Positions 1-64,000 of a DNA stretch of 64,000 nucleotides are shown one piece after another. Origin of the DNA: Escherichia phage StefiGeyer_Bas88. The DNA lies in the sequence record PQ850628.1; one strand, written 5' to 3'. The notes under the pieces were generated by a model that saw nothing but the letters and a program-made list of their open reading frames with translations, was not told the origin of the DNA and made no database searches. Every line of letters begins with the position of its first letter. The first letter of the stretch is position 1. The position numbers and the translations under genes are program-made.

Positions 1-1025
1 AGGGAAGATATAACACTTTACACATCGACGCATCTCGTTCCAATGCTATATATGGTGCATCAGCTGATGAAATCATGGGTCGTAACTTTGTTGGTGTTTG
101 GACTATCCGTGCTCATGGTGGATTCACTGCTGCTAATACTTCTTGGTCTGTTATTAACAGTGATGCCTCAGAACCTCCTAGTGGTACACCGATTACTGGT
201 GGTTTGGTTTCTTCTAAATACCTAGTGGGTGGTGTAGATAAGTACCGTTCTTCCCTTCAACTACAAGGTGCTAACGAAGTCGATCTATCTACAAGACTTA
301 CAACAATAAACGATAGGTATGCAATTGGGGCAGCTACTTGGGATTTTAAACTGGATGGTAAACTACTTTTTAATAAATCACTTACCCCCAATGGGATAGG
401 CTATTCTCCAGGGAATACATACCTAACCCTAGCTAATACATGGATGACCTCTCCTTACAGTGGATATGTTGGTTTCGTTGGTGGTGGTGTTGGGGTTTCT
501 GCTGGCGGTTGGAGAAACTTTATTTCTTTAGGGTCTTTGATTTTCCCTGATACAAGTCATCCTACTGCTGTTATTTCTCAGGTTTATGATTATGACCTTT
601 CTACAGGAAACCAACCTAATGGAGATATTGTCAGAAATACCTATTTCATTGCTGAGAGCTATGATATCACTTTTGGAAACAACAGTGGGACTACCAATTA
701 CATCTTCAGTAAGTCTCCAGTCTCTGACGAACGGCTAAAACATAGCATTAAGGAAGAAGGGACAGCCACAGCTCTTTCTAACTTAAATAAGATGGAGTAT
801 AAAACCTTTATCTATAATTATGATGAGAAAGCAACTACAAGGCGTGGATTTATTGCCCAGCAACTTGAAGCTATTGACCCTCAATATGTTAGGAAGTATA
901 AAACCTTCAAAGGTACTGATACCCTAGCTTTAGATGAGAATGTGTTGCTTTTAGATGCAATTGCTGCTATTCAAGAGCTTACCAAAAAGGTTGAGGCTTT
1001 AGAAGCAAAATTGGCAGAGAAGTAA
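1..1025 (+). CDS. tail fibre/tailspike, C-terminal part (5'-truncated at window edge) with self-cleaving intramolecular chaperone domain
   Basis: Reading frame is open from the window start. C-terminus has SDERLKHSIKE...GFIAQQLEAIDPQYV followed by a coiled coil, the signature of peptidase-S74-type chaperone domains of tail fibres and endosialidases. Confidence 0.6.
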   Translation, partial: GRYNTLHIDASRSNAIYGASADEIMGRNFVGVWTIRAHGGFTAANTSWSVINSDASEPPSGTPITGGLVSSKYLVGGVDKYRSSLQLQGANEVDLSTRLTTINDRYAIGAATWDFKLDGKLLFNKSLTPNGIGYSPGNTYLTLANTWMTSPYSGYVGFVGGGVGVSAGGWRNFISLGSLIFPDTSHPTAVISQVYDYDLSTGNQPNGDIVRNTYFIAESYDITFGNNSGTTNYIFSKSPVSDERLKHSIKEEGTATALSNLNKMEYKTFIYNYDEKATTRRGFIAQQLEAIDPQYVRKYKTFKGTDTLALDENVLLLDAIAAIQELTKKVEALEAKLAEK

Positions 1026-1028
1026 TAT

Positions 1029-1049
1029 AAGCCCCTTCGGGGGCTTTAG
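1029..1049 (+). terminator. stem-loop after tail fibre gene
   Basis: AAGCCCC-TTCG-GGGGCTT hairpin right after the stop codon; weak T-run. Confidence 0.35.
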
Positions 1050-1117
1050 TAGTAAGTCTGTTCAAGAAGTAATGAAACTACTATATCACAAAAGGAATAC
1101 ACATAGGAGATACGAAG

Positions 1118-1336
1118 ATGAAAATGATGAAACAAATCAGTTATGGGTTAGCTTGTGTTGCTACCGGTTTTGCTGTGTCAGTGGCTGTTCCTGTTAACGC
1201 TGTGCATCCTCTGGTAACACAACCTGCACCAGTTGAGAAATTGAGTGCATCATGCAAGCAGCGTACAATTCAAAATAATCTTGTGGTTATTTGTCCGGAC
1301 TCTGATTCTAGTGCTCTGAGAAATATGCTTCAGTAA
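1118..1336 (+). CDS. small exported/membrane-anchored protein next to endolysin (lysis accessory candidate)
   Basis: RBS AGGAGA upstream of ATG; N-terminal hydrophobic segment (LACVATGFAVSVAVPVNA); position immediately upstream of lysozyme. Confidence 0.35.
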   Translation: MKMMKQISYGLACVATGFAVSVAVPVNAVHPLVTQPAPVEKLSASCKQRTIQNNLVVICPDSDSSALRNMLQ

Positions 1337-1366
1337 TTTAGGGCTGACTAGAAAGGGAGGTGAAAA

Positions 1367-1858
1367 ATGGATAATGTCGCATTGCCACCGATACAACTGA
1401 GCTTAAGCCCAGAAGGGATGGAATTCATCATGAAGCATGAAGGTATGAGAACTCGTGCTTACCAAGATTCCGCAGGTATCTGGACGATATGTGTTGGGGC
1501 TACGCGCGATATGAATGGGTATCCAGTTAGACAGGGATTAACGTATTCTATAGAGGATTGTCTAGCTCTGCTAGATAGAGACACACAAGACTCTGTTCGT
1601 GCTACTCAGAAAAATATAAGGGTTCCTTTGTTTACTAATGAGTTTGATGCTTTAACCTCTTTCAACTTTAATGTTGGCGGTACAGCTCTCGCTACTTCTA
1701 AACTAAGGAAAGTGATCAACGGAGATGTTAGAGGTGATGTTTACTCTGAGTTTTTGCGTTGGGATAAAATAACAGTCAGAGGTGTAAAACAACAGAGTCC
1801 GGGACTTCACAACCGAAGGGTTGCAGAAGCAGACCTATACACCACAGGTAAATACTAA
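1367..1858 (+). CDS. endolysin, T4/P22-type lysozyme (GH24 fold)
   Basis: HEGMRTRAYQDSAGIWTICVGAT and VPLFTNEFDALTSFNFNVG match the catalytic Glu/Asp/Thr region of phage lysozymes; strong RBS GGGAGG. Confidence 0.85.
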   Translation: MDNVALPPIQLSLSPEGMEFIMKHEGMRTRAYQDSAGIWTICVGATRDMNGYPVRQGLTYSIEDCLALLDRDTQDSVRATQKNIRVPLFTNEFDALTSFNFNVGGTALATSKLRKVINGDVRGDVYSEFLRWDKITVRGVKQQSPGLHNRRVAEADLYTTGKY

Positions 1859-1870
1859 TGGAGGTGCCTT

Positions 1871-2674
1871 TTGGCTATTGAAACTACAGCGGTAGTCACT
1901 ACCGATTTAAACCCCCTGTACCCTCGTGACAGGGATTATATTTATGAAGGGGCGGCTCAACTCCGCCTTATCAAACAAGTCTTGATTAACACATTCCCTA
2001 ACATCACTGAACCAGTGAACCTTTCTTCTGAATCCTTTAAGGCTTTGTCAGAGAAAATCACCTTTACTGGCGATGCTATGGATGTTGGTAATCTGATGAT
2101 TAAAAACCTGACTCCGGGCACTGGTGATAAAGATGCTGTAACCAAAGGTCAGATGGAAGCTTTCATGTTGAATTGGATGCAGAACAAACTGTATCGTATT
2201 GGTGCTTACTACATCACTGAAGAAGATATCAACCCCGGTGATTCTAGTTCTCTCGGTTTTGGCTCTTGGGCTAAAGTTACTGGTGTTGTTATGGGTACTG
2301 GTGTTGTCAACCCCGATGGGTCTGTTCCTAACGCCCAACGTGTTGAGTTCCAAGCAGGCGGTACAGGTGGTCGTGTGTTTAATACAGTTCGTACTGAGAA
2401 TATGCCTCTAACTACAATCAATGGTTCTAGTTTCCAAGTTAGCTCCTACTCTCACGCACACAACATTACGATGGGCCGAGGGGATGCTAGTGGTCATAAC
2501 AGCAGCCCTAACTGGTATAGTCCGGGTGGTGGTTATACTCAAGTAACTGACACAAACACTCACTCACACTCAATCTCAGGTTCTGTTAGTTTTGGTTATG
2601 ATGATATTTCTCGTCAACCTATCAACACATTACCGCCATTCCGAGCAGCACATATTTGGAGACGTATTAGCTAA
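1871..2674 (+). CDS. tail fibre-like structural protein (TTG start)
   Basis: GGAGG RBS 6 nt before TTG; Gly/Ser/Thr-rich beta-type sequence in the tail-fibre gene block. Confidence 0.35.
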   Translation: MAIETTAVVTTDLNPLYPRDRDYIYEGAAQLRLIKQVLINTFPNITEPVNLSSESFKALSEKITFTGDAMDVGNLMIKNLTPGTGDKDAVTKGQMEAFMLNWMQNKLYRIGAYYITEEDINPGDSSSLGFGSWAKVTGVVMGTGVVNPDGSVPNAQRVEFQAGGTGGRVFNTVRTENMPLTTINGSSFQVSSYSHAHNITMGRGDASGHNSSPNWYSPGGGYTQVTDTNTHSHSISGSVSFGYDDISRQPINTLPPFRAAHIWRRIS

Positions 2675-2683
2675 GGAGGTAGC

Positions 2684-5600
2684 ATGGCTCTCTATCCAAT
2701 TAAATCACTAGGCGCAGTTGGGGTTATCGCTGACCAAGCACCTACTGACTTAGCACCAAATGCTTTTACTAACGCTATTAATGCTCGGTTTGTTGAGCAG
2801 AGAGTCTTTAAGACGGGGGGCAATGCCCCTCTTTCTTATGTAGACGAAGATAAAGATCTGACTCCTCTCTCATTCCTTTCAATGCCTTTCGACTATTATA
2901 GCGCAGGTAATAGCTTTCTTGTGGTAGGTACAGATAAGAAACTGTATAAACTTACCGACGAGAGTTTAACTGATATCAGCCGTAAGGTTGCTACAGCGAC
3001 AAAGAAAGCATCAGCGACAATTAAGATTTATCCAGTAGTCTCAAATATTGTTCCTAAAGAGACTTCTGTATCTATGAATTTTAACCAGACCAAGATTCTC
3101 GAAGTTGAAGTCACCCCTACAGATGCTCAAAATGCTAATCTAGTTTGGGAAGTAAGCAACTCTTCTTATGGTAGTATTGAAGTTGACCCTACTGACTCCA
3201 AGAAGGCTACCCTAACTTCTAAGTCTGTTGAAGGTAATTTAGTTGTGACAGTGAGCACATCTGATGAATCTATCTCAGCTCAGATTGCAGTTAATATCAT
3301 TGATGGTGATTCAGGTATCTATTTGAGCCAAGACACTTTGACTATGCGTAAAGGTGGTACATCAACCCTTACAGCAATTACAGGCAAACCATCTGTAACT
3401 TGGTCTTCCTCTAACCCATCCTTAGTTTCTGTTTCTCCTAATGCTAATACAAAGACAGTTGTTCTTACAGCTCTTGGAGAAGGACAGGTAACTATAACTG
3501 CTGATAATGGAACAAAGACTGCATCTTGTACAGTAACAGCAATACCTCAAATTGATAGCATCACATTAAGTCAGACAGACATTCAAATGAGTCGTGGTAC
3601 TCAGTACATCTTAACTGCAACAGTTAGTCCAGCTAACGCACCCAACCAAACAATCACTTGGACTTCTTCTAATACCAACATTGCTACAGTAAGTGGTACA
3701 GGTACAGAAGCTACAATAACTGGATTGCTTGCGGGGTATACAGAGATTACAGCAGTTACAGCGGAAGGAGGTCGTTCAGCAGTTTGTACTGTACGTGTTG
3801 ATTTATCTTCTCGTCTGGCAAGTAGGGCTATGTCAGCAATGACTATCACTACAGAAGATCCTGTAGAAGAACCAGTGGTTGGCTCAGAAGAAGTTACTTA
3901 TTTTGACGCTGATACAATTGGCATTGATACAACAGGGATGGCGGAAGGAAACAACTTCTACGACTACTCTAACGTCATGGACTTGGAAGGTTTTGGTAGA
4001 GCAGCAATGCTTGCTAATGATCCACCTTTGACTGGAGTTACTCTTGATGTTATTGATGCCTCTCTTGATGTAGGTGAAGAGATTGTTATCACAGCTACAG
4101 CATCTCCTACTGGAAGCTATACTTACAAGTGGACAGTTGATAAGAGTGGTTATGTTTCTACTACTTCTACAACTGACTCAACTTTGAAACTTACTGCTAT
4201 TCGTAAGGGTGAGGTTAAAGTGACTTGTACTGTAAGCCAGATGGTTCAGAAAGACTATGATGCGTTTGAAGATTATCCTTGGTATCATGCGATCATCTCT
4301 AACTGTGCAGTAGCAACTACTCACTACGAAACTCCTCAGGTTAAGGAATTCGATTCTGAATACTTCACTGATCTTCCGGGATGGGGCGAGCAGACGGTTG
4401 TTGATGCAGATGGTAATCCTTCTGTTAAGAAGTATAACTGGAAATGTGAACGAGTGAGAGCTTTTAACAATAGATTGTTTGCTCTGAATATGAGAGAGTC
4501 TAATGCCTCTGGTGTTACTACTCACTACCCTCTTCGTTTGCGTTGGTCTAACTTTGCAGAGGAAAACAAAGCCCCTCAGCTTTGGGATGATTATGCATAT
4601 GACCGAGCAGTGAGTTCTGACCTAGCAGCTAACATCGTAGGACAGACAGAAGCTCTTGAGAACGGTTATGCAGGATATATTGATTTGGCTGACTCTAATG
4701 GTAGTTTGTTAGATGTTCTTCCTCTGAAAGATTATCTGTTCGTTTACACTGAGTTTGAAACTTATATCGGCTCTCCTACCAACAACACCTATCAGCCTTT
4801 GATGTTTAAAAAGCTGTTTAACGATTCAGGGATACTTGCTCCTGAGTGTGTGGTGGAAGTTGAAGGTGGTCACTTTGTGGTAACTCAGAACGACGTCATT
4901 CTACACAATGGTGCTTCTAAGAAATCTATTGCTTCTAACCGAGTGAAGAATATGATCATTAATGAGATTTGTCTGGTGAACCCAATTGCTACACGAGTTC
5001 ATCTTCATCAGGATAAGAAAGAAGTATGGGTTCTTTATGTAGGTCCGGGTGAGCCTAAGGAAAGTTTTGCCTGTACTAAAGCAGCAGTATGGAATTATGA
5101 GTTCGATACTTGGTCTTTCCGTACGATTCCTTACTCTTACTGTATTGGTCTGGTTGATCCTCCGGTTCTGGAACGTGGTCCTATCTGGGCTGATTTCCAA
5201 GAGATCACTTGGGATGACCCTTCGATTGACAAACTAGTGTGGAGAAAAGATGCAACTAACTTCCGTCAGCGAGTTACAATCATAGGTTCTTTCTTGAAAG
5301 GATTTTACCAAGTTGATATAGGAGCTTTGGATTATATCTATGACAGAACAAATGATGTGGTTATAGAGAAGCCTCTGGAAATGAGACTAGAGAGAACGGG
5401 GATTGATTTTGATAACGTCACTAATGAATGGAATCAGAAACACATTAACCGATTTAGACCTCAAGTAACAGGAACAGGGACTTATACTTTTGAAGCAGGT
5501 GGTAGTCAATTCTCTAATGAGTATGGACACAACCACTCTACTAAAGAGTTTAGGGTTGGTGTAGATCGTCACGTAGCAGTCAGACTGAACCATCCATACC

Positions 5601-5689
5601 TATTCTATAATGTTATAGATAATGATGTTAACAGTAATGCGTCTATGAATGGTTTAACCATAGAGTTTGCTGTTGGCGGTCGAAGATAA
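2684..5689 (+). CDS. tail protein with bacterial Ig-like (Big_2-type) domains
   Basis: 1001 aa; repeated Ig-like modules such as ITATVSPANAPNQTITWTSSNTNIATVSGTG...TAEGGRSAVCTVRV; RBS AAGGAGG. Confidence 0.55.
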   Translation: MALYPIKSLGAVGVIADQAPTDLAPNAFTNAINARFVEQRVFKTGGNAPLSYVDEDKDLTPLSFLSMPFDYYSAGNSFLVVGTDKKLYKLTDESLTDISRKVATATKKASATIKIYPVVSNIVPKETSVSMNFNQTKILEVEVTPTDAQNANLVWEVSNSSYGSIEVDPTDSKKATLTSKSVEGNLVVTVSTSDESISAQIAVNIIDGDSGIYLSQDTLTMRKGGTSTLTAITGKPSVTWSSSNPSLVSVSPNANTKTVVLTALGEGQVTITADNGTKTASCTVTAIPQIDSITLSQTDIQMSRGTQYILTATVSPANAPNQTITWTSSNTNIATVSGTGTEATITGLLAGYTEITAVTAEGGRSAVCTVRVDLSSRLASRAMSAMTITTEDPVEEPVVGSEEVTYFDADTIGIDTTGMAEGNNFYDYSNVMDLEGFGRAAMLANDPPLTGVTLDVIDASLDVGEEIVITATASPTGSYTYKWTVDKSGYVSTTSTTDSTLKLTAIRKGEVKVTCTVSQMVQKDYDAFEDYPWYHAIISNCAVATTHYETPQVKEFDSEYFTDLPGWGEQTVVDADGNPSVKKYNWKCERVRAFNNRLFALNMRESNASGVTTHYPLRLRWSNFAEENKAPQLWDDYAYDRAVSSDLAANIVGQTEALENGYAGYIDLADSNGSLLDVLPLKDYLFVYTEFETYIGSPTNNTYQPLMFKKLFNDSGILAPECVVEVEGGHFVVTQNDVILHNGASKKSIASNRVKNMIINEICLVNPIATRVHLHQDKKEVWVLYVGPGEPKESFACTKAAVWNYEFDTWSFRTIPYSYCIGLVDPPVLERGPIWADFQEITWDDPSIDKLVWRKDATNFRQRVTIIGSFLKGFYQVDIGALDYIYDRTNDVVIEKPLEMRLERTGIDFDNVTNEWNQKHINRFRPQVTGTGTYTFEAGGSQFSNEYGHNHSTKEFRVGVDRHVAVRLNHPYLFYNVIDNDVNSNASMNGLTIEFAVGGRR

Positions 5690-5695
5690 CAACTA

Positions 5696-5719
5696 GGGAG
5701 CTTCGGCTCCCTTTTATTG
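5696..5719 (+). terminator. rho-independent terminator
   Basis: GGGAGC-TTCG-GCTCCC followed by TTTTATTG. Confidence 0.5.
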
Positions 5720-5738
5720 TTTATAATTGGAGGTACTT

Positions 5739-6749
5739 ATGGGTGCTGGAGGTTTTCGTAAGAATACTGGAAGAAACAACACCACACTTCCCTACAACGT
5801 TGGGTTTCTAAACAATGTAGAGGATACGGATAAATACAACGTTGCAGTTTATGATGAATTGCAGAAAGTCAGTACAGCAACTAACCAGATGTTCCAAGCA
5901 ATCGACGAGATTCATGAAGAGATAGATGTTCGTATTAAAGCTCTTAATGCAATGAACCTACAGTTTGATGAACTTGAGAACCGAATTACTACAGAGATTG
6001 AAACAGCTATTGCTGATATTCAAACACAGATGGGTAATCTTTCTACTGAAGACATTTGGGATAGAAGCACTAACCCTCCGACTAAACTAGATGGTACAGT
6101 TGCAGGTTTCAAAACTTCTATTGAAGGCAATGATTTAAAGATTCAGACAGTACAAGGTATTGTGAATGAACAAGGACAAGAGATTGCTTTAGTTCAGACA
6201 GAACTTACTGCTCAAGGTACTCAGATTGCCGAAGTGGATGGTAAGGTTACTACTGTACAGAACTCTCTTTCTCAATACATGAGACTAGATAGTTACGAAG
6301 CTACATGGGGTGTCAACTCTTCTGTTAATGGTCAGTATGCTGGTGTTAAACTAACTAACAACGGTACGAACAGCCAATTCCAAGTAACGGCTAATAAGTT
6401 TATTGTTGGTGATGGCAACTCTGGTAACACTCCTTTTGTTTTTGAAGGTGGTAGAGCTAGAATGGAATTCGCTGATATCAAGAATGTCAACATTACAACT
6501 GCTCAGATTGCTAATGCTCGAATCCAATTTGCTCAGATTGATAACGTATGGATTCAAGATGGACAGATTGCTAACCTTACTGCTAACAAAATTACTGCTG
6601 GTTCTATGAGCGGTTCTAACTGGAGACTTACAGTTGGTGGAGATTTTGTTATGGGCGGTACAGGTGGGGCACAGCTGTGGATGAATGGTAACAGGATTGA
6701 TTTCTATGATGGTGGTGGTGCTTTGAGAATTAGAATAGGGAGTTGGTAA
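5739..6749 (+). CDS. tail fibre / fibritin-like coiled-coil protein
   Basis: ATG at 5739 preceded by GGAGG; long heptad-like N-terminal half, Gly-rich C-terminal half. Confidence 0.4.
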   Translation: MGAGGFRKNTGRNNTTLPYNVGFLNNVEDTDKYNVAVYDELQKVSTATNQMFQAIDEIHEEIDVRIKALNAMNLQFDELENRITTEIETAIADIQTQMGNLSTEDIWDRSTNPPTKLDGTVAGFKTSIEGNDLKIQTVQGIVNEQGQEIALVQTELTAQGTQIAEVDGKVTTVQNSLSQYMRLDSYEATWGVNSSVNGQYAGVKLTNNGTNSQFQVTANKFIVGDGNSGNTPFVFEGGRARMEFADIKNVNITTAQIANARIQFAQIDNVWIQDGQIANLTANKITAGSMSGSNWRLTVGGDFVMGGTGGAQLWMNGNRIDFYDGGGALRIRIGSW

Positions 6750-6750
6750 T

Positions 6751-7782
6751 ATGGCATATGGAATATGGTGTCAACCTGTAGGACCGGGGCCAGCCTCTCC
6801 GGCTCCTTTGTTTATCGACAGTGGGAGTACATTCCCTCAGATTAAGAACTCTATTAGTGGGAGTTTCAACTTTAATGGGGGTGGGAGATCTTTCCCTATT
6901 AATGGTTGGGATGGTAGCGGTCAGATAATTATCGTCCCTACTGGATCTCTGTGCTGGCAGTGGGAAGTTCCTCCTAACTTGGTTCCTGATGTTTATTGTG
7001 TTAATAACATTTATGTAGAGAATAACTCCTCTTTCAGAGTTAACTTAAACCAGAATCCCGGAAGTAACCCCCTGTTTGATTGTGGGTTTAACGTTTACCA
7101 AATCTACCCAAGAGCTGACAGAAATTACGGTATTACCTTCTCTAATACAGCTGATTACTTCTCTATCTCTGATGCTGGTGTTGTTGGTCAGTGTATTTGG
7201 GCTTGGCAAGGGACTATAAACGGCGCTTTACAGATTCCTGACATTGGTGGGTTTTATATGCCTAATGCTGTAGTCTTTGCTAACTGGTCTGACGGAGGGA
7301 TTGGCCTTTCTTATACATCTGGAGATAGAGTAATCCGTGTATATCAGAACAGATCTTATAATAACGGAAACTCTAACGAAGGCGGTTCTGTATTTGCTAG
7401 GGTCGCAGTATTCTGTAATGGAGCAGGAGTTCCTGAGCACAATGGTGGATTAAATATTTATTCTCCCGGAACAACTCAGTGTGTGTTCTCTACTAATAGA
7501 ACACCTTTTACTGTTGATAATTTTGTAGGTTCTGCTGGAGGTGATACTGGTATGGCATACCCAATGATACCCCTCTCCTCTGGTGTAGGTGCTATTCGGG
7601 GTAGTGGTAGTGGTTGGTACTATCAGCAAATGAGATCTCATGTAATGACAGGATCTTCTATAGGGACTGGCTATGGTAGGTACATGTTCCAGTGGTCTAC
7701 CAATTATGACCTAGGTTCTAACTCTGCCATTAACATATCAATTCCGGTAATAAATGCGGCTAAAGTTTTTGCGGGTCTATAA
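6751..7782 (+). CDS. tail fibre/receptor-binding candidate
   Basis: Gly/Asn/Ser-rich 343-aa protein within the tail gene block; no enzymatic motif recognised. Confidence 0.3.
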   Translation: MAYGIWCQPVGPGPASPAPLFIDSGSTFPQIKNSISGSFNFNGGGRSFPINGWDGSGQIIIVPTGSLCWQWEVPPNLVPDVYCVNNIYVENNSSFRVNLNQNPGSNPLFDCGFNVYQIYPRADRNYGITFSNTADYFSISDAGVVGQCIWAWQGTINGALQIPDIGGFYMPNAVVFANWSDGGIGLSYTSGDRVIRVYQNRSYNNGNSNEGGSVFARVAVFCNGAGVPEHNGGLNIYSPGTTQCVFSTNRTPFTVDNFVGSAGGDTGMAYPMIPLSSGVGAIRGSGSGWYYQQMRSHVMTGSSIGTGYGRYMFQWSTNYDLGSNSAINISIPVINAAKVFAGL

Positions 7783-7795
7783 TAAGGAGGATTTT

Positions 7796-8590
7796 ATGAC
7801 AATTCGCATGGGAGTGTCTGAGCTTGACCCTATGGTCCAGCAAGCTTCTAAGAAGTACGGCATTCCTGCTGCTCTTATCCATGCAGTCATTCAGAGGGAG
7901 TCTAGTGGTAGACCTTCTGTTGCATCAGGTACAGGGCCAGTAGGTTTAATGCAAATCAGTAAAGGGTTGGCTAAAGACTATGGATACAAACTAGAAGATC
8001 GTTTAGACCCAGCCAAAAATATTGACATGGGTGCTAGATATATTCGTGATAATTTGAAAGCTTTTAATGGTGATGTGAAGAAAGCTATGGTGGGTTATTC
8101 TGAAGGGACTGGTGGAGCAAAACAAATGTTCGCTGGTAAGAAGGGGTTTACACCTCAAGCCTTGGATTCTATGAACAACAAAAACTTCCTCCCTTTCTAT
8201 ACAGCCAATGATGCTGCTGGTCAGGTGGCTAATCCGGTTGGGGCTTTACAATCAGCACAGCCAGTGAACCAATTCTCTCCTGAGTTGGTTACTAAAGAAG
8301 GTGCTGCTAATGCTCCTACTCAAGCTGAGATTGCTGCTGCTAAGACAGGAGCTCTAGGCGGTTCTCCTGCTGAGTTCTATTCTGACGATGCAGAAGAGGC
8401 TGGGGAAGATCAGAAACCACAACAGAACTTCGGTAATGCTGCACTAGCTGCTGCTGCGATGTTAGCAGGAAAGGCTCCTAAGTCTCAAACAGTTCAGAGA
8501 GCACATGCACCAACTCAAGCAGGTTCTCAATACAGCCCACAGACACAAGCCGTTCTTAGACGTTTGGCAAGTGTTGGTGTTATTAAATAA
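7796..8590 (+). CDS. virion-associated lytic transglycosylase (SLT domain) with Ala/Gln-rich C-terminus
   Basis: AVIQRESSGRPSVASGTGPVGLMQIS matches the SLT catalytic Glu and GLMQ motif; ATG at 7796 after AAGGAGG. Confidence 0.7.
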   Translation: MTIRMGVSELDPMVQQASKKYGIPAALIHAVIQRESSGRPSVASGTGPVGLMQISKGLAKDYGYKLEDRLDPAKNIDMGARYIRDNLKAFNGDVKKAMVGYSEGTGGAKQMFAGKKGFTPQALDSMNNKNFLPFYTANDAAGQVANPVGALQSAQPVNQFSPELVTKEGAANAPTQAEIAAAKTGALGGSPAEFYSDDAEEAGEDQKPQQNFGNAALAAAAMLAGKAPKSQTVQRAHAPTQAGSQYSPQTQAVLRRLASVGVIK

Positions 8591-8602
8591 TAAGGAGGAC
8601 GT

Positions 8603-9652
8603 ATGTCTTTATTCGGGTCTGCTTCTAAGACTAAAACTACAGTGGCTCCATCCTCTCAGGTTGATGCTCTGTTAAAACAGATTGTGGCTAATGCTCAGAA
8701 TATGAACAGCAATGATGCTGGATTTATTTCTCAGCAACTAGCTGGCCTTAACCCTAACCAACAAGCTGCTCTATCTAACTTAGCTAACTCTTCCACCTTG
8801 AATCAACTGAGTAATATGTACACTCCTCGGACACAACAAGGTCTGGATCAGATGAACACTTTGGCTCAGAGATATCAAGACTTGGCTAATAGTTCAATCA
8901 GTGCTAGTGATGTTAACAAGTTCAGTTCTGGTCTAAACAGTTCTGCACTGGCTCAGGCAACAGGAAAGGCTGCATCTAACGTATCTCTTGGTAATGGTTC
9001 TGATTCAGGATCTCTTCGTAGGGCTGCTGCTCAGGGTGCTGCTTTGAATTCTGCTAATACCAACCTGTCTCGTACTATCTCTGGTAAGAACTTAGGTGTT
9101 GACGCTTTAAGATCTAACAGTTCCTTCCAGCAAGGCCTTCTGAACGCACAAACAGGGTTGGCTGGACAAAACCTTAACCTCGGCTCTCAAGGCACTCAGG
9201 CAGCTCAACAGGCTATCCAGAATCAACTTACTGCTGGTAACTTACAACAGCAGCAAGATCAGACTCAAGCTGACCTTAATTGGCAGAATGCTATTGGCAG
9301 TCAACAGTATGGATGGAATCAACTCAACAACCAATTAAATGTATTAAACTCAGTAAGTCCTGTGGCTGGTTATACAATTACTAATAAAGGAGCCTCTCCT
9401 AACACATCCCAGCAAATTCTTGGTGCTGGAGTGACTGGTCTAGGTATTGCTGGTAGATTGGGTGCTTTCACTCCTAGTCAACAAACTCAGAATGCTTGGA
9501 ACTCTTATAATGCTTCGGGTGGTCAATCTGGTATGGCTGGTCCTATGATCGGTGGGTCTAACCTGTCCAATCAGAGTAATCAGAATAACTGGTTGTCTAC
9601 AGCTGGGAGTAATATTTTGGGTGGTGTTCTAGGTGCCTTCGGGGCAAACTAA
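8603..9652 (+). CDS. Q/N/S-rich internal virion protein (paralog A)
   Basis: Low-complexity Gln/Asn/Ser/Ala-rich 349 aa; shares NQ.EAL.NL...L..LS..Y....Q.GL block with the next gene. Confidence 0.45.
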   Translation: MSLFGSASKTKTTVAPSSQVDALLKQIVANAQNMNSNDAGFISQQLAGLNPNQQAALSNLANSSTLNQLSNMYTPRTQQGLDQMNTLAQRYQDLANSSISASDVNKFSSGLNSSALAQATGKAASNVSLGNGSDSGSLRRAAAQGAALNSANTNLSRTISGKNLGVDALRSNSSFQQGLLNAQTGLAGQNLNLGSQGTQAAQQAIQNQLTAGNLQQQQDQTQADLNWQNAIGSQQYGWNQLNNQLNVLNSVSPVAGYTITNKGASPNTSQQILGAGVTGLGIAGRLGAFTPSQQTQNAWNSYNASGGQSGMAGPMIGGSNLSNQSNQNNWLSTAGSNILGGVLGAFGAN

Positions 9653-9663
9653 GGAGGTAAATA

Positions 9664-10635
9664 ATGGCAGGTTTATTCGGTGGAGGGGGTAGCTCTTCTA
9701 CTTCCAAAATGACAAGACCTGAATATATTCAATCCTATATTGACCAACTGGTTAATCAGGTGAATAACACAAGTTCAGGCGATTATGTTTATAGAGATAA
9801 TGTAGGTTTCAATCAGAACCAAACTGAGGCTCTGAATAACCTTTCTCAATCAGGAGCACTTGGTGCTCTGTCTTCTCAATATATGGATGCTGCTCAATCT
9901 GGTCTGGGATATCTCGACCAAGCCAATTCAGGCTATAACAACCTATCTAACTCTGGTCAAATTACTGGTGAACAGATTGGTGCCTTGGCTGGTCAGCTCT
10001 ATGACGATGAAGCTGTTCAGTCTGCTATTACAGCTAACAATGAACAGACACAACAGGATTTGGCTCGTAATGCTCTACCTCAGTTGGCTCAGCAATATGC
10101 TGGACAGCAAGGTTCAGGTGCTAGAATGGCTAAATCTTTTGCTCAAGGTGATGCTCTTAATCAGATGCAGAACACAGCAACCAATATTACCAACAGTGCT
10201 TATGATTCAGCTCTTAATCAAGCTCAAAGCATTCTGTCAGGTAATAGACAATCTCAAGCTTCTGCTCTAAGTGGACTCTCTGGAATTGGTAGTTCTTTAT
10301 CTAATCTAGGAACCCAAGCAGGTCAACTATCCCAGCAGCAGATGAAGAATCAGTGGGCAGCAGGTTTGCAGCAACAGCAACAGCAACAAGCTGGTCTGGA
10401 TAATGCTTATACAAATGCTCAGAATGCAGCCAATTGGGGCTGGCAAGACATTAACAATCAACTCGGTGCAGCTGGTGTTCTCAACGGTGCTTTAGGTACT
10501 ACAACTACTAATAAGGTTTCAGGTGGTGGGAGTGGTTTCTTAGGCGGTGCTATGAGTGGCGCAGCAGCAGGCTCTTCCTTCGGACCTTGGGGTGCGTTAG
10601 CAGGTGGGGTTATCGGTGGGTTGGCTAGTTCTTAA
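9664..10635 (+). CDS. Q/N/S-rich internal virion protein (paralog B)
   Basis: Tandem paralog of 8603..9652; Gly-rich termini; RBS AAGGAGG. Confidence 0.45.
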   Translation: MAGLFGGGGSSSTSKMTRPEYIQSYIDQLVNQVNNTSSGDYVYRDNVGFNQNQTEALNNLSQSGALGALSSQYMDAAQSGLGYLDQANSGYNNLSNSGQITGEQIGALAGQLYDDEAVQSAITANNEQTQQDLARNALPQLAQQYAGQQGSGARMAKSFAQGDALNQMQNTATNITNSAYDSALNQAQSILSGNRQSQASALSGLSGIGSSLSNLGTQAGQLSQQQMKNQWAAGLQQQQQQQAGLDNAYTNAQNAANWGWQDINNQLGAAGVLNGALGTTTTNKVSGGGSGFLGGAMSGAAAGSSFGPWGALAGGVIGGLASS

Positions 10636-10649
10636 TTAGGAGATTAATT

Positions 10650-12281
10650 ATGCAACAAACATCTTACGCGTATCTTCGTAGTCAAGACCCGCGAAATCAG
10701 ATTTATGGTGATCGTCAGAGAGGGGTTACGGCCTCTCCTTACATGTCCAGACCTGCTGGTCCAGCAGCTGACTTATCTATGTATCAGCGTCCAGCTCTTC
10801 CTGCTGTCTTAGGAGCTACAGTTGAACAAGCACAGGCTGACCAAGAAGCTATGATGAATCCGGGATTCAAGCAACGTCTTTATGAACAGCAGGGTATTTC
10901 CACTCCTACTAGTTTGGCTGGTATTGATGCTGGCATTAATCCGGGTGATGAAGGCTCTATGATTCCTGCTGATGTAGCTCCTGCTTCTAGCCCTCTTCCG
11001 GTTACAGCTCCTGCTAAACCAATTGAAGAGTCAGATAAAGAGTTTGCCCCTGAACAAGTACAACAGGCACAAGGTGTCATGAATACTATCGCTTCTGGTG
11101 TTCCTCAGGGTGAAGGTATGAGCGGTGCTACTCGTGCTGCTGATCAGGAACGTGTGAATCAGGATATTCTTAAAGTTGCACAATCTAAGAACCCAGCAGA
11201 TGCGTGGAAGACTATGCAGAAACAGCCTTTCTATCAAAACTCTAGTTTCTATACAGGATTGATGGGTGTGGGTCTTTCTATTATGTCTGGTAAATCTCCG
11301 ATTGAGGCATTCCAGATTGGCTCTGGTATGGCATCTCAGGATGAAGCTAAACAACAATTAGAACTGAACCGTGATAACCTGATCGAACAAGGTTACTCTC
11401 AGGATTCTGTAGCTGCTGCTGTAGCTGCTGGTGATCCTTCTCTTCTGAAGATGCGTCAGATTAGTCCTCAAGAGAAGATGGCTCTAGCCGCTCAAGACGA
11501 AGCTCGTGCTAATCAAGAGTGGGACAGACGTCAACAGATTCAAGAGAATTCGATGCGGGAACGTGCTGCTGAAACTCGACGTGCTGCTGAACAACGTGCT
11601 GATGCTCAGTTTGAGAAACAGAAAGAGTTGATTGGTTATCGTGATCAAGTTAAGGCAGACCGTGCAGAACAAGCTGCTCAAAGTTTTAACTTTAACCCGA
11701 AAGAAGTTCGTCTTGCTCAGAACACTGCTGAAGGTACGGTTGCTAAACAGTGGGCAGAGAAGGCAGGACTGTTTAACCAGTCTCATAAAGACTTGGATTT
11801 GGCAGACAAAGCAGTTAAGGATGGTGATTATCAGACTGCTCGTTCTGCTTACATGCAGGCTATTATGAACTCCGCAAGAGCTGAGATTGGTGCTAACCGT
11901 TCTCTGCAAGCTGATGACTTATCACACTTCGCAGAAGACCCATCCATTCTTGTTAAGGTAGGTAACACTTGGTCTCTTAAAGCTGGTTATCGTCCATCTG
12001 ATGCTGCTCTGTCTTATGCTCGTAAACAAGCGACGGTCGGTGCTACTTCTGCTGAGAAAGGTGTTAAAGATTCTAAGAAAGCAACTATTGAAGCTTATGT
12101 TGGTTCTGGTATGGACAAGAAACGTGCAACTGCTCTTGTTAACCGAGCTATTCCTTCTGCTGGTTTCTATGACCCTCTCGGTGTATTCGAAGCAGAGTCT
12201 GAAGCAGCTGTTGGTGGTTCAGCAACCAATCCTAAACTTAACGGTGCTTTGTCTTCTAACACTGATTGGATGACTCAGTAA
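10650..12281 (+). CDS. internal virion protein
   Basis: 543 aa, Ala/Gln/Glu-rich, in the block between the virion transglycosylase and the giant virion protein. Confidence 0.35.
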   Translation: MQQTSYAYLRSQDPRNQIYGDRQRGVTASPYMSRPAGPAADLSMYQRPALPAVLGATVEQAQADQEAMMNPGFKQRLYEQQGISTPTSLAGIDAGINPGDEGSMIPADVAPASSPLPVTAPAKPIEESDKEFAPEQVQQAQGVMNTIASGVPQGEGMSGATRAADQERVNQDILKVAQSKNPADAWKTMQKQPFYQNSSFYTGLMGVGLSIMSGKSPIEAFQIGSGMASQDEAKQQLELNRDNLIEQGYSQDSVAAAVAAGDPSLLKMRQISPQEKMALAAQDEARANQEWDRRQQIQENSMRERAAETRRAAEQRADAQFEKQKELIGYRDQVKADRAEQAAQSFNFNPKEVRLAQNTAEGTVAKQWAEKAGLFNQSHKDLDLADKAVKDGDYQTARSAYMQAIMNSARAEIGANRSLQADDLSHFAEDPSILVKVGNTWSLKAGYRPSDAALSYARKQATVGATSAEKGVKDSKKATIEAYVGSGMDKKRATALVNRAIPSAGFYDPLGVFEAESEAAVGGSATNPKLNGALSSNTDWMTQ

Positions 12282-12300
12282 GACCTAAGTCCTATCTCTT

Positions 12301-12312
12301 ATAATGTATATA
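12301..12312 (+). promoter_or_regulatory. phage-specific promoter-like motif TAATGTATATA
   Basis: Motif about 35 nt upstream of the 12347 ATG; same motif recurs in gene-matching orientation at 21691, 21762, 27855 and 32887. Confidence 0.3.
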
Positions 12313-12346
12313 GGAGGTAGGACATTTTTATTTATAAGGAGAAATT

Positions 12347-15300
12347 ATGGCTAACTTAAAACCGTGGGAAGAAGCTTCTAAAAGCCCTGCGTATTTGAAT
12401 GCCTCCCCTGAGCAACAGTCTCAGATGCGAGAACAGTATAAAGCAGCGGGTGGAACGATTCCTGAGGCTGCTCCAGCTCCTAAACAAGAAGAGCAACCGG
12501 GGTTGGTTGGTGATTTTGCCCAAGGTGTGTCCAACGCTATTCAATCAGGTGGTGCAAACATTGCAGCTAGTGCTGCTAGAGGTATTGGTGGATTAGTTGA
12601 GATTGGAGAAAATCTAGCTGGTACACAGACAAGTTACGGTAAGCGTATTCAAGACAACTCTAAAAACTTACTAGAAGAACGTCTCTCTCAAATCGAAGAT
12701 GGTGTAGGTAAATCTGTAGGTCAGTATGCTGGCGTTGCCGCTGATATTGGTCTTACGGTTGCTAACCCAGCTGTAGCTGCTGCTGTTATTGCAGCTCGTG
12801 AAACAGGTAGAGCTTATGCAGACCAAACTCCAGAAGAGGGTGAAGAGAAGTCTGTTCTTGATGCTGGTTTAGTTGGTGGTGCTAACTTTGCAGCTCAGAA
12901 GATTCTTCCGGGGATGACAGGCACTGCTTCTACTACTCTAGGTCGTGTTGGTCAGAGTGTAGCATCTAACGCAGTGGCTGGTGCTAAAGGTGGTGCTCTT
13001 GTAGGTGCTGCTGAAGCACAGAACAAATATGGTGATGACACTACTCTTGCTAATATTATTGAAGGTGCTGTAGAAGAAGGTGCGATGGGTGCTGCTTACG
13101 GTGGGGCTATTGGTGGGGTTCATGGATTGATAAGTCGTCCTAGTCCTCAAGTCTTTGACCGTACTCCAGAACACGTTAAGACTGACATTGCCGCTGAAGA
13201 TGAAGCTATTCGCTCAGCTAAAAATGCAGACGAACTAAGAGAGGCTTACTCTAAAGCTGATAATGCTAACACAGCTTCTGCTCTTAATCTCCTCGATGAG
13301 AACGGTTTCCGTGTTACTGATGCTGTGGCTATGGACTCTCCTGCTGCTCAGCGTATCCTTAATACTGATCAAAGTCGTGCTGAGAAGGCTGCTACTATTC
13401 TGGAAGATCGTTCTAATGTTCCTGGTTTAAATCCTCTTGCTGCTCCTAATAAGAAGCAAGGTAAAGCTAACGCAGACAACGAACATAACCAGAAACAAGC
13501 TGTGGCAATGAAAGATGCAATGGCTGATTATACAAAAGACAACACTAAATCTTTGTCTGATGTTCTGGATAATCTTGATCGTGAATTAACAGCTGCTCGT
13601 GCCAGTGGTGATTTTACTGGTAGTGCTATGGACATTAAGAATCGTACCCAAGCAGATCGTGATTTTATTGATGCTTATAAGACTTTCTATAACGAAGCTA
13701 ATCGATTCAAAGCTCGTGATGGTGAAGACTTTAATAACTTCATAGAGAAAGCTACAGAGCTTCAGAAACTAGCTGATAATGTATCCCCAGAAATGAAAAC
13801 TGCTATTGGTGGTTTGAAGAAACTTAAAGGAATGCCTGAAGGTTTCAACCCAATCCAAGATGCTTTCACTCTGAATAACACAGCTAAGTTGATGAGTAAT
13901 CAAGACCGTGGTTGGACTTCTCTGACTGCTGATGGTTTTAAAGAAGCTGCTCCTCCAGTTCTGATTAAGAATCCTCTTGGTGCTGCTAAGCATGTTCTTA
14001 ACCGTTTCCGTTCTGACCGTGCTCGCTCTCAACGTGAAAGCCAGCAGGCTGCTAACAGTGAAGCTATTCGTTCTCTTGCTCGTAGTGATATGGAAGTAAC
14101 TCGTGCTCGTGCTCAGGCTGATGAAGCCCGTGCTGCGATGGAGAAAGAACCTGAAGTTGATGACATTAAATTTAAGACTCAAAATGACATGGAAATCGAA
14201 CCGGTTCGGGAGCCTTCTGCTACTACTGTGACGGAAGAAATTTCCTCTCCAGAAACCTCTCCTTTAACTGCTCGTGATTTGGTCGCACAGAGACGTGCTT
14301 TGAAGGAAGCTGAAGCTAGACGTCAAGAAGCCGAAGCTAACAAGGTTCAGGAAGAACCAACTCCAGAGCCAGTTCCACAAGAACCAGTTACTACCGCAAG
14401 GGATTTAGTTGCCCAGCGTCGTGCTGTTGCAGAAGCTCGTAAACGTCAAGAAGCAGAAGAGGCTAGCAAGGCTGCTGAGAGCGTTCCTGAGGAGCCTATC
14501 GTTCAAGCCGAGCCATTACCTACCCGTGCTCCTAAAGCTCCTGAGGTTGAGCCTGAGCCTGTTAAACCAGCTACTGGAATAGAGCGTCTGGCTGCTATGT
14601 CAAGTGCTGCCCGTCAAGCTACTAAAGATCGTGCAGATCGCTTTGCTCGTTCTCTGTATACGGCAGGTGCTAAGGCTAAAGCCACAGCTGAGAACTTCCT
14701 TTCTTATAAAGGTGACCCGAAAGAGTTGATGCGTCGTATCCGTCAGGAAGACCAAGCCAACAATGCTGAACGTCATGCTGAGATGGCTCGTAATCAACTT
14801 GCTTCTCAACAGGGTATTGCTGCTGCTAAGTCACAACGTGTTCGTTCTTCGTTTGCTGATTGGGTTAAGGAACGTGGTCTACCTTCTGATATTGCTACCA
14901 AGGCATTACGTGCTGAGGAGAAAGGTATTGGTGGGAACGTGACTAGTCTAGACTCACTGAAGCGTAGGTCTGAACGTCTGTATCAGAAACAACGTGATGA
15001 TGAATTTAATAGGATGTATGAAGAAGCTCTTGCAGAGAATAAGAAGCTTGATAAAGCTGATGCTCCTAAGCTGGTTGACCAGAAGAAAGAGTTACACAGC
15101 GAAATCAATTTACTTCTTGATGCAGAGCCATTACGTCCAGCTCAAAAAGATGCTATGCGTAAGTTGATGGAAGACTTTGTAGATGGGAAGTTTAAAGCTT
15201 CAGAGAAGGCTGGAAGGGAAGATGCTTTGGAAGTGGGACAGATGAAGGATATATGGGATGGCTTCATTAACACATATAACCGTGAAGTTAACATGTTCAA

Positions 15301-16765
15301 CAAAGCTAATAAGAACTCTCAGTACGAAGCAGCAGCTAAACATTTGCAAGCACGTCAAGAACGTCTTGAGACGCTCCGTAACAGGGCTAAAGCTCGTAGT
15401 GATGCCAAGGCAGCAATAGAGACAGAAAGACAGTCTCTCGAGGCTATAGCGGCTCAGAAATCGGAGATGGAGAACCTGTTGAAAGATTTACCAGAGTCGG
15501 TACGTGAGTCTCAGGAAGGTCGTACACTGAAACAGTTAGCAGCTCACCACGATAAGAACTCTCCTGTACCACCGGAGCGTTTCCGTAGTATTATCGAACG
15601 TATCCACAACGCAGAAAGTGATTACATTGACCGTAAGCGTCGTCTCACTGAAGCGGAAGAAGATGCTCGAGAAGCTAAGTGGAATAAGATGTACGAACAG
15701 GCGGAAGAGATGAACCGTAAATACGACATTGATTCCCGTGTACAACGTGACAAGAAGCTCAAAGAAGCTCAGGAAGCAGAGAACGATCGCATGGCAATAC
15801 AACGCCAACGTGATGACATTCATAAGCGCCTGATGCGTTCTATGGAGGATAAAGGGATTCCTAAAGAAGATGCAGAAGTCTTTGCAGGTTCTTATATGGA
15901 TAACCGTTACTCTCTTCTGGAGAAACCTATGACTCCTACTGAGCACCAGAATGCTCGTTCTCGTATTGAATCTGATATTTCAAAGTTTGCTAAGGATTTT
16001 GAGAAGATGACACCTATCGAGAAAGATATTGCTAAGGCAACTGGTGACATGGATGGTAAGGTAGAGGTGGATGCAGATACTTCGAAAGCTATCGAAGATG
16101 CGAAGAAGGTAGATTCTGAGTTGAAGAAACTTCAGGATGAAGAGTTGGAAATGGAGAAAGTTCGTTCGGCATTGCCAGAAGATGAAAGATCTCAAGCCTC
16201 CTCTGATATACTGGAAAGCATTAAGAAGCAGGAAGATGACTTTGCTAACAAAGCAGAGAAAGCTTTTATCGAAGGGAAAGACTTGCAGGAGCTGGCTAGT
16301 GTAGCAGAGGTTCTAGATAGAGTTCATGGTGCTGACAAGGCTGGTAACAATCGTCGCTTTGTACGTGCATTACAAACTGCTGCGGAGAACAAGAAACAAT
16401 ATGGAGATAATCCAGTGGCTTGGTTTAGTGCTGATGATTACTCTGCTATTGCGAAACTTGGTGCTGCTTCAGCGGGTGGTAACAAATCTAGAGCACTGGA
16501 GAAAATCTTTGGTTCTACTGCTGAACAAGCTAAAGGGAAACTTTTAGGGCGGGATGATGTAGCGAAGATTAGACGTGTGATTGAAGAGAATCCTGATGTT
16601 AAGATTCCTTCTTACAAGACAACTACTCGACAAGAGTATTTACAGTTCTTGGAGAAGTATAATGACGAGGGAGAATTGAAAGTCAAACGTGGTTCTCTGT
16701 CTGACAAGTTGGAGAGGAGTAAGCGTCAAGCTAAACTCCGTGTTAGAGTTCGAGCTAAGGAGTAA
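12347..16765 (+). CDS. giant internal virion/ejection protein with charged coiled-coil core
   Basis: 1472 aa; long E/K/R/A-rich helical region; internal protein repeat TARDLVAQRRA(L/V)..EA..RQEAE; Pro/Glu linker. Confidence 0.45.
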   Translation: MANLKPWEEASKSPAYLNASPEQQSQMREQYKAAGGTIPEAAPAPKQEEQPGLVGDFAQGVSNAIQSGGANIAASAARGIGGLVEIGENLAGTQTSYGKRIQDNSKNLLEERLSQIEDGVGKSVGQYAGVAADIGLTVANPAVAAAVIAARETGRAYADQTPEEGEEKSVLDAGLVGGANFAAQKILPGMTGTASTTLGRVGQSVASNAVAGAKGGALVGAAEAQNKYGDDTTLANIIEGAVEEGAMGAAYGGAIGGVHGLISRPSPQVFDRTPEHVKTDIAAEDEAIRSAKNADELREAYSKADNANTASALNLLDENGFRVTDAVAMDSPAAQRILNTDQSRAEKAATILEDRSNVPGLNPLAAPNKKQGKANADNEHNQKQAVAMKDAMADYTKDNTKSLSDVLDNLDRELTAARASGDFTGSAMDIKNRTQADRDFIDAYKTFYNEANRFKARDGEDFNNFIEKATELQKLADNVSPEMKTAIGGLKKLKGMPEGFNPIQDAFTLNNTAKLMSNQDRGWTSLTADGFKEAAPPVLIKNPLGAAKHVLNRFRSDRARSQRESQQAANSEAIRSLARSDMEVTRARAQADEARAAMEKEPEVDDIKFKTQNDMEIEPVREPSATTVTEEISSPETSPLTARDLVAQRRALKEAEARRQEAEANKVQEEPTPEPVPQEPVTTARDLVAQRRAVAEARKRQEAEEASKAAESVPEEPIVQAEPLPTRAPKAPEVEPEPVKPATGIERLAAMSSAARQATKDRADRFARSLYTAGAKAKATAENFLSYKGDPKELMRRIRQEDQANNAERHAEMARNQLASQQGIAAAKSQRVRSSFADWVKERGLPSDIATKALRAEEKGIGGNVTSLDSLKRRSERLYQKQRDDEFNRMYEEALAENKKLDKADAPKLVDQKKELHSEINLLLDAEPLRPAQKDAMRKLMEDFVDGKFKASEKAGREDALEVGQMKDIWDGFINTYNREVNMFNKANKNSQYEAAAKHLQARQERLETLRNRAKARSDAKAAIETERQSLEAIAAQKSEMENLLKDLPESVRESQEGRTLKQLAAHHDKNSPVPPERFRSIIERIHNAESDYIDRKRRLTEAEEDAREAKWNKMYEQAEEMNRKYDIDSRVQRDKKLKEAQEAENDRMAIQRQRDDIHKRLMRSMEDKGIPKEDAEVFAGSYMDNRYSLLEKPMTPTEHQNARSRIESDISKFAKDFEKMTPIEKDIAKATGDMDGKVEVDADTSKAIEDAKKVDSELKKLQDEELEMEKVRSALPEDERSQASSDILESIKKQEDDFANKAEKAFIEGKDLQELASVAEVLDRVHGADKAGNNRRFVRALQTAAENKKQYGDNPVAWFSADDYSAIAKLGAASAGGNKSRALEKIFGSTAEQAKGKLLGRDDVAKIRRVIEENPDVKIPSYKTTTRQEYLQFLEKYNDEGELKVKRGSLSDKLERSKRQAKLRVRVRAKE

Positions 16766-16772
16766 ACGAGAA

Positions 16773-16811
16773 AAGCCCCCAACCTGAAAAGGAAGGGGGC
16801 TTCTTTATTTC
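16773..16811 (+). terminator. rho-independent terminator ending the + strand late block
   Basis: AGCCCCC...GGGGGCT hairpin followed by TCTTTATTTCT. Confidence 0.5.
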
Positions 16812-16903
16812 TAGCTGCACTTAAAGGTAGCAAATCACCTAAATTTTAAATATTAGAATCCATCGAACTCATCATACATCCCAGTTTTCTTCTTCGAAAT
16901 CAA

Positions 16904-17170
16904 TCATAAGATCTCCCAATCATCTGCAAATAAATCACCTTGAGATGGAACCCATCCGGGCTGTATAATACCTTGAGCATTCTTTAAAACTAAATGAGGG
17001 GCAATATAGAACTGACCTATAATATCAGCTTTTTCATAAAGAGAACCCGGTAGAGCTTCTTCTACTTCATACCCACCTGCTTTAAAGACAAACTGGTTTG
17101 CACCGTTCCATCCAGAGCGGGTGATCTTTTTCCCTTCTTTTACTTTAATAAGCGCTGAACTAAAATCCAT
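16904..17170 (-). CDS. DUF2829/Tad2-like small protein (candidate anti-Thoeris signal sponge)
   Basis: 88 aa; MDFSSALIKVKEGKKITRSGWNG at the N-terminus and PGWVPSQGDLFADDWEIL at the C-terminus resemble the DUF2829 family signature as I recall it; AGGAGA RBS. Confidence 0.45.
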   Translation of the reverse strand: MDFSSALIKVKEGKKITRSGWNGANQFVFKAGGYEVEEALPGSLYEKADIIGQFYIAPHLVLKNAQGIIQPGWVPSQGDLFADDWEIL

Positions 17171-17178
17171 TTGTTCTC

Positions 17179-17481
17179 CTAGATTAAATCATAATACTTA
17201 ATAATATCGGAGAGCTTAAACTCTCGAATGTCATTCTTGTCGTTGTCCCAAGCGGTCATTATCCAACAAGGTTTGCCCCCATTATGATAACGGGAAGAAG
17301 CAACTGAGGTTCGTATAGGAATAACGGAGCGGTCTGCAACTTCGCCTCTCCAATTACGATAGCTAAAGCGAAGAGTTTGTGTCGTAGATACTTGATCATT
17401 TGTATTTTCCTTGTTCATAGATTCAAAGACTTCCTTCTCTTCAGGAGTCTCTAGATTTTTTAAATTCGCGTCTTGCATCAT
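17179..17481 (-). CDS. hypothetical protein (start uncertain)
   Basis: ORF overlaps the HNH gene 3' end; internal ATG starts likely; no motif recognised. Confidence 0.3.
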   Translation of the reverse strand: MMQDANLKNLETPEEKEVFESMNKENTNDQVSTTQTLRFSYRNWRGEVADRSVIPIRTSVASSRYHNGGKPCWIMTAWDNDKNDIREFKLSDIIKYYDLI

Positions 17482-17845
17482 TCTCTTCCTTAGTTTTAAT
17501 CTTATGGCAAGGTTCTTTACACAAGACTTGAAAGCCATCTACCTCAACCAAAGCTCTCTCAATGATTTCATCCCAAGATGCTTCATGGTCCACTGGAACA
17601 ATAGGATTAATGTGGTCAACAGCTACTTCCTTAAGAGGAGAGTCATTACCACACATGGCACACTTGTAGTGCATTGCCAGCTTGCCAGTCTTAGGGTTGA
17701 TCTTACGTTCTGTCTGAGCTTCTTTGAGAGCATCAAACATAGGCTTCCACTTTCTAGTCAGAGAACGAATCCCTGACTTGATGAAGGAATTGTAACGTGC
17801 TTCAGTCCACTGGTTTGAACATCTTGTTTTCTCAGCCTTCGCCAT
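17441..17845 (-). CDS. HNH endonuclease
   Basis: MHYKCAMCGNDSPLKEVAVDHINPIVP...QVLCKEPCHKIK: Cys pair, DH, N and CxxCH of the HNH motif; ATG at 17845. Confidence 0.65.
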   Translation of the reverse strand: MAKAEKTRCSNQWTEARYNSFIKSGIRSLTRKWKPMFDALKEAQTERKINPKTGKLAMHYKCAMCGNDSPLKEVAVDHINPIVPVDHEASWDEIIERALVEVDGFQVLCKEPCHKIKTKEENDARREFKKSRDS

Positions 17846-18023
17846 AACCAACATCCATCTCAGCGTCTTCCCAAATACGTTTGTTAATACGATGTGATTC
17901 TTTTTCAGCACGAGGGATACGTCCAGTACGACGATCAAATGCTTGATGTTTAATCTTCTGGTCTTTGCGAGACTCACGATTAGAGGAATTTTCATCATAC
18001 GAACGATAGTCAAATTTACCCAT
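17832..18023 (-). CDS. small highly charged protein
   Basis: RBS AAGGAT before ATG at 18023; 63 aa rich in R/K/E/D. Confidence 0.3.
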   Translation of the reverse strand: MGKFDYRSYDENSSNRESRKDQKIKHQAFDRRTGRIPRAEKESHRINKRIWEDAEMDVGYGEG

Positions 18024-18036
18024 TATAATATCCTTA

Positions 18037-18855
18037 TTACCAAGTTTTATCTAACCATGACCATTCAAAGAGGTCACCTTCAGCTTGTCCGACGAAGAGC
18101 AATCGAGCATTTTCTAACATCTTAGCTTCTGCTTCTTCCTCGAACCTCTTATAGTATTCCATTCGTATAATATGATAAAGAGTCCACTTATCGAATACCT
18201 TCTCAATAAGTTTGATAGCAGCTTTGCTACCAATACCCTTACGACGCATAACTAAGTTACCGCCCCACATCATTTCAACTTTCTCACCACATCCGGGGAT
18301 GTTGTCTGTACTGTCCCCAATCAACATCTGATAGAAGAAGTTCTGCCATGCTACTTCCTCTGGTACATAATGAGGGGGTACTTCTTTCTGTCGTTCACCA
18401 CAAGCCCAGCGATAATGCCATCCGGGAGTGATTAACAAATCCTTATCACGAGTACAGATGATTGTGTTCTTTTCTATACGCTGTCGTTCAGCGAGTGCAT
18501 CATCTGCTTCTCTGCCAAACACTTCAACATACTGGTAATGTTCTTTGATATAATCACTAACGTTCTGCCAGTGATGTGGCCTTTCTCCCGGAGGTCGGTT
18601 AGCTTTATAACCTTGCTGCTTGGCAACATCGAAGCGGAAGTTTCCACCTTCGCTGAAATAAAAGATTGTTCTTTCACAACCAGCTCTTGAGATGATTACA
18701 TCAATCTTATGTTGGAGACGTTCAATCAAGAATCCATAATCAACTGGAACACGACCTGTGTCTAGGAAAGGATGCTCTTGTGTAAGAGCACCAACCTCAT
18801 ACCGTAGAACATCTGCATCCACAATTGCTACTTCAGGATAGATTACATCAGACAT
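18037..18855 (-). CDS. 5'-3' exonuclease / flap endonuclease (T7 gp6 / T5 D15-like)
   Basis: IVDADVLRY N-terminal motif and LIGDSTDNIPGCGEK...GIGSKAAIKLI helix-hairpin-helix typical of FEN/RNase H-like exonucleases. Confidence 0.7.
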   Translation of the reverse strand: MSDVIYPEVAIVDADVLRYEVGALTQEHPFLDTGRVPVDYGFLIERLQHKIDVIISRAGCERTIFYFSEGGNFRFDVAKQQGYKANRPPGERPHHWQNVSDYIKEHYQYVEVFGREADDALAERQRIEKNTIICTRDKDLLITPGWHYRWACGERQKEVPPHYVPEEVAWQNFFYQMLIGDSTDNIPGCGEKVEMMWGGNLVMRRKGIGSKAAIKLIEKVFDKWTLYHIIRMEYYKRFEEEAEAKMLENARLLFVGQAEGDLFEWSWLDKTW

Positions 18856-19444
18856 AGAGACCTCTCCGTGTCCCTTCAATAATCCACTCCAAATCCTCCA
18901 CTGCCTCTTCTACAGAACGGTCATTAAAGAGGAGGTAGGTTGGTAGGTTTGTTCCTTCAATATAAGAACGGGAGTCCCCTTCAAAGGAGCATCCATCTCG
19001 GAGAATCTGAACTACTCGAACATGGAAACGTTTTTCCAGTTCTTCAACTTCTGCTTTAAACCCACCATCAGAGAATACAATAACATCATTCTGTGTTGGG
19101 ATGCGTTGTTGAATACTGCTAACAGCAAGTTTACCCATGCAGGTATCACCAAACATTGGTTTCAGGTAGTTCTCACTAGTCGCAATCATTAAATCTCGAA
19201 CTGTCTTACCGCCCCATTCAGGACGGCTATATTCTTTCCACTCACGGTCGTTGTATAGCTCCATGAACTCATAAAGAGGAAGTCCTAATGCAGCAGCAGC
19301 CACTCGATACATAGGCTCCTTAAAAGCCTTTACATGCGGTCTAAACTCAGTGTTACCGACGGTCTTCTCTAACCAAGCATTAGCGATTGTATCTTTACCA
19401 CAACCCGGTGGTCCATTCAGAATTACTACTAATGGTTTACTCAT
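18848..19444 (-). CDS. deoxynucleoside monophosphate kinase (T4 gp1-like)
   Basis: P-loop NGPPGCGKDT, the GKDT variant typical of phage dNMP kinases; start overlaps the sigma-factor stop (TAATG). Confidence 0.55.
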   Translation of the reverse strand: MSKPLVVILNGPPGCGKDTIANAWLEKTVGNTEFRPHVKAFKEPMYRVAAAALGLPLYEFMELYNDREWKEYSRPEWGGKTVRDLMIATSENYLKPMFGDTCMGKLAVSSIQQRIPTQNDVIVFSDGGFKAEVEELEKRFHVRVVQILRDGCSFEGDSRSYIEGTNLPTYLLFNDRSVEEAVEDLEWIIEGTRRGLYV

Positions 19445-20094
19445 TATTGAATCATCCCTTGAAGATCTTCTTTATCAAAGTGCTTCTCTACTACAGCTTC
19501 ATACAGATCACGATTCTCTGCATATCGGCGATAGAAGGTTCCGTGTGAAATTCCTAACTGCTGCTGAATATGATCATGAGGTATTCCAAGGAAGAGCATA
19601 GAGAACATGCTTGCCATTTTCTTGGTATCCATAATATCACTTAAGTCTTGGAAGAAGAAAAAGATTCTAGATTCCAAGAATGGGTCTCCAGTAGAGTCAT
19701 GCTTATCCATCGCAATCTCTAAAGGACTTTCCCATGAGTTCATCTCAGGGGGTCTAAACATATCAGCCTCTGGAATAGAGTAGATACGTCGGTCTCCAAC
19801 TGTCTGACGGTTAGAACGAATTGACCAGATGATATTCTTAACACGATAAGTCATGTGTTCAATATCTTTTTCATCAGTGAGCAGAAGTTCTTCTTGCTTT
19901 GCAAACACAAAACGCCAAGCGTTCAGTAACACTTCCTGAGCAACATCCTCTGCTTCGTGATAATCTTTAATGTCATACATAAAATAGCGATGCACAACTT
20001 TCCAATTCTCTCGATAGAATTCATCGAAGGTTGGATAATATTTAATAGGAATGCCATGAATACGATAGCGTGTGGGTGTTGTCTTCTTCTTCAT
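19444..20094 (-). CDS. phage-encoded sigma factor (sigma70-family, ECF-like size)
   Basis: [14 protein letters not shown] resembles sigma region 2.2; C-terminal [20 protein letters not shown] resembles region 4.2 helix-turn-helix. Confidence 0.5.
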
Positions 20095-20118
20095 AAGTCG
20101 TCCTTAACTTACTTTATA

Positions 20119-20343
20119 TTAAACTACACAGAACAAATACATTGCTGTGTCAGGACAAGGGATGGCTGTCTGAATACCACTTACCTTAATCCACATATCT
20201 TCTTCAGGGTCGTAATAGGCCCAATAGGATTGATCTCCATCTACAAAGAATTTAAAAGTTCGTCCCCAAACCTGATTATTATATTCCCATACTGCATGAA
20301 GTTGAGTAACACCTTCTGGTATTGTAAGTTCCGCTCTGATCAT
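20119..20343 (-). CDS. hypothetical protein
   Basis: 74-aa ORF with ATGA overlap to the o-spanin stop. Confidence 0.3.
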   Translation of the reverse strand: MIRAELTIPEGVTQLHAVWEYNNQVWGRTFKFFVDGDQSYWAYYDPEEDMWIKVSGIQTAIPCPDTAMYLFCVV

Positions 20344-20600
20344 TGTATTCCTCTCTCCTTGAGAGCTTTCAGTAAACCATTATGGTTAGCAGCACAGGTT
20401 GTGTAGTTGTCCTGATACCACTCTAATGTTGTTGCAAATGCCACTCCCTGTGCACTCTGAAGCAAAGGGAGATCAACATCACACTCAGCTTTTAGGTTTG
20501 TTGGTAAGGGTATTAGCTGCCTGCTGTTGTCGCTCATTGAACAAGCTGACATACTCATCGCTAGCGCACACATTGTAAAAAACTGGCTTAGTCTTCTCAT
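20340..20600 (-). CDS. rz1: o-spanin (Rz1-like outer-membrane lipoprotein), overlapped architecture
   Basis: Signal peptide ending in a lipobox-like MSAC; Pro-rich mature part (LIPLPTNL...DLPLL); starts inside the i-spanin gene in another frame and extends past it. Confidence 0.5.
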   Translation of the reverse strand: MRRLSQFFTMCALAMSMSACSMSDNSRQLIPLPTNLKAECDVDLPLLQSAQGVAFATTLEWYQDNYTTCAANHNGLLKALKERGIQ

Positions 20601-20832
20601 AATGCATCTCTTTGTAAACAGTTTCCGTGTTCTTCTTCCAGTTAGTTAAACTAGTTAGAACTTTCTGAGCTACTTCATCAGCAGCCTTAGCTCTCTCAAT
20701 CTCAATCTCTTGTTGTTTCTTCTCTTGGTCAAGAGTGTTACTATCATTTCGATATTGTTCAAACTTCATTCCACCAAAGAATACAAGAGCTGTAAAGATT
20801 AAGAAGCCGATATTGTTTTGAAGCTTTTCCAT
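20485..20832 (-). CDS. rz: i-spanin (Rz-like)
   Basis: N-terminal TM helix (IGFLIFTALVFFGG) then charged coiled coil; GGAG RBS before ATG at 20832; overlaps o-spanin gene. Confidence 0.55.
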   Translation of the reverse strand: MEKLQNNIGFLIFTALVFFGGMKFEQYRNDSNTLDQEKKQQEIEIERAKAADEVAQKVLTSLTNWKKNTETVYKEMHYEKTKPVFYNVCASDEYVSLFNERQQQAANTLTNKPKS

Positions 20833-20843
20833 TTTAACTCCAA

Positions 20844-20868
20844 CGAAAAAAGCCACCCGAAGGTGGCT
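20844..20868 (-). terminator. rho-independent terminator (- strand)
   Basis: AGCCACC-UUCG-GGUGGCU followed by UUUUUU on the - strand transcript. Confidence 0.55.
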
Positions 20869-20891
20869 AAGCTATTACAAGGAGAGATTCA

Positions 20892-21632
20892 TTAGAAAGG
20901 GCTGTCATCTTCTTCAAAGGTAGATTGCGGCTCTTCATTAATAGTAGGGATACTTGGAGTCGCGTCTTTCTGTTCAGTGTCAGAAGCGCGAGTAACTTCA
21001 CGACCAGCCAGAGGAATGTTTTTAGCATCATTAGCTTGGGTCAGGAGGTTACGTTGGAATGGGAACATAGCTTGATAAGCAGCCAAGTTAGCGTCAGTTT
21101 CAGCATACGGTTCGAAGAAGATCAACTCACTACGAGGAGCACCTACAGCATCACGATACTTAGTTGGGATGGGGGTGATGCTCTTGATAGAGTTTTTCTT
21201 CTCACCAGCTTTGTTGGTGTAAGAATTAACCAGAATGTTGACAGGCTGACCAAGCAGCATATCTTTGAACCAACCCAAATCACCTTTCAGTGCTTGAACA
21301 CTTGGGTCGATCATTTTAATTAGGTTCAGAATACCAGAGTTCTTAGCTCGTGGGTTTACATCGAAGGATTTAAACTGACAAGCAGGACGTGGGTCCAATG
21401 CCTTACCATCATTATCTGTACCAGTCGCGTCAACACCAATCAGTTCAAATGCCAAGTCCATACGGAAAGCGGGGTTCTTAGGAGTAACTGCTTTGGTCTT
21501 AGGGTCAATCCAAGGGTCACGATTGTGAACACCTAAACCTACTACACGAACAATGCGTGCTTCGTACTCGCCATCAGGGATTACATCGTAGTTGGATTTA
21601 CGGGATACAGACAGTTCAGGGATCATAGACAT
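20892..21632 (-). CDS. single-stranded DNA-binding protein candidate with acidic SSB-like C-terminal tail
   Basis: 246 aa ending FEEDDSPF, resembling the DDDIPF tail of SSBs; AAGGAA RBS. Confidence 0.35.
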   Translation of the reverse strand: MSMIPELSVSRKSNYDVIPDGEYEARIVRVVGLGVHNRDPWIDPKTKAVTPKNPAFRMDLAFELIGVDATGTDNDGKALDPRPACQFKSFDVNPRAKNSGILNLIKMIDPSVQALKGDLGWFKDMLLGQPVNILVNSYTNKAGEKKNSIKSITPIPTKYRDAVGAPRSELIFFEPYAETDANLAAYQAMFPFQRNLLTQANDAKNIPLAGREVTRASDTEQKDATPSIPTINEEPQSTFEEDDSPF

Positions 21633-21690
21633 ATTAATATTTCCTTATATAAATTTAAGATTGTTGCTCTCTTTGAGCGGTTGGTATACT

Positions 21691-21701
21691 ATATACATTA
21701 C
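21691..21701 (-). promoter_or_regulatory. phage promoter-like motif (GTAATGTATAT) facing SSB-like gene
   Basis: Motif on - strand about 60 nt upstream of the 21632 start. Confidence 0.3.
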
Positions 21702-21761
21702 ACCTATACAGATAAGGTTCTATTATACTATAACCTTTTTGGTAGTAGATAACAGTAAGTA

Positions 21762-21774
21762 GTAATGTATATAT
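21762..21774 (+). promoter_or_regulatory. inverted copy of promoter-like motif
   Basis: GTAATGTATATAT on + strand, forming an inverted pair with 21691..21701. Confidence 0.25.
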
Positions 21775-21974
21775 GGTATAGCTAGTAAAGCTATTGCAGG
21801 CTTGTATATTGGGCAATCATCGTAACCCTTGCAAGTACCGAAGGGCAGGAGACACCTGCGAGATAAAAATAGAGAATTAAGGAAACCCTTGATTTAGGTT
21901 GAGGACTCCTAGGACTTTGATTCTCTATTAAAATCAAAAGAAAACTAATTAACTTAACTTAAAAACAATAACTT

Positions 21975-22595
21975 CTACCATTCTAAAAGACCTTTAAAGC
22001 TAGTTTGTTCTACTGTTCTCTGAAAAGGTGAGTTAGATTCAGCTTGTTTACTTAACATCTCTTGTACTTCGCTGGTAATTGGATAATCTTTTTGTAATAA
22101 AGAAGCTACCCACTCTTTCCTACTTTCTAGTTCTTTTCTAATCTCTTGCAGAGATACAGCTCTATAATCAATTTGTTCCATAGAAGTACAAAAGTATCTC
22201 CAATCTTTAATAGTAGAATTATGAGTATGAGCATAGATATTATACTTCCCTCTCATTTCATCAGAGTGAATAGGAATATGAGTTACCCAAAACTCTTTGT
22301 ACTTATAATCACCACTGATGTGTCTAAAGACTTTCATCATATCAGGGAGAAGTTCTAATCTGTCATGGTTTCCTAGGACAAGATGTTTCTCTCCTTTTAC
22401 TTCAGCGATAATATCAAGTGCATATTTCTCAAACACCCAATCACCTGTAAAGAAAGTTTTATCACGTTTAGTAACATGGTCAAAAGCTGCTAGGATAGCT
22501 TTGTCATGTTCTTCAATACTACTAAACTTCTTCCTAAAGTTACAGATGTTACGATGGCCTAGGTGACCATCACCTGCAAAATAAACTTCAGCCAT
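21975..22595 (-). CDS. calcineurin-like metallophosphoesterase
   Basis: GDGHLGH ... FTGDW ... LVLGNHD metal-binding motifs. Confidence 0.65.
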   Translation of the reverse strand: MAEVYFAGDGHLGHRNICNFRKKFSSIEEHDKAILAAFDHVTKRDKTFFTGDWVFEKYALDIIAEVKGEKHLVLGNHDRLELLPDMMKVFRHISGDYKYKEFWVTHIPIHSDEMRGKYNIYAHTHNSTIKDWRYFCTSMEQIDYRAVSLQEIRKELESRKEWVASLLQKDYPITSEVQEMLSKQAESNSPFQRTVEQTSFKGLLEW

Positions 22596-22755
22596 TCTCG
22601 TACGTGTCCTCGTAATATGAGTAGTTGAAGGATTCGGCTTTCGTTTCAGCCTCCTCCCTATCGTCTGTTTCCAGAATCACTCTCCAGCCAAAACCTTCAG
22701 GATATTCAGCCCCTTCGTCTAGCCAGACTTTAAACCTTTTAGATAGTACAGCCAT
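22588..22755 (-). CDS. small acidic hypothetical protein
   Basis: ORF with internal ATG start; no motif. Confidence 0.25.
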   Translation of the reverse strand: MAVLSKRFKVWLDEGAEYPEGFGWRVILETDDREEAETKAESFNYSYYEDTYENG

Positions 22756-22942
22756 CGCAGATATAATCTCCGCTGAGAGACTCTTGTAAGAGTCGGGATT
22801 GTTCATCTGACACCAGCTTATCAACCTCTTCTTTCAGAGCCATAAGGTCAACAAAAGTCAGTAGTTCATGCCGATCAGCAATCACTTGGTATTTGTAATC
22901 ACTGATATGTCCTACAGTTTGTGTGACGTAAATATTAGACAT
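22739..22942 (-). CDS. hypothetical protein
   Basis: 67-aa ORF in tight gene array. Confidence 0.3.
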   Translation of the reverse strand: MSNIYVTQTVGHISDYKYQVIADRHELLTFVDLMALKEEVDKLVSDEQSRLLQESLSGDYICDGCTI

Positions 22943-23166
22943 TACAACAACTCACTCTGTTTATTATTGATGATAGTCATCGCTGTGACTGGATTATTTG
23001 TTCCGAGATACTCTAGAACAGGTGGACTACTAGCTGGTTTACCAGCCTCTACATAATTTTTAACCTTGCCACCAAGAATCGCTAGAGAAGCCTGAGCTTC
23101 GGATTCATCAGTATGAACTCGGTCAACTGTCTTCTTTCCAATCTTATAAGTGTGAACGTAAATCAT
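22942..23166 (-). CDS. hypothetical protein
   Basis: 74-aa ORF. Confidence 0.3.
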   Translation of the reverse strand: MIYVHTYKIGKKTVDRVHTDESEAQASLAILGGKVKNYVEAGKPASSPPVLEYLGTNNPVTAMTIINNKQSELL

Positions 23167-23174
23167 TTTAATCC

Positions 23175-23357
23175 TTAGTAACGGGTGTTAGTACGACTCC
23201 AACCCTCAACGTAACAGCGACCACCTACAAACTTAGTAGGTGCATTAAACTCTTTTGAGATTCGAGTCTCGCAATCTTCTTTACTATAGTCTCCAAGAGC
23301 ATCCATCACCCAAAGAAATAGAGCAATAATAATAGACCAGATTAGGAACTTCTTCAT
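23175..23357 (-). CDS. small membrane/exported protein
   Basis: N-terminal hydrophobic helix MKKFLIWSIIIALFLWVMDALG. Confidence 0.35.
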   Translation of the reverse strand: MKKFLIWSIIIALFLWVMDALGDYSKEDCETRISKEFNAPTKFVGGRCYVEGWSRTNTRY

Positions 23358-23746
23358 CGTATCACCAGAGGCTCTTCAGAGTACACAGGAGAAGCTATTT
23401 CTACTGGAGGTGCTGCTCTAAGGTCGTTAAGTCTTACGCCCTTCAGCATCCCTTCTAGGTGGTCCATTTTAGGAATACCAACAGGGAAGTCATCAATCCA
23501 AACATCCACAAAGAAACCTAAGCTCTGAGTAACAGAATCCTTCTGAACACCATTGCAAAAGATAACCGGGATATCTAGACTAGCAGCATCTGCCAGTAGT
23601 TCTTCATTTGTATACCCATTAGGTTCAGCGAATCGGTAAGTCACGATACGAACATCATGACCACGGGACTTCATAAGTCCTACGATATGTGTCCACATCT
23701 CTTTGTCCGCTGTAAAAGTGTCGTCATAATCTAAGCCAATCTTCAT
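23354..23746 (-). CDS. HAD-superfamily phosphatase (nucleotidase/polynucleotide phosphatase-like)
   Basis: N-terminal MKIGLDYDDTFT carries the DxDxT motif of HAD phosphatases. Confidence 0.5.
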   Translation of the reverse strand: MKIGLDYDDTFTADKEMWTHIVGLMKSRGHDVRIVTYRFAEPNGYTNEELLADAASLDIPVIFCNGVQKDSVTQSLGFFVDVWIDDFPVGIPKMDHLEGMLKGVRLNDLRAAPPVEIASPVYSEEPLVIR

Positions 23747-23761
23747 ACCAGCCCCTTAGAC

Positions 23762-23786
23762 AAGAAAAGCCACCCGAAGGTAGCTT
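23762..23786 (-). terminator. rho-independent terminator (- strand)
   Basis: AGCUACC-UUCG-GGUGGCU hairpin followed by UUUUCUUG. Confidence 0.45.
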
Positions 23787-24027
23787 ATTTATTTTGTGTT
23801 TCCAGCTCGATAATACGAACCTTCAATCCATTGATCTCTGCATCAGCAGCTTCTAGCTTAATCAAACTTTCTTCAGCGTTAGCTTCAATCTGGATAACAG
23901 CAGTAGTCAGTTCATACAAAGCTTGACGTAAGGTATCCTTACCCATAGAGTGAATCTGTGCAAGGAGATGTTGTTTACCTTCGGTTGTTTCCAGAGTTTC
24001 TTTTAATTCTTTAGAGGTTAGAGTCAC
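23785..24027 (-). CDS. coiled-coil hypothetical protein
   Basis: 80 aa, heptad-like helical sequence. Confidence 0.3.
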   Translation of the reverse strand: MTLTSKELKETLETTEGKQHLLAQIHSMGKDTLRQALYELTTAVIQIEANAEESLIKLEAADAEINGLKVRIIELETQNK

Positions 24028-24409
24028 TATTAATTCCTTTCGTAGATTTTGAGAACTGTACCACCATCTGCTTCAATCTGAGCAACGACTTCATCGCACT
24101 CTTCATCAGTATAAACCAGTTGGTTATGAAATTTACCAGTGGAATCTTGGTAATAGATGTTCCACTTTGGGGCGGGTTTACGAATCAGGTCCATCATTTA
24201 GCTTTCTCCTCTCGTTCTACCCATGTTTGAAATAATTCACCATAAGCTTTAGCGTCTTCAAAACGACCTTCATCCTGTGCGAGCTTTTGTTGCTTCAAGC
24301 ACCATTCAGAACTTTTTACTTCTTCCACTTCCTTGTCTCCTTAAAAAGAACTAATCAATAAGACTAGTTCATTTCGTAATACCATTCAACTCTTCCACTG
24401 AACTAATCA

Positions 24410-24721
24410 CTACTTCTCCACCACAAAGAGGTTAACTTCAATGAAAGTTTCGTATTGTGTTGACTCCTGCTTACGGGTGTAGTAGAAATGACGACCTTCT
24501 AATGCACCTCCGTACTGAGTGGCACATCTTTTAACCATCTCTTTTATCACATCTACAACTGATACGCCTTTCCACGGACGTAACCCATGAGTAGGAATTT
24601 CTGCTGTGCAGGTTACTTGTGTGTAACCCACATCTTGGAGAGGTATATCAAGAATCAGTTTTGCCCAAGCATCAAAATTGAGCTTGGGATTATATTTAAC
24701 TTCAGTTTTGATATCAATCAT
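24410..24721 (-). CDS. hypothetical protein
   Basis: 103-aa ORF directly downstream of the polymerase gene. Confidence 0.35.
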   Translation of the reverse strand: MIDIKTEVKYNPKLNFDAWAKLILDIPLQDVGYTQVTCTAEIPTHGLRPWKGVSVVDVIKEMVKRCATQYGGALEGRHFYYTRKQESTQYETFIEVNLFVVEK

Positions 24722-26568
24722 TAGTGAGTATGATTCCAGTTAAGCCCAATCTTACAATCTGATGCAAGAGGGCATTCCATCTTGAGGTATTCACCCGCTT
24801 TACGAACACACTCCTCAGTGAGAGTGCGAAGTTTGTTAACATCGTCACGATGTACAGTGAACTGACCTTCATCATGCATGTCGATAACCTTCGCACAACG
24901 AACACCATCACGCTCAATCCATTTATTGAGGAATAGCATTGCATACTTCATAACAATCGCCCCAGCGCTCTGTAAGAGCGTATTTAAGGCTTTGTGTGTC
25001 ATGACCTTTCCTGTACCGTCACGTCTCATTGTAATACGACGACCGTCAACACCGTAGATGTATCCACTTTGTGCTTTCTCTGTCATACGTTCAATAAGGA
25101 TTGCAATACAAGGGTTCTCTGCTAAGAATCTAGCTCTCATTATAGAACCTTCATCAGCCCCACCACCAACAATACTACCTAGCTTAGCATCACCAGCTCC
25201 GTAGTTGAATGCGTAGATAAACGTCTTAGCATTATCACGGGTAGGCAAGCCAGCAAGTTTCTGGTTATGGGAGTGAATATCACCCTGTAAGAGAATATCT
25301 CTGTACAATACGGCAGATGCTAAACCGCGTTCAGCTTCTCGTTTCTTAGCTGGGTTATTCTCTTGTTCTGCCTCTGCCAACATCTCACGACACTCTTTAA
25401 TAAGGTAGTGAGCCAGCATACGCAGTTCTAACCCTGAACCATCATAACCAAGAAATACTTCATGACCAGAAGGTATGTAATATTTCAGAGCACCTATCGG
25501 TTTGTCTTTCTTGCCCGGTTTTCCCACTTCGTAGATAGTGTTTGTACCTTTTCGTACGTAACACCCATCAGGGATATGGTTGGTAATGATGATAGGATTG
25601 TGATTACTATCACTTGAGGTACAGTCAGACTGAAATAGACTGCGGCACTCGTGACCAAACAAACCGCGAGAAGGAATATTAACAACAATACGGTGTTTAA
25701 AACGAAATGTCGGAGTAGCGCAGCTATTAGCTTCGGCGGACAACTTACCATCTTCTCGTTCCTTGTCTATAAGACCATTAATCAAGCCAAGCCTATGAGC
25801 CGCTACAACACGTCTCTTAAGCAAACTTCCCACACCCCCTAGCTCACCCCCAAGACCTTCTTCAAGCGTCTCCTCGAGGTTTGTAGGAGCTGTAGGCCAT
25901 TTGTTTGACATGGCTAGAGCTTTCTTAATTTCATCAAAGGTTACAGGCTTCTTCCTGTTCGGATTCAAACCTAAACCGCTAACGTACGCTTTCATGTAAT
26001 TGACAGTGTGATAACGGAAGTGTTTATCCAAGAACCGACGAATGTCAGCGTCAATCATCTCAGCTGTCTGTTTTTCTTTAGCGTTTCCTCGCATCCAAGC
26101 AGAATACCAAGCAGCATATGTGCCATACTTCTTCATCGCTTTACGGATTTCGTAAGTATTCCAAGGTTTCTTGGATGTGTTCCACTCTGGAGGAATAAAG
26201 CCTTCGTCCATCAAGGCTTCTTTGATACGTGCATCTTTCGATGGGTCGAAGTCTACATACTCAACGCAAGTAAACGCCCCACCGATATCTTCTCTTTTAA
26301 GACCAACTCTGTCACAATAGAGCTGAGGCCACTTCTGTAAAGCACCTGACTTCTTAAAAGGTTTCGAATAAGTTGAACCATCCACCCGCATTTTGGGGAG
26401 GAGAGGAATCAGTTCTTTATCAATATTGACAATAATCTCTTTGAGAAGGTGAACAAACCACCGAGCGTTTCTTCTGTGGAAGTTGACGCCATGCTTCGCC
26501 TGCTTTGAGATTATATCAGCGACTGTCATCTCCGTTATGAAAGGTAACTTATCAGGGTTATCCATCAC
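24721..26568 (-). CDS. family-A DNA polymerase, polymerase domain only
   Basis: Motif B RDNAKTFIYAFNYGAGDAKLG and motif C MHDEGQF; no 3'-5' exonuclease motifs in this ORF. Confidence 0.8.
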   Translation of the reverse strand: MMDNPDKLPFITEMTVADIISKQAKHGVNFHRRNARWFVHLLKEIIVNIDKELIPLLPKMRVDGSTYSKPFKKSGALQKWPQLYCDRVGLKREDIGGAFTCVEYVDFDPSKDARIKEALMDEGFIPPEWNTSKKPWNTYEIRKAMKKYGTYAAWYSAWMRGNAKEKQTAEMIDADIRRFLDKHFRYHTVNYMKAYVSGLGLNPNRKKPVTFDEIKKALAMSNKWPTAPTNLEETLEEGLGGELGGVGSLLKRRVVAAHRLGLINGLIDKEREDGKLSAEANSCATPTFRFKHRIVVNIPSRGLFGHECRSLFQSDCTSSDSNHNPIIITNHIPDGCYVRKGTNTIYEVGKPGKKDKPIGALKYYIPSGHEVFLGYDGSGLELRMLAHYLIKECREMLAEAEQENNPAKKREAERGLASAVLYRDILLQGDIHSHNQKLAGLPTRDNAKTFIYAFNYGAGDAKLGSIVGGGADEGSIMRARFLAENPCIAILIERMTEKAQSGYIYGVDGRRITMRRDGTGKVMTHKALNTLLQSAGAIVMKYAMLFLNKWIERDGVRCAKVIDMHDEGQFTVHRDDVNKLRTLTEECVRKAGEYLKMECPLASDCKIGLNWNHTH

Positions 26569-26581
26569 CCACTCCTTATAA

Positions 26582-26935
26582 TTATTGGTATATTAAATCA
26601 GTGAACGCTTGGTTATCCTCGACAATATCTAACTGTTCATAGGATTCCGTTAATTCATCCACATAAAAGACTGCTGGAATATCTTCTGCTCGCTGTCTAC
26701 GAGTTTCTCTTTGTTCATTGCTGTTTCTCTGAACCTGTGCAAGTTTCATACCCCACACCTGCTCATACAACTCAGGATACTTATCACTAACCACTACAAA
26801 GTTTCGAGCTGGTTGGTTTCGGTTAATCTTCGCTGTTAATTCAATAAACTGACGAAACTCTTGAATGGAGAGGTTGTCATGAATATTGTCCCATTTGAGA
26901 ACGCAGTGACGTTCTAGGCGTTGAGGTACTGGCAT
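26582..26935 (-). CDS. hypothetical protein
   Basis: 117-aa ORF; no motif. Confidence 0.35.
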   Translation of the reverse strand: MPVPQRLERHCVLKWDNIHDNLSIQEFRQFIELTAKINRNQPARNFVVVSDKYPELYEQVWGMKLAQVQRNSNEQRETRRQRAEDIPAVFYVDELTESYEQLDIVEDNQAFTDLIYQ

Positions 26936-26938
26936 AAC

Positions 26939-27208
26939 TTACTCCACTGTCGGGAAAGGTTTCAGATTGTTCATAGCTGTACGAACATCAGCACAGATTT
27001 CAAGATCACGATAAGAAAGGAATTTTCCATCCTTACCACGAATCATTACATTAGTTCGTGCTGTTTTATTAGGCAATAAAGAAATCCCTCCAATCAGATG
27101 GTTGGTAGGGTGTTGTCCTTGATTAACCTTGTAATCATGAGTCTGAGCATCACCATTAAAGAGATGATCACGGATTTGGATTAAGCTGATCTTCATATTA
27201 TGCACCAA
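26939..27208 (-). CDS. small protein, TARTNV...NLKPFP family (paralog 2)
   Basis: Shares TARTNV.(I/L)RG.DGKF.S.RD ... NLKPFP with the adjacent gene. Confidence 0.4.
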   Translation of the reverse strand: MVHNMKISLIQIRDHLFNGDAQTHDYKVNQGQHPTNHLIGGISLLPNKTARTNVMIRGKDGKFLSYRDLEICADVRTAMNNLKPFPTVE

Positions 27209-27449
27209 AGTTAGGGAAAGGTTTCAGGTTTTCAATAGACTTAGCAATACGCTTAGGAACACTCTTATCACGGAAGGAGATGAACTTGCCATCAGGACCA
27301 CGAAGAGCCACGTTAGTACGAGCTGTTGTTGGGTTAAATTGAATCATCTCAACAGAGCTTGTAACATTGCTCACGGGGAAGGTGTAGCTTTCAGTTACAT
27401 CCAGAAAAGGAAAGAAATCAGTTACAGTGATATAAGTTACTTTAGACAT
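27198..27449 (-). CDS. small protein, TARTNV...NLKPFP family (paralog 1)
   Basis: Tandem paralog of 26939..27208. Confidence 0.4.
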   Translation of the reverse strand: MSKVTYITVTDFFPFLDVTESYTFPVSNVTSSVEMIQFNPTTARTNVALRGPDGKFISFRDKSVPKRIAKSIENLKPFPNFGA

Positions 27450-27469
27450 ATTTATTACCTTAGGTTATA

Positions 27470-27500
27470 TAAAAGAAAAGGCCACCCGAAATGGGTAGCC
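27470..27500 (-). terminator. rho-independent terminator (- strand)
   Basis: GGCUACCC-AUUUC-GGGUGGCC followed by UUUUCUUUU. Confidence 0.5.
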
Positions 27501-27505
27501 TTATA

Positions 27506-27820
27506 TTAACTTGAGCTTAAAGCTCCTTTGCGACCGCCTGCTGATTTTCCAGCACGATCTCCACTTTTGCCGCCGTTCGAGCGATTTCCAGAGACTGATT
27601 CAACACGTAAGTTACTTGACGCATTAGAACCTCCCGACTTGATTGATCGTTTATGTCCAACATCTTTACCTCGGACAGCAGCTTTTCCATCGCGCTTTTC
27701 AACGATGCGACGTGCACGGTGGCGCTGAGCATCTCCGCTCTTGCTACCAACGCCGGTTTCACCCCTTGCGATTGCAGTTCTTCGTTCTTGTGCATAATCA
27801 CGTTTTGCCTTATCAGTCAT
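27506..27820 (-). CDS. basic Gly/Lys/Arg-rich small protein (stress-protein-like low complexity)
   Basis: Strong AAGGAG RBS before ATG; promoter-like motif upstream; an overlapping alternative frame (27517..27801) lacks an RBS. Confidence 0.35.
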   Translation of the reverse strand: MTDKAKRDYAQERRTAIARGETGVGSKSGDAQRHRARRIVEKRDGKAAVRGKDVGHKRSIKSGGSNASSNLRVESVSGNRSNGGKSGDRAGKSAGGRKGALSSS

Positions 27821-27854
27821 CATAACTCCTTAATATATCAGTGTACACTAAGGA

Positions 27855-27864
27855 GTATACATTA
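27855..27864 (-). promoter_or_regulatory. phage promoter-like motif TAATGTATAC
   Basis: Between PhoH stop and next gene start, - strand orientation. Confidence 0.3.
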
Positions 27865-27867
27865 TGT

Positions 27868-28605
27868 TTAGGATTTTTCAGATTCCATTGCTTTAACAAT
27901 AGCTTTACAGAAACCTGAACGAACAATATCATCTGACTCACCATCAACCAAAGCAGCAAACTCAAACAGGTTGTGCTTGTCAATGAAGTCAGTAGCCCAT
28001 TCCAAACCACTCTCACCACGCATGTCGTGCTGGTTAGTGTCACCCATACAGAACATCTGAGAGGTTTCACCAAGACGAGTCATAATAGAATATGCTTCAT
28101 CAGGAGTGGTGTTCTGAAACTCGTCAACAATCACAATAGCATCATTGAACGAACGACCACGGAGGTATTCCAGAGGTACGAACTCAATGTTACCATTACC
28201 AATTTGACACTCGTAGAAACCTTTACCGTAACGCTGAGTAATAACATCAACGATTGGCATCAGGTATGGTTCGAACTTCTCACGCAACCCACCGGGGAGT
28301 AATCCAAGCGAGTTACCCATACCAACAGCAGGTCGGCTTAGGATAATCTTTTGAATCTTCCCACTTTTCAGAGCATCAATAACTGTTGTTGTGATAACAT
28401 AGGTCTTACCACAGCCAGCAGGAGCATCCGTAAAGACTACTTGTTTAGTCTTGATAGCATTGAGCAGTTCGGATTGAAACTGATTCTGAGGGACTACAGG
28501 CTTAGCAAGAACAACTTCTTGATACTCACGTTTACCTTTATTAGTCACCTGTTCACCACGACGAGCTGCTTTCCGTGCTTCTCTACGAGTTTCTCTGCGA
28601 TTCAT
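27868..28605 (-). CDS. phoH: PhoH-like ATPase
   Basis: Walker A APAGCGKTY, Walker B IVIVDEF, and RPAVGMGNSLGLLPGGLREKFEPYL typical of PhoH. Confidence 0.85.
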   Translation of the reverse strand: MNRRETRREARKAARRGEQVTNKGKREYQEVVLAKPVVPQNQFQSELLNAIKTKQVVFTDAPAGCGKTYVITTTVIDALKSGKIQKIILSRPAVGMGNSLGLLPGGLREKFEPYLMPIVDVITQRYGKGFYECQIGNGNIEFVPLEYLRGRSFNDAIVIVDEFQNTTPDEAYSIMTRLGETSQMFCMGDTNQHDMRGESGLEWATDFIDKHNLFEFAALVDGESDDIVRSGFCKAIVKAMESEKS

Positions 28606-28783
28606 TTTCTACCTCCAAGTTCTTCATACGTGTAGCTACAGGATTTACACTCTGAACAATGAGTACCTATAACCTTAACTTCGACAAATTTCTTATTCTT
28701 CCCTTTCGTCGGAGAGCCTTTAGCAAGCTCTCGTATTACTTTCGAGTCCAGATGGAGAAGAGTGGATTCACATTTAAAACATT

Positions 28784-29104
28784 TCAGATAGATTTGTCCT
28801 TATGTAAACGATATACTTCAGTAGCCATACAAGCAATACGCTCGTCATGAGGGAGATGCATACCAGTAGAGCCATTCCACCCATTGAACTCTGAATCAAA
28901 GAATCCAATAGGCTCAGGATACATCTCTTGCAAAGTGGTTAAGTCATCAGCCACTTGTTGCCATTTATCATCAGACCAGATTGGGTCATCCAACCAATAA
29001 TACAAATAGGAGTGGATAAGCATCTGCGTTCTGTGTCGTTTAATCACTTCAGCAGGACTAATCTCGTTTCCGTTACCAGTCCTAAATGTATTATCATTAA
29101 TCAT
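28784..29104 (-). CDS. hypothetical protein
   Basis: 106 aa; HSYLYYWLDDPIWSDDKW faintly resembles a ligase N-terminal helix motif but is too short to call. Confidence 0.3.
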   Translation of the reverse strand: MINDNTFRTGNGNEISPAEVIKRHRTQMLIHSYLYYWLDDPIWSDDKWQQVADDLTTLQEMYPEPIGFFDSEFNGWNGSTGMHLPHDERIACMATEVYRLHKDKSI

Positions 29105-29105
29105 T

Positions 29106-29318
29106 TTAAACCTTTTCGATTTTAATTAAATCAACATCAGCCCAAATACCAACAGGTATCAGCTTCTTCTTGGATTTAAGGGCAACATCATAGATGCTTT
29201 GCCAAGGCCAGATAAACACTTCAGAGATAATCTCATAAGGTTCAATCTTGGTGGGGTATGGATTCCTGTCTGAGATACGGAAAGTAAATCGATGTTTTCC
29301 TAATACTAAACCTTTCAT
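29106..29318 (-). CDS. hypothetical protein
   Basis: 70-aa ORF in tight array. Confidence 0.3.
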   Translation of the reverse strand: MKGLVLGKHRFTFRISDRNPYPTKIEPYEIISEVFIWPWQSIYDVALKSKKKLIPVGIWADVDLIKIEKV

Positions 29319-29528
29319 TTACTTAACCTCAATAATCCCAAGTTTCCAAACATATCCGGGAGAAGAGTCCTGAACAGCTCCGTATTGAAGAACAACATCA
29401 CAAGCATCACTACCCATACCATCTAGCATCAGCTGACCACGAGTAGGACGGTCTTTGTAATAAGTTGCTTTTACTTCTGTGTCGTGAGTCCATTCACTAA
29501 AGCATAGACTTAATTTGTAGATTCTCAT
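29319..29528 (-). CDS. hypothetical protein
   Basis: 69-aa ORF. Confidence 0.3.
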   Translation of the reverse strand: MRIYKLSLCFSEWTHDTEVKATYYKDRPTRGQLMLDGMGSDACDVVLQYGAVQDSSPGYVWKLGIIEVK

Positions 29529-30004
29529 TCCAAAACCCTTTCTTCTAAATCATAAAAGATTTGATTTGTCCCATTATTCTCAACAAGCACTGTACCATTA
29601 TCTAACAGAGTAGCAACTTGTGAATAAGGAATGTTCTTTAACATCAGAGCGTTGATGGTTGGCTTATTTTTGAAGTAAGCGACCGGTTCAACATAGAAGG
29701 AAATCCCACGACTCCCTTTGATTGGGGTACTCGAAGATAAAACCCAAATCGTTTCTGGCTTGTCTATTTCCTTTTCAACACCAACCTCAACAAGTGAGTC
29801 AGCAGCGAAACCTACAGGACGACTAGAAGAGCCAAGTGCCCGAATAAATCCTGGCAATTTTGACATGTTAGACCAACTACCAGTGTTTTCATTAAACACA
29901 GGTCTTACGTCTCCATATGCCCAAACCAGATTATCATAGTCACGGGCTATGTATTTAACCCAATCAGGAACATCATACTCCCTTCCTTCAAAAATAGCTT
30001 TCAT
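29525..30004 (-). CDS. hypothetical protein
   Basis: 159-aa ORF; no motif. Confidence 0.35.
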   Translation of the reverse strand: MKAIFEGREYDVPDWVKYIARDYDNLVWAYGDVRPVFNENTGSWSNMSKLPGFIRALGSSSRPVGFAADSLVEVGVEKEIDKPETIWVLSSSTPIKGSRGISFYVEPVAYFKNKPTINALMLKNIPYSQVATLLDNGTVLVENNGTNQIFYDLEERVLE

Positions 30005-30235
30005 TTAGATAACCTTGTGCTTATAGATGTTAGGGTTGTAGTAATGCAACCAGTTTATGTATTGTTTCTGTTCGAGGTAGTGCCTGCAATCATGACAAAA
30101 AGCATGACCCAAACCTGTTTCCTCATTCAGTTTGAAATTGATAAGAAGCTTCTGCTTTCGACAGAAGCTACATGCTTTAGTGGGCTTCACGTAATGCATC
30201 CCAAGAGATTGGATATATTTTACGAAGCTCTTCAT
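30005..30235 (-). CDS. small zinc-ribbon protein (start uncertain)
   Basis: CSFCRK ... CHDCRH Cys pairs; overlaps the 3' end of the ThyX-like gene. Confidence 0.3.
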   Translation of the reverse strand: MKSFVKYIQSLGMHYVKPTKACSFCRKQKLLINFKLNEETGLGHAFCHDCRHYLEQKQYINWLHYYNPNIYKHKVI

Positions 30236-30827
30236 CAATTGTTGATGCGAACACTCGTACTTCGTACTGAGCATGGTCTGACAGTCGCTGACGACACAAC
30301 TCTGACCAACCATATAGAGAACCAGTCCATACCCACTCAGTGATCATACCCTGAGGTAATACGAATCGAGCTTGTTCTGGAGCAATGAACTTAATCAATT
30401 CATCGTACGACTCAAGAGCTGTTTCATATGCTCGGTTAATCAGAACTAGTGCAGAGTTTTGTGCTCCTGTGGTGAGGAGATTCCCTGCACCTGCATGGAG
30501 GTCCGAAGGTCTTTCAAAAATCTCTTTAGGGATGAAGAGTTCAACTGCTCCATCTTTATACCGCCGGGACATTTCGTTCCACGAGAATCCAACTTGATGC
30601 TTGCCCAACTGTCTCGCAATTGCGATTGGCGCTTTGCATCGGAAGCTAATTGTCGGATGACGGAATGGTGTGACATGCTTTTCTCTGGCAAGGAACTTGA
30701 TAAGGCGTTCATCTCGTTCATTTAACTCTCCTTCACGAGTAACCCCAAAGGAAACTCGAGCTGCATTAACAACAGATTTATCAGAACCCATTGCTTCGAT
30801 TAGTGTTGCTTGTAATTGTTCATTCAT
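30177..30827 (-). CDS. thyX: flavin-dependent thymidylate synthase (ThyX)-like, non-canonical RHR motif
   Basis: AARVSF...HVTPF.H...F.CKAPIAIARQ ... SRRY ... SDHAQYE align to ThyX; the RHRx7S motif reads KHQVGFSWNEMS here. Confidence 0.65.
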   Translation of the reverse strand: MNEQLQATLIEAMGSDKSVVNAARVSFGVTREGELNERDERLIKFLAREKHVTPFRHPTISFRCKAPIAIARQLGKHQVGFSWNEMSRRYKDGAVELFIPKEIFERPSDLHAGAGNLLTTGAQNSALVLINRAYETALESYDELIKFIAPEQARFVLPQGMITEWVWTGSLYGWSELCRQRLSDHAQYEVRVFASTIDEELRKIYPISWDALREAH

Positions 30828-30841
30828 CCTTGAACTCTTCC

Positions 30842-31057
30842 TTAATAATGAATCTTTTTATAAATCATGTTGCTTCCACTTTCTGTTTCAATCCCTTTCT
30901 GAATTGTAATCTTAGAAGCGCCAGTGTTAGCAATTTTTAAAGCTCGCTTAAAGCGGCGAGCCTCTCTCCGTGTTGTATATGAGGAGAAACTAGGGATTGT
31001 GCTATCAAAATTAAACCACTTAACTGCCCAAAAAGTAATCCAAGGTTTCTTTTCCAT
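30842..31057 (-). CDS. small basic protein, W..W/TRxEAR/K(V/I)HY family (copy 3)
   Basis: WAVKW ... TRREARRFK ... KIHY, shared with 32922..33128 and 33128..33340. Confidence 0.4.
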   Translation of the reverse strand: MEKKPWITFWAVKWFNFDSTIPSFSSYTTRREARRFKRALKIANTGASKITIQKGIETESGSNMIYKKIHY

Positions 31058-31058
31058 A

Positions 31059-31334
31059 TTAAATACCTTTCAGAGCCGTGTCTAAAAATGCACGGAGATT
31101 AGATTCAGTTTGCATACCTGATAAGCTGTAATGAGCACCACTGTTCTTATCAGGGATGACAAAGGCTGGGATACTGCGAACACCATATTCAATGGCTCGC
31201 TCTCGACCATCACCTTCAGAGATATTTACTTCTTCAACTTCTACACTGTAGTCAGCCACAACCTTCTTAAACACAGGAGCCATAGCTGCACACGGAGCAC
31301 ATGAATTACTATAAAACTTAATTACTTTACTCAT
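31059..31334 (-). CDS. thioredoxin-like protein
   Basis: MSKVIKFYSNSCAPCAAMAPVF with CxxC active site and the cis-Pro region VRSIPAF; ATG at 31334. Confidence 0.6.
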   Translation of the reverse strand: MSKVIKFYSNSCAPCAAMAPVFKKVVADYSVEVEEVNISEGDGRERAIEYGVRSIPAFVIPDKNSGAHYSLSGMQTESNLRAFLDTALKGI

Positions 31335-31524
31335 TCTATTCCTTGTTAATAAACAGGTTGATATGACGCTGGGTAGCAGGAACAACAATAAAAGATTTAT
31401 ACTGACCTTTTGCTAAGTCATGAGCAATCTTCTTTGTCTGACCAAGACCCATCACACAGCCACTAACGATAATGGCATGTGCTTGTAATTCTTCAGGTAG
31501 GTTTAGTTTCACTCTTTAGATTCC

Positions 31525-31710
31525 TTATAGCATACAAAGAATAATAACAAGAGGTAGTGTTATAGCAAAATGTACCAGAACAACACTACCTAGCTTGATA
31601 GCTTTAACATCCTCTTCTGCTGGGTTTTCTTTAATTGCTAAATTTCGAGCTTTATATATAACAGTACCAACTATTAACGACCACACGGCCCACACAATCA
31701 GTGAAATCAT
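31525..31710 (-). CDS. small two-helix membrane protein (paralog 2)
   Basis: Two hydrophobic segments; similar to the adjacent gene (IVWAVWSLIVGTVIY vs IVWSVWAILVGGIVY). Confidence 0.4.
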   Translation of the reverse strand: MISLIVWAVWSLIVGTVIYKARNLAIKENPAEEDVKAIKLGSVVLVHFAITLPLVIILCML

Positions 31711-31719
31711 ATCAAACCC

Positions 31720-31941
31720 TTATGCAGTCAACAGGTGGAGAAGGAAAGGAATGACAACAGAGAAAATTACCAGAGCAATGCTGCCATGTTTAATGGGTTT
31801 AGCATCATTCGGATTTTCTTTAAGCATCTGTTTCTGAGCCAGATAAACGATACCACCAACAAGAATTGCCCACACAGACCATACGATTGCTGAAAACATA
31901 TTCACATCCTTATAAAGAAGTTCGCCCCACCTCTTAAACAA
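31720..31941 (-). CDS. small two-helix membrane protein (paralog 1)
   Basis: Tandem paralog of 31525..31710. Confidence 0.4.
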   Translation of the reverse strand: MFKRWGELLYKDVNMFSAIVWSVWAILVGGIVYLAQKQMLKENPNDAKPIKHGSIALVIFSVVIPFLLHLLTA

Positions 31942-31962
31942 AGAGACAGGGCGGAGGTTTGA

Positions 31963-32529
31963 TTAGTAAGACACGTCACCACTAGAGTGGGACATGTTGC
32001 TCTTGACGAAGTAACAGAACTTGCCAAGACCTTCATTAATTTCTTGAAGCATACTCTGGTCTACTGGATAGGTGCACAAGTCTGAATCAAACTCGTCCAT
32101 CTTTTCAATGATACACATCAGAGTCATGCACATGTCGGAAAGCATACCGTCCATGTCGAGATCAGCACTACCTTCTCTGAACCAAGCACAACTAAGATAG
32201 CTACTAGCTGTTGCATCCACTTTGATACAGTGATAACGCATTCGCTCAGCTACTCGGTCTCCTGTTTCACGAGCATAGTCTTCTAATTCATCGAACATAC
32301 CATGAACACCTTGGAAACCAGCTCCAGAGACGTTCCAGTGGTAATTCTTTGCTTTGATGTGTAGAAGCTCAAGGTTAGCCTGCACACCGCATAGGATGTG
32401 CTCTAGACTGTTACCGCTGATCAGTTTATTCATTCCCTCAAGACGAGAGATAGAGGAGTCAGTTGTAGAGAATGGGTTACTAGAACCCACTCGTGTTAGT
32501 TCAGGTAAGTCGAAGACATTATTATGCAT
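31963..32529 (-). CDS. Dps-like ferritin-fold protein
   Basis: LELLHIKAKNYHWNVSGAGFQGVHGMFDELEDYARETGDRVAERM aligns to the Dps ferroxidase region, with the His, His, Asp and Glu ligand positions present. Confidence 0.55.
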   Translation of the reverse strand: MHNNVFDLPELTRVGSSNPFSTTDSSISRLEGMNKLISGNSLEHILCGVQANLELLHIKAKNYHWNVSGAGFQGVHGMFDELEDYARETGDRVAERMRYHCIKVDATASSYLSCAWFREGSADLDMDGMLSDMCMTLMCIIEKMDEFDSDLCTYPVDQSMLQEINEGLGKFCYFVKSNMSHSSGDVSY

Positions 32530-32869
32530 TAGGAGTCTCTCCTTCTAAGTTAGTTGAATTAGCCACATTACGAGCAATGTTATCCATGACCTGCTGTGTA
32601 ATAACAATGCAATTCTGAGGGTCTACTGATTTAGAACGCCCCATTTCAGGGTCATAGACTTTGACTCGCTTGGCTGTTGAGCCAGTAACTTGCAACACTT
32701 TGAGAAGATAACCTTGATTTCCAATAGACCATGCAACAACATCACGATTCTTGATATAACGACCAAGCATATCACGATGATAGAACTGCTGCATAACTTT
32801 AGCTTTGCTAATCTCTTCAGATGGCGGGGCCACTTTACTCAAATCTAACATAACTCTCTCCTGTTTCAT
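32522..32869 (-). CDS. hypothetical protein
   Basis: 115-aa ORF; promoter-like motif immediately upstream. Confidence 0.35.
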   Translation of the reverse strand: MKQERVMLDLSKVAPPSEEISKAKVMQQFYHRDMLGRYIKNRDVVAWSIGNQGYLLKVLQVTGSTAKRVKVYDPEMGRSKSVDPQNCIVITQQVMDNIARNVANSTNLEGETPNA

Positions 32870-32886
32870 ACAATATTCTTATACTG

Positions 32887-32896
32887 TATATACATT
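32887..32896 (-). promoter_or_regulatory. phage promoter-like motif AATGTATATA
   Basis: Intergenic, - strand, 17 nt upstream of the 32869 ATG. Confidence 0.25.
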
Positions 32897-32921
32897 TGAG
32901 AGTTATCATATCTACTACCAA

Positions 32922-33128
32922 CTAGTAATGAACCTTGCTAGTCAAGGATCCTGCACTGTTATTGTCACTTTGAAACCAACGATGAATCTCTACTTTTTCA
33001 GCGAGACCTAAAGCTTTTGTAGCTTTCTTAGCAAGACGAGCTTCTTGTCGAGTGTCGAATAATTTAAGACAATCACCACCAAGGTCTTTGTTAGCCCATT
33101 TAACGCGAACTGCCCATAATTTAGTCAT
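32922..33128 (-). CDS. small basic protein, W..W/TRxEAR/KVHY family (copy 2)
   Basis: WAVRVKW ... TRQEARLAKK ... KVHY. Confidence 0.4.
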   Translation of the reverse strand: MTKLWAVRVKWANKDLGGDCLKLFDTRQEARLAKKATKALGLAEKVEIHRWFQSDNNSAGSLTSKVHY

Positions 33129-33340
33129 TAGTAATGTACCTTTCCACTGATATAGAAACGACCTGATTTAAAGTCTTGAGCTTTGTGAATAGTGACCTTA
33201 TCAATTGTACTTTCACAGCTTAATAAGAATTTCTTATGAGCGCGAGCCTCTTGACGAGTATTCCTGATGCCCATTGATTCCGTACCACTACTCCAGCGGA
33301 TACGAACGACCCAACGTCTTTTCATTGTTCCAAACTCCAT
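33128..33340 (-). CDS. small basic protein, W..W/TRxEAR/KVHY family (copy 1)
   Basis: WVVRIRW ... TRQEARAHKK ... KVHY. Confidence 0.4.
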   Translation of the reverse strand: MEFGTMKRRWVVRIRWSSGTESMGIRNTRQEARAHKKFLLSCESTIDKVTIHKAQDFKSGRFYISGKVHY

Positions 33341-33540
33341 TATCTGTCAACCGATTCAGGGACAAACTGCATTACACATACCTGATTACGAGGGAGATTT
33401 ATTTCACAAGCAGCTTTTCTATCAGCAACCTTTGCTGATGAGTTAGGGCCTATTTGAGCCATCATTATTCCCATAGCAAACATGCCGATGATTATGCCAA
33501 TTGATAGAGATGCTACGGTTTCTTGTTTCATCTTAATCAC
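33340..33540 (-). CDS. small membrane protein
   Basis: Hydrophobic helix SLSIGIIIGMFAMGIMMA. Confidence 0.3.
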   Translation of the reverse strand: MIKMKQETVASLSIGIIIGMFAMGIMMAQIGPNSSAKVADRKAACEINLPRNQVCVMQFVPESVDR

Positions 33541-34070
33541 ACCCCTTTAGATGCAACTACACTATTGCTACCATTGTAGCGACCCTTCACTGCATATGAA
33601 TCGTCGCCAGCGTGAGAGTGTTCAAACATAACCATCTGACCAACACGCATTCCAGCACGAACTCGTAAGCTGTGATTGTGGGTAACATTATGGAACTCAA
33701 AGGTCAGCTTACTGTTGTTAAACCCTGCATCAGCCCAACCAGCATGGAGATGGTTTAAACCACAACGAGCCATTGAGGAGCGGAGTACAAACAGACTTGA
33801 AATATTATCTGGAAGGTTAAACTCTTCCATTGAGTGAGCTAAGAAGAACTGTCCCGGAGTGATAACGATACCATCTTCAGGGATTTTTACTTCTTTCCAC
33901 TTGAGGTTTTCTTTAGCATCAATGTCAACAATACCATCAGCCTGCTCTTCAACAAGGATAGTATCACCAATACGGATATCCACACTAGCAGCGTTAACAT
34001 ACTTATGCTCCGCATCTAAAAAGCCATTATCAATAACGCTGTGTAATTCTTGAGAACCTAAAAGACTCAT
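33537..34070 (-). CDS. dcd: dCTP deaminase (dUTPase fold)
   Basis: FVLRSSMARCGLNHLHAGWADAGFNNSKLTFEF matches the dCTP deaminase/dUTPase family core. Confidence 0.7.
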   Translation of the reverse strand: MSLLGSQELHSVIDNGFLDAEHKYVNAASVDIRIGDTILVEEQADGIVDIDAKENLKWKEVKIPEDGIVITPGQFFLAHSMEEFNLPDNISSLFVLRSSMARCGLNHLHAGWADAGFNNSKLTFEFHNVTHNHSLRVRAGMRVGQMVMFEHSHAGDDSYAVKGRYNGSNSVVASKGV

Positions 34071-35503
34071 GAGTTTCTGTTTCCTTGTACAGATGATGCC
34101 AAATTGTTAATCATATTACGAGCTGTTTCACGAGTTAGTGTAACACCTGCTAAGTTGTTATGAAGTTCACCAGAGAGTTCACGAGCAGTAGCCCGAAGCT
34201 CTTCACCAAGTGAAGTGTTAGAGTGAGCCAAACCATTACGACGACCAACAGGTCGAGGAGTTTCGTTAGCGTCATTAGCTAAAGATGCAAAACCAATACG
34301 AGCAGCTTCACGAGCGGCTATAGCTGCTACCCGATCTTCCGTAGGGGTTGGCAAATCACCAACCCCTACACGTTCAATATCACTAGCACGTAGACCCTGA
34401 GTAACAGATCTTACTGTTTCCCATGAACGACGAGAGCGCTGCAAATCATCCATTGATGGAGAAGAAACAGGACGAGCAGTTCCTCCTGAGACATGCCATG
34501 TATGGTTATGCATTCCAGAAGATCGTGCACTACCAAAACTACCGGTGAAAGTATCACGAGGTGCCATTGTACTAGGGGCTGCGAATCTTGCCTGTTGCCA
34601 AGAGTCACGTCTGTCAGTTCCCGGAGTCCAAGGCTGCGTAATTGCTTCAACACCAATAGTGGTTAACTCACTAGACCAATCTGTCTGTAGGTTAACTTCT
34701 TCATCCAGATAGATACGACCCGCTTCCTGAGGAATATTTAATACAGTTTCCATCATCTTCAAGGTGTAGTGGCGACGTTGATTCTGATACAAGTTTACAC
34801 CAGCCATAGGCCCAACTAAATCACTGATCAGATGAACTTCTGGTTCACCAAAAGCTCCCATTGCAAGGTGCATATACTCAGTAGAACTGCTGTAAACTGC
34901 AACTGTTGCTTCAGGCCACTTTTTGTGGACATACTTCATGTCACGACTTGTCACCACAGGGATATCATTAGTATATGCCATTGCAAACATACCTTCGTTC
35001 GACACATACATATCATCGAGAGTCATAAACCCTTGACAGATCATAGGGAAGCGACCGCTCAGAGTATCCATATCCAGAGGAAGGTTAATCATCATCTGAA
35101 TCTTCACTTCATCAATCTCAATTTCCAGAATCTCTTGGAAAGTGAAAAGTGCGTCAGCATAAGTTGTCCCACTAACAGGCTGGACTAAACGAGATGTAAC
35201 TTGAAGTCCCTTACTCTCTGTCCAAGACAAGAAGTTGTCAAGGAACAGTGCAGCATTACCCACGTTAGCAGGGCTGTTTTCCTGACGAGTGTTCCAACGA
35301 AACCCTCCTTGAACTAGGAAGATATCAACATCATTCGGAGTTCGGTTCTGGAAGAACGTATCACGGATAGCACCACCTGCAATAACAGGATAAATACCAT
35401 CAGGGACTACGTTATCTCTGATCAAATTACGAATCAGGTCAAGCCCTACGCTGAGGGCTTCTCCTTCTTGAAGGTTCAATTCAGACAATGGAATCTTAAT
35501 CAT
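34067..35503 (-). CDS. nucleotidyltransferase with CCA-adding/poly(A) polymerase-type head domain and divergent C-terminal region
   Basis: VIAGGAIRDTFFQNRTPNDVDIFL matches the GGxxRD...DxD head-domain signature of class-II tRNA nucleotidyltransferases; C-terminal ~200 aa is low complexity. Confidence 0.45.
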   Translation of the reverse strand: MIKIPLSELNLQEGEALSVGLDLIRNLIRDNVVPDGIYPVIAGGAIRDTFFQNRTPNDVDIFLVQGGFRWNTRQENSPANVGNAALFLDNFLSWTESKGLQVTSRLVQPVSGTTYADALFTFQEILEIEIDEVKIQMMINLPLDMDTLSGRFPMICQGFMTLDDMYVSNEGMFAMAYTNDIPVVTSRDMKYVHKKWPEATVAVYSSSTEYMHLAMGAFGEPEVHLISDLVGPMAGVNLYQNQRRHYTLKMMETVLNIPQEAGRIYLDEEVNLQTDWSSELTTIGVEAITQPWTPGTDRRDSWQQARFAAPSTMAPRDTFTGSFGSARSSGMHNHTWHVSGGTARPVSSPSMDDLQRSRRSWETVRSVTQGLRASDIERVGVGDLPTPTEDRVAAIAAREAARIGFASLANDANETPRPVGRRNGLAHSNTSLGEELRATARELSGELHNNLAGVTLTRETARNMINNLASSVQGNRNS

Positions 35504-35505
35504 TT

Positions 35506-36054
35506 CTACATTTTCCAGTTGAGAGATGGGGGATTCTTATAATCAAATCCAGCCATTTGGCAAAGACACATGTAAACCTTAACTGTCAAGTTAACGTCTT
35601 GCTCACAATACGTGAACATGTCTTCAGTGAAAGCATCCCATGCTTCTTCCTGCTCACCATAATCACCCTTTAGCTCACCCAGAAATTCGCCCCATTGCTT
35701 GAGGCCATGACCACGAGGGCCATGTCTTGGGTCGCCTTTGGGATATTCTGGATTGTCTCCAATACGGTCAGGCTTGAGATAACGACTCAGGCAAAGTGTA
35801 TCGAAAACATTGAAACGGAAGGGTGTTACATGAGAGTAGAATTTAAAGAGAGCTGGTAGGTCAAAATCTATGATATTGTGTCCTACAACTACATCAGCTT
35901 CCTTCAGTTTGTGAAGAGCTTCTTCAATTTGGTGAGGGCGATACCCCCACCGCTCTCCTGAGAGAATATCAAATATCCAGATACACCAGACATTTTGGAT
36001 ACCCTCATAAAGATTATCACCCTCAATATCGAAGGCGAATATTTTCTTTACCAA
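35506..36054 (-). CDS. DnaQ-like 3'-5' exonuclease (stand-alone proofreading domain)
   Basis: Exo I FDIEGD, Exo II HNIIDFD, Exo III YCEQD. Confidence 0.7.
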
Positions 36055-37838
36055 GGTCGTGCCTCCCCGTCTTGTGTTAGAAGGGAAGCTGCATCTTCAC
36101 CATTGGTTAAGACAAACGGATTAGCTTCATCAACTTCATGATCTTCTCGTTCTACAAGACGACCTGTTTCGTTGATGTATTTGGTGTAGCAAACACCTGT
36201 CTGACCATAGTTACGCTCCTTAAGGAGACGTATGATTGACAAATTCTTGCCTAACCCATCTGCTTGCTTATCTCGTTCAAAACCGATGATACACTGACAC
36301 CAACGCATCAGTGAACGTGAACCAGTGAACTGAACCTCTTTCACCTGTCCACCTTCTTCGTGAGGAGCACCACCTGCCGGAGCATTCAAGTGAGATAATA
36401 CAAAAGCAGTGAAGTCTAATTCCTTACACATACCAGCAAGCTCTGAGGCAATCTTACTGATTTCTGTATTCACTTCAGAAGGAGTTAGGTGAGATACCAA
36501 TGCAGTGATGTTATCAAGAATGATAAACTTACATTGATTCTCAACTACCCAAAAGCGAATACACTGCTTAATATCATCCCACTCATTCTGACCGAAGTTA
36601 TCATACAAGAAGAATTTATCAGCATAACGAAGTGCTTCATCACGTAGCTGAGATTCCTCATATTCAACATCAGGTCGGTGGAAAGGTACAGATGCTGACT
36701 TACCTGCAATGTTTTTAACAGACATGCCTACCTTCTCTTCCAAGAAGAAGCCACCACCATTAAACCCATGTTCAAGGCAAAGCCATGCTACCAGTTCGTG
36801 TGCTATCAGGGTTTTACCTGAACCAACACCACCACCGATTGCAACCATCTCTCCCCAACGAATGCCGAAGGTCATTTCATTCAGAGTTTTCCACGGATAA
36901 GGAATACCCCACTCTGCTTTCTTCAGAGCATCTTCTAAACAATCAAAGACAGTAACAGCACCAGCAGGTGATTCCCGCTTCGCTGAATACTTCAGATTGT
37001 TGAATAACTCTTGACCTCGACCAGCGAGTAACATGTCATTTGCATCTTTGATTTCCTTCTCTTGACCATTGTAAGCGAAGGTTCCTTTCGGAATACGAGC
37101 AAATTTAACATGGGGATATAATGCACGACCTTTAGTTAATGCAATCTCACCTGCATCATCATTATCCATGCAGAGCACAATCTCCTCAAAACCATTCAAG
37201 AAGTCACGGTTACGTGAGAGAACGGAAGAGATTGAACCTGCACCAAACGGTAGAGATACACACGCAGGTTTGATGTTTGTAGCGTTCGTGAACGCAGTGA
37301 GCACATGGAAGCCAGACATACAAGAGAGTGGGTCTTCAAAGATGAAGAGTTTCTTGTTGTACACGTCACCACGTTGTGCTTGAGCCATACCGAATAGGTC
37401 AGCTTCTTTAACACTGCCGATGTAATAGAATTTCTTGCTGTCTAGAAGCTTAACTTCATAGCCAACAATGTTTCCATCACGTTCACGAGGGAAGAAGTAA
37501 CTATCAGGAGTTTGCCCATCTGTCTGACTCAAACCGATACGACATTCATATCGTTCAGAGACAGCTTTAGGAATCAAACGACGAGTAAGCTCACCCTGAG
37601 GTAGCTCTAAGCAATCGTCTAAGATCTCTCGGAGTTCTTCAGGGGATAGTTCTTTCTTCTCATTCGGTGTAGGAGTTGTTCCCTTTTCGAAAACTTCATA
37701 ACTACCACAGCGATTACAACTGCCCCACTCTTCACCGGACTCTTCATTTCGGAAGAGAATCATGTGATTGTGGGTCTTATCACGACCATGAGAGATACAT
37801 TCTTTACAACCTGTATCCCCTAAAATGATCTTTGACAT
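36048..37838 (-). CDS. primase-helicase (T7 gp4-like)
   Basis: N-terminal zinc-binding Cys clusters, TOPRIM-like middle, Walker [10 protein letters not shown] and DnaB-family helicase motifs. Confidence 0.85.
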
Positions 37839-37874
37839 GCTCTATCCTCCTTGGAATTCCTTGAGCAGACTTCT

Positions 37875-38081
37875 TCAATAAAACGAACGTATTTCTTCCC
37901 ACACATCATCTTGAAGATTTTTAAAACCCTGTAAAGCTGATTGGGTTCTCATGATAAAGTCTTCAGAATGTTTATTGCGGTCAAGCATACTGACAAACTT
38001 GTCATAGCGGTTAATCTTCCACCGTAACTTTAAGTAGTCAGACTCGAGCTTTCTCAGCTTCTGTCGCTCAGTTACTGTCAT
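37875..38081 (-). CDS. hypothetical small protein (start uncertain)
   Basis: ORF overlaps the GGCT-like gene end; internal ATG likely. Confidence 0.25.
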   Translation of the reverse strand: MTVTERQKLRKLESDYLKLRWKINRYDKFVSMLDRNKHSEDFIMRTQSALQGFKNLQDDVWEEIRSFY

Positions 38082-38499
38082 CCTGATCACCTGCCAGATA
38101 CGCTGTCCAGTCGCCAGATTCAACCAAAACATCTTGTTCTTCGTCGATATGATAAATCCATGCTTCCACAGTCTCGCCATTATCCAGCACCACTGGAATC
38201 AGTGTACGATTGTAGAAAGTGTATGGATTGTCTTTACCACGATAACCTTCCAGACCGTCATACGGACCTTCCAGACCAGCTTGGGTTGTTTCAAAGACTT
38301 CTACACGAACAGGCTTGCCATTGCTGTCATGCACCAGAGATACACTTGGGAAGTATGCTGTGCAATACTGATACAGGTTACAGTTGTTCACTGTCCAACC
38401 TTCACCAATAGACACACCACCTGCACGAGCATTGATAGCGTGGTTGTGTTGACCTTTACGAAGAGAACCATACGTTGCAACTAATACTTTATCAGACAT
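38068..38499 (-). CDS. gamma-glutamyl cyclotransferase (GGCT/AIG2)-like protein
   Basis: N-terminal VLVATYGSLRKGQHNH matches the YGSL motif of the GGCT/AIG2 fold; 143 aa. Confidence 0.45.
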   Translation of the reverse strand: MSDKVLVATYGSLRKGQHNHAINARAGGVSIGEGWTVNNCNLYQYCTAYFPSVSLVHDSNGKPVRVEVFETTQAGLEGPYDGLEGYRGKDNPYTFYNRTLIPVVLDNGETVEAWIYHIDEEQDVLVESGDWTAYLAGDQDDSN

Positions 38500-38564
38500 T
38501 ATATTACCTTTTGTGTTTCAGTTAAATTCGAACTAGCCTCCTCTTTCGAAGAGGCTAAAGCAAA

Positions 38565-38750
38565 TTATTCTACTTCGAAGTGTTTGATCACACCAGTCAA
38601 TACATCAGATTGGAACGTACCTACTAACTCTGCGCCTCGGAAGAAATTGACATTTGTTCCAAGTGTTTCAAAGCGTTCTGCTTGAATGTCCAGAGATTGA
38701 ATATTCCCTTCTGAGTTTACTGTACGAAACATGATTGTGTATTTATTCAC
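38565..38750 (-). CDS. hypothetical protein
   Basis: 61-aa ORF. Confidence 0.25.
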   Translation of the reverse strand: MNKYTIMFRTVNSEGNIQSLDIQAERFETLGTNVNFFRGAELVGTFQSDVLTGVIKHFEVE

Positions 38751-38989
38751 AGAGTTGTTACTCCCTTATCTTCTTGTGCAATTGCGATGATACGCTCAAC
38801 ACATTCCATTGAATATTTATCACCTCGTTTAAGGAAGGTGACAATTGCAGAGAACTGATTACCAATCATTCTCTTGTTTGTGATTCCAAACTCTTCACAG
38901 AGTTGGTTAATAGCTTTACGAGAACCAACAATCAGAGGTTCTTTTTGTTCGGTCATTCCACGACTGATCAAATCTTCGATAGACAACAT
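38747..38989 (-). CDS. hypothetical protein
   Basis: 80-aa ORF. Confidence 0.3.
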   Translation of the reverse strand: MLSIEDLISRGMTEQKEPLIVGSRKAINQLCEEFGITNKRMIGNQFSAIVTFLKRGDKYSMECVERIIAIAQEDKGVTTL

Positions 38990-39009
38990 TACAAATTCCT
39001 TTTGTTTAA

Positions 39010-40257
39010 TTACAGAGTTACTGCTACTTCACTACCTTCAACAGTTACAGACTCTAACTTACGAGGGTTGTGGACTTGTTGCGGATGAACCGGAACGTTC
39101 CAGCCACTGCGGTAGAAGTTACGACCATCGCAGAACAGAATGACATTGGCAGACATTGCATTAGGTTGCAGGTTGTTATGAACATGACGAATATCTGCAA
39201 TCCAGTAACCACGAGACAACACATAACCAGTAGGTGCATTACGGATTGTCTGAGTATTCATCTGACCTTCCAGTTGCATTTCTTCAGGAACTACATCCAC
39301 TGAATCAACCGGCTGTGCGACTTGGCCTTCCAGTGCGAAGTTTTCATCATCAGCACTTTCACTGTCAGCAACCAATTCACCATCTCCATCTTCAATTGGA
39401 GCTTCAACAGGTGTTGCATAAACCACTTTATACTGAGGAGTATAGAGAGGGTTTTGAGCTTTAACAAACTCAAGGATATTGTGACGGTAGATATCCAGAG
39501 TTGTGCCAGTTAGGCCCGGTGCTGTATTAACTTCCAGTACCCATGCTTCTTGACCTTTGGTGATGATATCAACTGCACCGAAATCTAGACCCATTGATTC
39601 AACAGCTTTCACTGCGTTGATCAGAGAGGCATCGTTCGGAACGTCTGTGAAGGAACTTGAGTAAACCCAACCAGTGTGATGGTTACGAACATCTTCACGA
39701 TAGTTAGGGTCTTCACGATAACCGTTACGACGAATCTTTTTCTGAACATAGGTGATAGCACCTTTGAACACATGGACACGCCATTCACGACGTGGGCCTA
39801 GAATACCTTTGGTGTACAGTTCAGCTTGACCAACTGAATCACGAGGCTCTACAACAATGATACCTGAACCAGAGTGACCAGTCAGTTCATGACGTTCATA
39901 CACAATGTTGCCAGAGTTTGACCACTCCTGAGCAGTTGATTGAACATCTGTATACTCAACAGTTTTAACACCTGCTTGGTCCATTACACTGAAAGCGCGA
40001 CGTTTGTTCGCTGCCATATGTAAGGCTGCGGTACGGTTAAGAACAGTTGCAGAACCAAAGAAGGATTCAGGATAGCGACGGTTCCCGTAGTTCACAACCA
40101 CATCACCCTCACGAGAACGCCAGCGACTGTTCTCTGAAAGAAGACCCATTACGTTAGCGTTGATACGTTCATCACGGATAGTATCGTTAATGGCAGTTAC
40201 CAGAGCGTTAACAGAATCAGAAGGGCCATACGGAAGAACACGGATACGAGTAGTCAT
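39010..40257 (-). CDS. ATP-grasp ligase, RimK-like
   Basis: GLDFGAVDIITKGQEAWVLEVNTAPGL matches the RimK-type ATP-grasp C-terminal motif; acidic insert EDGDGELVADSESADDENF. Confidence 0.6.
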   Translation of the reverse strand: MTTRIRVLPYGPSDSVNALVTAINDTIRDERINANVMGLLSENSRWRSREGDVVVNYGNRRYPESFFGSATVLNRTAALHMAANKRRAFSVMDQAGVKTVEYTDVQSTAQEWSNSGNIVYERHELTGHSGSGIIVVEPRDSVGQAELYTKGILGPRREWRVHVFKGAITYVQKKIRRNGYREDPNYREDVRNHHTGWVYSSSFTDVPNDASLINAVKAVESMGLDFGAVDIITKGQEAWVLEVNTAPGLTGTTLDIYRHNILEFVKAQNPLYTPQYKVVYATPVEAPIEDGDGELVADSESADDENFALEGQVAQPVDSVDVVPEEMQLEGQMNTQTIRNAPTGYVLSRGYWIADIRHVHNNLQPNAMSANVILFCDGRNFYRSGWNVPVHPQQVHNPRKLESVTVEGSEVAVTL

Positions 40258-40259
40258 TT

Positions 40260-40490
40260 TTAGATACCTTTTAGTTTAAGAATTTCGTTACGACAGGATT
40301 GAATTTTAACTTCGATTTCCCAATACTTGGCGAACATCTCGTCTTCTTGGTCATCGCTTGGTGAATCAATTAGGTTAAAAGCAAACGGATACAGCTTTCG
40401 CTGCTCCGTTACCAGTTGTTGAAGTCGGAGTTGTTGATACTCCAGCATTGTCAGGTGAGGCTTAGCTCCCTTGCTTGACATGAGGCTCAA
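40260..40490 (-). CDS. hypothetical small protein
   Basis: 76-aa ORF inside the cluster. Confidence 0.3.
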   Translation of the reverse strand: MSLMSSKGAKPHLTMLEYQQLRLQQLVTEQRKLYPFAFNLIDSPSDDQEDEMFAKYWEIEVKIQSCRNEILKLKGI

Positions 40491-40695
40491 CTTTAATCCC
40501 CTTCAATTTCACATAGTCAGCCAACACGTTGTTGATAACGGTTGGGAAAGGGATTTCAACTGGAGAGTTAACCAGTCCCCCAATACCTTCTTGCATCCAT
40601 TTCTGAATAGCTCGAAGGTTATCACATCCTGTGCTTGTCATTGGGATACGTCGAGTGGTTACAACGTTATCCAACATCAATTTACGAACTTCCAT
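40462..40695 (-). CDS. hypothetical small protein
   Basis: 77-aa ORF inside the cluster. Confidence 0.3.
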   Translation of the reverse strand: MEVRKLMLDNVVTTRRIPMTSTGCDNLRAIQKWMQEGIGGLVNSPVEIPFPTVINNVLADYVKLKGIKVEPHVKQGS

Positions 40696-40706
40696 AACTT
40701 CACCTC

Positions 40707-42710
40707 TTAATGTTTACCTTTACAGTAATCTGAATTACAGATCACCCTGTTTTCTTTGTTTAGTGAGCAAATTTCTGCATCACGCCACGGAATTTGTTTA
40801 TAACAGACCGCACAAAACCCAATTGAAGTCCAGAGGGCTTTTGTGAACTCAGCTGTTCGTTGTCCGTCGTAACTGACAACTGTTTTTCGGAGAGTTGTTT
40901 GCTTTTCTGGAAATGTTTCCGCTTTCTCAGCGGGCACCTCCTTTGGGGCATTCTTTGGACCATAAACAGAGATGGCATAGGTATCGCCACCACGTTTTTC
41001 CAAATAAGAGTTTGGAACATCAGACAGCTCAATATCACCAGAACGTTTAGCTGAACTAGCCATTACAGTCATTCGGCTAAGCATACGCTGATCAACACGA
41101 ACTGCTACTTCAGGGCGACGTGGGTTAGTTGTGTCGACTGCTTTAGTCCAAATGTAACCTTCAGACAATGTAGTGTTAGTCACTTTGTCTTTGATTTCTT
41201 TGGCACAGACATAACAAATATCTTCACCACGAAGTTTACTCATTTCGTTATCAAACTCGAAATCAGTTTTAACATTGCCACATACAGCACAGACACCTAA
41301 AGGAATGTCTTCATCTTCTTCAGACGGTTTGGACAACGCTTCGAAACAGGCCGGATGCCAATATGCTTGGTAAGCGAACACAGCTTTCTTAGCATCTTTC
41401 CATTCAATGTGCTTGTCACAACCGCCACAATCACCATGAGAATGTGATTCCCAGAACTTACGGGTGACTTCCACACCATTCTTAGTGATGAAGGAGTCTT
41501 CTAAATCAAAAGGGATATCATCATCAAAATCAGCGGTGGTGCTTTGAGGCTCCTTATCGGTAGCATCAACAAACAGCCCTGAAGTGAGTACGAGGCGAAT
41601 CATACTGTCCACTTCGGAGATACAAGCAACCGTCCCGCGATACACCACCTTTGGGTTTTCGAGAGCCTTCAAGTATTCACTCTTGGCTACATTATGAACA
41701 TCACCCTCAACATACTCTTGAGCAGCATCATCATAAATATAACCAACCATCTTACCACGGTCAGTGTTGTTGTAAGCGTGGAACTCGTGAGGGATGATAT
41801 CCACACGACCGTCACGACGATACGGAAGACCACGATCGGCAGCCAGTTTATTCTGATCTTCAATCGCTTTACGACGACGAATGTCTCCGCTTGTCACGCC
41901 GGGCTTGTCGTCTTTGTTTCCGTAAATGTCGCTTGTGCTGCTGCTTGACTTGTTTGTCTGTTGGTTCTGATATAGAGAGGAGTTCGAGTAATAGCCGCCC
42001 CAGCGACTCGTTACCGTAAAAACCGGAAGCTTGTGCTCCACCTCTTGAGTCAGAGTCATACGGTTGCCAGACAAATCAAAGATGTATTCAGTTCCCACTT
42101 TACACTCAAAGTGATCATTGATACGGTTCTTGTGTGACTTGGAACGATTAAGAATCCACATCAACATATCTTCTTCAGAAGCACCAAACCAATCCAGACC
42201 ACAACGGGCCAGATGGAAAGGACGTTCATCGTTACGAATGATATGCAGAGTATTGTCTTTGGCGTCATGCCAGATTAAAGTGAACGCACCATCCAACTTC
42301 TGGATAGTCTCTGCTGCGCCGATGGTGTTGATTGAATGACAGATGTTTTCGCTATCAACTTCGAAATTCTTATGATCTGGTAACAGTTCCTGATCTAACA
42401 GTGTACCATTATGAACCAGAGTAATGTCACCATGAGAGAATGGGTGAGCATTTCGAGCATTGACAGCACCACGTGTGGCATGTCGGCTATGACCAACAAT
42501 CCACGATGGAGGAACTACATAGTTCGTAAGCCCCTTAGTAAGATTCGTGTACCCTGTCTGGAGCATGAAGGCATAGGAAGGAAGTGCTTCTTTATAAGAA
42601 AATACTTTTTCATCACCTTTACGCTGACCGAACACACCAGTTGAGTGCTGACCACGGAAGACTCCAGCATACAGAAGCTGGTTGAATACGTCTAAGTCTG
42701 TGGAGGTCAT
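40707..42710 (-). CDS. class-II (Ntn-type) glutamine amidotransferase domain protein with C-terminal zinc ribbons
   Basis: GHSRHATRGAVNARNAHPFSHGDITLVHNGTL matches the GAT-II core; C-terminal CxxC clusters (CGGCDKH, CAVCGN, CYVCAK, CAVCYK); N-terminus is MTSTD, with no Cys at position 2. Confidence 0.55.
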   Translation of the reverse strand: MTSTDLDVFNQLLYAGVFRGQHSTGVFGQRKGDEKVFSYKEALPSYAFMLQTGYTNLTKGLTNYVVPPSWIVGHSRHATRGAVNARNAHPFSHGDITLVHNGTLLDQELLPDHKNFEVDSENICHSINTIGAAETIQKLDGAFTLIWHDAKDNTLHIIRNDERPFHLARCGLDWFGASEEDMLMWILNRSKSHKNRINDHFECKVGTEYIFDLSGNRMTLTQEVEHKLPVFTVTSRWGGYYSNSSLYQNQQTNKSSSSTSDIYGNKDDKPGVTSGDIRRRKAIEDQNKLAADRGLPYRRDGRVDIIPHEFHAYNNTDRGKMVGYIYDDAAQEYVEGDVHNVAKSEYLKALENPKVVYRGTVACISEVDSMIRLVLTSGLFVDATDKEPQSTTADFDDDIPFDLEDSFITKNGVEVTRKFWESHSHGDCGGCDKHIEWKDAKKAVFAYQAYWHPACFEALSKPSEEDEDIPLGVCAVCGNVKTDFEFDNEMSKLRGEDICYVCAKEIKDKVTNTTLSEGYIWTKAVDTTNPRRPEVAVRVDQRMLSRMTVMASSAKRSGDIELSDVPNSYLEKRGGDTYAISVYGPKNAPKEVPAEKAETFPEKQTTLRKTVVSYDGQRTAEFTKALWTSIGFCAVCYKQIPWRDAEICSLNKENRVICNSDYCKGKH

Positions 42711-42817
42711 GTTGCCCCCAGCTAATACGATACCACAAATTTTCTAATCCACCTGAAGGGTAAACCCTTTCATCTAATTAACCTTTAAATGCGCCCTTTA
42801 TCAGAGCGCCCATTGTG

Positions 42818-43918
42818 TTACAGCAGTCGTTCTAATTGCATTTCCAGATGGTCTGGAATGTAATCGGTGATGTTATTATCACTGCTACCTGATTCACGCA
42901 TCAGAGCAAACATGTGACGAATTTCACGAACCGTTGCGATTCGAGTGTTTTCAATCTGAGGGGTGTAATAGGTCATGATCTCTTCATAAACAGAGTTAGC
43001 ATTACCTCGTACATATCCCAAGAAACCGTAGAAGTCACCCATGTCACGCAAGTTGATAAGGATTTCACCATCAGGTCCAGTCTGCTGTACACGAACACGA
43101 CCAACCAGAGTAACAGAATGTTCACGACAGAACAGAATATCACGAGCCAAACGATAACCGCCAGTCAGGTCATCATCATTAGGTGTGTAGTCCAGAGGCA
43201 GATACTGAATCATAGGAGCGAAGCGTAGCTCATTCAGTTTCTCAACATATGCTTCATTGTCCAAATCTGCATACTCAACAGCTAGTTTCTTGAGAACCAA
43301 GAAGCGGTTGACCAGATTAAGGAGTTGGCTTTTCTTCCACTTTGGCTCTGAGATACGAAATTCAACAGAACCAAACTGAGCCAGAGGTAATAGGTTAAGG
43401 GAGGTGTACTTGTCCCAGCTATTAACAAGAGTATTGAAGAAGGCTTCACCATCTCGGTTGAACGCTGCGGAAGCATTCATTACCTGTGCTTGAACAACAG
43501 CAAAGGCAGGACAGAAGTTGCTACGATAGCGATGGTATCCAGAACATTTGAACATCATCTTTTCATAGAACGTCCATCCAAGAATTACTTTCTTCAGGAT
43601 GTTACTATCAGCGTCACGCATATCCATATGAACGTGAGTAGAGCAGCGCCAAGTCCCTTCAGCTTCAGAGTCTTGTACTGCTTCACTCAGATTGTTAATA
43701 GCACTAAGCAATTCTACACCGTTATAAGGCCGTGCACAAACCATCTCACAGCCATCACGAAGTGAACCATCTTCAGTACAAACCCAAAGGTCTGCATCAA
43801 TTTCAGAGGTTCCTTCAACTTCCAGCTCGATGCCAATACCACACTGAAAAGCGATGCTTGGGTGCGGCTCAGCCAGACGAGCATTACGGTATCCAAAAAC
43901 TTGTGCTACGGTTGTCAT
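42818..43918 (-). CDS. amidoligase, glutamine synthetase/GCS2-like (copy 1)
   Basis: GIGIELEVEG and CSTHVHMD motifs typical of carboxylate-amine ligases of the GCS2/amidoligase family. Confidence 0.5.
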   Translation of the reverse strand: MTTVAQVFGYRNARLAEPHPSIAFQCGIGIELEVEGTSEIDADLWVCTEDGSLRDGCEMVCARPYNGVELLSAINNLSEAVQDSEAEGTWRCSTHVHMDMRDADSNILKKVILGWTFYEKMMFKCSGYHRYRSNFCPAFAVVQAQVMNASAAFNRDGEAFFNTLVNSWDKYTSLNLLPLAQFGSVEFRISEPKWKKSQLLNLVNRFLVLKKLAVEYADLDNEAYVEKLNELRFAPMIQYLPLDYTPNDDDLTGGYRLARDILFCREHSVTLVGRVRVQQTGPDGEILINLRDMGDFYGFLGYVRGNANSVYEEIMTYYTPQIENTRIATVREIRHMFALMRESGSSDNNITDYIPDHLEMQLERLL

Positions 43919-44541
43919 AACGTTTCCACCAACTCTACATTATATGATGACAGATCTGAAGAAATATGCTTGAACTTCTCCAGAAGATTTAAAGATTGAC
44001 GACCATTGTCGCCGTAACCAGCAGAAAGATCAACTTGACCTACAAGTGCCCCTTTGTAATAAACTTTACCATCGACAGGGTTGATGTAGATGAAGCGAGT
44101 AACCAGACCTTCGAAGTCAGGATTAAACAGATTATACACCAGCTCTCCCGGAATCGAACGACCCATTGAAGGAGGTGCGCCACGTAATTTGTTCCCCATC
44201 AGACCTTTAGCTCGCTGACGAACAGGGTTGATATGAGTCCAGCTTACCATGTTGTTGCCGTGTTGTAAGTATCCCACATCTGGAGATTCCAGAATAAGGC
44301 TTTGATCAAACACAGGAATGCCCTGAACAACCTGTCGTTCAAACTGCCCTTCGGCGTTCTTAGACCAGCGTTCAACTTCAAAAGTTAAGGCCATTTCTGC
44401 TTCGTGAGAGAAGTCATCTTCTCCAAAGCGGTTTGCTTGGTTCACGTTGAGTACATAAAGAGGTAAGTTAATTCCTCGTTCTGCACGTTGGGCAATCCAT
44501 GTTCCGCAATAATAATGCTGAAAATCTCTTAACAGGCTCAC
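43915..44541 (-). CDS. hypothetical protein in amidoligase cluster
   Basis: 208 aa; start overlaps the upstream stop; no motif. Confidence 0.35.
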   Translation of the reverse strand: MSLLRDFQHYYCGTWIAQRAERGINLPLYVLNVNQANRFGEDDFSHEAEMALTFEVERWSKNAEGQFERQVVQGIPVFDQSLILESPDVGYLQHGNNMVSWTHINPVRQRAKGLMGNKLRGAPPSMGRSIPGELVYNLFNPDFEGLVTRFIYINPVDGKVYYKGALVGQVDLSAGYGDNGRQSLNLLEKFKHISSDLSSYNVELVETL

Positions 44542-44550
44542 GATAACACC

Positions 44551-45357
44551 TTAGATAATCTGGAGTTTAGAGGAGAACTTATCCGCTTCTTTAACATCGT
44601 TGCTATTGATGATGTTGTGAAGCTTTTCGATAGGCAGACGGGAGTGCAGAGACATGAGAATTTCCATATCACAGCCCTGAATAACCTTATCAACTTGATC
44701 GTAAACAAACTTACGAGTGGACTGTTCACCAATCCAGAAGTTCGACAGAGAACGGTATTCAATACCATAATCTTTATAACGAATAGCAGATGCCTTGCCG
44801 TAAAGCTCTTTACGACGAGTGTCCTTATCCATAATTACCGCTGGAAGTGACAAGAAGTAATCACACAGAACACCCAGCATCATCTGAGTCTGTCGAGTTA
44901 CTTCCAAAGACCCTGCAACACCGAGGTGTACGTGACCGCCAGCAGTACGAAGACCTTTGTCTGTCGCTACCGGAGATGGGTTTTTCTGACCAGTGAAGGC
45001 GTTGAAATCAGGAGTACAGCCAAACACAAAGGCTGATGGATGGAATGATTGCAGCTCTTCAGAAGTGTACACATGAGAACTAATCCCAAGTGCAGCTTCC
45101 ATACCACGTTCATTAAGAACTTTGTTGGTCAGATCAATACCACGCTGGATGTTATCATCAAACGCTTCGAACCCTTTCTGTGGGTTAATATCGAATTCAG
45201 CCAGAACGTTGTCTTCTTGAAGACGAACATCAGGGGCCAGATCAATTTTGTTATCTTTAGAACAGCCCAGCTTACCAGCCACAGAGGTGATAATACCAGA
45301 AGCAGTACGAACAAACATTTCAGGGTCAGAACCAATAAGGAAAGCACGCTTAGTCAT
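44551..45357 (-). CDS. amidoligase, GCS2-like (copy 2)
   Basis: RTAGGHVHLGVAGS and EFDINPQ motifs; ATG at 45357 abuts the upstream gene. Confidence 0.45.
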   Translation of the reverse strand: MTKRAFLIGSDPEMFVRTASGIITSVAGKLGCSKDNKIDLAPDVRLQEDNVLAEFDINPQKGFEAFDDNIQRGIDLTNKVLNERGMEAALGISSHVYTSEELQSFHPSAFVFGCTPDFNAFTGQKNPSPVATDKGLRTAGGHVHLGVAGSLEVTRQTQMMLGVLCDYFLSLPAVIMDKDTRRKELYGKASAIRYKDYGIEYRSLSNFWIGEQSTRKFVYDQVDKVIQGCDMEILMSLHSRLPIEKLHNIINSNDVKEADKFSSKLQII

Positions 45358-46300
45358 TGTAATACTCCACAAGTTCATCAAAAAGGGAAACAACACGGGC
45401 ACCAGCTTCTTCTGGTGTCATTGAGGAAGGTACTGCTTGCATCAAGCGTTCAATAAAACTGCGAACAGTAATTCTGTCCATACGCTGATCTAATACTTCA
45501 CGTTTATGGCCTGCACACATTGACCAGAGACGCAACCACTCACTCATACTTTCGTAATAGTCAGGGTCTTGGTCACGACGACGAGCCATACTACGAAGAA
45601 CTCCGTCATTATGGTTTCGTACATAACCATCTCTGTTATCACCAACACCGAACACGTTCTGAACCCATACGTTTTCAGAAAATTCGTCAGTGGTACAGAC
45701 CAGTGGCAAGAATGCAATTGCACTCATTTCGCCAGTAAAATAGGTCGCTGCTGATTCATCATCAGTATCCACATCATGTGAATAATCCCAACGACCAAAG
45801 AAGTTACGACTTAAACCAGCTAAGCGTAAAGCTAAGCCGATTCGTTGTCGCTTGAGTAACTCTTCCTTGTCTTGAACGCCTTCCTGAAGGAACTCCATTC
45901 CCATAAAATCCCCATCCAGATAACTACGGAGGGTCATTAATCCAGTAAACACCTTGTCTGCTGGGTGGTCTCGAAGGTTCACGGCAACTGAGTTCACCGA
46001 AGTGACAGAGAACATGTTTTTATAGCAAGACATTGAGTTAAAAATGTCTGTTGCTTCAACTAAAGCTCTTTCGATATCTTTAGCTGGTACGCCATAAAAA
46101 TTGTGAGGCCAGAAGTTGATAACTCCAACTTCTGAAGTTCTATCACGAAGGCTTGAGAGATTGATACTGTCGCCATTAATGTCTGTAACAGCATACATAT
46201 GCTGACAGTTGAAAGTACCAAAACAAGCTCGCCCTCTGAACACTGACTCACCAAAGTTCTCTGATGGTGTTACCGGAGCAGTCGATGCGGAGATTGACAT
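45350..46300 (-). CDS. hypothetical protein in amidoligase cluster
   Basis: 316 aa; tightly packed with neighbours. Confidence 0.35.
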   Translation of the reverse strand: MSISASTAPVTPSENFGESVFRGRACFGTFNCQHMYAVTDINGDSINLSSLRDRTSEVGVINFWPHNFYGVPAKDIERALVEATDIFNSMSCYKNMFSVTSVNSVAVNLRDHPADKVFTGLMTLRSYLDGDFMGMEFLQEGVQDKEELLKRQRIGLALRLAGLSRNFFGRWDYSHDVDTDDESAATYFTGEMSAIAFLPLVCTTDEFSENVWVQNVFGVGDNRDGYVRNHNDGVLRSMARRRDQDPDYYESMSEWLRLWSMCAGHKREVLDQRMDRITVRSFIERLMQAVPSSMTPEEAGARVVSLFDELVEYYND

Positions 46301-46308
46301 ATTCGCCT

Positions 46309-47526
46309 CTATTTATTGAAGAATAATTTTTCCAAAATGTTTTCCCACTCTTCTGAGGGACGTACTGTATAATTACTACCTGTCAGTCCATTGGACATAC
46401 TACTGATAATGTTATACATGTTGTAGCTTCGAGCTGAAGCTGTTTCATTGTTCCAGTTATAACCGAACACAATTTTAGCAAAAGATGTTTCAGATTCAGC
46501 CACCTCTCGGATAAATTCAACCAAGAGTGACTTTTCTGTGATGATTGGGCGGGTATCTTCCGACAGATGGCAATATTGAGGCAAAAGGATTGGCAAGAAC
46601 ATCGAGTTGTTCACTCGACAATCACGAACACCTTCACTGCGATAGATCAGACTGGAGAAGTCTTCATCACGAAGATGACCTTCACCTCCAGTGTATTCAC
46701 ACTGTCGCCATTTGGTCTGGCGAGGCTCAACCATTGTACTACCAACACCCACTGTATACAGAGATGCTTGGAAGATACAGGAATCGTAATCATTCCCTGT
46801 TAAAGCAACACGTTCGTTACCGAACACATCCACTGAAGAGTTGATCAGTCGGCTGAATGCAAGAGAGGCTAAAGGAGACCAGCCCTTCTTATACATCTTG
46901 TTCAACATTTCATACACAGCAGATTTTTCATCATCTGTATAGAATGTGCGATTCAACATCAGATAGAACAGAGCACGATCAGCGGGACAGCCATCAGTGC
47001 AAACACCCATGAACCCTACTTCATGCCATACCAGACATGAGTCAGAGTCTTTGTCCATGAATGCTGCAAAGGTTTCCATAACAACACGATCAGTGATGTC
47101 AGGACGGTTGTTTTCTTCTGCCCACGTTTCCACATGAGAAGGAGGACGAGGGTCTTCATTTTCTAACCCTTCACGGAAATACTGAGTAGCGATATATTCA
47201 GTATCACCATAACGTCTTACACCGTGAGCTGGAAGATGTGTTCCGGAGTTCCAGATATACTTGATTTCAGACATAGGCAACATATTCTCAAGAACGTTCT
47301 CTTCAGCAGTGCCTTGACGAACCATCATATTTCCACTCCACACCTTGATGCGGATATTCCAGCCGAAATTACTATCGTATGTATTATAGTAATCAGGATC
47401 ACCATCTTCATCATCGTCATAATCACCACCCTGATAGTAACCTGCTTTCAGGAAACCATAACAAGGGGGCCAGACGGTTACAACGTCTTCTGATTCTTTC
47501 CAGCTTTGAAGTGTTACAGGGAACAT
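46309..47526 (-). CDS. hypothetical protein in amidoligase cluster
   Basis: 405 aa with acidic N-terminal stretch GGDYDDDEDGDPDYY. Confidence 0.35.
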   Translation of the reverse strand: MFPVTLQSWKESEDVVTVWPPCYGFLKAGYYQGGDYDDDEDGDPDYYNTYDSNFGWNIRIKVWSGNMMVRQGTAEENVLENMLPMSEIKYIWNSGTHLPAHGVRRYGDTEYIATQYFREGLENEDPRPPSHVETWAEENNRPDITDRVVMETFAAFMDKDSDSCLVWHEVGFMGVCTDGCPADRALFYLMLNRTFYTDDEKSAVYEMLNKMYKKGWSPLASLAFSRLINSSVDVFGNERVALTGNDYDSCIFQASLYTVGVGSTMVEPRQTKWRQCEYTGGEGHLRDEDFSSLIYRSEGVRDCRVNNSMFLPILLPQYCHLSEDTRPIITEKSLLVEFIREVAESETSFAKIVFGYNWNNETASARSYNMYNIISSMSNGLTGSNYTVRPSEEWENILEKLFFNK

Positions 47527-47537
47527 CTTTTACCTCT

Positions 47538-47900
47538 TTACTCTGCTACCAAAAGGCTCAGAGATTTACGAATGTAGGCAATGCTACGGAAGTTTCGATA
47601 GTTCTCTTGGAAGCGCATCTTTTCAAATTCTGCTTCCTGAAGTTCTACCTCTGCTGCATTGTATCCTGCCACAGCCAAACTCACCACATCCTGAGGTAAG
47701 ATATTACGACGACGAATAAGATATTTATTCGCCTTTAGTTTGCTTTGTGCACGAGCCATTTTGGCCTTTGCCGCCTTAATGCCATGAGCAATCCAGAGCA
47801 GTTGCTGCTCCAAATCATTCTCGTCCATGCCACCCAAATCATTTGCTACTTTATGCAGCGTAGACAGGTTCACATGGCCTTTGATGGGGCGTAGGTTCAT
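47538..47900 (-). CDS. hypothetical protein
   Basis: 120-aa helical ORF; ATGA overlap with upstream small ORF. Confidence 0.35.
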   Translation of the reverse strand: MNLRPIKGHVNLSTLHKVANDLGGMDENDLEQQLLWIAHGIKAAKAKMARAQSKLKANKYLIRRRNILPQDVVSLAVAGYNAAEVELQEAEFEKMRFQENYRNFRSIAYIRKSLSLLVAE

Positions 47901-48063
47901 AACTTCTCCTGTTTATCACATTGATTGGTCAGCCAGTTGTAAGCCCCTCTGTTGTTCTTGCTTAACTCACAAGATGCAAAAGAATAGGTTCTGACAAACC
48001 CCACGGTGGCTAAGCAAATAAAGATTGCTGCCAATAAGAACTTAACTTTCAACTTATTATCCA
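47899..48063 (-). CDS. small membrane/exported protein (not in ORF track, <60 aa)
   Basis: Translates to MDNKLKVKFLLAAIFICLATVGFV...; stop overlaps the next ATG. Confidence 0.3.
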
Positions 48064-48269
48064 TACAACCTCTTCTTTGAACTTAAAAAAGGACTCTCCT
48101 AAGAGAGCCAAGCTTTAAGGCCAATTAAATAGATATCACCCAATATCTGTGGATAACCTGCTCTTAAAATATTCTATCCGACGGATGTTCGAGGACTATT
48201 CCTCTCCCTAGCATCGGCCCCATACGGGTAAGATTAAATTAAGTTTAGGTTAGTTGAGCCAGAATAGCT

Positions 48270-48305
48270 CACATAGCCCTCTGATACTCACAAGGGCTAT
48301 AGATG
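48270..48305 (-). repeat. conserved post-stop hairpin element (copy A)
   Basis: ATAGCCC...GGGCTAT stem; about 37 nt near-identical to 53479..53518. Confidence 0.5.
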
Positions 48306-48557
48306 TTACTCTGTGGCTCCGTCAAAGCGAAGGATTGCTGTTGGAACAGGGATTACAACCATGTCAATCTCTAAACGGAAAAGATGTCCTGTACTTAGCT
48401 GAACTGCTGTTACAGGTTTAGCGATACCACCAACAGATGCTGAGGGGATTCGAATAAAGAAATCCCCCGGATATTCCGTTGCACGAAATACATCTCCCGG
48501 TGACATATCCTTTACTTGGATAATTGATTCAGGAGGGGTTTTATTAGCAATTTGCAT
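48306..48557 (-). CDS. small protein, PGDxF family
   Basis: SPGDVFRA motif shared with five other small ORFs. Confidence 0.4.
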   Translation of the reverse strand: MQIANKTPPESIIQVKDMSPGDVFRATEYPGDFFIRIPSASVGGIAKPVTAVQLSTGHLFRLEIDMVVIPVPTAILRFDGATE

Positions 48558-48790
48558 TACAGACCTTTCTTAGCACGATCTTTGGCAGTTTTACCAGTGC
48601 GGATACGATGGGAAACATTAACCAGCTCACCACCTTCGACGATGGTCACGCTTTTATTTTTCGCAATATCAAACACAGATTTCTCTGTGCCGCCCAGACG
48701 AATCTGGCGAGGTTCGCTGAAGGTTTGGGTTGATTTGGACTGGAACTGGAACGGCTGGCGGATGGCATCAATTGCGCTAACTTTAGACAT
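48557..48790 (-). CDS. hypothetical protein
   Basis: 77-aa ORF. Confidence 0.3.
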   Translation of the reverse strand: MSKVSAIDAIRQPFQFQSKSTQTFSEPRQIRLGGTEKSVFDIAKNKSVTIVEGGELVNVSHRIRTGKTAKDRAKKGL

Positions 48791-48818
48791 GTTTCTATTA
48801 CCTTATATTAAAGAGAGA

Positions 48819-49232
48819 TTAAACAACGAATTGGAACGCTTCGTATCCAAACTTATAAGAGAAGTCGTGCTTAAACTTCACTACACGACCACGATCACGG
48901 AAAGATTTCAGACGGCTGCTGAACCCAGCCATTGGCTCAGGGTCAATAGGACTACGAATCTTCATAGCTACAGAATGCAGCTTGAAGCGTTTACCAGTGC
49001 TACAGGCCATCATCACATACTCCATACGAGTAGTCCAGATGTTGAGCACCATGCTTGTTTTCTCCGCTGACCAACCAGTCTTACGGGCGATTTCCTTATG
49101 GATGTTAAGCTCCAAAGGAAGAGGGAATTGCTTGTTGAATGAAGCCGGATAAAGCTTGACCAGAAGATCAATGTTTTCTTTATACGTGAGGTAGGCCAAT
49201 TTCTTGCTTACGTTGGGGAATTTCCCAGACAT
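48819..49232 (-). CDS. ProQ/FinO-domain RNA-binding protein candidate
   Basis: KKLAYLTYKENIDLLVKLYPASFNKQFPLPLELNIHKEI...MVLNIWTTRMEYV...GKRFKL aligns to the ProQ/FinO N-terminal domain pattern. Confidence 0.4.
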   Translation of the reverse strand: MSGKFPNVSKKLAYLTYKENIDLLVKLYPASFNKQFPLPLELNIHKEIARKTGWSAEKTSMVLNIWTTRMEYVMMACSTGKRFKLHSVAMKIRSPIDPEPMAGFSSRLKSFRDRGRVVKFKHDFSYKFGYEAFQFVV

Positions 49233-49430
49233 TTTTGAAGCTCCAAAACAGCGCCGAAAAGAGAGGCGTCATAGTAGCTAAAGGGAGGAGAGAAGAGGGC
49301 TTATTTACTTGCCTTTTTCTGTCCGTTAATGTACCAGATAACTGAGCCATCAGGCTGTCGTTGACCGAAGCCTTTCAAGTTAACCATTTCTTCTTCAGAG
49401 TAGGCACGTTTTCTCACTGATTTTCTCCTG

Positions 49431-49688
49431 TCAATAGAAGGTGTGTGTAGAGTCGTCGTTCATAGATAACCAAACAAAGAAGACAATCACACAGAAAGCA
49501 ATAATACCGAGAATTGCAAGGATTATAGTGTTAGCTAATGTGATATCTAACACGCTTTGCAGATACATAAAGAACTGTACGACACCACATATCATTAGCA
49601 CGACACCAACAACAATGAGGAGCCAATATGTGCAGAGAAGGGCTGCATCCAATAGTGACACATATTTTGGATGATCTTTACGTTTCAC
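49431..49688 (-). CDS. small membrane protein (2 TM)
   Basis: Two long hydrophobic helices. Confidence 0.35.
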   Translation of the reverse strand: MKRKDHPKYVSLLDAALLCTYWLLIVVGVVLMICGVVQFFMYLQSVLDITLANTIILAILGIIAFCVIVFFVWLSMNDDSTHTFY

Positions 49689-49944
49689 TAACCTTCTCCA
49701 CTAAATCCAGAGTTGCTGATTCAAATACAACACCAACTGGCATATTAGGTGCCATATTACGAACGTACCCACTCTGCATAGACACGGCTCGAGAGTATTC
49801 AGAACCGTTAGAGCTTTTGTTTACCTTCATGTAAAGGGTTTGTTCTTTATCTTCTTTAAGGGTAAAGAAAGAGCCGGGAAGAATCCCCTGAACAGTCAGA
49901 GGGATATCTGCAACATGAGTCTTATTGATAGTAAGAACTGTCAT
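49678..49944 (-). CDS. small protein, PGDxF family (divergent)
   Basis: GILPGSFFTL ... LYMKV pattern. Confidence 0.3.
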   Translation of the reverse strand: MTVLTINKTHVADIPLTVQGILPGSFFTLKEDKEQTLYMKVNKSSNGSEYSRAVSMQSGYVRNMAPNMPVGVVFESATLDLVEKVSET

Positions 49945-49947
49945 TGC

Positions 49948-50202
49948 TTATTCCTTAATAATTGCTTCAGCTTTAATAGGAATAACAGCAACATCTTTAC
50001 GAGGCGCTGTCGCTCGGCCTGTGTTAAGACAGGCTACAAGTCTATGCTCGTCCGCACCCTTAATGCACAAGCGAGTGGAGAACTCTGTAGAGAGTAAGAT
50101 GTATAAATCACCATCTTCACTGTTAGGGTACATGAAGCAATCCCCAAGTCGCAAAGCACTGAGAGGTATTGAATTTTTACCTGCTGGCATGTTAACTTTC
50201 AT
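49948..50202 (-). CDS. small protein, PGDxF family (divergent)
   Basis: ALRLGDCFMY ... LYILL pattern. Confidence 0.3.
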   Translation of the reverse strand: MKVNMPAGKNSIPLSALRLGDCFMYPNSEDGDLYILLSTEFSTRLCIKGADEHRLVACLNTGRATAPRKDVAVIPIKAEAIIKE

Positions 50203-50478
50203 TTAACCACCTTTAGTTATGGACCAATTTATGAGAGAACTCTCGGAAGAATGCTTTCATAAATAGGGGGAGGGGACGAATCCTCCCATATCCTATTAAT
50301 TAATGTTGCATGTAAGACCTAACAATCCGATGCTGTAGTGGATAGCGTAAAATGCTTACCGGCATTAAACCCAGCCCATGAGGGGCTTATGTGATTAAAA
50401 TGCTCAACATTGAGCGGTTAGTTGATAGGAGATCTGAAGTCCTATCTCAAAGGACTCTCGTAAGAATCCTTCACGATA

Positions 50479-50733
50479 TTACTTAGTAACAAAGATTGTC
50501 ACCTTATCCATTACCCAGCCTATCAACATAAGGAAAGGTAAGAAGAGGATAAAGATCAGCATAAAAGGCCAGAAGAATATCACCGTCCAAATAGAATATT
50601 CATCAGGCTTACCACTCCATGAGGAATGGAAGAAGTTGTAGAGTGTATTGGTTTTGAAGCACCATTTAACTACAATGGCTGCTAACCACCAACCAATAAC
50701 ATAAATCAGGAGGACATACGCTGCTGTAACCAT
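50479..50733 (-). CDS. small multi-TM membrane protein
   Basis: Three hydrophobic segments, Trp/Phe-rich. Confidence 0.35.
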   Translation of the reverse strand: MVTAAYVLLIYVIGWWLAAIVVKWCFKTNTLYNFFHSSWSGKPDEYSIWTVIFFWPFMLIFILFLPFLMLIGWVMDKVTIFVTK

Positions 50734-50960
50734 TCACCGTTCCATTGATAGTTGCGAGTTACCACGTTTCCGTGGATAAGGAAGTGCTGGCGGCGAAGGA
50801 TATCTTTAACGTTGTAATAGGCAGCGTTTCCGATATGACCTTCTTTGATAAGCCAGCGCAGATTACGAATATCAACCAACAACATCTTTACTTGCTGTTG
50901 GCATGAAGTTTGAGCCGCTGTTTCAAGTAGAGCTTTCGTATCAGAATAATGACCAGACAT
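50706..50960 (-). CDS. hypothetical protein
   Basis: 84-aa ORF. Confidence 0.3.
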   Translation of the reverse strand: MSGHYSDTKALLETAAQTSCQQQVKMLLVDIRNLRWLIKEGHIGNAAYYNVKDILRRQHFLIHGNVVTRNYQWNGEWLQQRMSS

Positions 50961-50961
50961 A

Positions 50962-51288
50962 TCACCACTCCTTACCTGTTGTTGTCACAGAGCCACCACA
51001 CAGCTCACCACGAGAGATGAAGTCATAACGTGACCAATCACCTTGCGTCTCCATGTCACGCTCTGCATAAGCCTTCTCGTCAACAGCACCGCCATTGGAA
51101 CAAGAAGCACCAGCATAACGCATATCAATTTCTCCACTAGGAATCTTCTCTCCGCTATGCCAACGGGAAACACAGACACCTTCTACAGATAATGCACACC
51201 ACCCATCAGGACGATGCTGTACGCAGCCTGTAAGAGCTACACAGGTGATAAAGATACAGGTTAAGGTAATTACACCACCCCAGCTCAT
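50962..51288 (-). CDS. lipoprotein (Cys-rich)
   Basis: Signal peptide ending in lipobox LTGC. Confidence 0.45.
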   Translation of the reverse strand: MSWGGVITLTCIFITCVALTGCVQHRPDGWCALSVEGVCVSRWHSGEKIPSGEIDMRYAGASCSNGGAVDEKAYAERDMETQGDWSRYDFISRGELCGGSVTTTGKEW

Positions 51289-51425
51289 GATCCCTCCTGA
51301 AGCGCCTTACGGCGGCTATCTCGCCAAGCCATCCATAGGTAGGTTTTAAGTTCTTCTCTTTCTTCTTCGCTGAACAGAGGAGAAGTAAAGATATCATCGA
51401 ACCACTCATTAAACTCAGGGGTCAT
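51285..51425 (-). CDS. small ORF coupled to lipoprotein gene (not in track)
   Basis: GGAGGG RBS, MTPEFNEWFDD..., stop overlaps the next ATG. Confidence 0.3.
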   Translation of the reverse strand: MTPEFNEWFDDIFTSPLFSEEEREELKTYLWMAWRDSRRKALQEGS

Positions 51426-51443
51426 AAACCCTCCTACGTTGAT

Positions 51444-51520
51444 TGGTGCACCCTACAGGATTCGAACCTGTAACCAACGACTTAGAAGGTCGCTGCTCTG
51501 TCCAATTGAGCTAAGGGTGC
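51444..51520 (-). tRNA. tRNA-Arg(UCU): tRNA-Arg, anticodon UCU, CCA encoded
   Basis: Folded by hand: acceptor GCACCCU/AGGGUGC, D-stem GCUC/GAGC, anticodon stem GCGAC/GUCGU with loop CUUCUAA, T-arm ACAGG-UUCGAAU-CCUGU, 3' ACCA. Confidence 0.85.
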
Positions 51521-51529
51521 TGAGTTTGT

Positions 51530-51739
51530 TTAACTGAAGATACGCAAGGCCACATCGTGACCGATATGACCGGGAACTTTATGCTGTTCTATTTTCAAAC
51601 AGCGTTTACAGATACGAGATACACGAGACTCTTTTCTCTCGACTGGAGTGTCTTTAGCGTGAGTGATTTGAAGGTTTTCAGTGATCACCCACTCGTGTTT
51701 ACATCCAGAATCTTCGGGCTTTTTCTTACGAAAGAACAT
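51530..51739 (-). CDS. small zinc-finger-like protein, MIKW/HEW family (copy 3)
   Basis: Internal start MFFRKKKPEDSGCKHEW ... CKRC; related to two upstream unannotated ORFs. Confidence 0.35.
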   Translation of the reverse strand: MFFRKKKPEDSGCKHEWVITENLQITHAKDTPVERKESRVSRICKRCLKIEQHKVPGHIGHDVALRIFS

Positions 51740-51747
51740 AACACCCC

Positions 51748-51912
51748 TTAAATCAGGTCTGTTTTCTTGTGCAGACCACACACTTTACAGCGAGAGTAGA
51801 TACGCAACCCTTGTCGCTCTCTGTCAGTAAGTTTATTTGTGATCGTCAGTTCATAAGTAGAAAGATCTTCCCACTCATGGAAATGAAATAGACGTTTGAA
51901 CCATTTAATCAT
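51748..51912 (-). CDS. small zinc-finger-like protein, MIKW family (copy 2, not in track)
   Basis: MIKWFKRLFHFHEW ... CKVCG; AAGGA RBS. Confidence 0.4.
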   Translation of the reverse strand: MIKWFKRLFHFHEWEDLSTYELTITNKLTDRERQGLRIYSRCKVCGLHKKTDLI

Positions 51913-51921
51913 AATGATTCC

Positions 51922-52083
51922 TTAGATTACATCACGATGACTAACATCACCACACACCTTACACTGAATAACGTAACGTGTACCCTTGTCATTGTTCCCA
52001 TCTGAATCTGTATAGACCAGAGGACGGGTGTTAATAATCTTCCAATCATGACAATGGAAGACACGCTTTAGCCACTTAATCAT
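51922..52083 (-). CDS. small zinc-finger-like protein, MIKW family (copy 1, not in track)
   Basis: MIKWLKRVFHCHDW ... CKVCG. Confidence 0.4.
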   Translation of the reverse strand: MIKWLKRVFHCHDWKIINTRPLVYTDSDGNNDKGTRYVIQCKVCGDVSHRDVI

Positions 52084-52084
52084 A

Positions 52085-52342
52085 TTAAGCACACGCCGGT
52101 AGTTCGATTAACTGAGGAGTACGACAAGGACCCTCTTCATACACACCGATTAACGTTGGCATGTAAGGCCCAGCGCACTGGTATTCGTCGAACAGCTCAT
52201 TATAAGTAGGCTTCCACTTCCACGCCCACACATAACCCATTCGATCAATAGCAATGTAACGAGTATTCAGAGGAACCTGCATCATTACATCACCAACTGC
52301 TATTACTTTCGTAATAACTGCTGCTCGGAAGTTTGTCTTCAT
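52085..52342 (-). CDS. hypothetical protein
   Basis: 85-aa ORF. Confidence 0.3.
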   Translation of the reverse strand: MKTNFRAAVITKVIAVGDVMMQVPLNTRYIAIDRMGYVWAWKWKPTYNELFDEYQCAGPYMPTLIGVYEEGPCRTPQLIELPACA

Positions 52343-52590
52343 GGCGCTTTAATCTCAATCTGAACGTTGACAACAAATACAGTATGGTTTGCACTGTACA
52401 CCGAAGTGCCTATGATTGGCTTGTCATCGCTGAGGATTTCAACAGCGTGCTCAAGGTTAATCTTCAGATGAAGACGACCTGATTCCATGAAGAAATCACC
52501 AGCACGTATCTCACCAAACTTGGCTGGCACACCGATAGAAGGTATCAGTATGTCAGTACGACCTTTACGGTCAAATAAACGATTGAACAT
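52339..52590 (-). CDS. small protein, PGDxF family
   Basis: EIRAGDFFMESGRLHLKI. Confidence 0.35.
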   Translation of the reverse strand: MFNRLFDRKGRTDILIPSIGVPAKFGEIRAGDFFMESGRLHLKINLEHAVEILSDDKPIIGTSVYSANHTVFVVNVQIEIKAP

Positions 52591-52599
52591 ATCAACCCC

Positions 52600-52809
52600 T
52601 TATGTGATATCAACCTCAAACCAACAGGTAAGAGCTTTTTCGTTGTTGCGCTTTGGTTCAAAGGATTTAGTAACTGATAACACCCGTCGCTGTTGTCCAT
52701 CAAACCAGATAGTTTCATTTCTTTCAGGAAGTAGGTTGTGTGCAGCACAAACGATTTCACCTAGCACAACCTGTCTGCCATCTTGTTTACGAACTAAACG
52801 AATGTTCAT
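52600..52809 (-). CDS. hypothetical small protein
   Basis: 69-aa ORF. Confidence 0.3.
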   Translation of the reverse strand: MNIRLVRKQDGRQVVLGEIVCAAHNLLPERNETIWFDGQQRRVLSVTKSFEPKRNNEKALTCWFEVDIT

Positions 52810-52851
52810 ATCAACCTCTCTTATTAGTTTAAGTAAGAGCTACCTCTTAAT

Positions 52852-52883
52852 TAAAACAACAAAGGCCACCCCGAAGGGCAGCC
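52852..52883 (-). terminator. rho-independent terminator (- strand)
   Basis: GGCUGCCC-UUCG-GGGUGGCC (two G-U pairs) followed by a U-rich run. Confidence 0.4.
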
Positions 52884-52888
52884 TCTTA

Positions 52889-53086
52889 TTAAGCACTACG
52901 CAACTTGTTATTCAAGAAGCGATCATCTGCGTTATAGATGAATGCAAAGAATAATTCTTTGGCTACATCCCTGTCACAATTAAGGCATTTAGAAACCTGT
53001 AACAACAGGCCATTGCGACTGTTAGGATGATCAATTATCGCAAGACGAATAATCTCACGAATACCAACATCATGCTCAGCCGCCAT
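52889..53086 (-). CDS. hypothetical small protein
   Basis: ORF with ATG at 53086. Confidence 0.3.
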   Translation of the reverse strand: MAAEHDVGIREIIRLAIIDHPNSRNGLLLQVSKCLNCDRDVAKELFFAFIYNADDRFLNNKLRSA

Positions 53087-53478
53087 AGAACCAATCACCT
53101 TGACGTTTACGGATGTTAGTTGTCAGACGAAGCATGGCAGACTCAATCTTCAGAGCACCATTTGCTACTGCATCCATACGTTCAGGACGGTTCATACGCT
53201 TGGTTGACTTCTTCATAACGTTCTCTCTTTGTTAGTGGAGGCAGGGTTGCCAGTTAATATAAAGGGAAGCCCTACACGTTAAGGCTTCCGCTTGTACAAA
53301 CTGTCGAGAACTTTCTACCCCTAGATTGTTCTCTATCCCAAACCGATACATACCCCTACATATCGGAATGCCATTCGAAAATTAACAGGTTTTAGTCTAT
53401 CACCGGATGTTTGAGACGAGTCTCGCCCTAGCGGTGAGCCATATGGCATTGAGATTATAGTTAATTGAGGAACATCCT

Positions 53479-53518
53479 CACATAGCCCTCTGATAAGCAC
53501 AAGGGCTATAAGTTGATG
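53479..53518 (-). repeat. conserved post-stop hairpin element (copy B)
   Basis: Near-identical to 48270..48305, again directly after the stop of a PGDxF gene. Confidence 0.5.
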
Positions 53519-53743
53519 TTACTTGTTGGTCAGTCGTACATTAGGCACAAGTCTGATTGCTGCTGTTTTCCTCTCTCCAGTAACCTTACCAGTAGAGAGA
53601 TTAACGTAATAAGCAGTGACTTCACCATCACCAGCTGTACGCATATAATAACTGCTTCCAGTTCTGTCAAACTGAAAAACGTCTCCCGGCTTTACATCAC
53701 CAAGAGTTGTGACGCTTTGCTTTTTATCAATATCAATCTTCAT
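53519..53743 (-). CDS. small protein, PGDxF family
   Basis: DVKPGDVFQF ... VPNVRLTN. Confidence 0.4.
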   Translation of the reverse strand: MKIDIDKKQSVTTLGDVKPGDVFQFDRTGSSYYMRTAGDGEVTAYYVNLSTGKVTGERKTAAIRLVPNVRLTNK

Positions 53744-53974
53744 TTAACCACCAATATTCGTTACTTGTACATTAGGTACAGAGATAACTTCATGATCTTC
53801 AGGTATCTGGAACAAAGTCCCCTGACCAAGACCAACGACACGGTGCATACCCTGCACATAGGTGTCTGTCTTTAGGTAGAGGTGTTCAGTGTTATTTTGT
53901 AATCGGAATACGTCACCCGGACGTAACTCACTAAGCTTTTTAGTAACAACTTCAGAGGAGAGATTGATTTTCAT
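53744..53974 (-). CDS. small protein, PGDxF family
   Basis: ELRPGDVFRL ... VPNVQVTN; tandem with 53519..53743. Confidence 0.4.
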   Translation of the reverse strand: MKINLSSEVVTKKLSELRPGDVFRLQNNTEHLYLKTDTYVQGMHRVVGLGQGTLFQIPEDHEVISVPNVQVTNIGG

Positions 53975-54162
53975 TTGATCAACACCAAATCAGTACGACG
54001 TTCGAAGGAAGGAGAGGATTCACCATTCCACTGAACAAGATAACAGAGAACACCATCAATCGTTGTTCTCCGACGAATAACACCTGTTTGAGTACCGCCA
54101 ACAAGGCGAACAGTGTGACCAGTGGTGAACTTAACCCTTGAGCGCATCCTCTGTTTCCTCAT
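53971..54162 (-). CDS. small basic beta-rich protein (start uncertain)
   Basis: C-terminal VKFTTGHTVRLVGGTQTGVI...CYLVQWNGESS looks like a small SH3/KOW-like domain. Confidence 0.3.
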   Translation of the reverse strand: MRKQRMRSRVKFTTGHTVRLVGGTQTGVIRRRTTIDGVLCYLVQWNGESSPSFERRTDLVLIK

Positions 54163-54436
54163 TCTGGCGTTTAATTTCTTCAGTGAGTTGCTTATTGAGA
54201 TCTTGAATACGCTTAATCTCCCAACCCAAAGAAGCCAAACGATCATTACGTGCTTCAATTTGCTCCTGCATCTTGACCAACTTGGAACGAATATCAGCAT
54301 TAAAGACTTCCTCTTGCTTAAGAAGGAACTCATAACGACGCTTCCAGCTTGCTGACTTATTACTTAAAGCAATAAATCCTAGAGTAGAAATCGTTACAGT
54401 GAGTACGAGAAGGAACTTATAAACCTCTAAAGTCAT
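54131..54436 (-). CDS. membrane-anchored coiled-coil protein
   Basis: N-terminal TM helix then charged coiled coil. Confidence 0.35.
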   Translation of the reverse strand: MTLEVYKFLLVLTVTISTLGFIALSNKSASWKRRYEFLLKQEEVFNADIRSKLVKMQEQIEARNDRLASLGWEIKRIQDLNKQLTEEIKRQNEETEDALKG

Positions 54437-54637
54437 ATCTTTATCCTCTTAAAGTAAGATATTATAAGAAATATTATTTAGAATTTATTATTTCTAAACT
54501 TAATTTCTATCAATAATTTTCAGAGGTCTATATACAGTCATTACCTCTGGTTCCGAATCACTACCACTTCTTACAGAGAAAATCATAAGTAGGTGATTTA
54601 TAAGGGAATTTAGTTTGTCAATCTTGGCACCTATGAA

Positions 54638-55024
54638 TCAGTCACGGGCACTATTATTGAACACTAAATCACCACAATACATTGGATTGGTATACCACTT
54701 TGGCACCCCTTCGCTCTTACTCTGAAAGTATGTACCGCTATATAAAGGCACATAACTTTTCTTCAGTGCACGTCTTGCAAGCTGCTCGCTCTCCCTGATT
54801 GACTTCTTCGTCAGAGGGTTATCATCACGAATTAGCTTTACATAACGTTTAAAAGGCTTCTCCTTCTTTAATAAGACGGGTATCCACTCGAACTGGTTTC
54901 GTTGTTTTATAACCTGCTCGGCAGTCAGTTTTCGTTGTGACATTCTGTTTATTACGGTATCCGCTACTAATGCTTTGCAAGCGGTTGGCTGATTCCCTGC
55001 CTCATAATAAATAGTCAATGTCAA
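54638..55024 (-). CDS. SleB/CwlJ-type cell-wall hydrolase-like protein
   Basis: LTIYYEAGNQPTACKALVADTVINRM and NQFEWIP resemble the Hydrolase_2 family pattern. Confidence 0.35.
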   Translation of the reverse strand: MTLTIYYEAGNQPTACKALVADTVINRMSQRKLTAEQVIKQRNQFEWIPVLLKKEKPFKRYVKLIRDDNPLTKKSIRESEQLARRALKKSYVPLYSGTYFQSKSEGVPKWYTNPMYCGDLVFNNSARD

Positions 55025-55073
55025 AAGTAGCTGGGCTGTCGTTATCAGAACTTACTACCCCCTTGTTTTACGG

Positions 55074-55103
55074 GCATAAAAAAGCCCCATCCGAAGACGG
55101 GGC
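55074..55103 (-). terminator. rho-independent terminator (- strand)
   Basis: GCCCCGUC-UUCG-GAUGGGGC followed by UUUUUAUG. Confidence 0.5.
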
Positions 55104-55260
55104 GACCTGAAAGAGTGAACATGACCTCACTCATTTAAGAATCCTCTCAAAGACTCTTAAAAAAGCGGCCTCGTTAAAGGCCCGGTCAAATGACCATCCA
55201 ATAGGGATTGAACCATGCCAATGATTCACAAAGGGCTTTCCCTTTAGGTATCACTAGCTA

Positions 55261-55286
55261 CGCAAAAAGCCGCACAAAGGCGGCAG
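55261..55286 (-). terminator. rho-independent terminator (- strand)
   Basis: GCCGC-CUUUGU-GCGGC followed by UUUUUGCG. Confidence 0.45.
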
Positions 55287-55344
55287 ACACAAAGACGCCC
55301 AAGAAGAGCGTCATAGTAGTTGACTACAGGTGTAGAGAAGAGGC

Positions 55345-55788
55345 TTACTTTACTCTCGCTTCCTTGATAGGGTCGATGTATTTTTCGACTCCCCATTTAT
55401 GCTGACTATCAGCGTAGAAAACATCAGGTGCACATTGGCTGGTAGTAGGGAAAGCTTTCGGTGGCTTAGTGCTACCTTTATTCTTCTGCTTACCCTTAGT
55501 GCGACCATTGCAATAAATCTCTAAACGTTTCTCTTCTTCTGTTTTCGCTGCACCGTTAGTTAACAGTGAACGGCTATGATCAGCTTTAAGAAGCGCATCA
55601 GCACGATGAACGCGACGCCCTAACACCTTTGCTACGGTAGAGGGTTTATGTTCTTGAGCGGCTTGTTTGATAGCCCTGCGTTTAATGCTACGTTTGCTAA
55701 TGTGGTTAGTAGCGACTGGCTTATCTTTTTCCAGTTCACTCATCGAGAACACACGCCCGCCTTTCATGCTGATTTTAGATTTAGCCAT
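55345..55788 (-). CDS. basic (Lys/Arg-rich) early protein
   Basis: 147 aa, highly basic. Confidence 0.35.
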   Translation of the reverse strand: MAKSKISMKGGRVFSMSELEKDKPVATNHISKRSIKRRAIKQAAQEHKPSTVAKVLGRRVHRADALLKADHSRSLLTNGAAKTEEEKRLEIYCNGRTKGKQKNKGSTKPPKAFPTTSQCAPDVFYADSQHKWGVEKYIDPIKEARVK

Positions 55789-55858
55789 TGCTTTATTCCT
55801 TTCGCTGATAAATTATATCGTGCAAGCCTTACCACATAGCAAGGCTTAACCAAATAAC

Positions 55859-56068
55859 TTAATCAATCAAACTAAACGACTTCCAGCTACGCGTAATTGC
55901 TACCCGTTCGCCATCAAAGAGAACACTTACAGAGATCAGTTTACCGCGACAACTGGATACCGTGGTAATACGTCCGGTTAATGCCTTGCCTTTATTCAGG
56001 TAGTGATAGCGGACACGACGCCCTAACAAACGAGTAGCTTTCTTCTCTAACGTGCTTAAGCTGGTCAT
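55859..56068 (-). CDS. hypothetical small protein
   Basis: 69-aa ORF. Confidence 0.3.
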   Translation of the reverse strand: MTSLSTLEKKATRLLGRRVRYHYLNKGKALTGRITTVSSCRGKLISVSVLFDGERVAITRSWKSFSLID

Positions 56069-56289
56069 TAAATAACCTCCCTATATTGGAGTGATCTTAC
56101 ACGACGATACATTACAGAAGATGCACTAATCGCCGCTTGTTTTCTTTCGTGCTCATGCTGATTTTTGTGCAGCTTATCCATCTCGGCATCATTACGACGT
56201 CGTTGTAAGATTCTACTACACTTGCGATGGTTGTTATTAGCACGCGCTTTCTTACAGATAGGGCAAAGGTGGGATTGAGTTAAGATCAT
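56068..56289 (-). CDS. small basic Cys/His-containing protein
   Basis: HLCPICKK ... HRKCS motif, Arg/Lys-rich. Confidence 0.3.
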   Translation of the reverse strand: MILTQSHLCPICKKARANNNHRKCSRILQRRRNDAEMDKLHKNQHEHERKQAAISASSVMYRRVRSLQYREVI

Positions 56290-56510
56290 TTGCGCAGTCC
56301 TAGTTTACGAAGGAATCGGCCTAACTTAGTTTCTTGCGTGATAGTGTAAGTAACAGAGTTATCAATCAAGGCTTGTTCTTGAATCGGCGACGGATACCAT
56401 TCACCGGTAAGAATGCACTTACACTCGATTCCATATTTATCGGTTTTTCGATAGGTCATGTTGTTGATGACGTTACGATACATCTTAACTTCTGTTTTCA
56501 ATTTTGGCAT
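56286..56510 (-). CDS. hypothetical small protein
   Basis: 74-aa ORF. Confidence 0.3.
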   Translation of the reverse strand: MPKLKTEVKMYRNVINNMTYRKTDKYGIECKCILTGEWYPSPIQEQALIDNSVTYTITQETKLGRFLRKLGLRK

Positions 56511-56564
56511 GGTGTTTATCTCTTTTTAGTTTCTTTGATTAGTACACTGAATCAATACACTAGT

Positions 56565-56598
56565 AAAAGAAAAAGGCGCTACCCTTTCGAATAGCGCC
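56565..56598 (-). terminator. hairpin terminator
   Basis: GGCGCTA...TAGCGCC perfect 7-bp stem flanked by A/T runs. Confidence 0.45.
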
Positions 56599-56619
56599 TT
56601 ATATGTTCTTTATTGTAAG

Positions 56620-57522
56620 TTATGCAGCTTGTTGGCGTGCTGCCATGATTGCGGCAGCTTTGCGCAATACTTCTTCCTCATCTGCCGCCGCCTTCTCGTT
56701 CGCTTTGACAGTTGAAGCATTTGAGATACGACCGCGAAGGTTAGACAATTTTTCAGTCATTTCGTTGATCGCTTTCTCCATTTCATCAGCGTATGAATCC
56801 AGAGATTCAAGCTCTTTGGCTGAGGCATTGATCAGATAGTCATCGCTGATAGATACAGTTGATGCGGTTACTTTCTTAAGGAGTGAATCAAAAGTTTTCT
56901 TAACTTTGCCTACCTCTTCACTCAATGCGATAGTGTTATCAGAAGATGCACCGTTGCGCTCATCAGCCAGTAAGGCCGCTTCAATACGGATTGCAGCCAA
57001 ACGATCAGTTAAGGCGTAAATATCCTGGCTGAAGTTTTCGCCAACTTTCTGGTTGATTTGGTTGGCAACTGGCACGTTGTCGTTGCAGCCTTTATAGAAA
57101 GCTGGATTATCGACCTGTACATCTTCACCTTTAGCAAAGCGTTCGAAGGAGTTAGACCAGCGGGCACGGTTTTGCTCCATTTTGGTTTTAACCTGTTCCG
57201 GTTTAGCATCTTCTTTCGCTTTCGCTTCACCTTCCAGATTAATCCATTTCTTTTTACCGTTCGCCCCGTCGCTGTTGTACTTGATAGGAGTGAGGAAAGA
57301 GATTGCAACCGCAATCACATCTAAATCACGGTAACGCTCAGTCAGTAAGAAATCTACCGCCCCCTGCAATACATCCAGCTTCTTACCGTTAGCACGGAAG
57401 TGCTGCAAATGACCTAACAGGAAGTTAGAAACATCTTGCTTAATCGCTGCGTTGTTGCTACGGATATTGTTAGCCAGTGCGTTAAAGCCAGATTCGTTAA
57501 CCAGATTGAAAGATTTAGCCAT
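56620..57522 (-). CDS. first gene of the leftward early block, function unknown
   Basis: 300-aa helical protein downstream of the tandem sigma70-like promoters. Confidence 0.4.
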   Translation of the reverse strand: MAKSFNLVNESGFNALANNIRSNNAAIKQDVSNFLLGHLQHFRANGKKLDVLQGAVDFLLTERYRDLDVIAVAISFLTPIKYNSDGANGKKKWINLEGEAKAKEDAKPEQVKTKMEQNRARWSNSFERFAKGEDVQVDNPAFYKGCNDNVPVANQINQKVGENFSQDIYALTDRLAAIRIEAALLADERNGASSDNTIALSEEVGKVKKTFDSLLKKVTASTVSISDDYLINASAKELESLDSYADEMEKAINEMTEKLSNLRGRISNASTVKANEKAAADEEEVLRKAAAIMAARQQAA

Positions 57523-58435
57523 GATAATTTACCTTTTAATTAAAACGCTCTATGCGCCGCTCTCTATGAGCTATTCAAGTCACAATGACTTAACACTAAT
57601 CACTAACTATTAGTAACCAGTGGTAAATCAGGCGGACTTATCAGGAGTTAACCTTGCCGCCTAACTTGCCGTGATGTTTCATCTGGTATCTTTAATTAGT
57701 CGCTATAAACTAAGCCGACCTGATAGCGATGATCAATCATCACAATAAGGCAGTGTGCCCGACTCTAATTAGTTACTTTATTGTAACCGTCGGTAATATC
57801 GTTTACTTTGCTTTCGCTCCCGCCTATCCTTTTATACCAACTCTCAATCGCTAACCATCGCCCACTACGGGAGGTTATTGCGAAAGAGTCATTAGCCGCC
57901 TGATACATTGACGTTTTATATCTTTCAGCAGGTTTACTACATAAACTGATTATGTACGCCATCAATAGTGGCCTCAAATCATTCACTTCGTAAACGTTCA
58001 CACTAAACCTTATTGTTAAATAGCAATTTGCCACTTTTTAACCACTCCCCGCCGCTCTCAATTGAGCGTTAATTAGTCGGACTTGTCTACCCTGATTAAC
58101 TTCTTTCACCGTAGCGCCTTGTTAGCGATGACCGCCGCTACCCTTAACCGTGGGCGATTAGCTTAAGTCTTTGCGTGCACTCGATGAATCCGCTTATCAG
58201 TGGTGACGTTTCCAGTAAGGGATTGTAAAACTGTTTACCCTGATAATTTAGGGAGTTTTACGCCGTTTTATCTGGTATACTTTCCGATGGTTATTATCAT
58301 CAAGTATATTTAACCGATATAGGAGAATGTTTAAATTGTTAAAGAGCGGTAAATCTATCAACGTGCTTTCTCACGTTATGCAACTGTTAGCCGTTGTTAC
58401 GCTGTTCACTTAGCGGTGACTTGCTTAGTGAGTGC

Positions 58436-58468
58436 TCATTATGAATCATCTCGTTTAGCGTGTCAACC
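58436..58468 (-). promoter_or_regulatory. sigma70-like promoter P1
   Basis: - strand reads A-tract, TTGACA, 17-nt spacer, CATAAT. Confidence 0.5.
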
Positions 58469-58604
58469 ACTTTTTTAAATCTTTTTCTCGTCTATTCTTT
58501 CGAATGACCAGTTAATCACGTATTGGATTAACAAGATTGTAAGCGGTTGCGCTTAACTTTCTGATTCATATTTTTAAAGAGCGGTGTTTCTTACTGCTTA
58601 GTGA

Positions 58605-58637
58605 ACATTCTATCAGAGTGTTTCACCTTGTCAACTC
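58605..58637 (-). promoter_or_regulatory. sigma70-like promoter P2
   Basis: - strand reads A-tract, TTGACA, 16-17-nt spacer, TAGAAT. Confidence 0.45.
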
Positions 58638-58836
58638 TTTTTATCATCTTCTTTTATTCTATTCCCTTATCTCGCTTGAATCTTTGCGAAAGGGCAAGAT
58701 GATAAATTGTTAAAGAGCGTTAAGTCTATCGCCGTCTTCCTCGGCGTCATGCCTTGAGTGTTCCCACTCCTTCCAGTTTAAGCCTTTTTACATGATGCTA
58801 ATCATCTATCTGGAAGTGTTCTGTACTGCTGAGATC

Positions 58837-58868
58837 ACATCTTATCATAATGATTCGACGTGTCAACA
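58837..58868 (-). promoter_or_regulatory. sigma70-like promoter P3
   Basis: - strand reads A-tract, TTGACA, then a weaker -10 (TAAGAT). Confidence 0.35.
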
Positions 58869-58926
58869 ATCTTTTTCGATTAATGTATCTTGATAAACTA
58901 GCGACCAGTAAGGCCGCTAACCTATC

Positions 58927-59127
58927 CTAGTTCATACGTTTAAAGGTTAAATCTTTATCTGTACTTACCAGCGATAGCACCGCAATAGATTTGCCTTTAT
59001 CGGCATCTTCTATCATCTCCTTAGCTTGCTGTAGCGTACTACCGACTATTCTCATAATCATGTTAGTAACGTTAATGCTAGTGCAAGTGATTTGTGTGTC
59101 TTTGCTTGAGAAGGTATAGATGTTCAT
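58927..59127 (-). CDS. small early protein
   Basis: GAGGA RBS before ATG at 59127; TTGATA/CATAAT promoter-like pair about 59140..59166 upstream. Confidence 0.35.
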   Translation of the reverse strand: MNIYTFSSKDTQITCTSINVTNMIMRIVGSTLQQAKEMIEDADKGKSIAVLSLVSTDKDLTFKRMN

Positions 59128-59627
59128 TGATAAATCCTCATTATGGCATGGTTGGGAGTTTATCAAGATACACTAATCGAGTTTTTAAAGAGCTAGTAAA
59201 CAAAGTTTGCCTTGAGAGAATCTAGTACACTGTTAAACGCTGATTTCTTTGAAGTATCGACCTTATAGGCCGCTAAATCCACGCATGGAAGAAGAATCGA
59301 CTAGGATAATCAACTAAGTGCCTTATAGTAATGACGCTTGTTAGCACCACTCCTAAGCAAACCTTGTTTTTAAAGAGCAAGGCTAAAAGTCTAGCCTATC
59401 AGGCTTGCTACCGACTGCATAACTAAACCTGAGATTCAAATATAAATCTATCAAGCAAAGAAAGCAATACCTTTTTCTAAAATAATTTCACTTTCTTTTA
59501 GGTATAGATGAGCACGCGCACGAATAACATCAAGGGAGGAAGAAAACAAGCATTATAATCAAAAGCTAGGCATGTAGGAGGCGTTCTAACGAGATAAACA
59601 GGGGCAAGATGTGCAATCACCTTAGAA

Positions 59628-59655
59628 ATGAAAAAAGCGCCTCAAAAGGGCGCTT
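59628..59655 (-). terminator. rho-independent terminator (- strand)
   Basis: AGCGCCC-UUUUGAG-GGCGCU followed by UUUUUU. Confidence 0.5.
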
Positions 59656-59674
59656 AGAGAGTCTTACGGGTTGG

Positions 59675-60001
59675 TTACGGATTGGTGCAAGTGCCGTTAC
59701 CTGATGCTATTTCGTTCATCGACTCATCGAACAACGTCATGCTAGACCGCATCATGTGATCAATAGTAATTTGCTTGCCTGTAGTTTCATTGACTAGCAT
59801 TGCATGCTTGCCATCAACGACACGATGATCATAATCATTCAGGTCAATCAATACTACCTTGCTAGACTTTTTGCCAGTGTCGTAATTGTCCATTAGATAG
59901 GTGCATTGCAGACCATCAAGGCTAGCCTCATTGAATACGGCAGCATGTGACACGGAAGAAACAGCGAACAAGGCAGCACATACAGCTAATTTAATTTTCA
60001 T
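59675..60001 (-). CDS. secreted (periplasmic) protein
   Basis: Signal peptide MKIKLAVCAALFAVSSVSHA. Confidence 0.45.
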   Translation of the reverse strand: MKIKLAVCAALFAVSSVSHAAVFNEASLDGLQCTYLMDNYDTGKKSSKVVLIDLNDYDHRVVDGKHAMLVNETTGKQITIDHMMRSSMTLFDESMNEIASGNGTCTNP

Positions 60002-60106
60002 AATCCAACCCTTACAAGGAACGTGCAACATAAGAAATCATGTCATAGGTAAATAACATGATACAGAAAGCAATCAGGCAATGCAAGAAATATTTATGAA
60101 TCACCA

Positions 60107-60355
60107 TTAACGATCCTCGACGGTTAACAGTTCTTCCAGTGATAGACCGGATTTAACCAGCAAATCACGATATTCGTTAGCATCCATCGGATCAAGGCCG
60201 GACAACCGGGCAATAGTCATGCGTGCATGTGCTGAAGACAAGGAAGCCAAAGCACGGATAGGAATCAGTACAAGCCCATATTTACCGCTGATAACCAAAT
60301 CACCATGCTGGATGCACATATGGGAGTTTATTACGGTTGCAAATGATTCGTTCAC
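60107..60355 (-). CDS. hypothetical small protein
   Basis: 82-aa ORF; start overlaps upstream stop. Confidence 0.3.
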   Translation of the reverse strand: MNESFATVINSHMCIQHGDLVISGKYGLVLIPIRALASLSSAHARMTIARLSGLDPMDANEYRDLLVKSGLSLEELLTVEDR

Positions 60356-61221
60356 TGGATAGCCTCACAATTAGCAAAGTTAATAAAGGTTGTATAAACT
60401 GCTACACCGTCATTGTAAGCAGTGGTAGCGAGTACAGTTTCACTCACATCGCCATAGCTAACGAGATTAGTTACAAACTGTAATTTCTCTTTCTCAATCT
60501 TCTGATATAGAGAATAAGTAACCATGTCATGATCACTATCAGCACGATTTAAATTAATAACCGACTGAATGCCTGATTTCTCACCTAACGGGGTAAGAGT
60601 GACACGCACATCTTTTACGGTTACAGAGTTAAAATGCACCTTCCAGAATGAATCATTACCATCACTGCCAACGTCACGGCAGACCATATCAGGAGCATTC
60701 TTAAACGTGCTAACAAAAGATTGCAGACCAGTAGAAAGAGAGTCTTTTGCCTGAACATTGGTAGCGATAGCACTAACACCGATAGCTGCAACCAGTGCAT
60801 AACTTGCAAGGTTGACAGACTTCATAATCTTACTTGCAATAGAAGGCTTGCTATCTTTCTTCTTCTTGTTCTGAATAGCTTCAACCATAGCAGACAAGCG
60901 GGATAATACTGCGTTAACATCGCGGCAAGATTCAGGCCAATCATTCTGAGTCCAACTATCTAAATTAGCCTGAATGTAACAGTTGATAGCATCTTGCATA
61001 TCTGTAAAACCATTCTCTTTCATTGACTGCTCATCTTCACACTGTAAGGCGTTCGCAGCGGAATCTATGATAAGACAAGCCAGAATGACAGAGTTTTTAA
61101 AGCTGGTACGAGCTTGCTGATTATTCATCCATTGAGAAGGCACACCAACGGAAAGACCTAACGGAGAAAGTACATCATTTGCTTGATTCAAGTATTTAAT
61201 TGCTAACTTTGACATTTTCAT
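60352..61221 (-). CDS. membrane-associated protein with central TM helix
   Basis: 289 aa; central hydrophobic helix SVNLASYALVAAIGVSAIATNV. Confidence 0.4.
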   Translation of the reverse strand: MKMSKLAIKYLNQANDVLSPLGLSVGVPSQWMNNQQARTSFKNSVILACLIIDSAANALQCEDEQSMKENGFTDMQDAINCYIQANLDSWTQNDWPESCRDVNAVLSRLSAMVEAIQNKKKKDSKPSIASKIMKSVNLASYALVAAIGVSAIATNVQAKDSLSTGLQSFVSTFKNAPDMVCRDVGSDGNDSFWKVHFNSVTVKDVRVTLTPLGEKSGIQSVINLNRADSDHDMVTYSLYQKIEKEKLQFVTNLVSYGDVSETVLATTAYNDGVAVYTTFINFANCEAIQ

Positions 61222-61399
61222 TAATCCTTTCGGTTGATGTGAACTACAAACTACAATCGCAACTATATATTAAAGGAAAAACTTGTCAACCACTTATTTT
61301 CAAACTATTTCATAACTCACTGAATTTAAAAGGAATTTAATTTACTAAACTTTCTTACTCAGAGGTACAGCTTACTGACAGAATGTTACTTTATAACAC

Positions 61400-61510
61400 T
61401 AATAGAACGGGTAGCAGACCAACGGGATAGATAGATGGGTAAGACGTGCCGCATAGGTTAGCCAATGGGTAAGAAGCCTAACGAGGAAGGGGAAACGGGT
61501 AGGGTATAAT
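61400..61510. repeat. iteron-like array I, (A/C)(A/T)GGGTAG
   Basis: ACGGGTAG, GATGGGTAAG, AATGGGTAAG, ACGGGTAGGG within about 100 bp. Confidence 0.55.
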
Positions 61511-61559
61511 GTAAGTTAGTTACAGATGACAGACCAGACCATGCGGGAGTTAATTACCA

Positions 61560-61850
61560 GTCAAATAATTTACTCAAACAACTAAAAGAAAAAGAATAAA
61601 GACACGCTGAAAAAGAAACAGACCTAAAAGATAAAGATTAACATAATCATTAAAAGAAACTATTAACCAGTCTAATGATACATACATCAATAATCCACTC
61701 ATGAAACATTAACATAAGTTATCACTATTAAACTTGGGGGATTGTGTGAATGCTTATAGTTGCATGGTGTTACTAGTAGTTATCATAGGTTATCATTAGC
61801 CTGATCATAGTCACTATTATAGCCCCTTAACAGAGTCTAGCCTTTCATCC
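61560..61850. repeat. A-tract-rich region with TTATCA boxes
   Basis: AAAAGAAAAAG...AAAAAGAAACAG...AAAAGATAAAG runs, then GTTATCACTATT, AGTTATCATAGG, GGTTATCATTAG. Confidence 0.35.
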
Positions 61851-61869
61851 CTTCTCAATATGAGTAAGA

Positions 61870-61980
61870 GAAATACGGGTGGGAAATCACTGGTTAGATA
61901 TACATGGGTAGATAATCAATGTCTAATATTAATGGGTAGTGTATTTATGGGTAGGCATGCCACTGATAGCAGGTAGGGCA
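61870..61980. repeat. iteron-like array II
   Basis: ACGGGTGGG, CATGGGTAGA, AATGGGTAGT, TATGGGTAGG, AGGTAGGG. Confidence 0.55.
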
Positions 61981-62178
61981 AGGCTTAGAGCTTAAAGGCG
62001 ATGTGATTCTGTACAGGCGATTGCATCGGTAATAACCCTTTTTTAAATGAGGACTCCCCCTTTTACCAAAACGCGCTCGGAGGGGCTAGGTCCACTCGGT
62101 CAAATCAGAATTTTAAACCCTTATATATAACTATATGCCCCAACGTTAGTTGTGGATTTAAGAGTGAGGAACAACTTT

Positions 62179-62343
62179 ATGTGGAAGATTAAGTTACTAG
62201 TTAAGCAATTCAAATGTAGTCATGAGTATTATCCAATCCGGATATCAAGAGGTGATGAACGATTACACGCTTATTACAAGAGTACATGGAGATGTGCAGA
62301 CTGTGGTAAGGTGAGGAATAGTAAATGGGTGGATAGGCCTTAA
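62179..62343 (+). CDS. small Cys/His-containing protein
   Basis: GAGGA RBS before ATG at 62179; CSHE ... CADCGK motif. Confidence 0.35.
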   Translation: MWKIKLLVKQFKCSHEYYPIRISRGDERLHAYYKSTWRCADCGKVRNSKWVDRP

Positions 62344-62460
62344 TGGGTTTGTATGGGGTGGCCTTAATGTGACATGGCCTTTATGGAGTCCCCCTTACAT
62401 CAGCGTACATGGGTTCATACATGGGTGGGCCTTTAGATGAATACGCCTTTATGGGTTAGC
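62320..62460. repeat. iteron-like array III, GGCCTT(T)A(A)TGGG units
   Basis: At least seven (A/T)ATGGGT(G/T/A) copies spaced 10-30 bp, several preceded by GGCCTT. Confidence 0.55.
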
Positions 62461-62488
62461 CACTCTCGTTTATCAGAGGAGATATAAA

Positions 62489-62755
62489 ATGATTCTAGAC
62501 TTTTTATCAGAGTTACTTCCTTTCTTCCGCACTGAGACATGTGCATTCAAAGTTGAAGAAGATGGGGACTTTGAAGTAATAACTTGTTTGGGTAGATTAG
62601 TAGACCTAGATGACGATGAAGATTTTGATGCTACGATGGACATTAGTTCATTGGGCTGGTTGTACATGAGATGCTTTGTGAGTTACAAGGCTGAGACGTT
62701 TAAAGATTATCGTTATAGTGATAACGTAAATACTGAAGGAGAGAATGATGAATAA
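62489..62755 (+). CDS. small acidic protein
   Basis: GAGGAG RBS; Asp/Glu-rich 88 aa. Confidence 0.4.
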   Translation: MILDFLSELLPFFRTETCAFKVEEDGDFEVITCLGRLVDLDDDEDFDATMDISSLGWLYMRCFVSYKAETFKDYRYSDNVNTEGENDE

Positions 62756-63401
62756 TATGACAGGAACTACTACACTGAATGCAATCTATGAGAACATGGG
62801 ATGTAAAGGCGAGGTTGTTTACAATGGTAATCTCCGTCCTTTATCAGAGGACATTCTCTATCTGAATCGTGTTCATGAAACTACTGGAGGTAAATCCCAA
62901 GTTGAGATGGTAAAACAACTGGCTCATGGTTCTGTGTATGGTTATGCTCCTTCAACCCGTGAATTGTGGGAAGGTTTGATTCCTAGTACAGAAGCGAAAG
63001 ATGTGAAAGATTATTTCACTGTAGCAAAAGAAGTTAAACGCAAGTGTCCATCCAATCTAGAAGTTGTTCCGTATGTAGCTGACAAACATGCACACCTACC
63101 GGATTATGCCCGTGAGATGATTGAGATGATAGAAGAAGCCGAGTATGAAGCTCTGAATAATTATTTAAATTCAAAAGATCAATGGTCACGTAATGTAGTA
63201 ATTGATGAAGAAGGTAATGAAGTAGTTACGTGGGTACATGCTAGTGAACAAGCTCTGGACCCCGAGCTTGAAGAATACAAAAAATTTTTGGCGTCCTCTT
63301 CTTTTGATGTAGAGAATGACAAATCTGTTCCAGTGACTTGGGAAGGTGAAACTGTAGCTCTCCAGACTTTGTTCAACCTGCACGTAGGTAATGTAGATTA
63401 A
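62745..63401 (+). CDS. hypothetical protein
   Basis: 218-aa ORF with RBS; followed by a terminator. Confidence 0.4.
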   Translation: MMNNMTGTTTLNAIYENMGCKGEVVYNGNLRPLSEDILYLNRVHETTGGKSQVEMVKQLAHGSVYGYAPSTRELWEGLIPSTEAKDVKDYFTVAKEVKRKCPSNLEVVPYVADKHAHLPDYAREMIEMIEEAEYEALNNYLNSKDQWSRNVVIDEEGNEVVTWVHASEQALDPELEEYKKFLASSSFDVENDKSVPVTWEGETVALQTLFNLHVGNVD

Positions 63402-63410
63402 TAAAAGGTG

Positions 63411-63438
63411 TTGCCTCCTCTAGTGGGAGGCTTTTTGT
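63411..63438 (+). terminator. rho-independent terminator (+ strand)
   Basis: GCCTCC-TCTAGTG-GGAGGC followed by TTTTTGTT. Confidence 0.5.
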
Positions 63439-63466
63439 TATAACGATAATGTAGAAGGAGTATAAG

Positions 63467-63934
63467 ATGTTTGGAGAAAAAGGAGAACTCACGCCTGCAC
63501 AGGTAGCTGAGGTTACAGGAAGATTACCCGGTGTAACTGATGAATTGGAAAACCGTGGTATGGAGCCAAGCACAGGGAAGTTCCAAAAGGGAAATAAGTT
63601 CGGACGACCCAAAGGTAGTAGAGGTAAGTTGACACAGCTCATGTTGGACCGAGTTGCTGCAAGTCATCTGTCCCCTGATGAAGTGTTGATTCAAATTTAT
63701 GAAGATCCAAATATTCCACCTGATCTTAGATTCAAGGCTGCAAGTAAAGTTGCAGATCTGGTATATCCGAAGGCAGCTTCTGTTGAGATTAAGATTGAGG
63801 AAGAGAATGTAATTAATGAAGATTCACTGAACGCACAAATCAAGGACTTCTTGGCTGGAGCATTAGGTGCAGATGTGCTACCTCCAGAGGACTCTGAGGA
63901 CGCTGAAAAGGAGGAGGAAGCGGACGAGAGTTAA
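63467..63934 (+). CDS. possible small terminase subunit-like protein (GRPKG motif), acidic C-terminus
   Basis: KFQKGNKFGRPKGSRGK resembles a basic motif I recall in small packaging proteins; AAGGAG RBS. Confidence 0.3.
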   Translation: MFGEKGELTPAQVAEVTGRLPGVTDELENRGMEPSTGKFQKGNKFGRPKGSRGKLTQLMLDRVAASHLSPDEVLIQIYEDPNIPPDLRFKAASKVADLVYPKAASVEIKIEEENVINEDSLNAQIKDFLAGALGADVLPPEDSEDAEKEEEADES

Positions 63935-64000
63935 TAGGAATAAAGGGGAGGGTTCTTTTCGCGAGGGATCTCTCCCTTTTCTATTTTAATTGGAGGAAAC

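Follow-up and report, generated by a model that had tools for sequence, protein, structure and literature searches.

Short one-directional boxes in three clusters at the putative genome-end junction of a phiEco32-like coliphage

Layout of the region and abundance of the boxes

The region described here lies between the leftward early genes and the rightward terminase and portal genes of the 64,000-nucleotide stretch from Escherichia phage StefiGeyer_Bas88 that was analysed as a whole (the window), and its features are collected in Table 1. The early promoter on its left serves the leftward early gene at 60352-61221, forms the inner edge of the right-end control region and is conserved in relatives; according to the SU10 paper, the homologous gene, the last one, is preceded by one sigma-70 promoter. 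Cluster 1, in which the strong boxes are spaced by 28, 30 and 30 bp, is followed by the candidate promoter TATAATGTA, which points rightwards, toward the terminal repeat, is invariant in phages of type B and also stands after cluster 1 in Bas89 and lineage L027. Conservation within the region is lowest in the AT-rich spacer (52% invariant columns, with indels), whose two conserved islands are ACGCTGAAAAAGAAA and CATCAATAATCCACTCATG. Cluster 2 occupies the left half of the predicted terminal repeat, 21-139 bp right of its left border, whereas cluster 1 lies about 335-430 bp left of the repeat, across the spacer, and cluster 3 about 235-370 bp to its right, past the conserved block and a small ORF. 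The first box of cluster 3 falls within the 3' end of this ORF, and the cluster fills the intergenic space before ORF 62489 and includes a near match to the gp36 consensus, TTAATGTGA. Homologs of the small ORF were found in 92 Escherichia/Shigella phage records only, and it is absent from lineages L027-L029 and from phages 7-11 and A24.

Table 1. Sequence features of the region, with positions given in the window
Feature	Position	Strand	Remarks
Early sigma-70 promoter, TTGACA-16-TATAGT	61262..61289	-	11/12 consensus matches
Cluster 1	61407..61503	+	strong boxes at 61407 (ACGGGTAG), 61435 and 61465 (ATGGGTAA), 61495 (ACGGGTAG)
Weaker boxes interspersed in cluster 1	61422, 61453, 61487	+	
Candidate promoter for the phage sigma factor, gp36 type, TATAATGTA	61505..61513	+	consensus tAATGTAtA
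AT-rich spacer	61531..61838		32% GC (window 42%); holds the TTATCA boxes
Direct terminal repeat, by homology	61839..62087	+	249 bp, single collapsed copy
Cluster 2	61860..61977	+	strong boxes at 61875 (ACGGGTGG) and at 61904, 61932 and 61947 (ATGGGTAG)
Weaker boxes of cluster 2	61860, 61889, 61969	+	
Invariant core of the terminal repeat, CCCTTTTTTAAATGAGGACTCCCCCTTTT	62036..62064	+	23-51 bp before the right border
Conserved block immediately beyond the right border, AGGTCCACTCGGTCAAATCAGAATTTTAAACCCTTATATATA	62088..62129	+	conserved across types
Small conserved ORF, 54 aa	62179..62343	+	CxH...CxxC, zinc-ribbon-like; phiEco32 gp1 homolog, phrog_7696
Cluster 3, GCCTT(T/A)ATGGGT-type units	62325..62459	+	boxes at 62325, 62343, 62353, 62409, 62421, 62451
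GCCTT[TA]A copies in cluster 3 (n=5)	62337, 62361, 62377, 62429, 62445	+	
Putative small terminase subunit, 155 aa	63467..63934	+	synteny with TerL and portal; weak profile matches

Positions 61380-62470 contain 14 copies of the core A[CT]GGG[GT] on the + strand and 0 on the - strand. Over the whole window there are 53 matches on the + strand and 42 on the - strand, of which 14/53 and 0/42 fall within these 1.09 kb, or 1.7% of the window, and nowhere else in the window are there at least three core matches within 300 bp. In 200 Markov-1 simulations the count per 1091 bp reached a maximum of 6, with a mean of 3.2. Among 6-mers, ATGGGT shows the strongest enrichment in the region (10 copies against 0.40 expected, Poisson p 2e-11), again with 0 copies on the - strand. 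The three same-strand clusters that had been proposed in the initial annotation hold up at the coordinates given there, as does the organisation of cluster 3 into repeated GCCTT-ATGGG units, whereas its count of at least 15 copies of (A/C)(A/T)TGGGT(A/G)G does not: the strict 9-mer is present in 4 copies, or 9 when one mismatch is allowed, and about 20 are reached only if degenerate boxes (ACGGGA, ATAGGT, ACTGGT, GCAGGT) are included. Tandem Repeats Finder reports a single 28-bp period, of 1.9 copies and within cluster 2; the arrays consist of scattered boxes, not of clean tandem repeats. Relative to the start of the repeat, the core matches lie at -432 to -344, +36 to +108 and +486 to +612. 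By inspection the boxes differ at 3 positions from Chi-like sites (GCTGGTGG), which we discarded as an explanation, and the region matches no known RNA family in Rfam at E values up to 1.

Other elements noted in the same annotation fared unevenly. The AT-rich DNA between clusters 1 and 2 is real, and three TTATCA boxes are present in it (61719, 61780 and 61790), but these have at least 3 mismatches to the DnaA box TTATCCACA and are not conserved in relatives. No DnaA box with up to 1 mismatch occurs in 60500-63000 and no IHF consensus at the region, and AA/TT periodicity at 9.5-11.5 bp does not rise above that of shuffled sequences, at variance with the phased A-tracts described there.

Genome ends and the terminal repeat

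Both borders of the segment 61839-62087 align with those of the 193-bp direct terminal repeat of phiEco32, which was mapped experimentally and which, in our sequence check, is exact at both ends of the phiEco32 record. At the left border AGCCTTTC is aligned between phiEco32 and position 61839; at the right border the window reads ...GGAGGGGCT, and ...GGCT/AGG of phiEco32 aligns with 62087. Deposited genomes of relatives further agree with these positions: the records of SU7 and HC-25922 begin at 61839, that of NC-B finishes at 62087, and the record starts or ends of SU7, HC-25922, NC-B, UKE3, E20-1 and EK010 fall inside the region. As judged from these alignments, the region is the end-to-end junction of the linear genome of a phiEco32-like (Kuravirus/Suseptimavirus-like) coliphage, a podophage, in which right-end sequences would run into a direct terminal repeat collapsed to a single copy (about 61839-62087) and then into left-end sequences; in the window the repeat is found in one copy only. 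The repeat homology, the record ends of relatives and the terminase genes downstream all bear out the location of genome termini or a packaging site, which was one of two options in the initial annotation.

The length of the repeat is less consistent than its position. Literature on the Kuravirus group (phiEco32, SU10, Paul and YF01) describes terminal repeats of 192-193 bp with blunt ends, variation in a T-run and a conserved core. In deposited relatives of the same repeat type as our phage the repeats are 53 bp (SU7), 54 bp (UKE3) and 194 bp (NC-B), in disagreement with the 249 bp obtained by homology, and these three share a breakpoint at 61891-61894, which suggests an alternative or additional end there. 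The inconsistent opening positions and repeat annotations among deposited genomes of this therapeutically used group can be explained by the structure of the junction. Contig starts in metagenome assemblies, taken as a proxy for physical ends, show no clustering.

The invariant core in the right part of the repeat does not differ between types A, B and C or in lineages L027 and L029, and is related to CCCACTTCCCC(C)TTTT of phages 7-11 and A24. Also in this part, TTTAAATGAGGACTCCCCC is identical in 10/10 relatives and in three further lineages. The core matches a conserved stretch that the literature places at nt ~130-170 of the Kuravirus-group repeat, and a scan of viral contigs for it returned phiEco32 itself and one other contig only. 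Contig L045 looks like a natural recombinant in which the box-bearing half of the repeat was swapped; as it may be an assembly chimera formed at the invariant core, it was not used as evidence.

Just outside the right border, the conserved block may be the promoter of the first rightward gene; a sigma-70 scan made no sigma-70-like call in it, and the SU10 paper proposes sigma-70 promoters before CDS 1-3. The putative gene for the small terminase begins 1.4 kb farther downstream and is followed, in relatives just beyond the end of the window, by genes for the large terminase and then the portal. A profile of 27 homologs gave weak matches to the small terminases of NV1 (7joq, E 0.0027) and PaP3 (6w7t, E 0.11). 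The AlphaFold2 (AF2) model is weak (pLDDT 65.7), and a Foldseek fold search yielded nothing significant, with the PaP3 and NV1 terminases among the weak matches only. The assignment of the small-terminase-like + strand gene that had been suspected here is based on synteny and on these weak profile matches. In the YF01 paper the small terminase was assigned by HHpred.

Conservation of the boxes and their counterparts in other phages

All 10 GenBank relatives (10/10) and 8 metagenomic junctions carry 12-15 boxes on the + strand, in the same three clusters, and 0 on the - strand. The strong boxes are phased at about 29 bp, and this phasing recurs in every relative examined. Among 7 type-B phages every box-core column is invariant in cluster 1 (24/24), as compared to 68/82 of the neighbouring columns, and likewise in cluster 2 (24/24), as compared to 60/82 non-core columns (Fisher p 0.003). 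Cluster 1 is the best conserved non-coding block, with 88% invariant columns. The second half of cluster 3 is conserved at 83%, whereas in its first half (62344-62385) the copy number differs among relatives and invariant columns fall to 24%; phage TH42 has one extra unit in cluster 2. Between types A, B and C the box variant is either ACGGGGA or ATGGGTA, while number, phasing and position are unchanged, and in phiEco32, the ends of which were mapped experimentally, boxes stand at +36, +65, +79 and +92 of the repeat. The boxes of clusters 1 and 2 persist in lineages that have none of the small end-proximal genes, which makes the 54-aa zinc-ribbon ORF or p88 unlikely as a universal box binder. 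The A-Y-G-G-G-K boxes are conserved, strictly one-directional and part of the end structure, and from the invariant cores, the fixed phasing and the fixed position relative to mapped ends we argue that the arrays are selected and a general feature of this genome type. In a full-text literature search, outside which the original phiEco32 papers fell, no paper came up in which Kuravirus or phiEco32 is mentioned together with iterons, short repeats, pac sites or replication origins.

A similar architecture is known from T7, in which Dunn and Studier are said to have described, in 1983, short-repeat arrays (SRL and SRR) that flank a 160-bp terminal repetition. In T7 (and T3), as here, a motif of 6-8 bp occurs in many copies on one strand only; the T7 copies, like the boxes, form three groups (left of the repeat, within its left part and right of it), and T7 too is a podophage with short direct terminal repeats that packages from concatemers. 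We checked the T7 sequence and found CCTAAAG at 17, 41 and 60 inside the repeat and in eight exact copies just right of it, at 175-332; left of the right repeat there are two exact copies (39671-39700), and five one-mismatch copies extend this array to 39606-39734. The strand counts are 11 + and 0 - at the left end and 5 + and 0 - at the right end. SP6 likewise carries a one-strand array of heptamer-like repeats (CTTAGT, 12 on one strand and 0 on the other; the left end was the one looked at), which starts immediately right of the terminal repeat and has a single copy within the repeat, and differs from our phage in the motif and in its 12-bp phasing.

The differences from T7 are equally clear. 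CCTAAAG is unrelated to AYGGGK; the T7 arrays abut the repeat with 12-13 bp phasing, whereas here the outer clusters stand 240-430 bp off and the phasing is ~29 bp; the T7 group has its own RNA polymerase, whereas the phiEco32 group uses the host polymerase with a phage sigma factor, and the proteins are unrelated. Since a DNA search gave no match to the T7 group and the motifs are unrelated, the resemblance is architectural only and not one of common descent. By analogy, we regard the boxes as the counterpart of the T7 CCTAAAG arrays (SRR, terminal repeat, SRL) and of the SP6 CTTAGT array. Neither the T7 arrays nor that of SP6 have an assigned function, so that the analogy carries architecture and not mechanism. 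An equivalent array exists in an unrelated group of podophages, which differs in its transcription strategy and has an elongated head and a small terminase of PaP3-like kind. How short direct terminal repeat ends are recognised, cut and duplicated is still poorly understood in phages, and the box array provides precise targets for mutagenesis.

Possible functions of the boxes

We tentatively favour, as the most likely reading, that the boxes act in cis as sites at which a protein binds for the maturation and packaging of concatemers. Repeated terminase-binding elements beside cut sites are found in cosB of lambda (R1-R3), in the pac hexamers of P1 (4 and 3 flanking the cut) and in pacL and pacR of SPP1. 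These sites and PacB/PacC of T7 resemble the present arrangement in having short repeats on both sides of cuts and near terminase genes; those sites are bound by an oligomeric small terminase, whereas here such binding is proposed. In our phage the boxes are more widely spaced and the outer clusters farther away, the two cuts would be 249 (or 193) bp apart, and there is neither an IHF site nor GATC in the boxes. In published work, PacB at the T7 concatemer junction is recognised by the small terminase, and the small terminase of PaP3 type is a nonamer with nine helix-turn-helix motifs that is proposed to read repetitive sub-sites.

We propose the following sequence of events. An oligomeric DNA-binding protein would occupy the ~29-bp-phased boxes of cluster 2 on the replicative concatemer, its likeliest identity being a ring-shaped small terminase with several helix-turn-helix motifs, possibly with an accessory protein. 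The bound protein would position the large terminase for the left-end cut, from which packaging would start rightwards, and the invariant core would mark the right-end cut. Clusters 1 and 3, outside the borders and in the same orientation, could be auxiliary sites that act in looping or synapsis or as an approach or termination signal, with the result that both borders are processed and the repeat is duplicated. Both cluster 2, as a group of repeated elements, and the invariant core lie no farther than about 150 bp from a predicted terminase cut; clusters 1 and 3, at 240-430 bp from the borders, are beyond the typical distance of terminase sub-sites, and the promoter-like element and AT-rich DNA directly after cluster 1 would suit a role in replication origin or transcription equally well. 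As the small terminase is 90-91% identical between phages with ACGGGGA boxes and those with ATGGGTA boxes, it shows no co-variation with the box variant and the packaging reading gains no support from this side. The basic N-terminal motif of the protein is invariant even in genera with unrelated repeats, and given this constancy the small terminase may read the invariant core instead of the boxes, or the boxes only degenerately.

An origin of replication, the other option of the initial annotation, we consider possible but unlikely. The four phased boxes of cluster 1 would bind a phage initiator, the TATAATGTA promoter would activate or prime, the AT-rich spacer would unwind, and clusters 2 and 3 would be additional or regulatory initiator sites, in a manner likened to T7, in which a promoter followed by AT-rich DNA makes up an origin and the secondary origins phiOL and phiOR adjoin the ends. 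The succession of boxes spaced by 28/30/30 bp, TATAATGTA and 300 bp at 32% GC fits this, the promoter-like element immediately follows cluster 1 in three lineages, and the distant relative A24 has five perfect DnaA boxes at the equivalent position. The cumulative GC skew also has its minimum here, but its switch coincides with the switch of coding strand, which the sign of the skew follows, so that skew alone is uninformative and was dropped as evidence. Iteron origins (lambda ori, P1 oriR, iteron plasmids) share with this region phased direct repeats, adjoining AT-rich DNA and a nearby promoter, yet their units are of 17-22 bp at ~22 bp spacing, as compared to a 6-9 bp core and about 29 bp here. 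Of the classic origin layout of iterons, AT-rich DNA and DnaA boxes, two elements lose support, since the spacer is AT-rich but poorly conserved and there is no DnaA box, IHF site or A-tract phasing near the region; the neighbouring ORFs match no Rep or initiator family (an absent match being weak evidence), phiEco32 has no TATAATGTA-type element and keeps the boxes, and boxes inside the terminal repeat at fixed distances from a mapped end would be left unexplained. Control of transcription is more doubtful still. The boxes would be operator or activator sites for a phage regulator at the end-proximal promoters, namely the early leftward one at 61262-61289, the rightward TATAATGTA and those of the first rightward genes, which is in keeping with the position of cluster 1 between divergent promoter-like elements, with that of cluster 3 in front of ORF 62489 and including the gp36-like TTAATGTGA, and with the end-proximal genes being early ones. 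However, canonical gp36-type promoters elsewhere in the window (TAATGTATA) have no boxes upstream, on which ground we rejected the boxes as an upstream element of gp36 promoters; no recognisable promoter follows cluster 2, published promoter maps of phiEco32 show none at the right end, and the boxes outlast the small end-proximal genes in the lineages mentioned above.

It is very unlikely, in our view, that the boxes serve at the leading end during infection, as sites at which a host protein or an ejected virion protein would hold, protect or pace the DNA entering first; the repeat-rich injection-stop region of T5 and the first ~850 bp of T7, entering before RNA polymerase pulls in the remainder, would be parallels. 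The early promoter is about 800-825 bp from the right border with clusters 1 and 2 between promoter and end, and the arrays of T7 and SP6 are also within the first few hundred bp; cluster 3, however, sits at the opposite end, and the resemblance to the T7 distance may be coincidental. Least probable of all is the absence of any function, the boxes being no more than what slippage during replication, duplication of units and gene conversion leave behind in non-coding end DNA. Copy number does change by whole units, as in the extra unit of TH42 and the fluid first half of cluster 3, and the box variant shifts in concert in clusters 1 and 2, as expected of gene conversion. Such processes would not account for cores that are invariant next to variable columns, for architecture, orientation and phasing that are kept although the flanks have diverged to 70-78% identity or less, or for the analogous arrays of unrelated motifs in T7 and SP6.

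Beside the packaging reading we also consider, as a rather improbable version, that the boxes serve as a directional 'ruler' for an oligomeric phage protein, which would show a T7-style packaging machine the two borders of the repeat and in this way govern its duplication; the common breakpoint at 61891-61894, which lies between two boxes, would then be a programmed cut or nick inside the repeat, the third one. Were this the case, the phiEco32 group would be a tractable second system for the 40-year-old question of what the short repeats at T7-type genome ends are for.

The terminal repeat and the genome ends

The 1.27-kb non-coding stretch between the leftward and rightward genes (Table) is matched by 97 phage records with a best identity of 90%, all from Escherichia/Shigella podophages of the phiEco32 group (Gordonclarkvirinae: Kuravirus, Suseptimavirus), and many of these records start or stop inside the stretch. 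phiEco32 carries an exact 193-bp repeat at both ends, the borders of which, AGCCTTTC... on the left and ...GGCT/AGG on the right, align with window 61839 and 62087. The SU7 record, with ends determined by PhageTerm, begins at the equivalent of the former, and the NC-B record stops at the equivalent of the latter. The initial annotation had suggested genome termini here, and indeed the region holds a homolog of the phiEco32 terminal repeat, aligned at both borders. As the repeat is present once in the window, the window shows the junction form, i.e., right end, one repeat, left end. The direct terminal repeats of this group are described in the literature as 192-193 bp long, blunt-ended and strongly conserved around nt 130-170; this part is the core at window 62036-62064, invariant across every relative examined.

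The deposited repeats of the window's type disagree in length, 53 bp in SU7 (window 61839-61891; L003/L016), 54 bp in UKE3 (L021/L022) and 194 bp in NC-B (window 61894-62087; L001), as compared to 249 bp by homology to phiEco32. The three share a breakpoint between two boxes (TCACT/GGT/TAGATA), which may be due to a further specific cut or nick or else to alternative ends. The 275-bp repeat annotated in PAS59 is unrelated and looks like an assembly overlap.

Features of the junction region and neighbouring genes (window coordinates; offsets relative to the left border of the terminal repeat)
Feature	Position	Strand	Remarks
118-aa protein	59675-60031		signal-peptide-like N-terminus
Leftward gene	60352-61221	-
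Conserved block TCATAACTCACTGAATTTAAAAGGAATTTAATTTACTAAAC	61310-61365		upstream of early promoter
Cluster 1 matrix boxes	61433, 61463, 61493	+	spacing exactly 30 bp; cluster at -432 to -344
TATAATGTA	61505-61513		candidate gp36-type promoter core
AT-rich spacer	61531-61838		between clusters 1 and 2
Terminal repeat	61839-62087		assigned by homology
Cluster 2 matrix boxes	61858, 61873, 61902, 61930, 61945	+	left half of repeat; cluster at +36, +65, +93 and +108
Shared breakpoint	61891-61894
Invariant core	62036-62064		right part of repeat
54-aa ORF	62179-62343	+	starts 92 bp past repeat
Cluster 3 matrix boxes	62323, 62341, 62407, 62419, 62449	+	cluster at +486 to +612
Rightward gene	62489 (start)	+
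218-aa protein	62745-63401
155-aa putative small terminase	63467-63934	+

One-directional boxes in three clusters

At least 15 copies of (A/C)(A/T)TGGGT(A/G)G had been claimed for the region; the strict pattern occurs 4 times, and 9 times with one mismatch allowed. The repeat itself is well founded. In an unbiased k-mer comparison ATGGGT was the top enriched hexamer (10 observed vs 0.40 expected, Poisson p 2e-11; 0 on the other strand), and the region, 1.7% of the window, holds 14 of the 53 + strand and 0 of the 42 - strand occurrences of the A[CT]GGG[GT] core. The count also withstood a simulated control, as the largest number in any 1091 bp of 200 first-order Markov simulations was 6, and nowhere else in the window do three core matches fall within 300 bp. 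A position matrix recovered 13 boxes of the form A(T/C)GGGT(A/G/T)(A/G)G, with weaker copies interspersed among them, and the described organisation of cluster 3 as GCCTT(T/A)ATGGGT units was borne out. The box finding is real and biologically meaningful.

A strong predicted sigma-70 promoter left of cluster 1 serves the leftward early gene. The last cluster 1 box is directly followed by TATAATGTA, which points towards the terminal repeat and agrees with the core of the promoters (consensus tAATGTAtA) that the phage sigma factor gp36 recognises. This arrangement recalls T7 phiOR, likewise directed towards the right end. The element follows cluster 1 in three lineages, the window, Bas89 (L023, ~1098-1110) and the compared sequence L027 (~2288-2300), and is deleted in phiEco32. 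The repeat types share a conserved block, TCATAACTCACTGAATTTAAAAGGAATTTAATTTACTAAAC, which can still be made out in 7-11 and A24 (ACTAACTCACTGATTTATAA...) and may be a UP element or a second early promoter.

Conservation and variation among relatives

All 10 GenBank relatives examined and eight metagenomic junctions carry 12-15 + strand boxes in the same three clusters, and none of them has a - strand box there. The terminal repeats fall into three types: A (193 bp; phiEco32, SR02, Bas91, ShigP1; box ACGGGGA), B (249 bp by homology; the window, Bas87, TH43, MLP3, BS3, TH42, SU7, NC-B; box ATGGGTA) and C (Bas89; box ACGGGG). In types A and B, clusters 1 and 2 both open with the box ACGGGTAG, and strong boxes are spaced by 27-31 bp or half that in every type. 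Among seven type-B phages, all 24 box-core columns are invariant both in cluster 1 (vs 68/82 of its other columns; Fisher p 0.036) and in cluster 2 (vs 60/82; p 0.003). Of the non-coding blocks, cluster 1 is conserved best and the AT-rich spacer worst, and copy number in the first half of cluster 3 varies among relatives. TH42 (L013) has an extra unit of ~31 bp, CATGGGTAGATTCGCATTACTAGATAATGCT, at the equivalent of window ~61903, adding one more cluster 2 box, which indicates that the arrays change by whole units. As a set, the short boxes are under selection, phased and all in one direction, and their positions relative to mapped genome ends are fixed.

In more distant lineages, with small terminases 67-74% identical, the invariant core is retained together with a few boxes, and TATAATGTA again comes after them. 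The other genera 7-11 and A24 have a related core, with short repeats of their own: TGGATAG and GATGTTATA in 7-11, ATTGAG and TAGTTATGCA in A24. In these Grimontviridae relatives (Salmonella phage 7-11, L017/L018; A24, L019/L020) the 2.6-2.8 kb from the last early gene to the small terminase gene are devoid of annotated genes and carry, besides these families, tandem copies of (T)TCAGTGTAA, which overlaps the GTAAtg element of the published 7-11 late-promoter consensus.

In L045 (ENA ERZ925764 k127_391; positions 1-253), the left 150 bp of the repeat, which carry the boxes, are type-C-like, 86.6% identical to Bas89, and from the invariant core rightwards the contig is 99.7% identical to a type-B contig. 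It begins 4 nt ahead of the repeat border and another strain is present in the same sample. Either natural recombination at the core or chimeric assembly would account for it.

Possible roles of the boxes

We tentatively favour concatemer maturation and packaging as the likeliest role of the boxes, a reading that falls short of an even chance. Terminases of lambda, P1 and SPP1 recognise DNA via repeated sub-sites adjoining their cut sites, and here the first boxes lie ~20 bp inside the border taken as the terminase cut site. In T7, PacB at the junction is recognised by the small terminase, and the small terminase of the PaP3 type forms a nonamer, with nine HTH motifs that are proposed to read repetitive sub-sites. 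Downstream of the terminal repeat lie three small genes and then a 155-aa protein, the small terminase by literature assignment. Support for the suspicion that such a protein is among the + strand genes comes from its synteny with the genes for large terminase and portal and from profile matches to the small terminases of NV1 (E 0.0027) and PaP3 (E 0.11), the predicted structure being too weak to contribute. Against packaging via this protein, it is 90-91% identical across box types, as compared to 41-69% for the adjacent small genes, and even distant genera show no change in its basic motif. As terminase and box variants do not co-vary, the small terminase may read the invariant core and another protein the boxes. 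Neither the small zinc-ribbon ORF nor p88 can be the universal reader, since boxes persist in lineages lacking them.

A replication origin, laid out as boxes, promoter and AT-rich DNA, is a less likely alternative. The spacer is AT-rich as initially described (32% GC), whereas the A-tract phasing was not found, AA/TT showing no 10-11-bp periodicity. The TTATCA boxes, taken at first as DnaA-like, are far from a DnaA box, and neither a DnaA box with up to one mismatch nor an IHF consensus occurs near the region, leaving the DnaA-box form of the origin unsupported. The five perfect DnaA boxes that A24 has at the corresponding place lend an origin some colour, yet the window lacks them, the AT-rich part is poorly conserved and phiEco32 is without the promoter element. 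The A24 boxes (TTATCCACA; Cronobacter phage, NC_070973, L020 + L019, joined ends ~1283-1470) lie within ~190 bp, four on one strand and one on the opposite strand. They are 500-700 bp upstream of what corresponds in A24 to the terminal-repeat core; the window shows nothing but AT-rich DNA at this place. Transcriptional control by the boxes, a role of the leading end during DNA entry and a lack of function altogether are less likely still.

T7 offers a close parallel. Its sequence, checked here, has CCTAAAG at 17, 41 and 60 inside the 160-bp repeat, eight copies with 13-bp phasing immediately to the right of it, and, immediately to the left of the right-hand repeat, two exact copies (39671, 39700) plus five with one mismatch; the opposite strand has no copy in the end regions checked. 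These arrays were reportedly named SRL and SRR in the T7 genome paper, and we know of no established role for them. In SP6 (NC_004831, L051; 225-569) CTTAGT occurs 12 vs 0 times by strand with 12-bp phasing just past the terminal repeat, an SRL-like array in a third phage group. By this likeness the window holds a further, non-homologous example of a known architecture, and its box array extends a kind that is already known but functionally unexplained, and does not make a new one. Among the papers open to full-text search, to which the two founding phiEco32 papers did not belong, none links phiEco32 or Kuravirus to iterons, to short repeats, to pac sites or to replication origins.

Two PHROG labels that have spread to several GenBank records, 'ABC transporter' for the 218-aa protein and 'terminase' for the 118-aa protein, are without Pfam support and look unreliable. 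The conserved 54-aa ORF, with a zinc-ribbon-like CxH...CxxC pattern, is a homolog of phiEco32 gp1 and is confined to Escherichia/Shigella members of the group.
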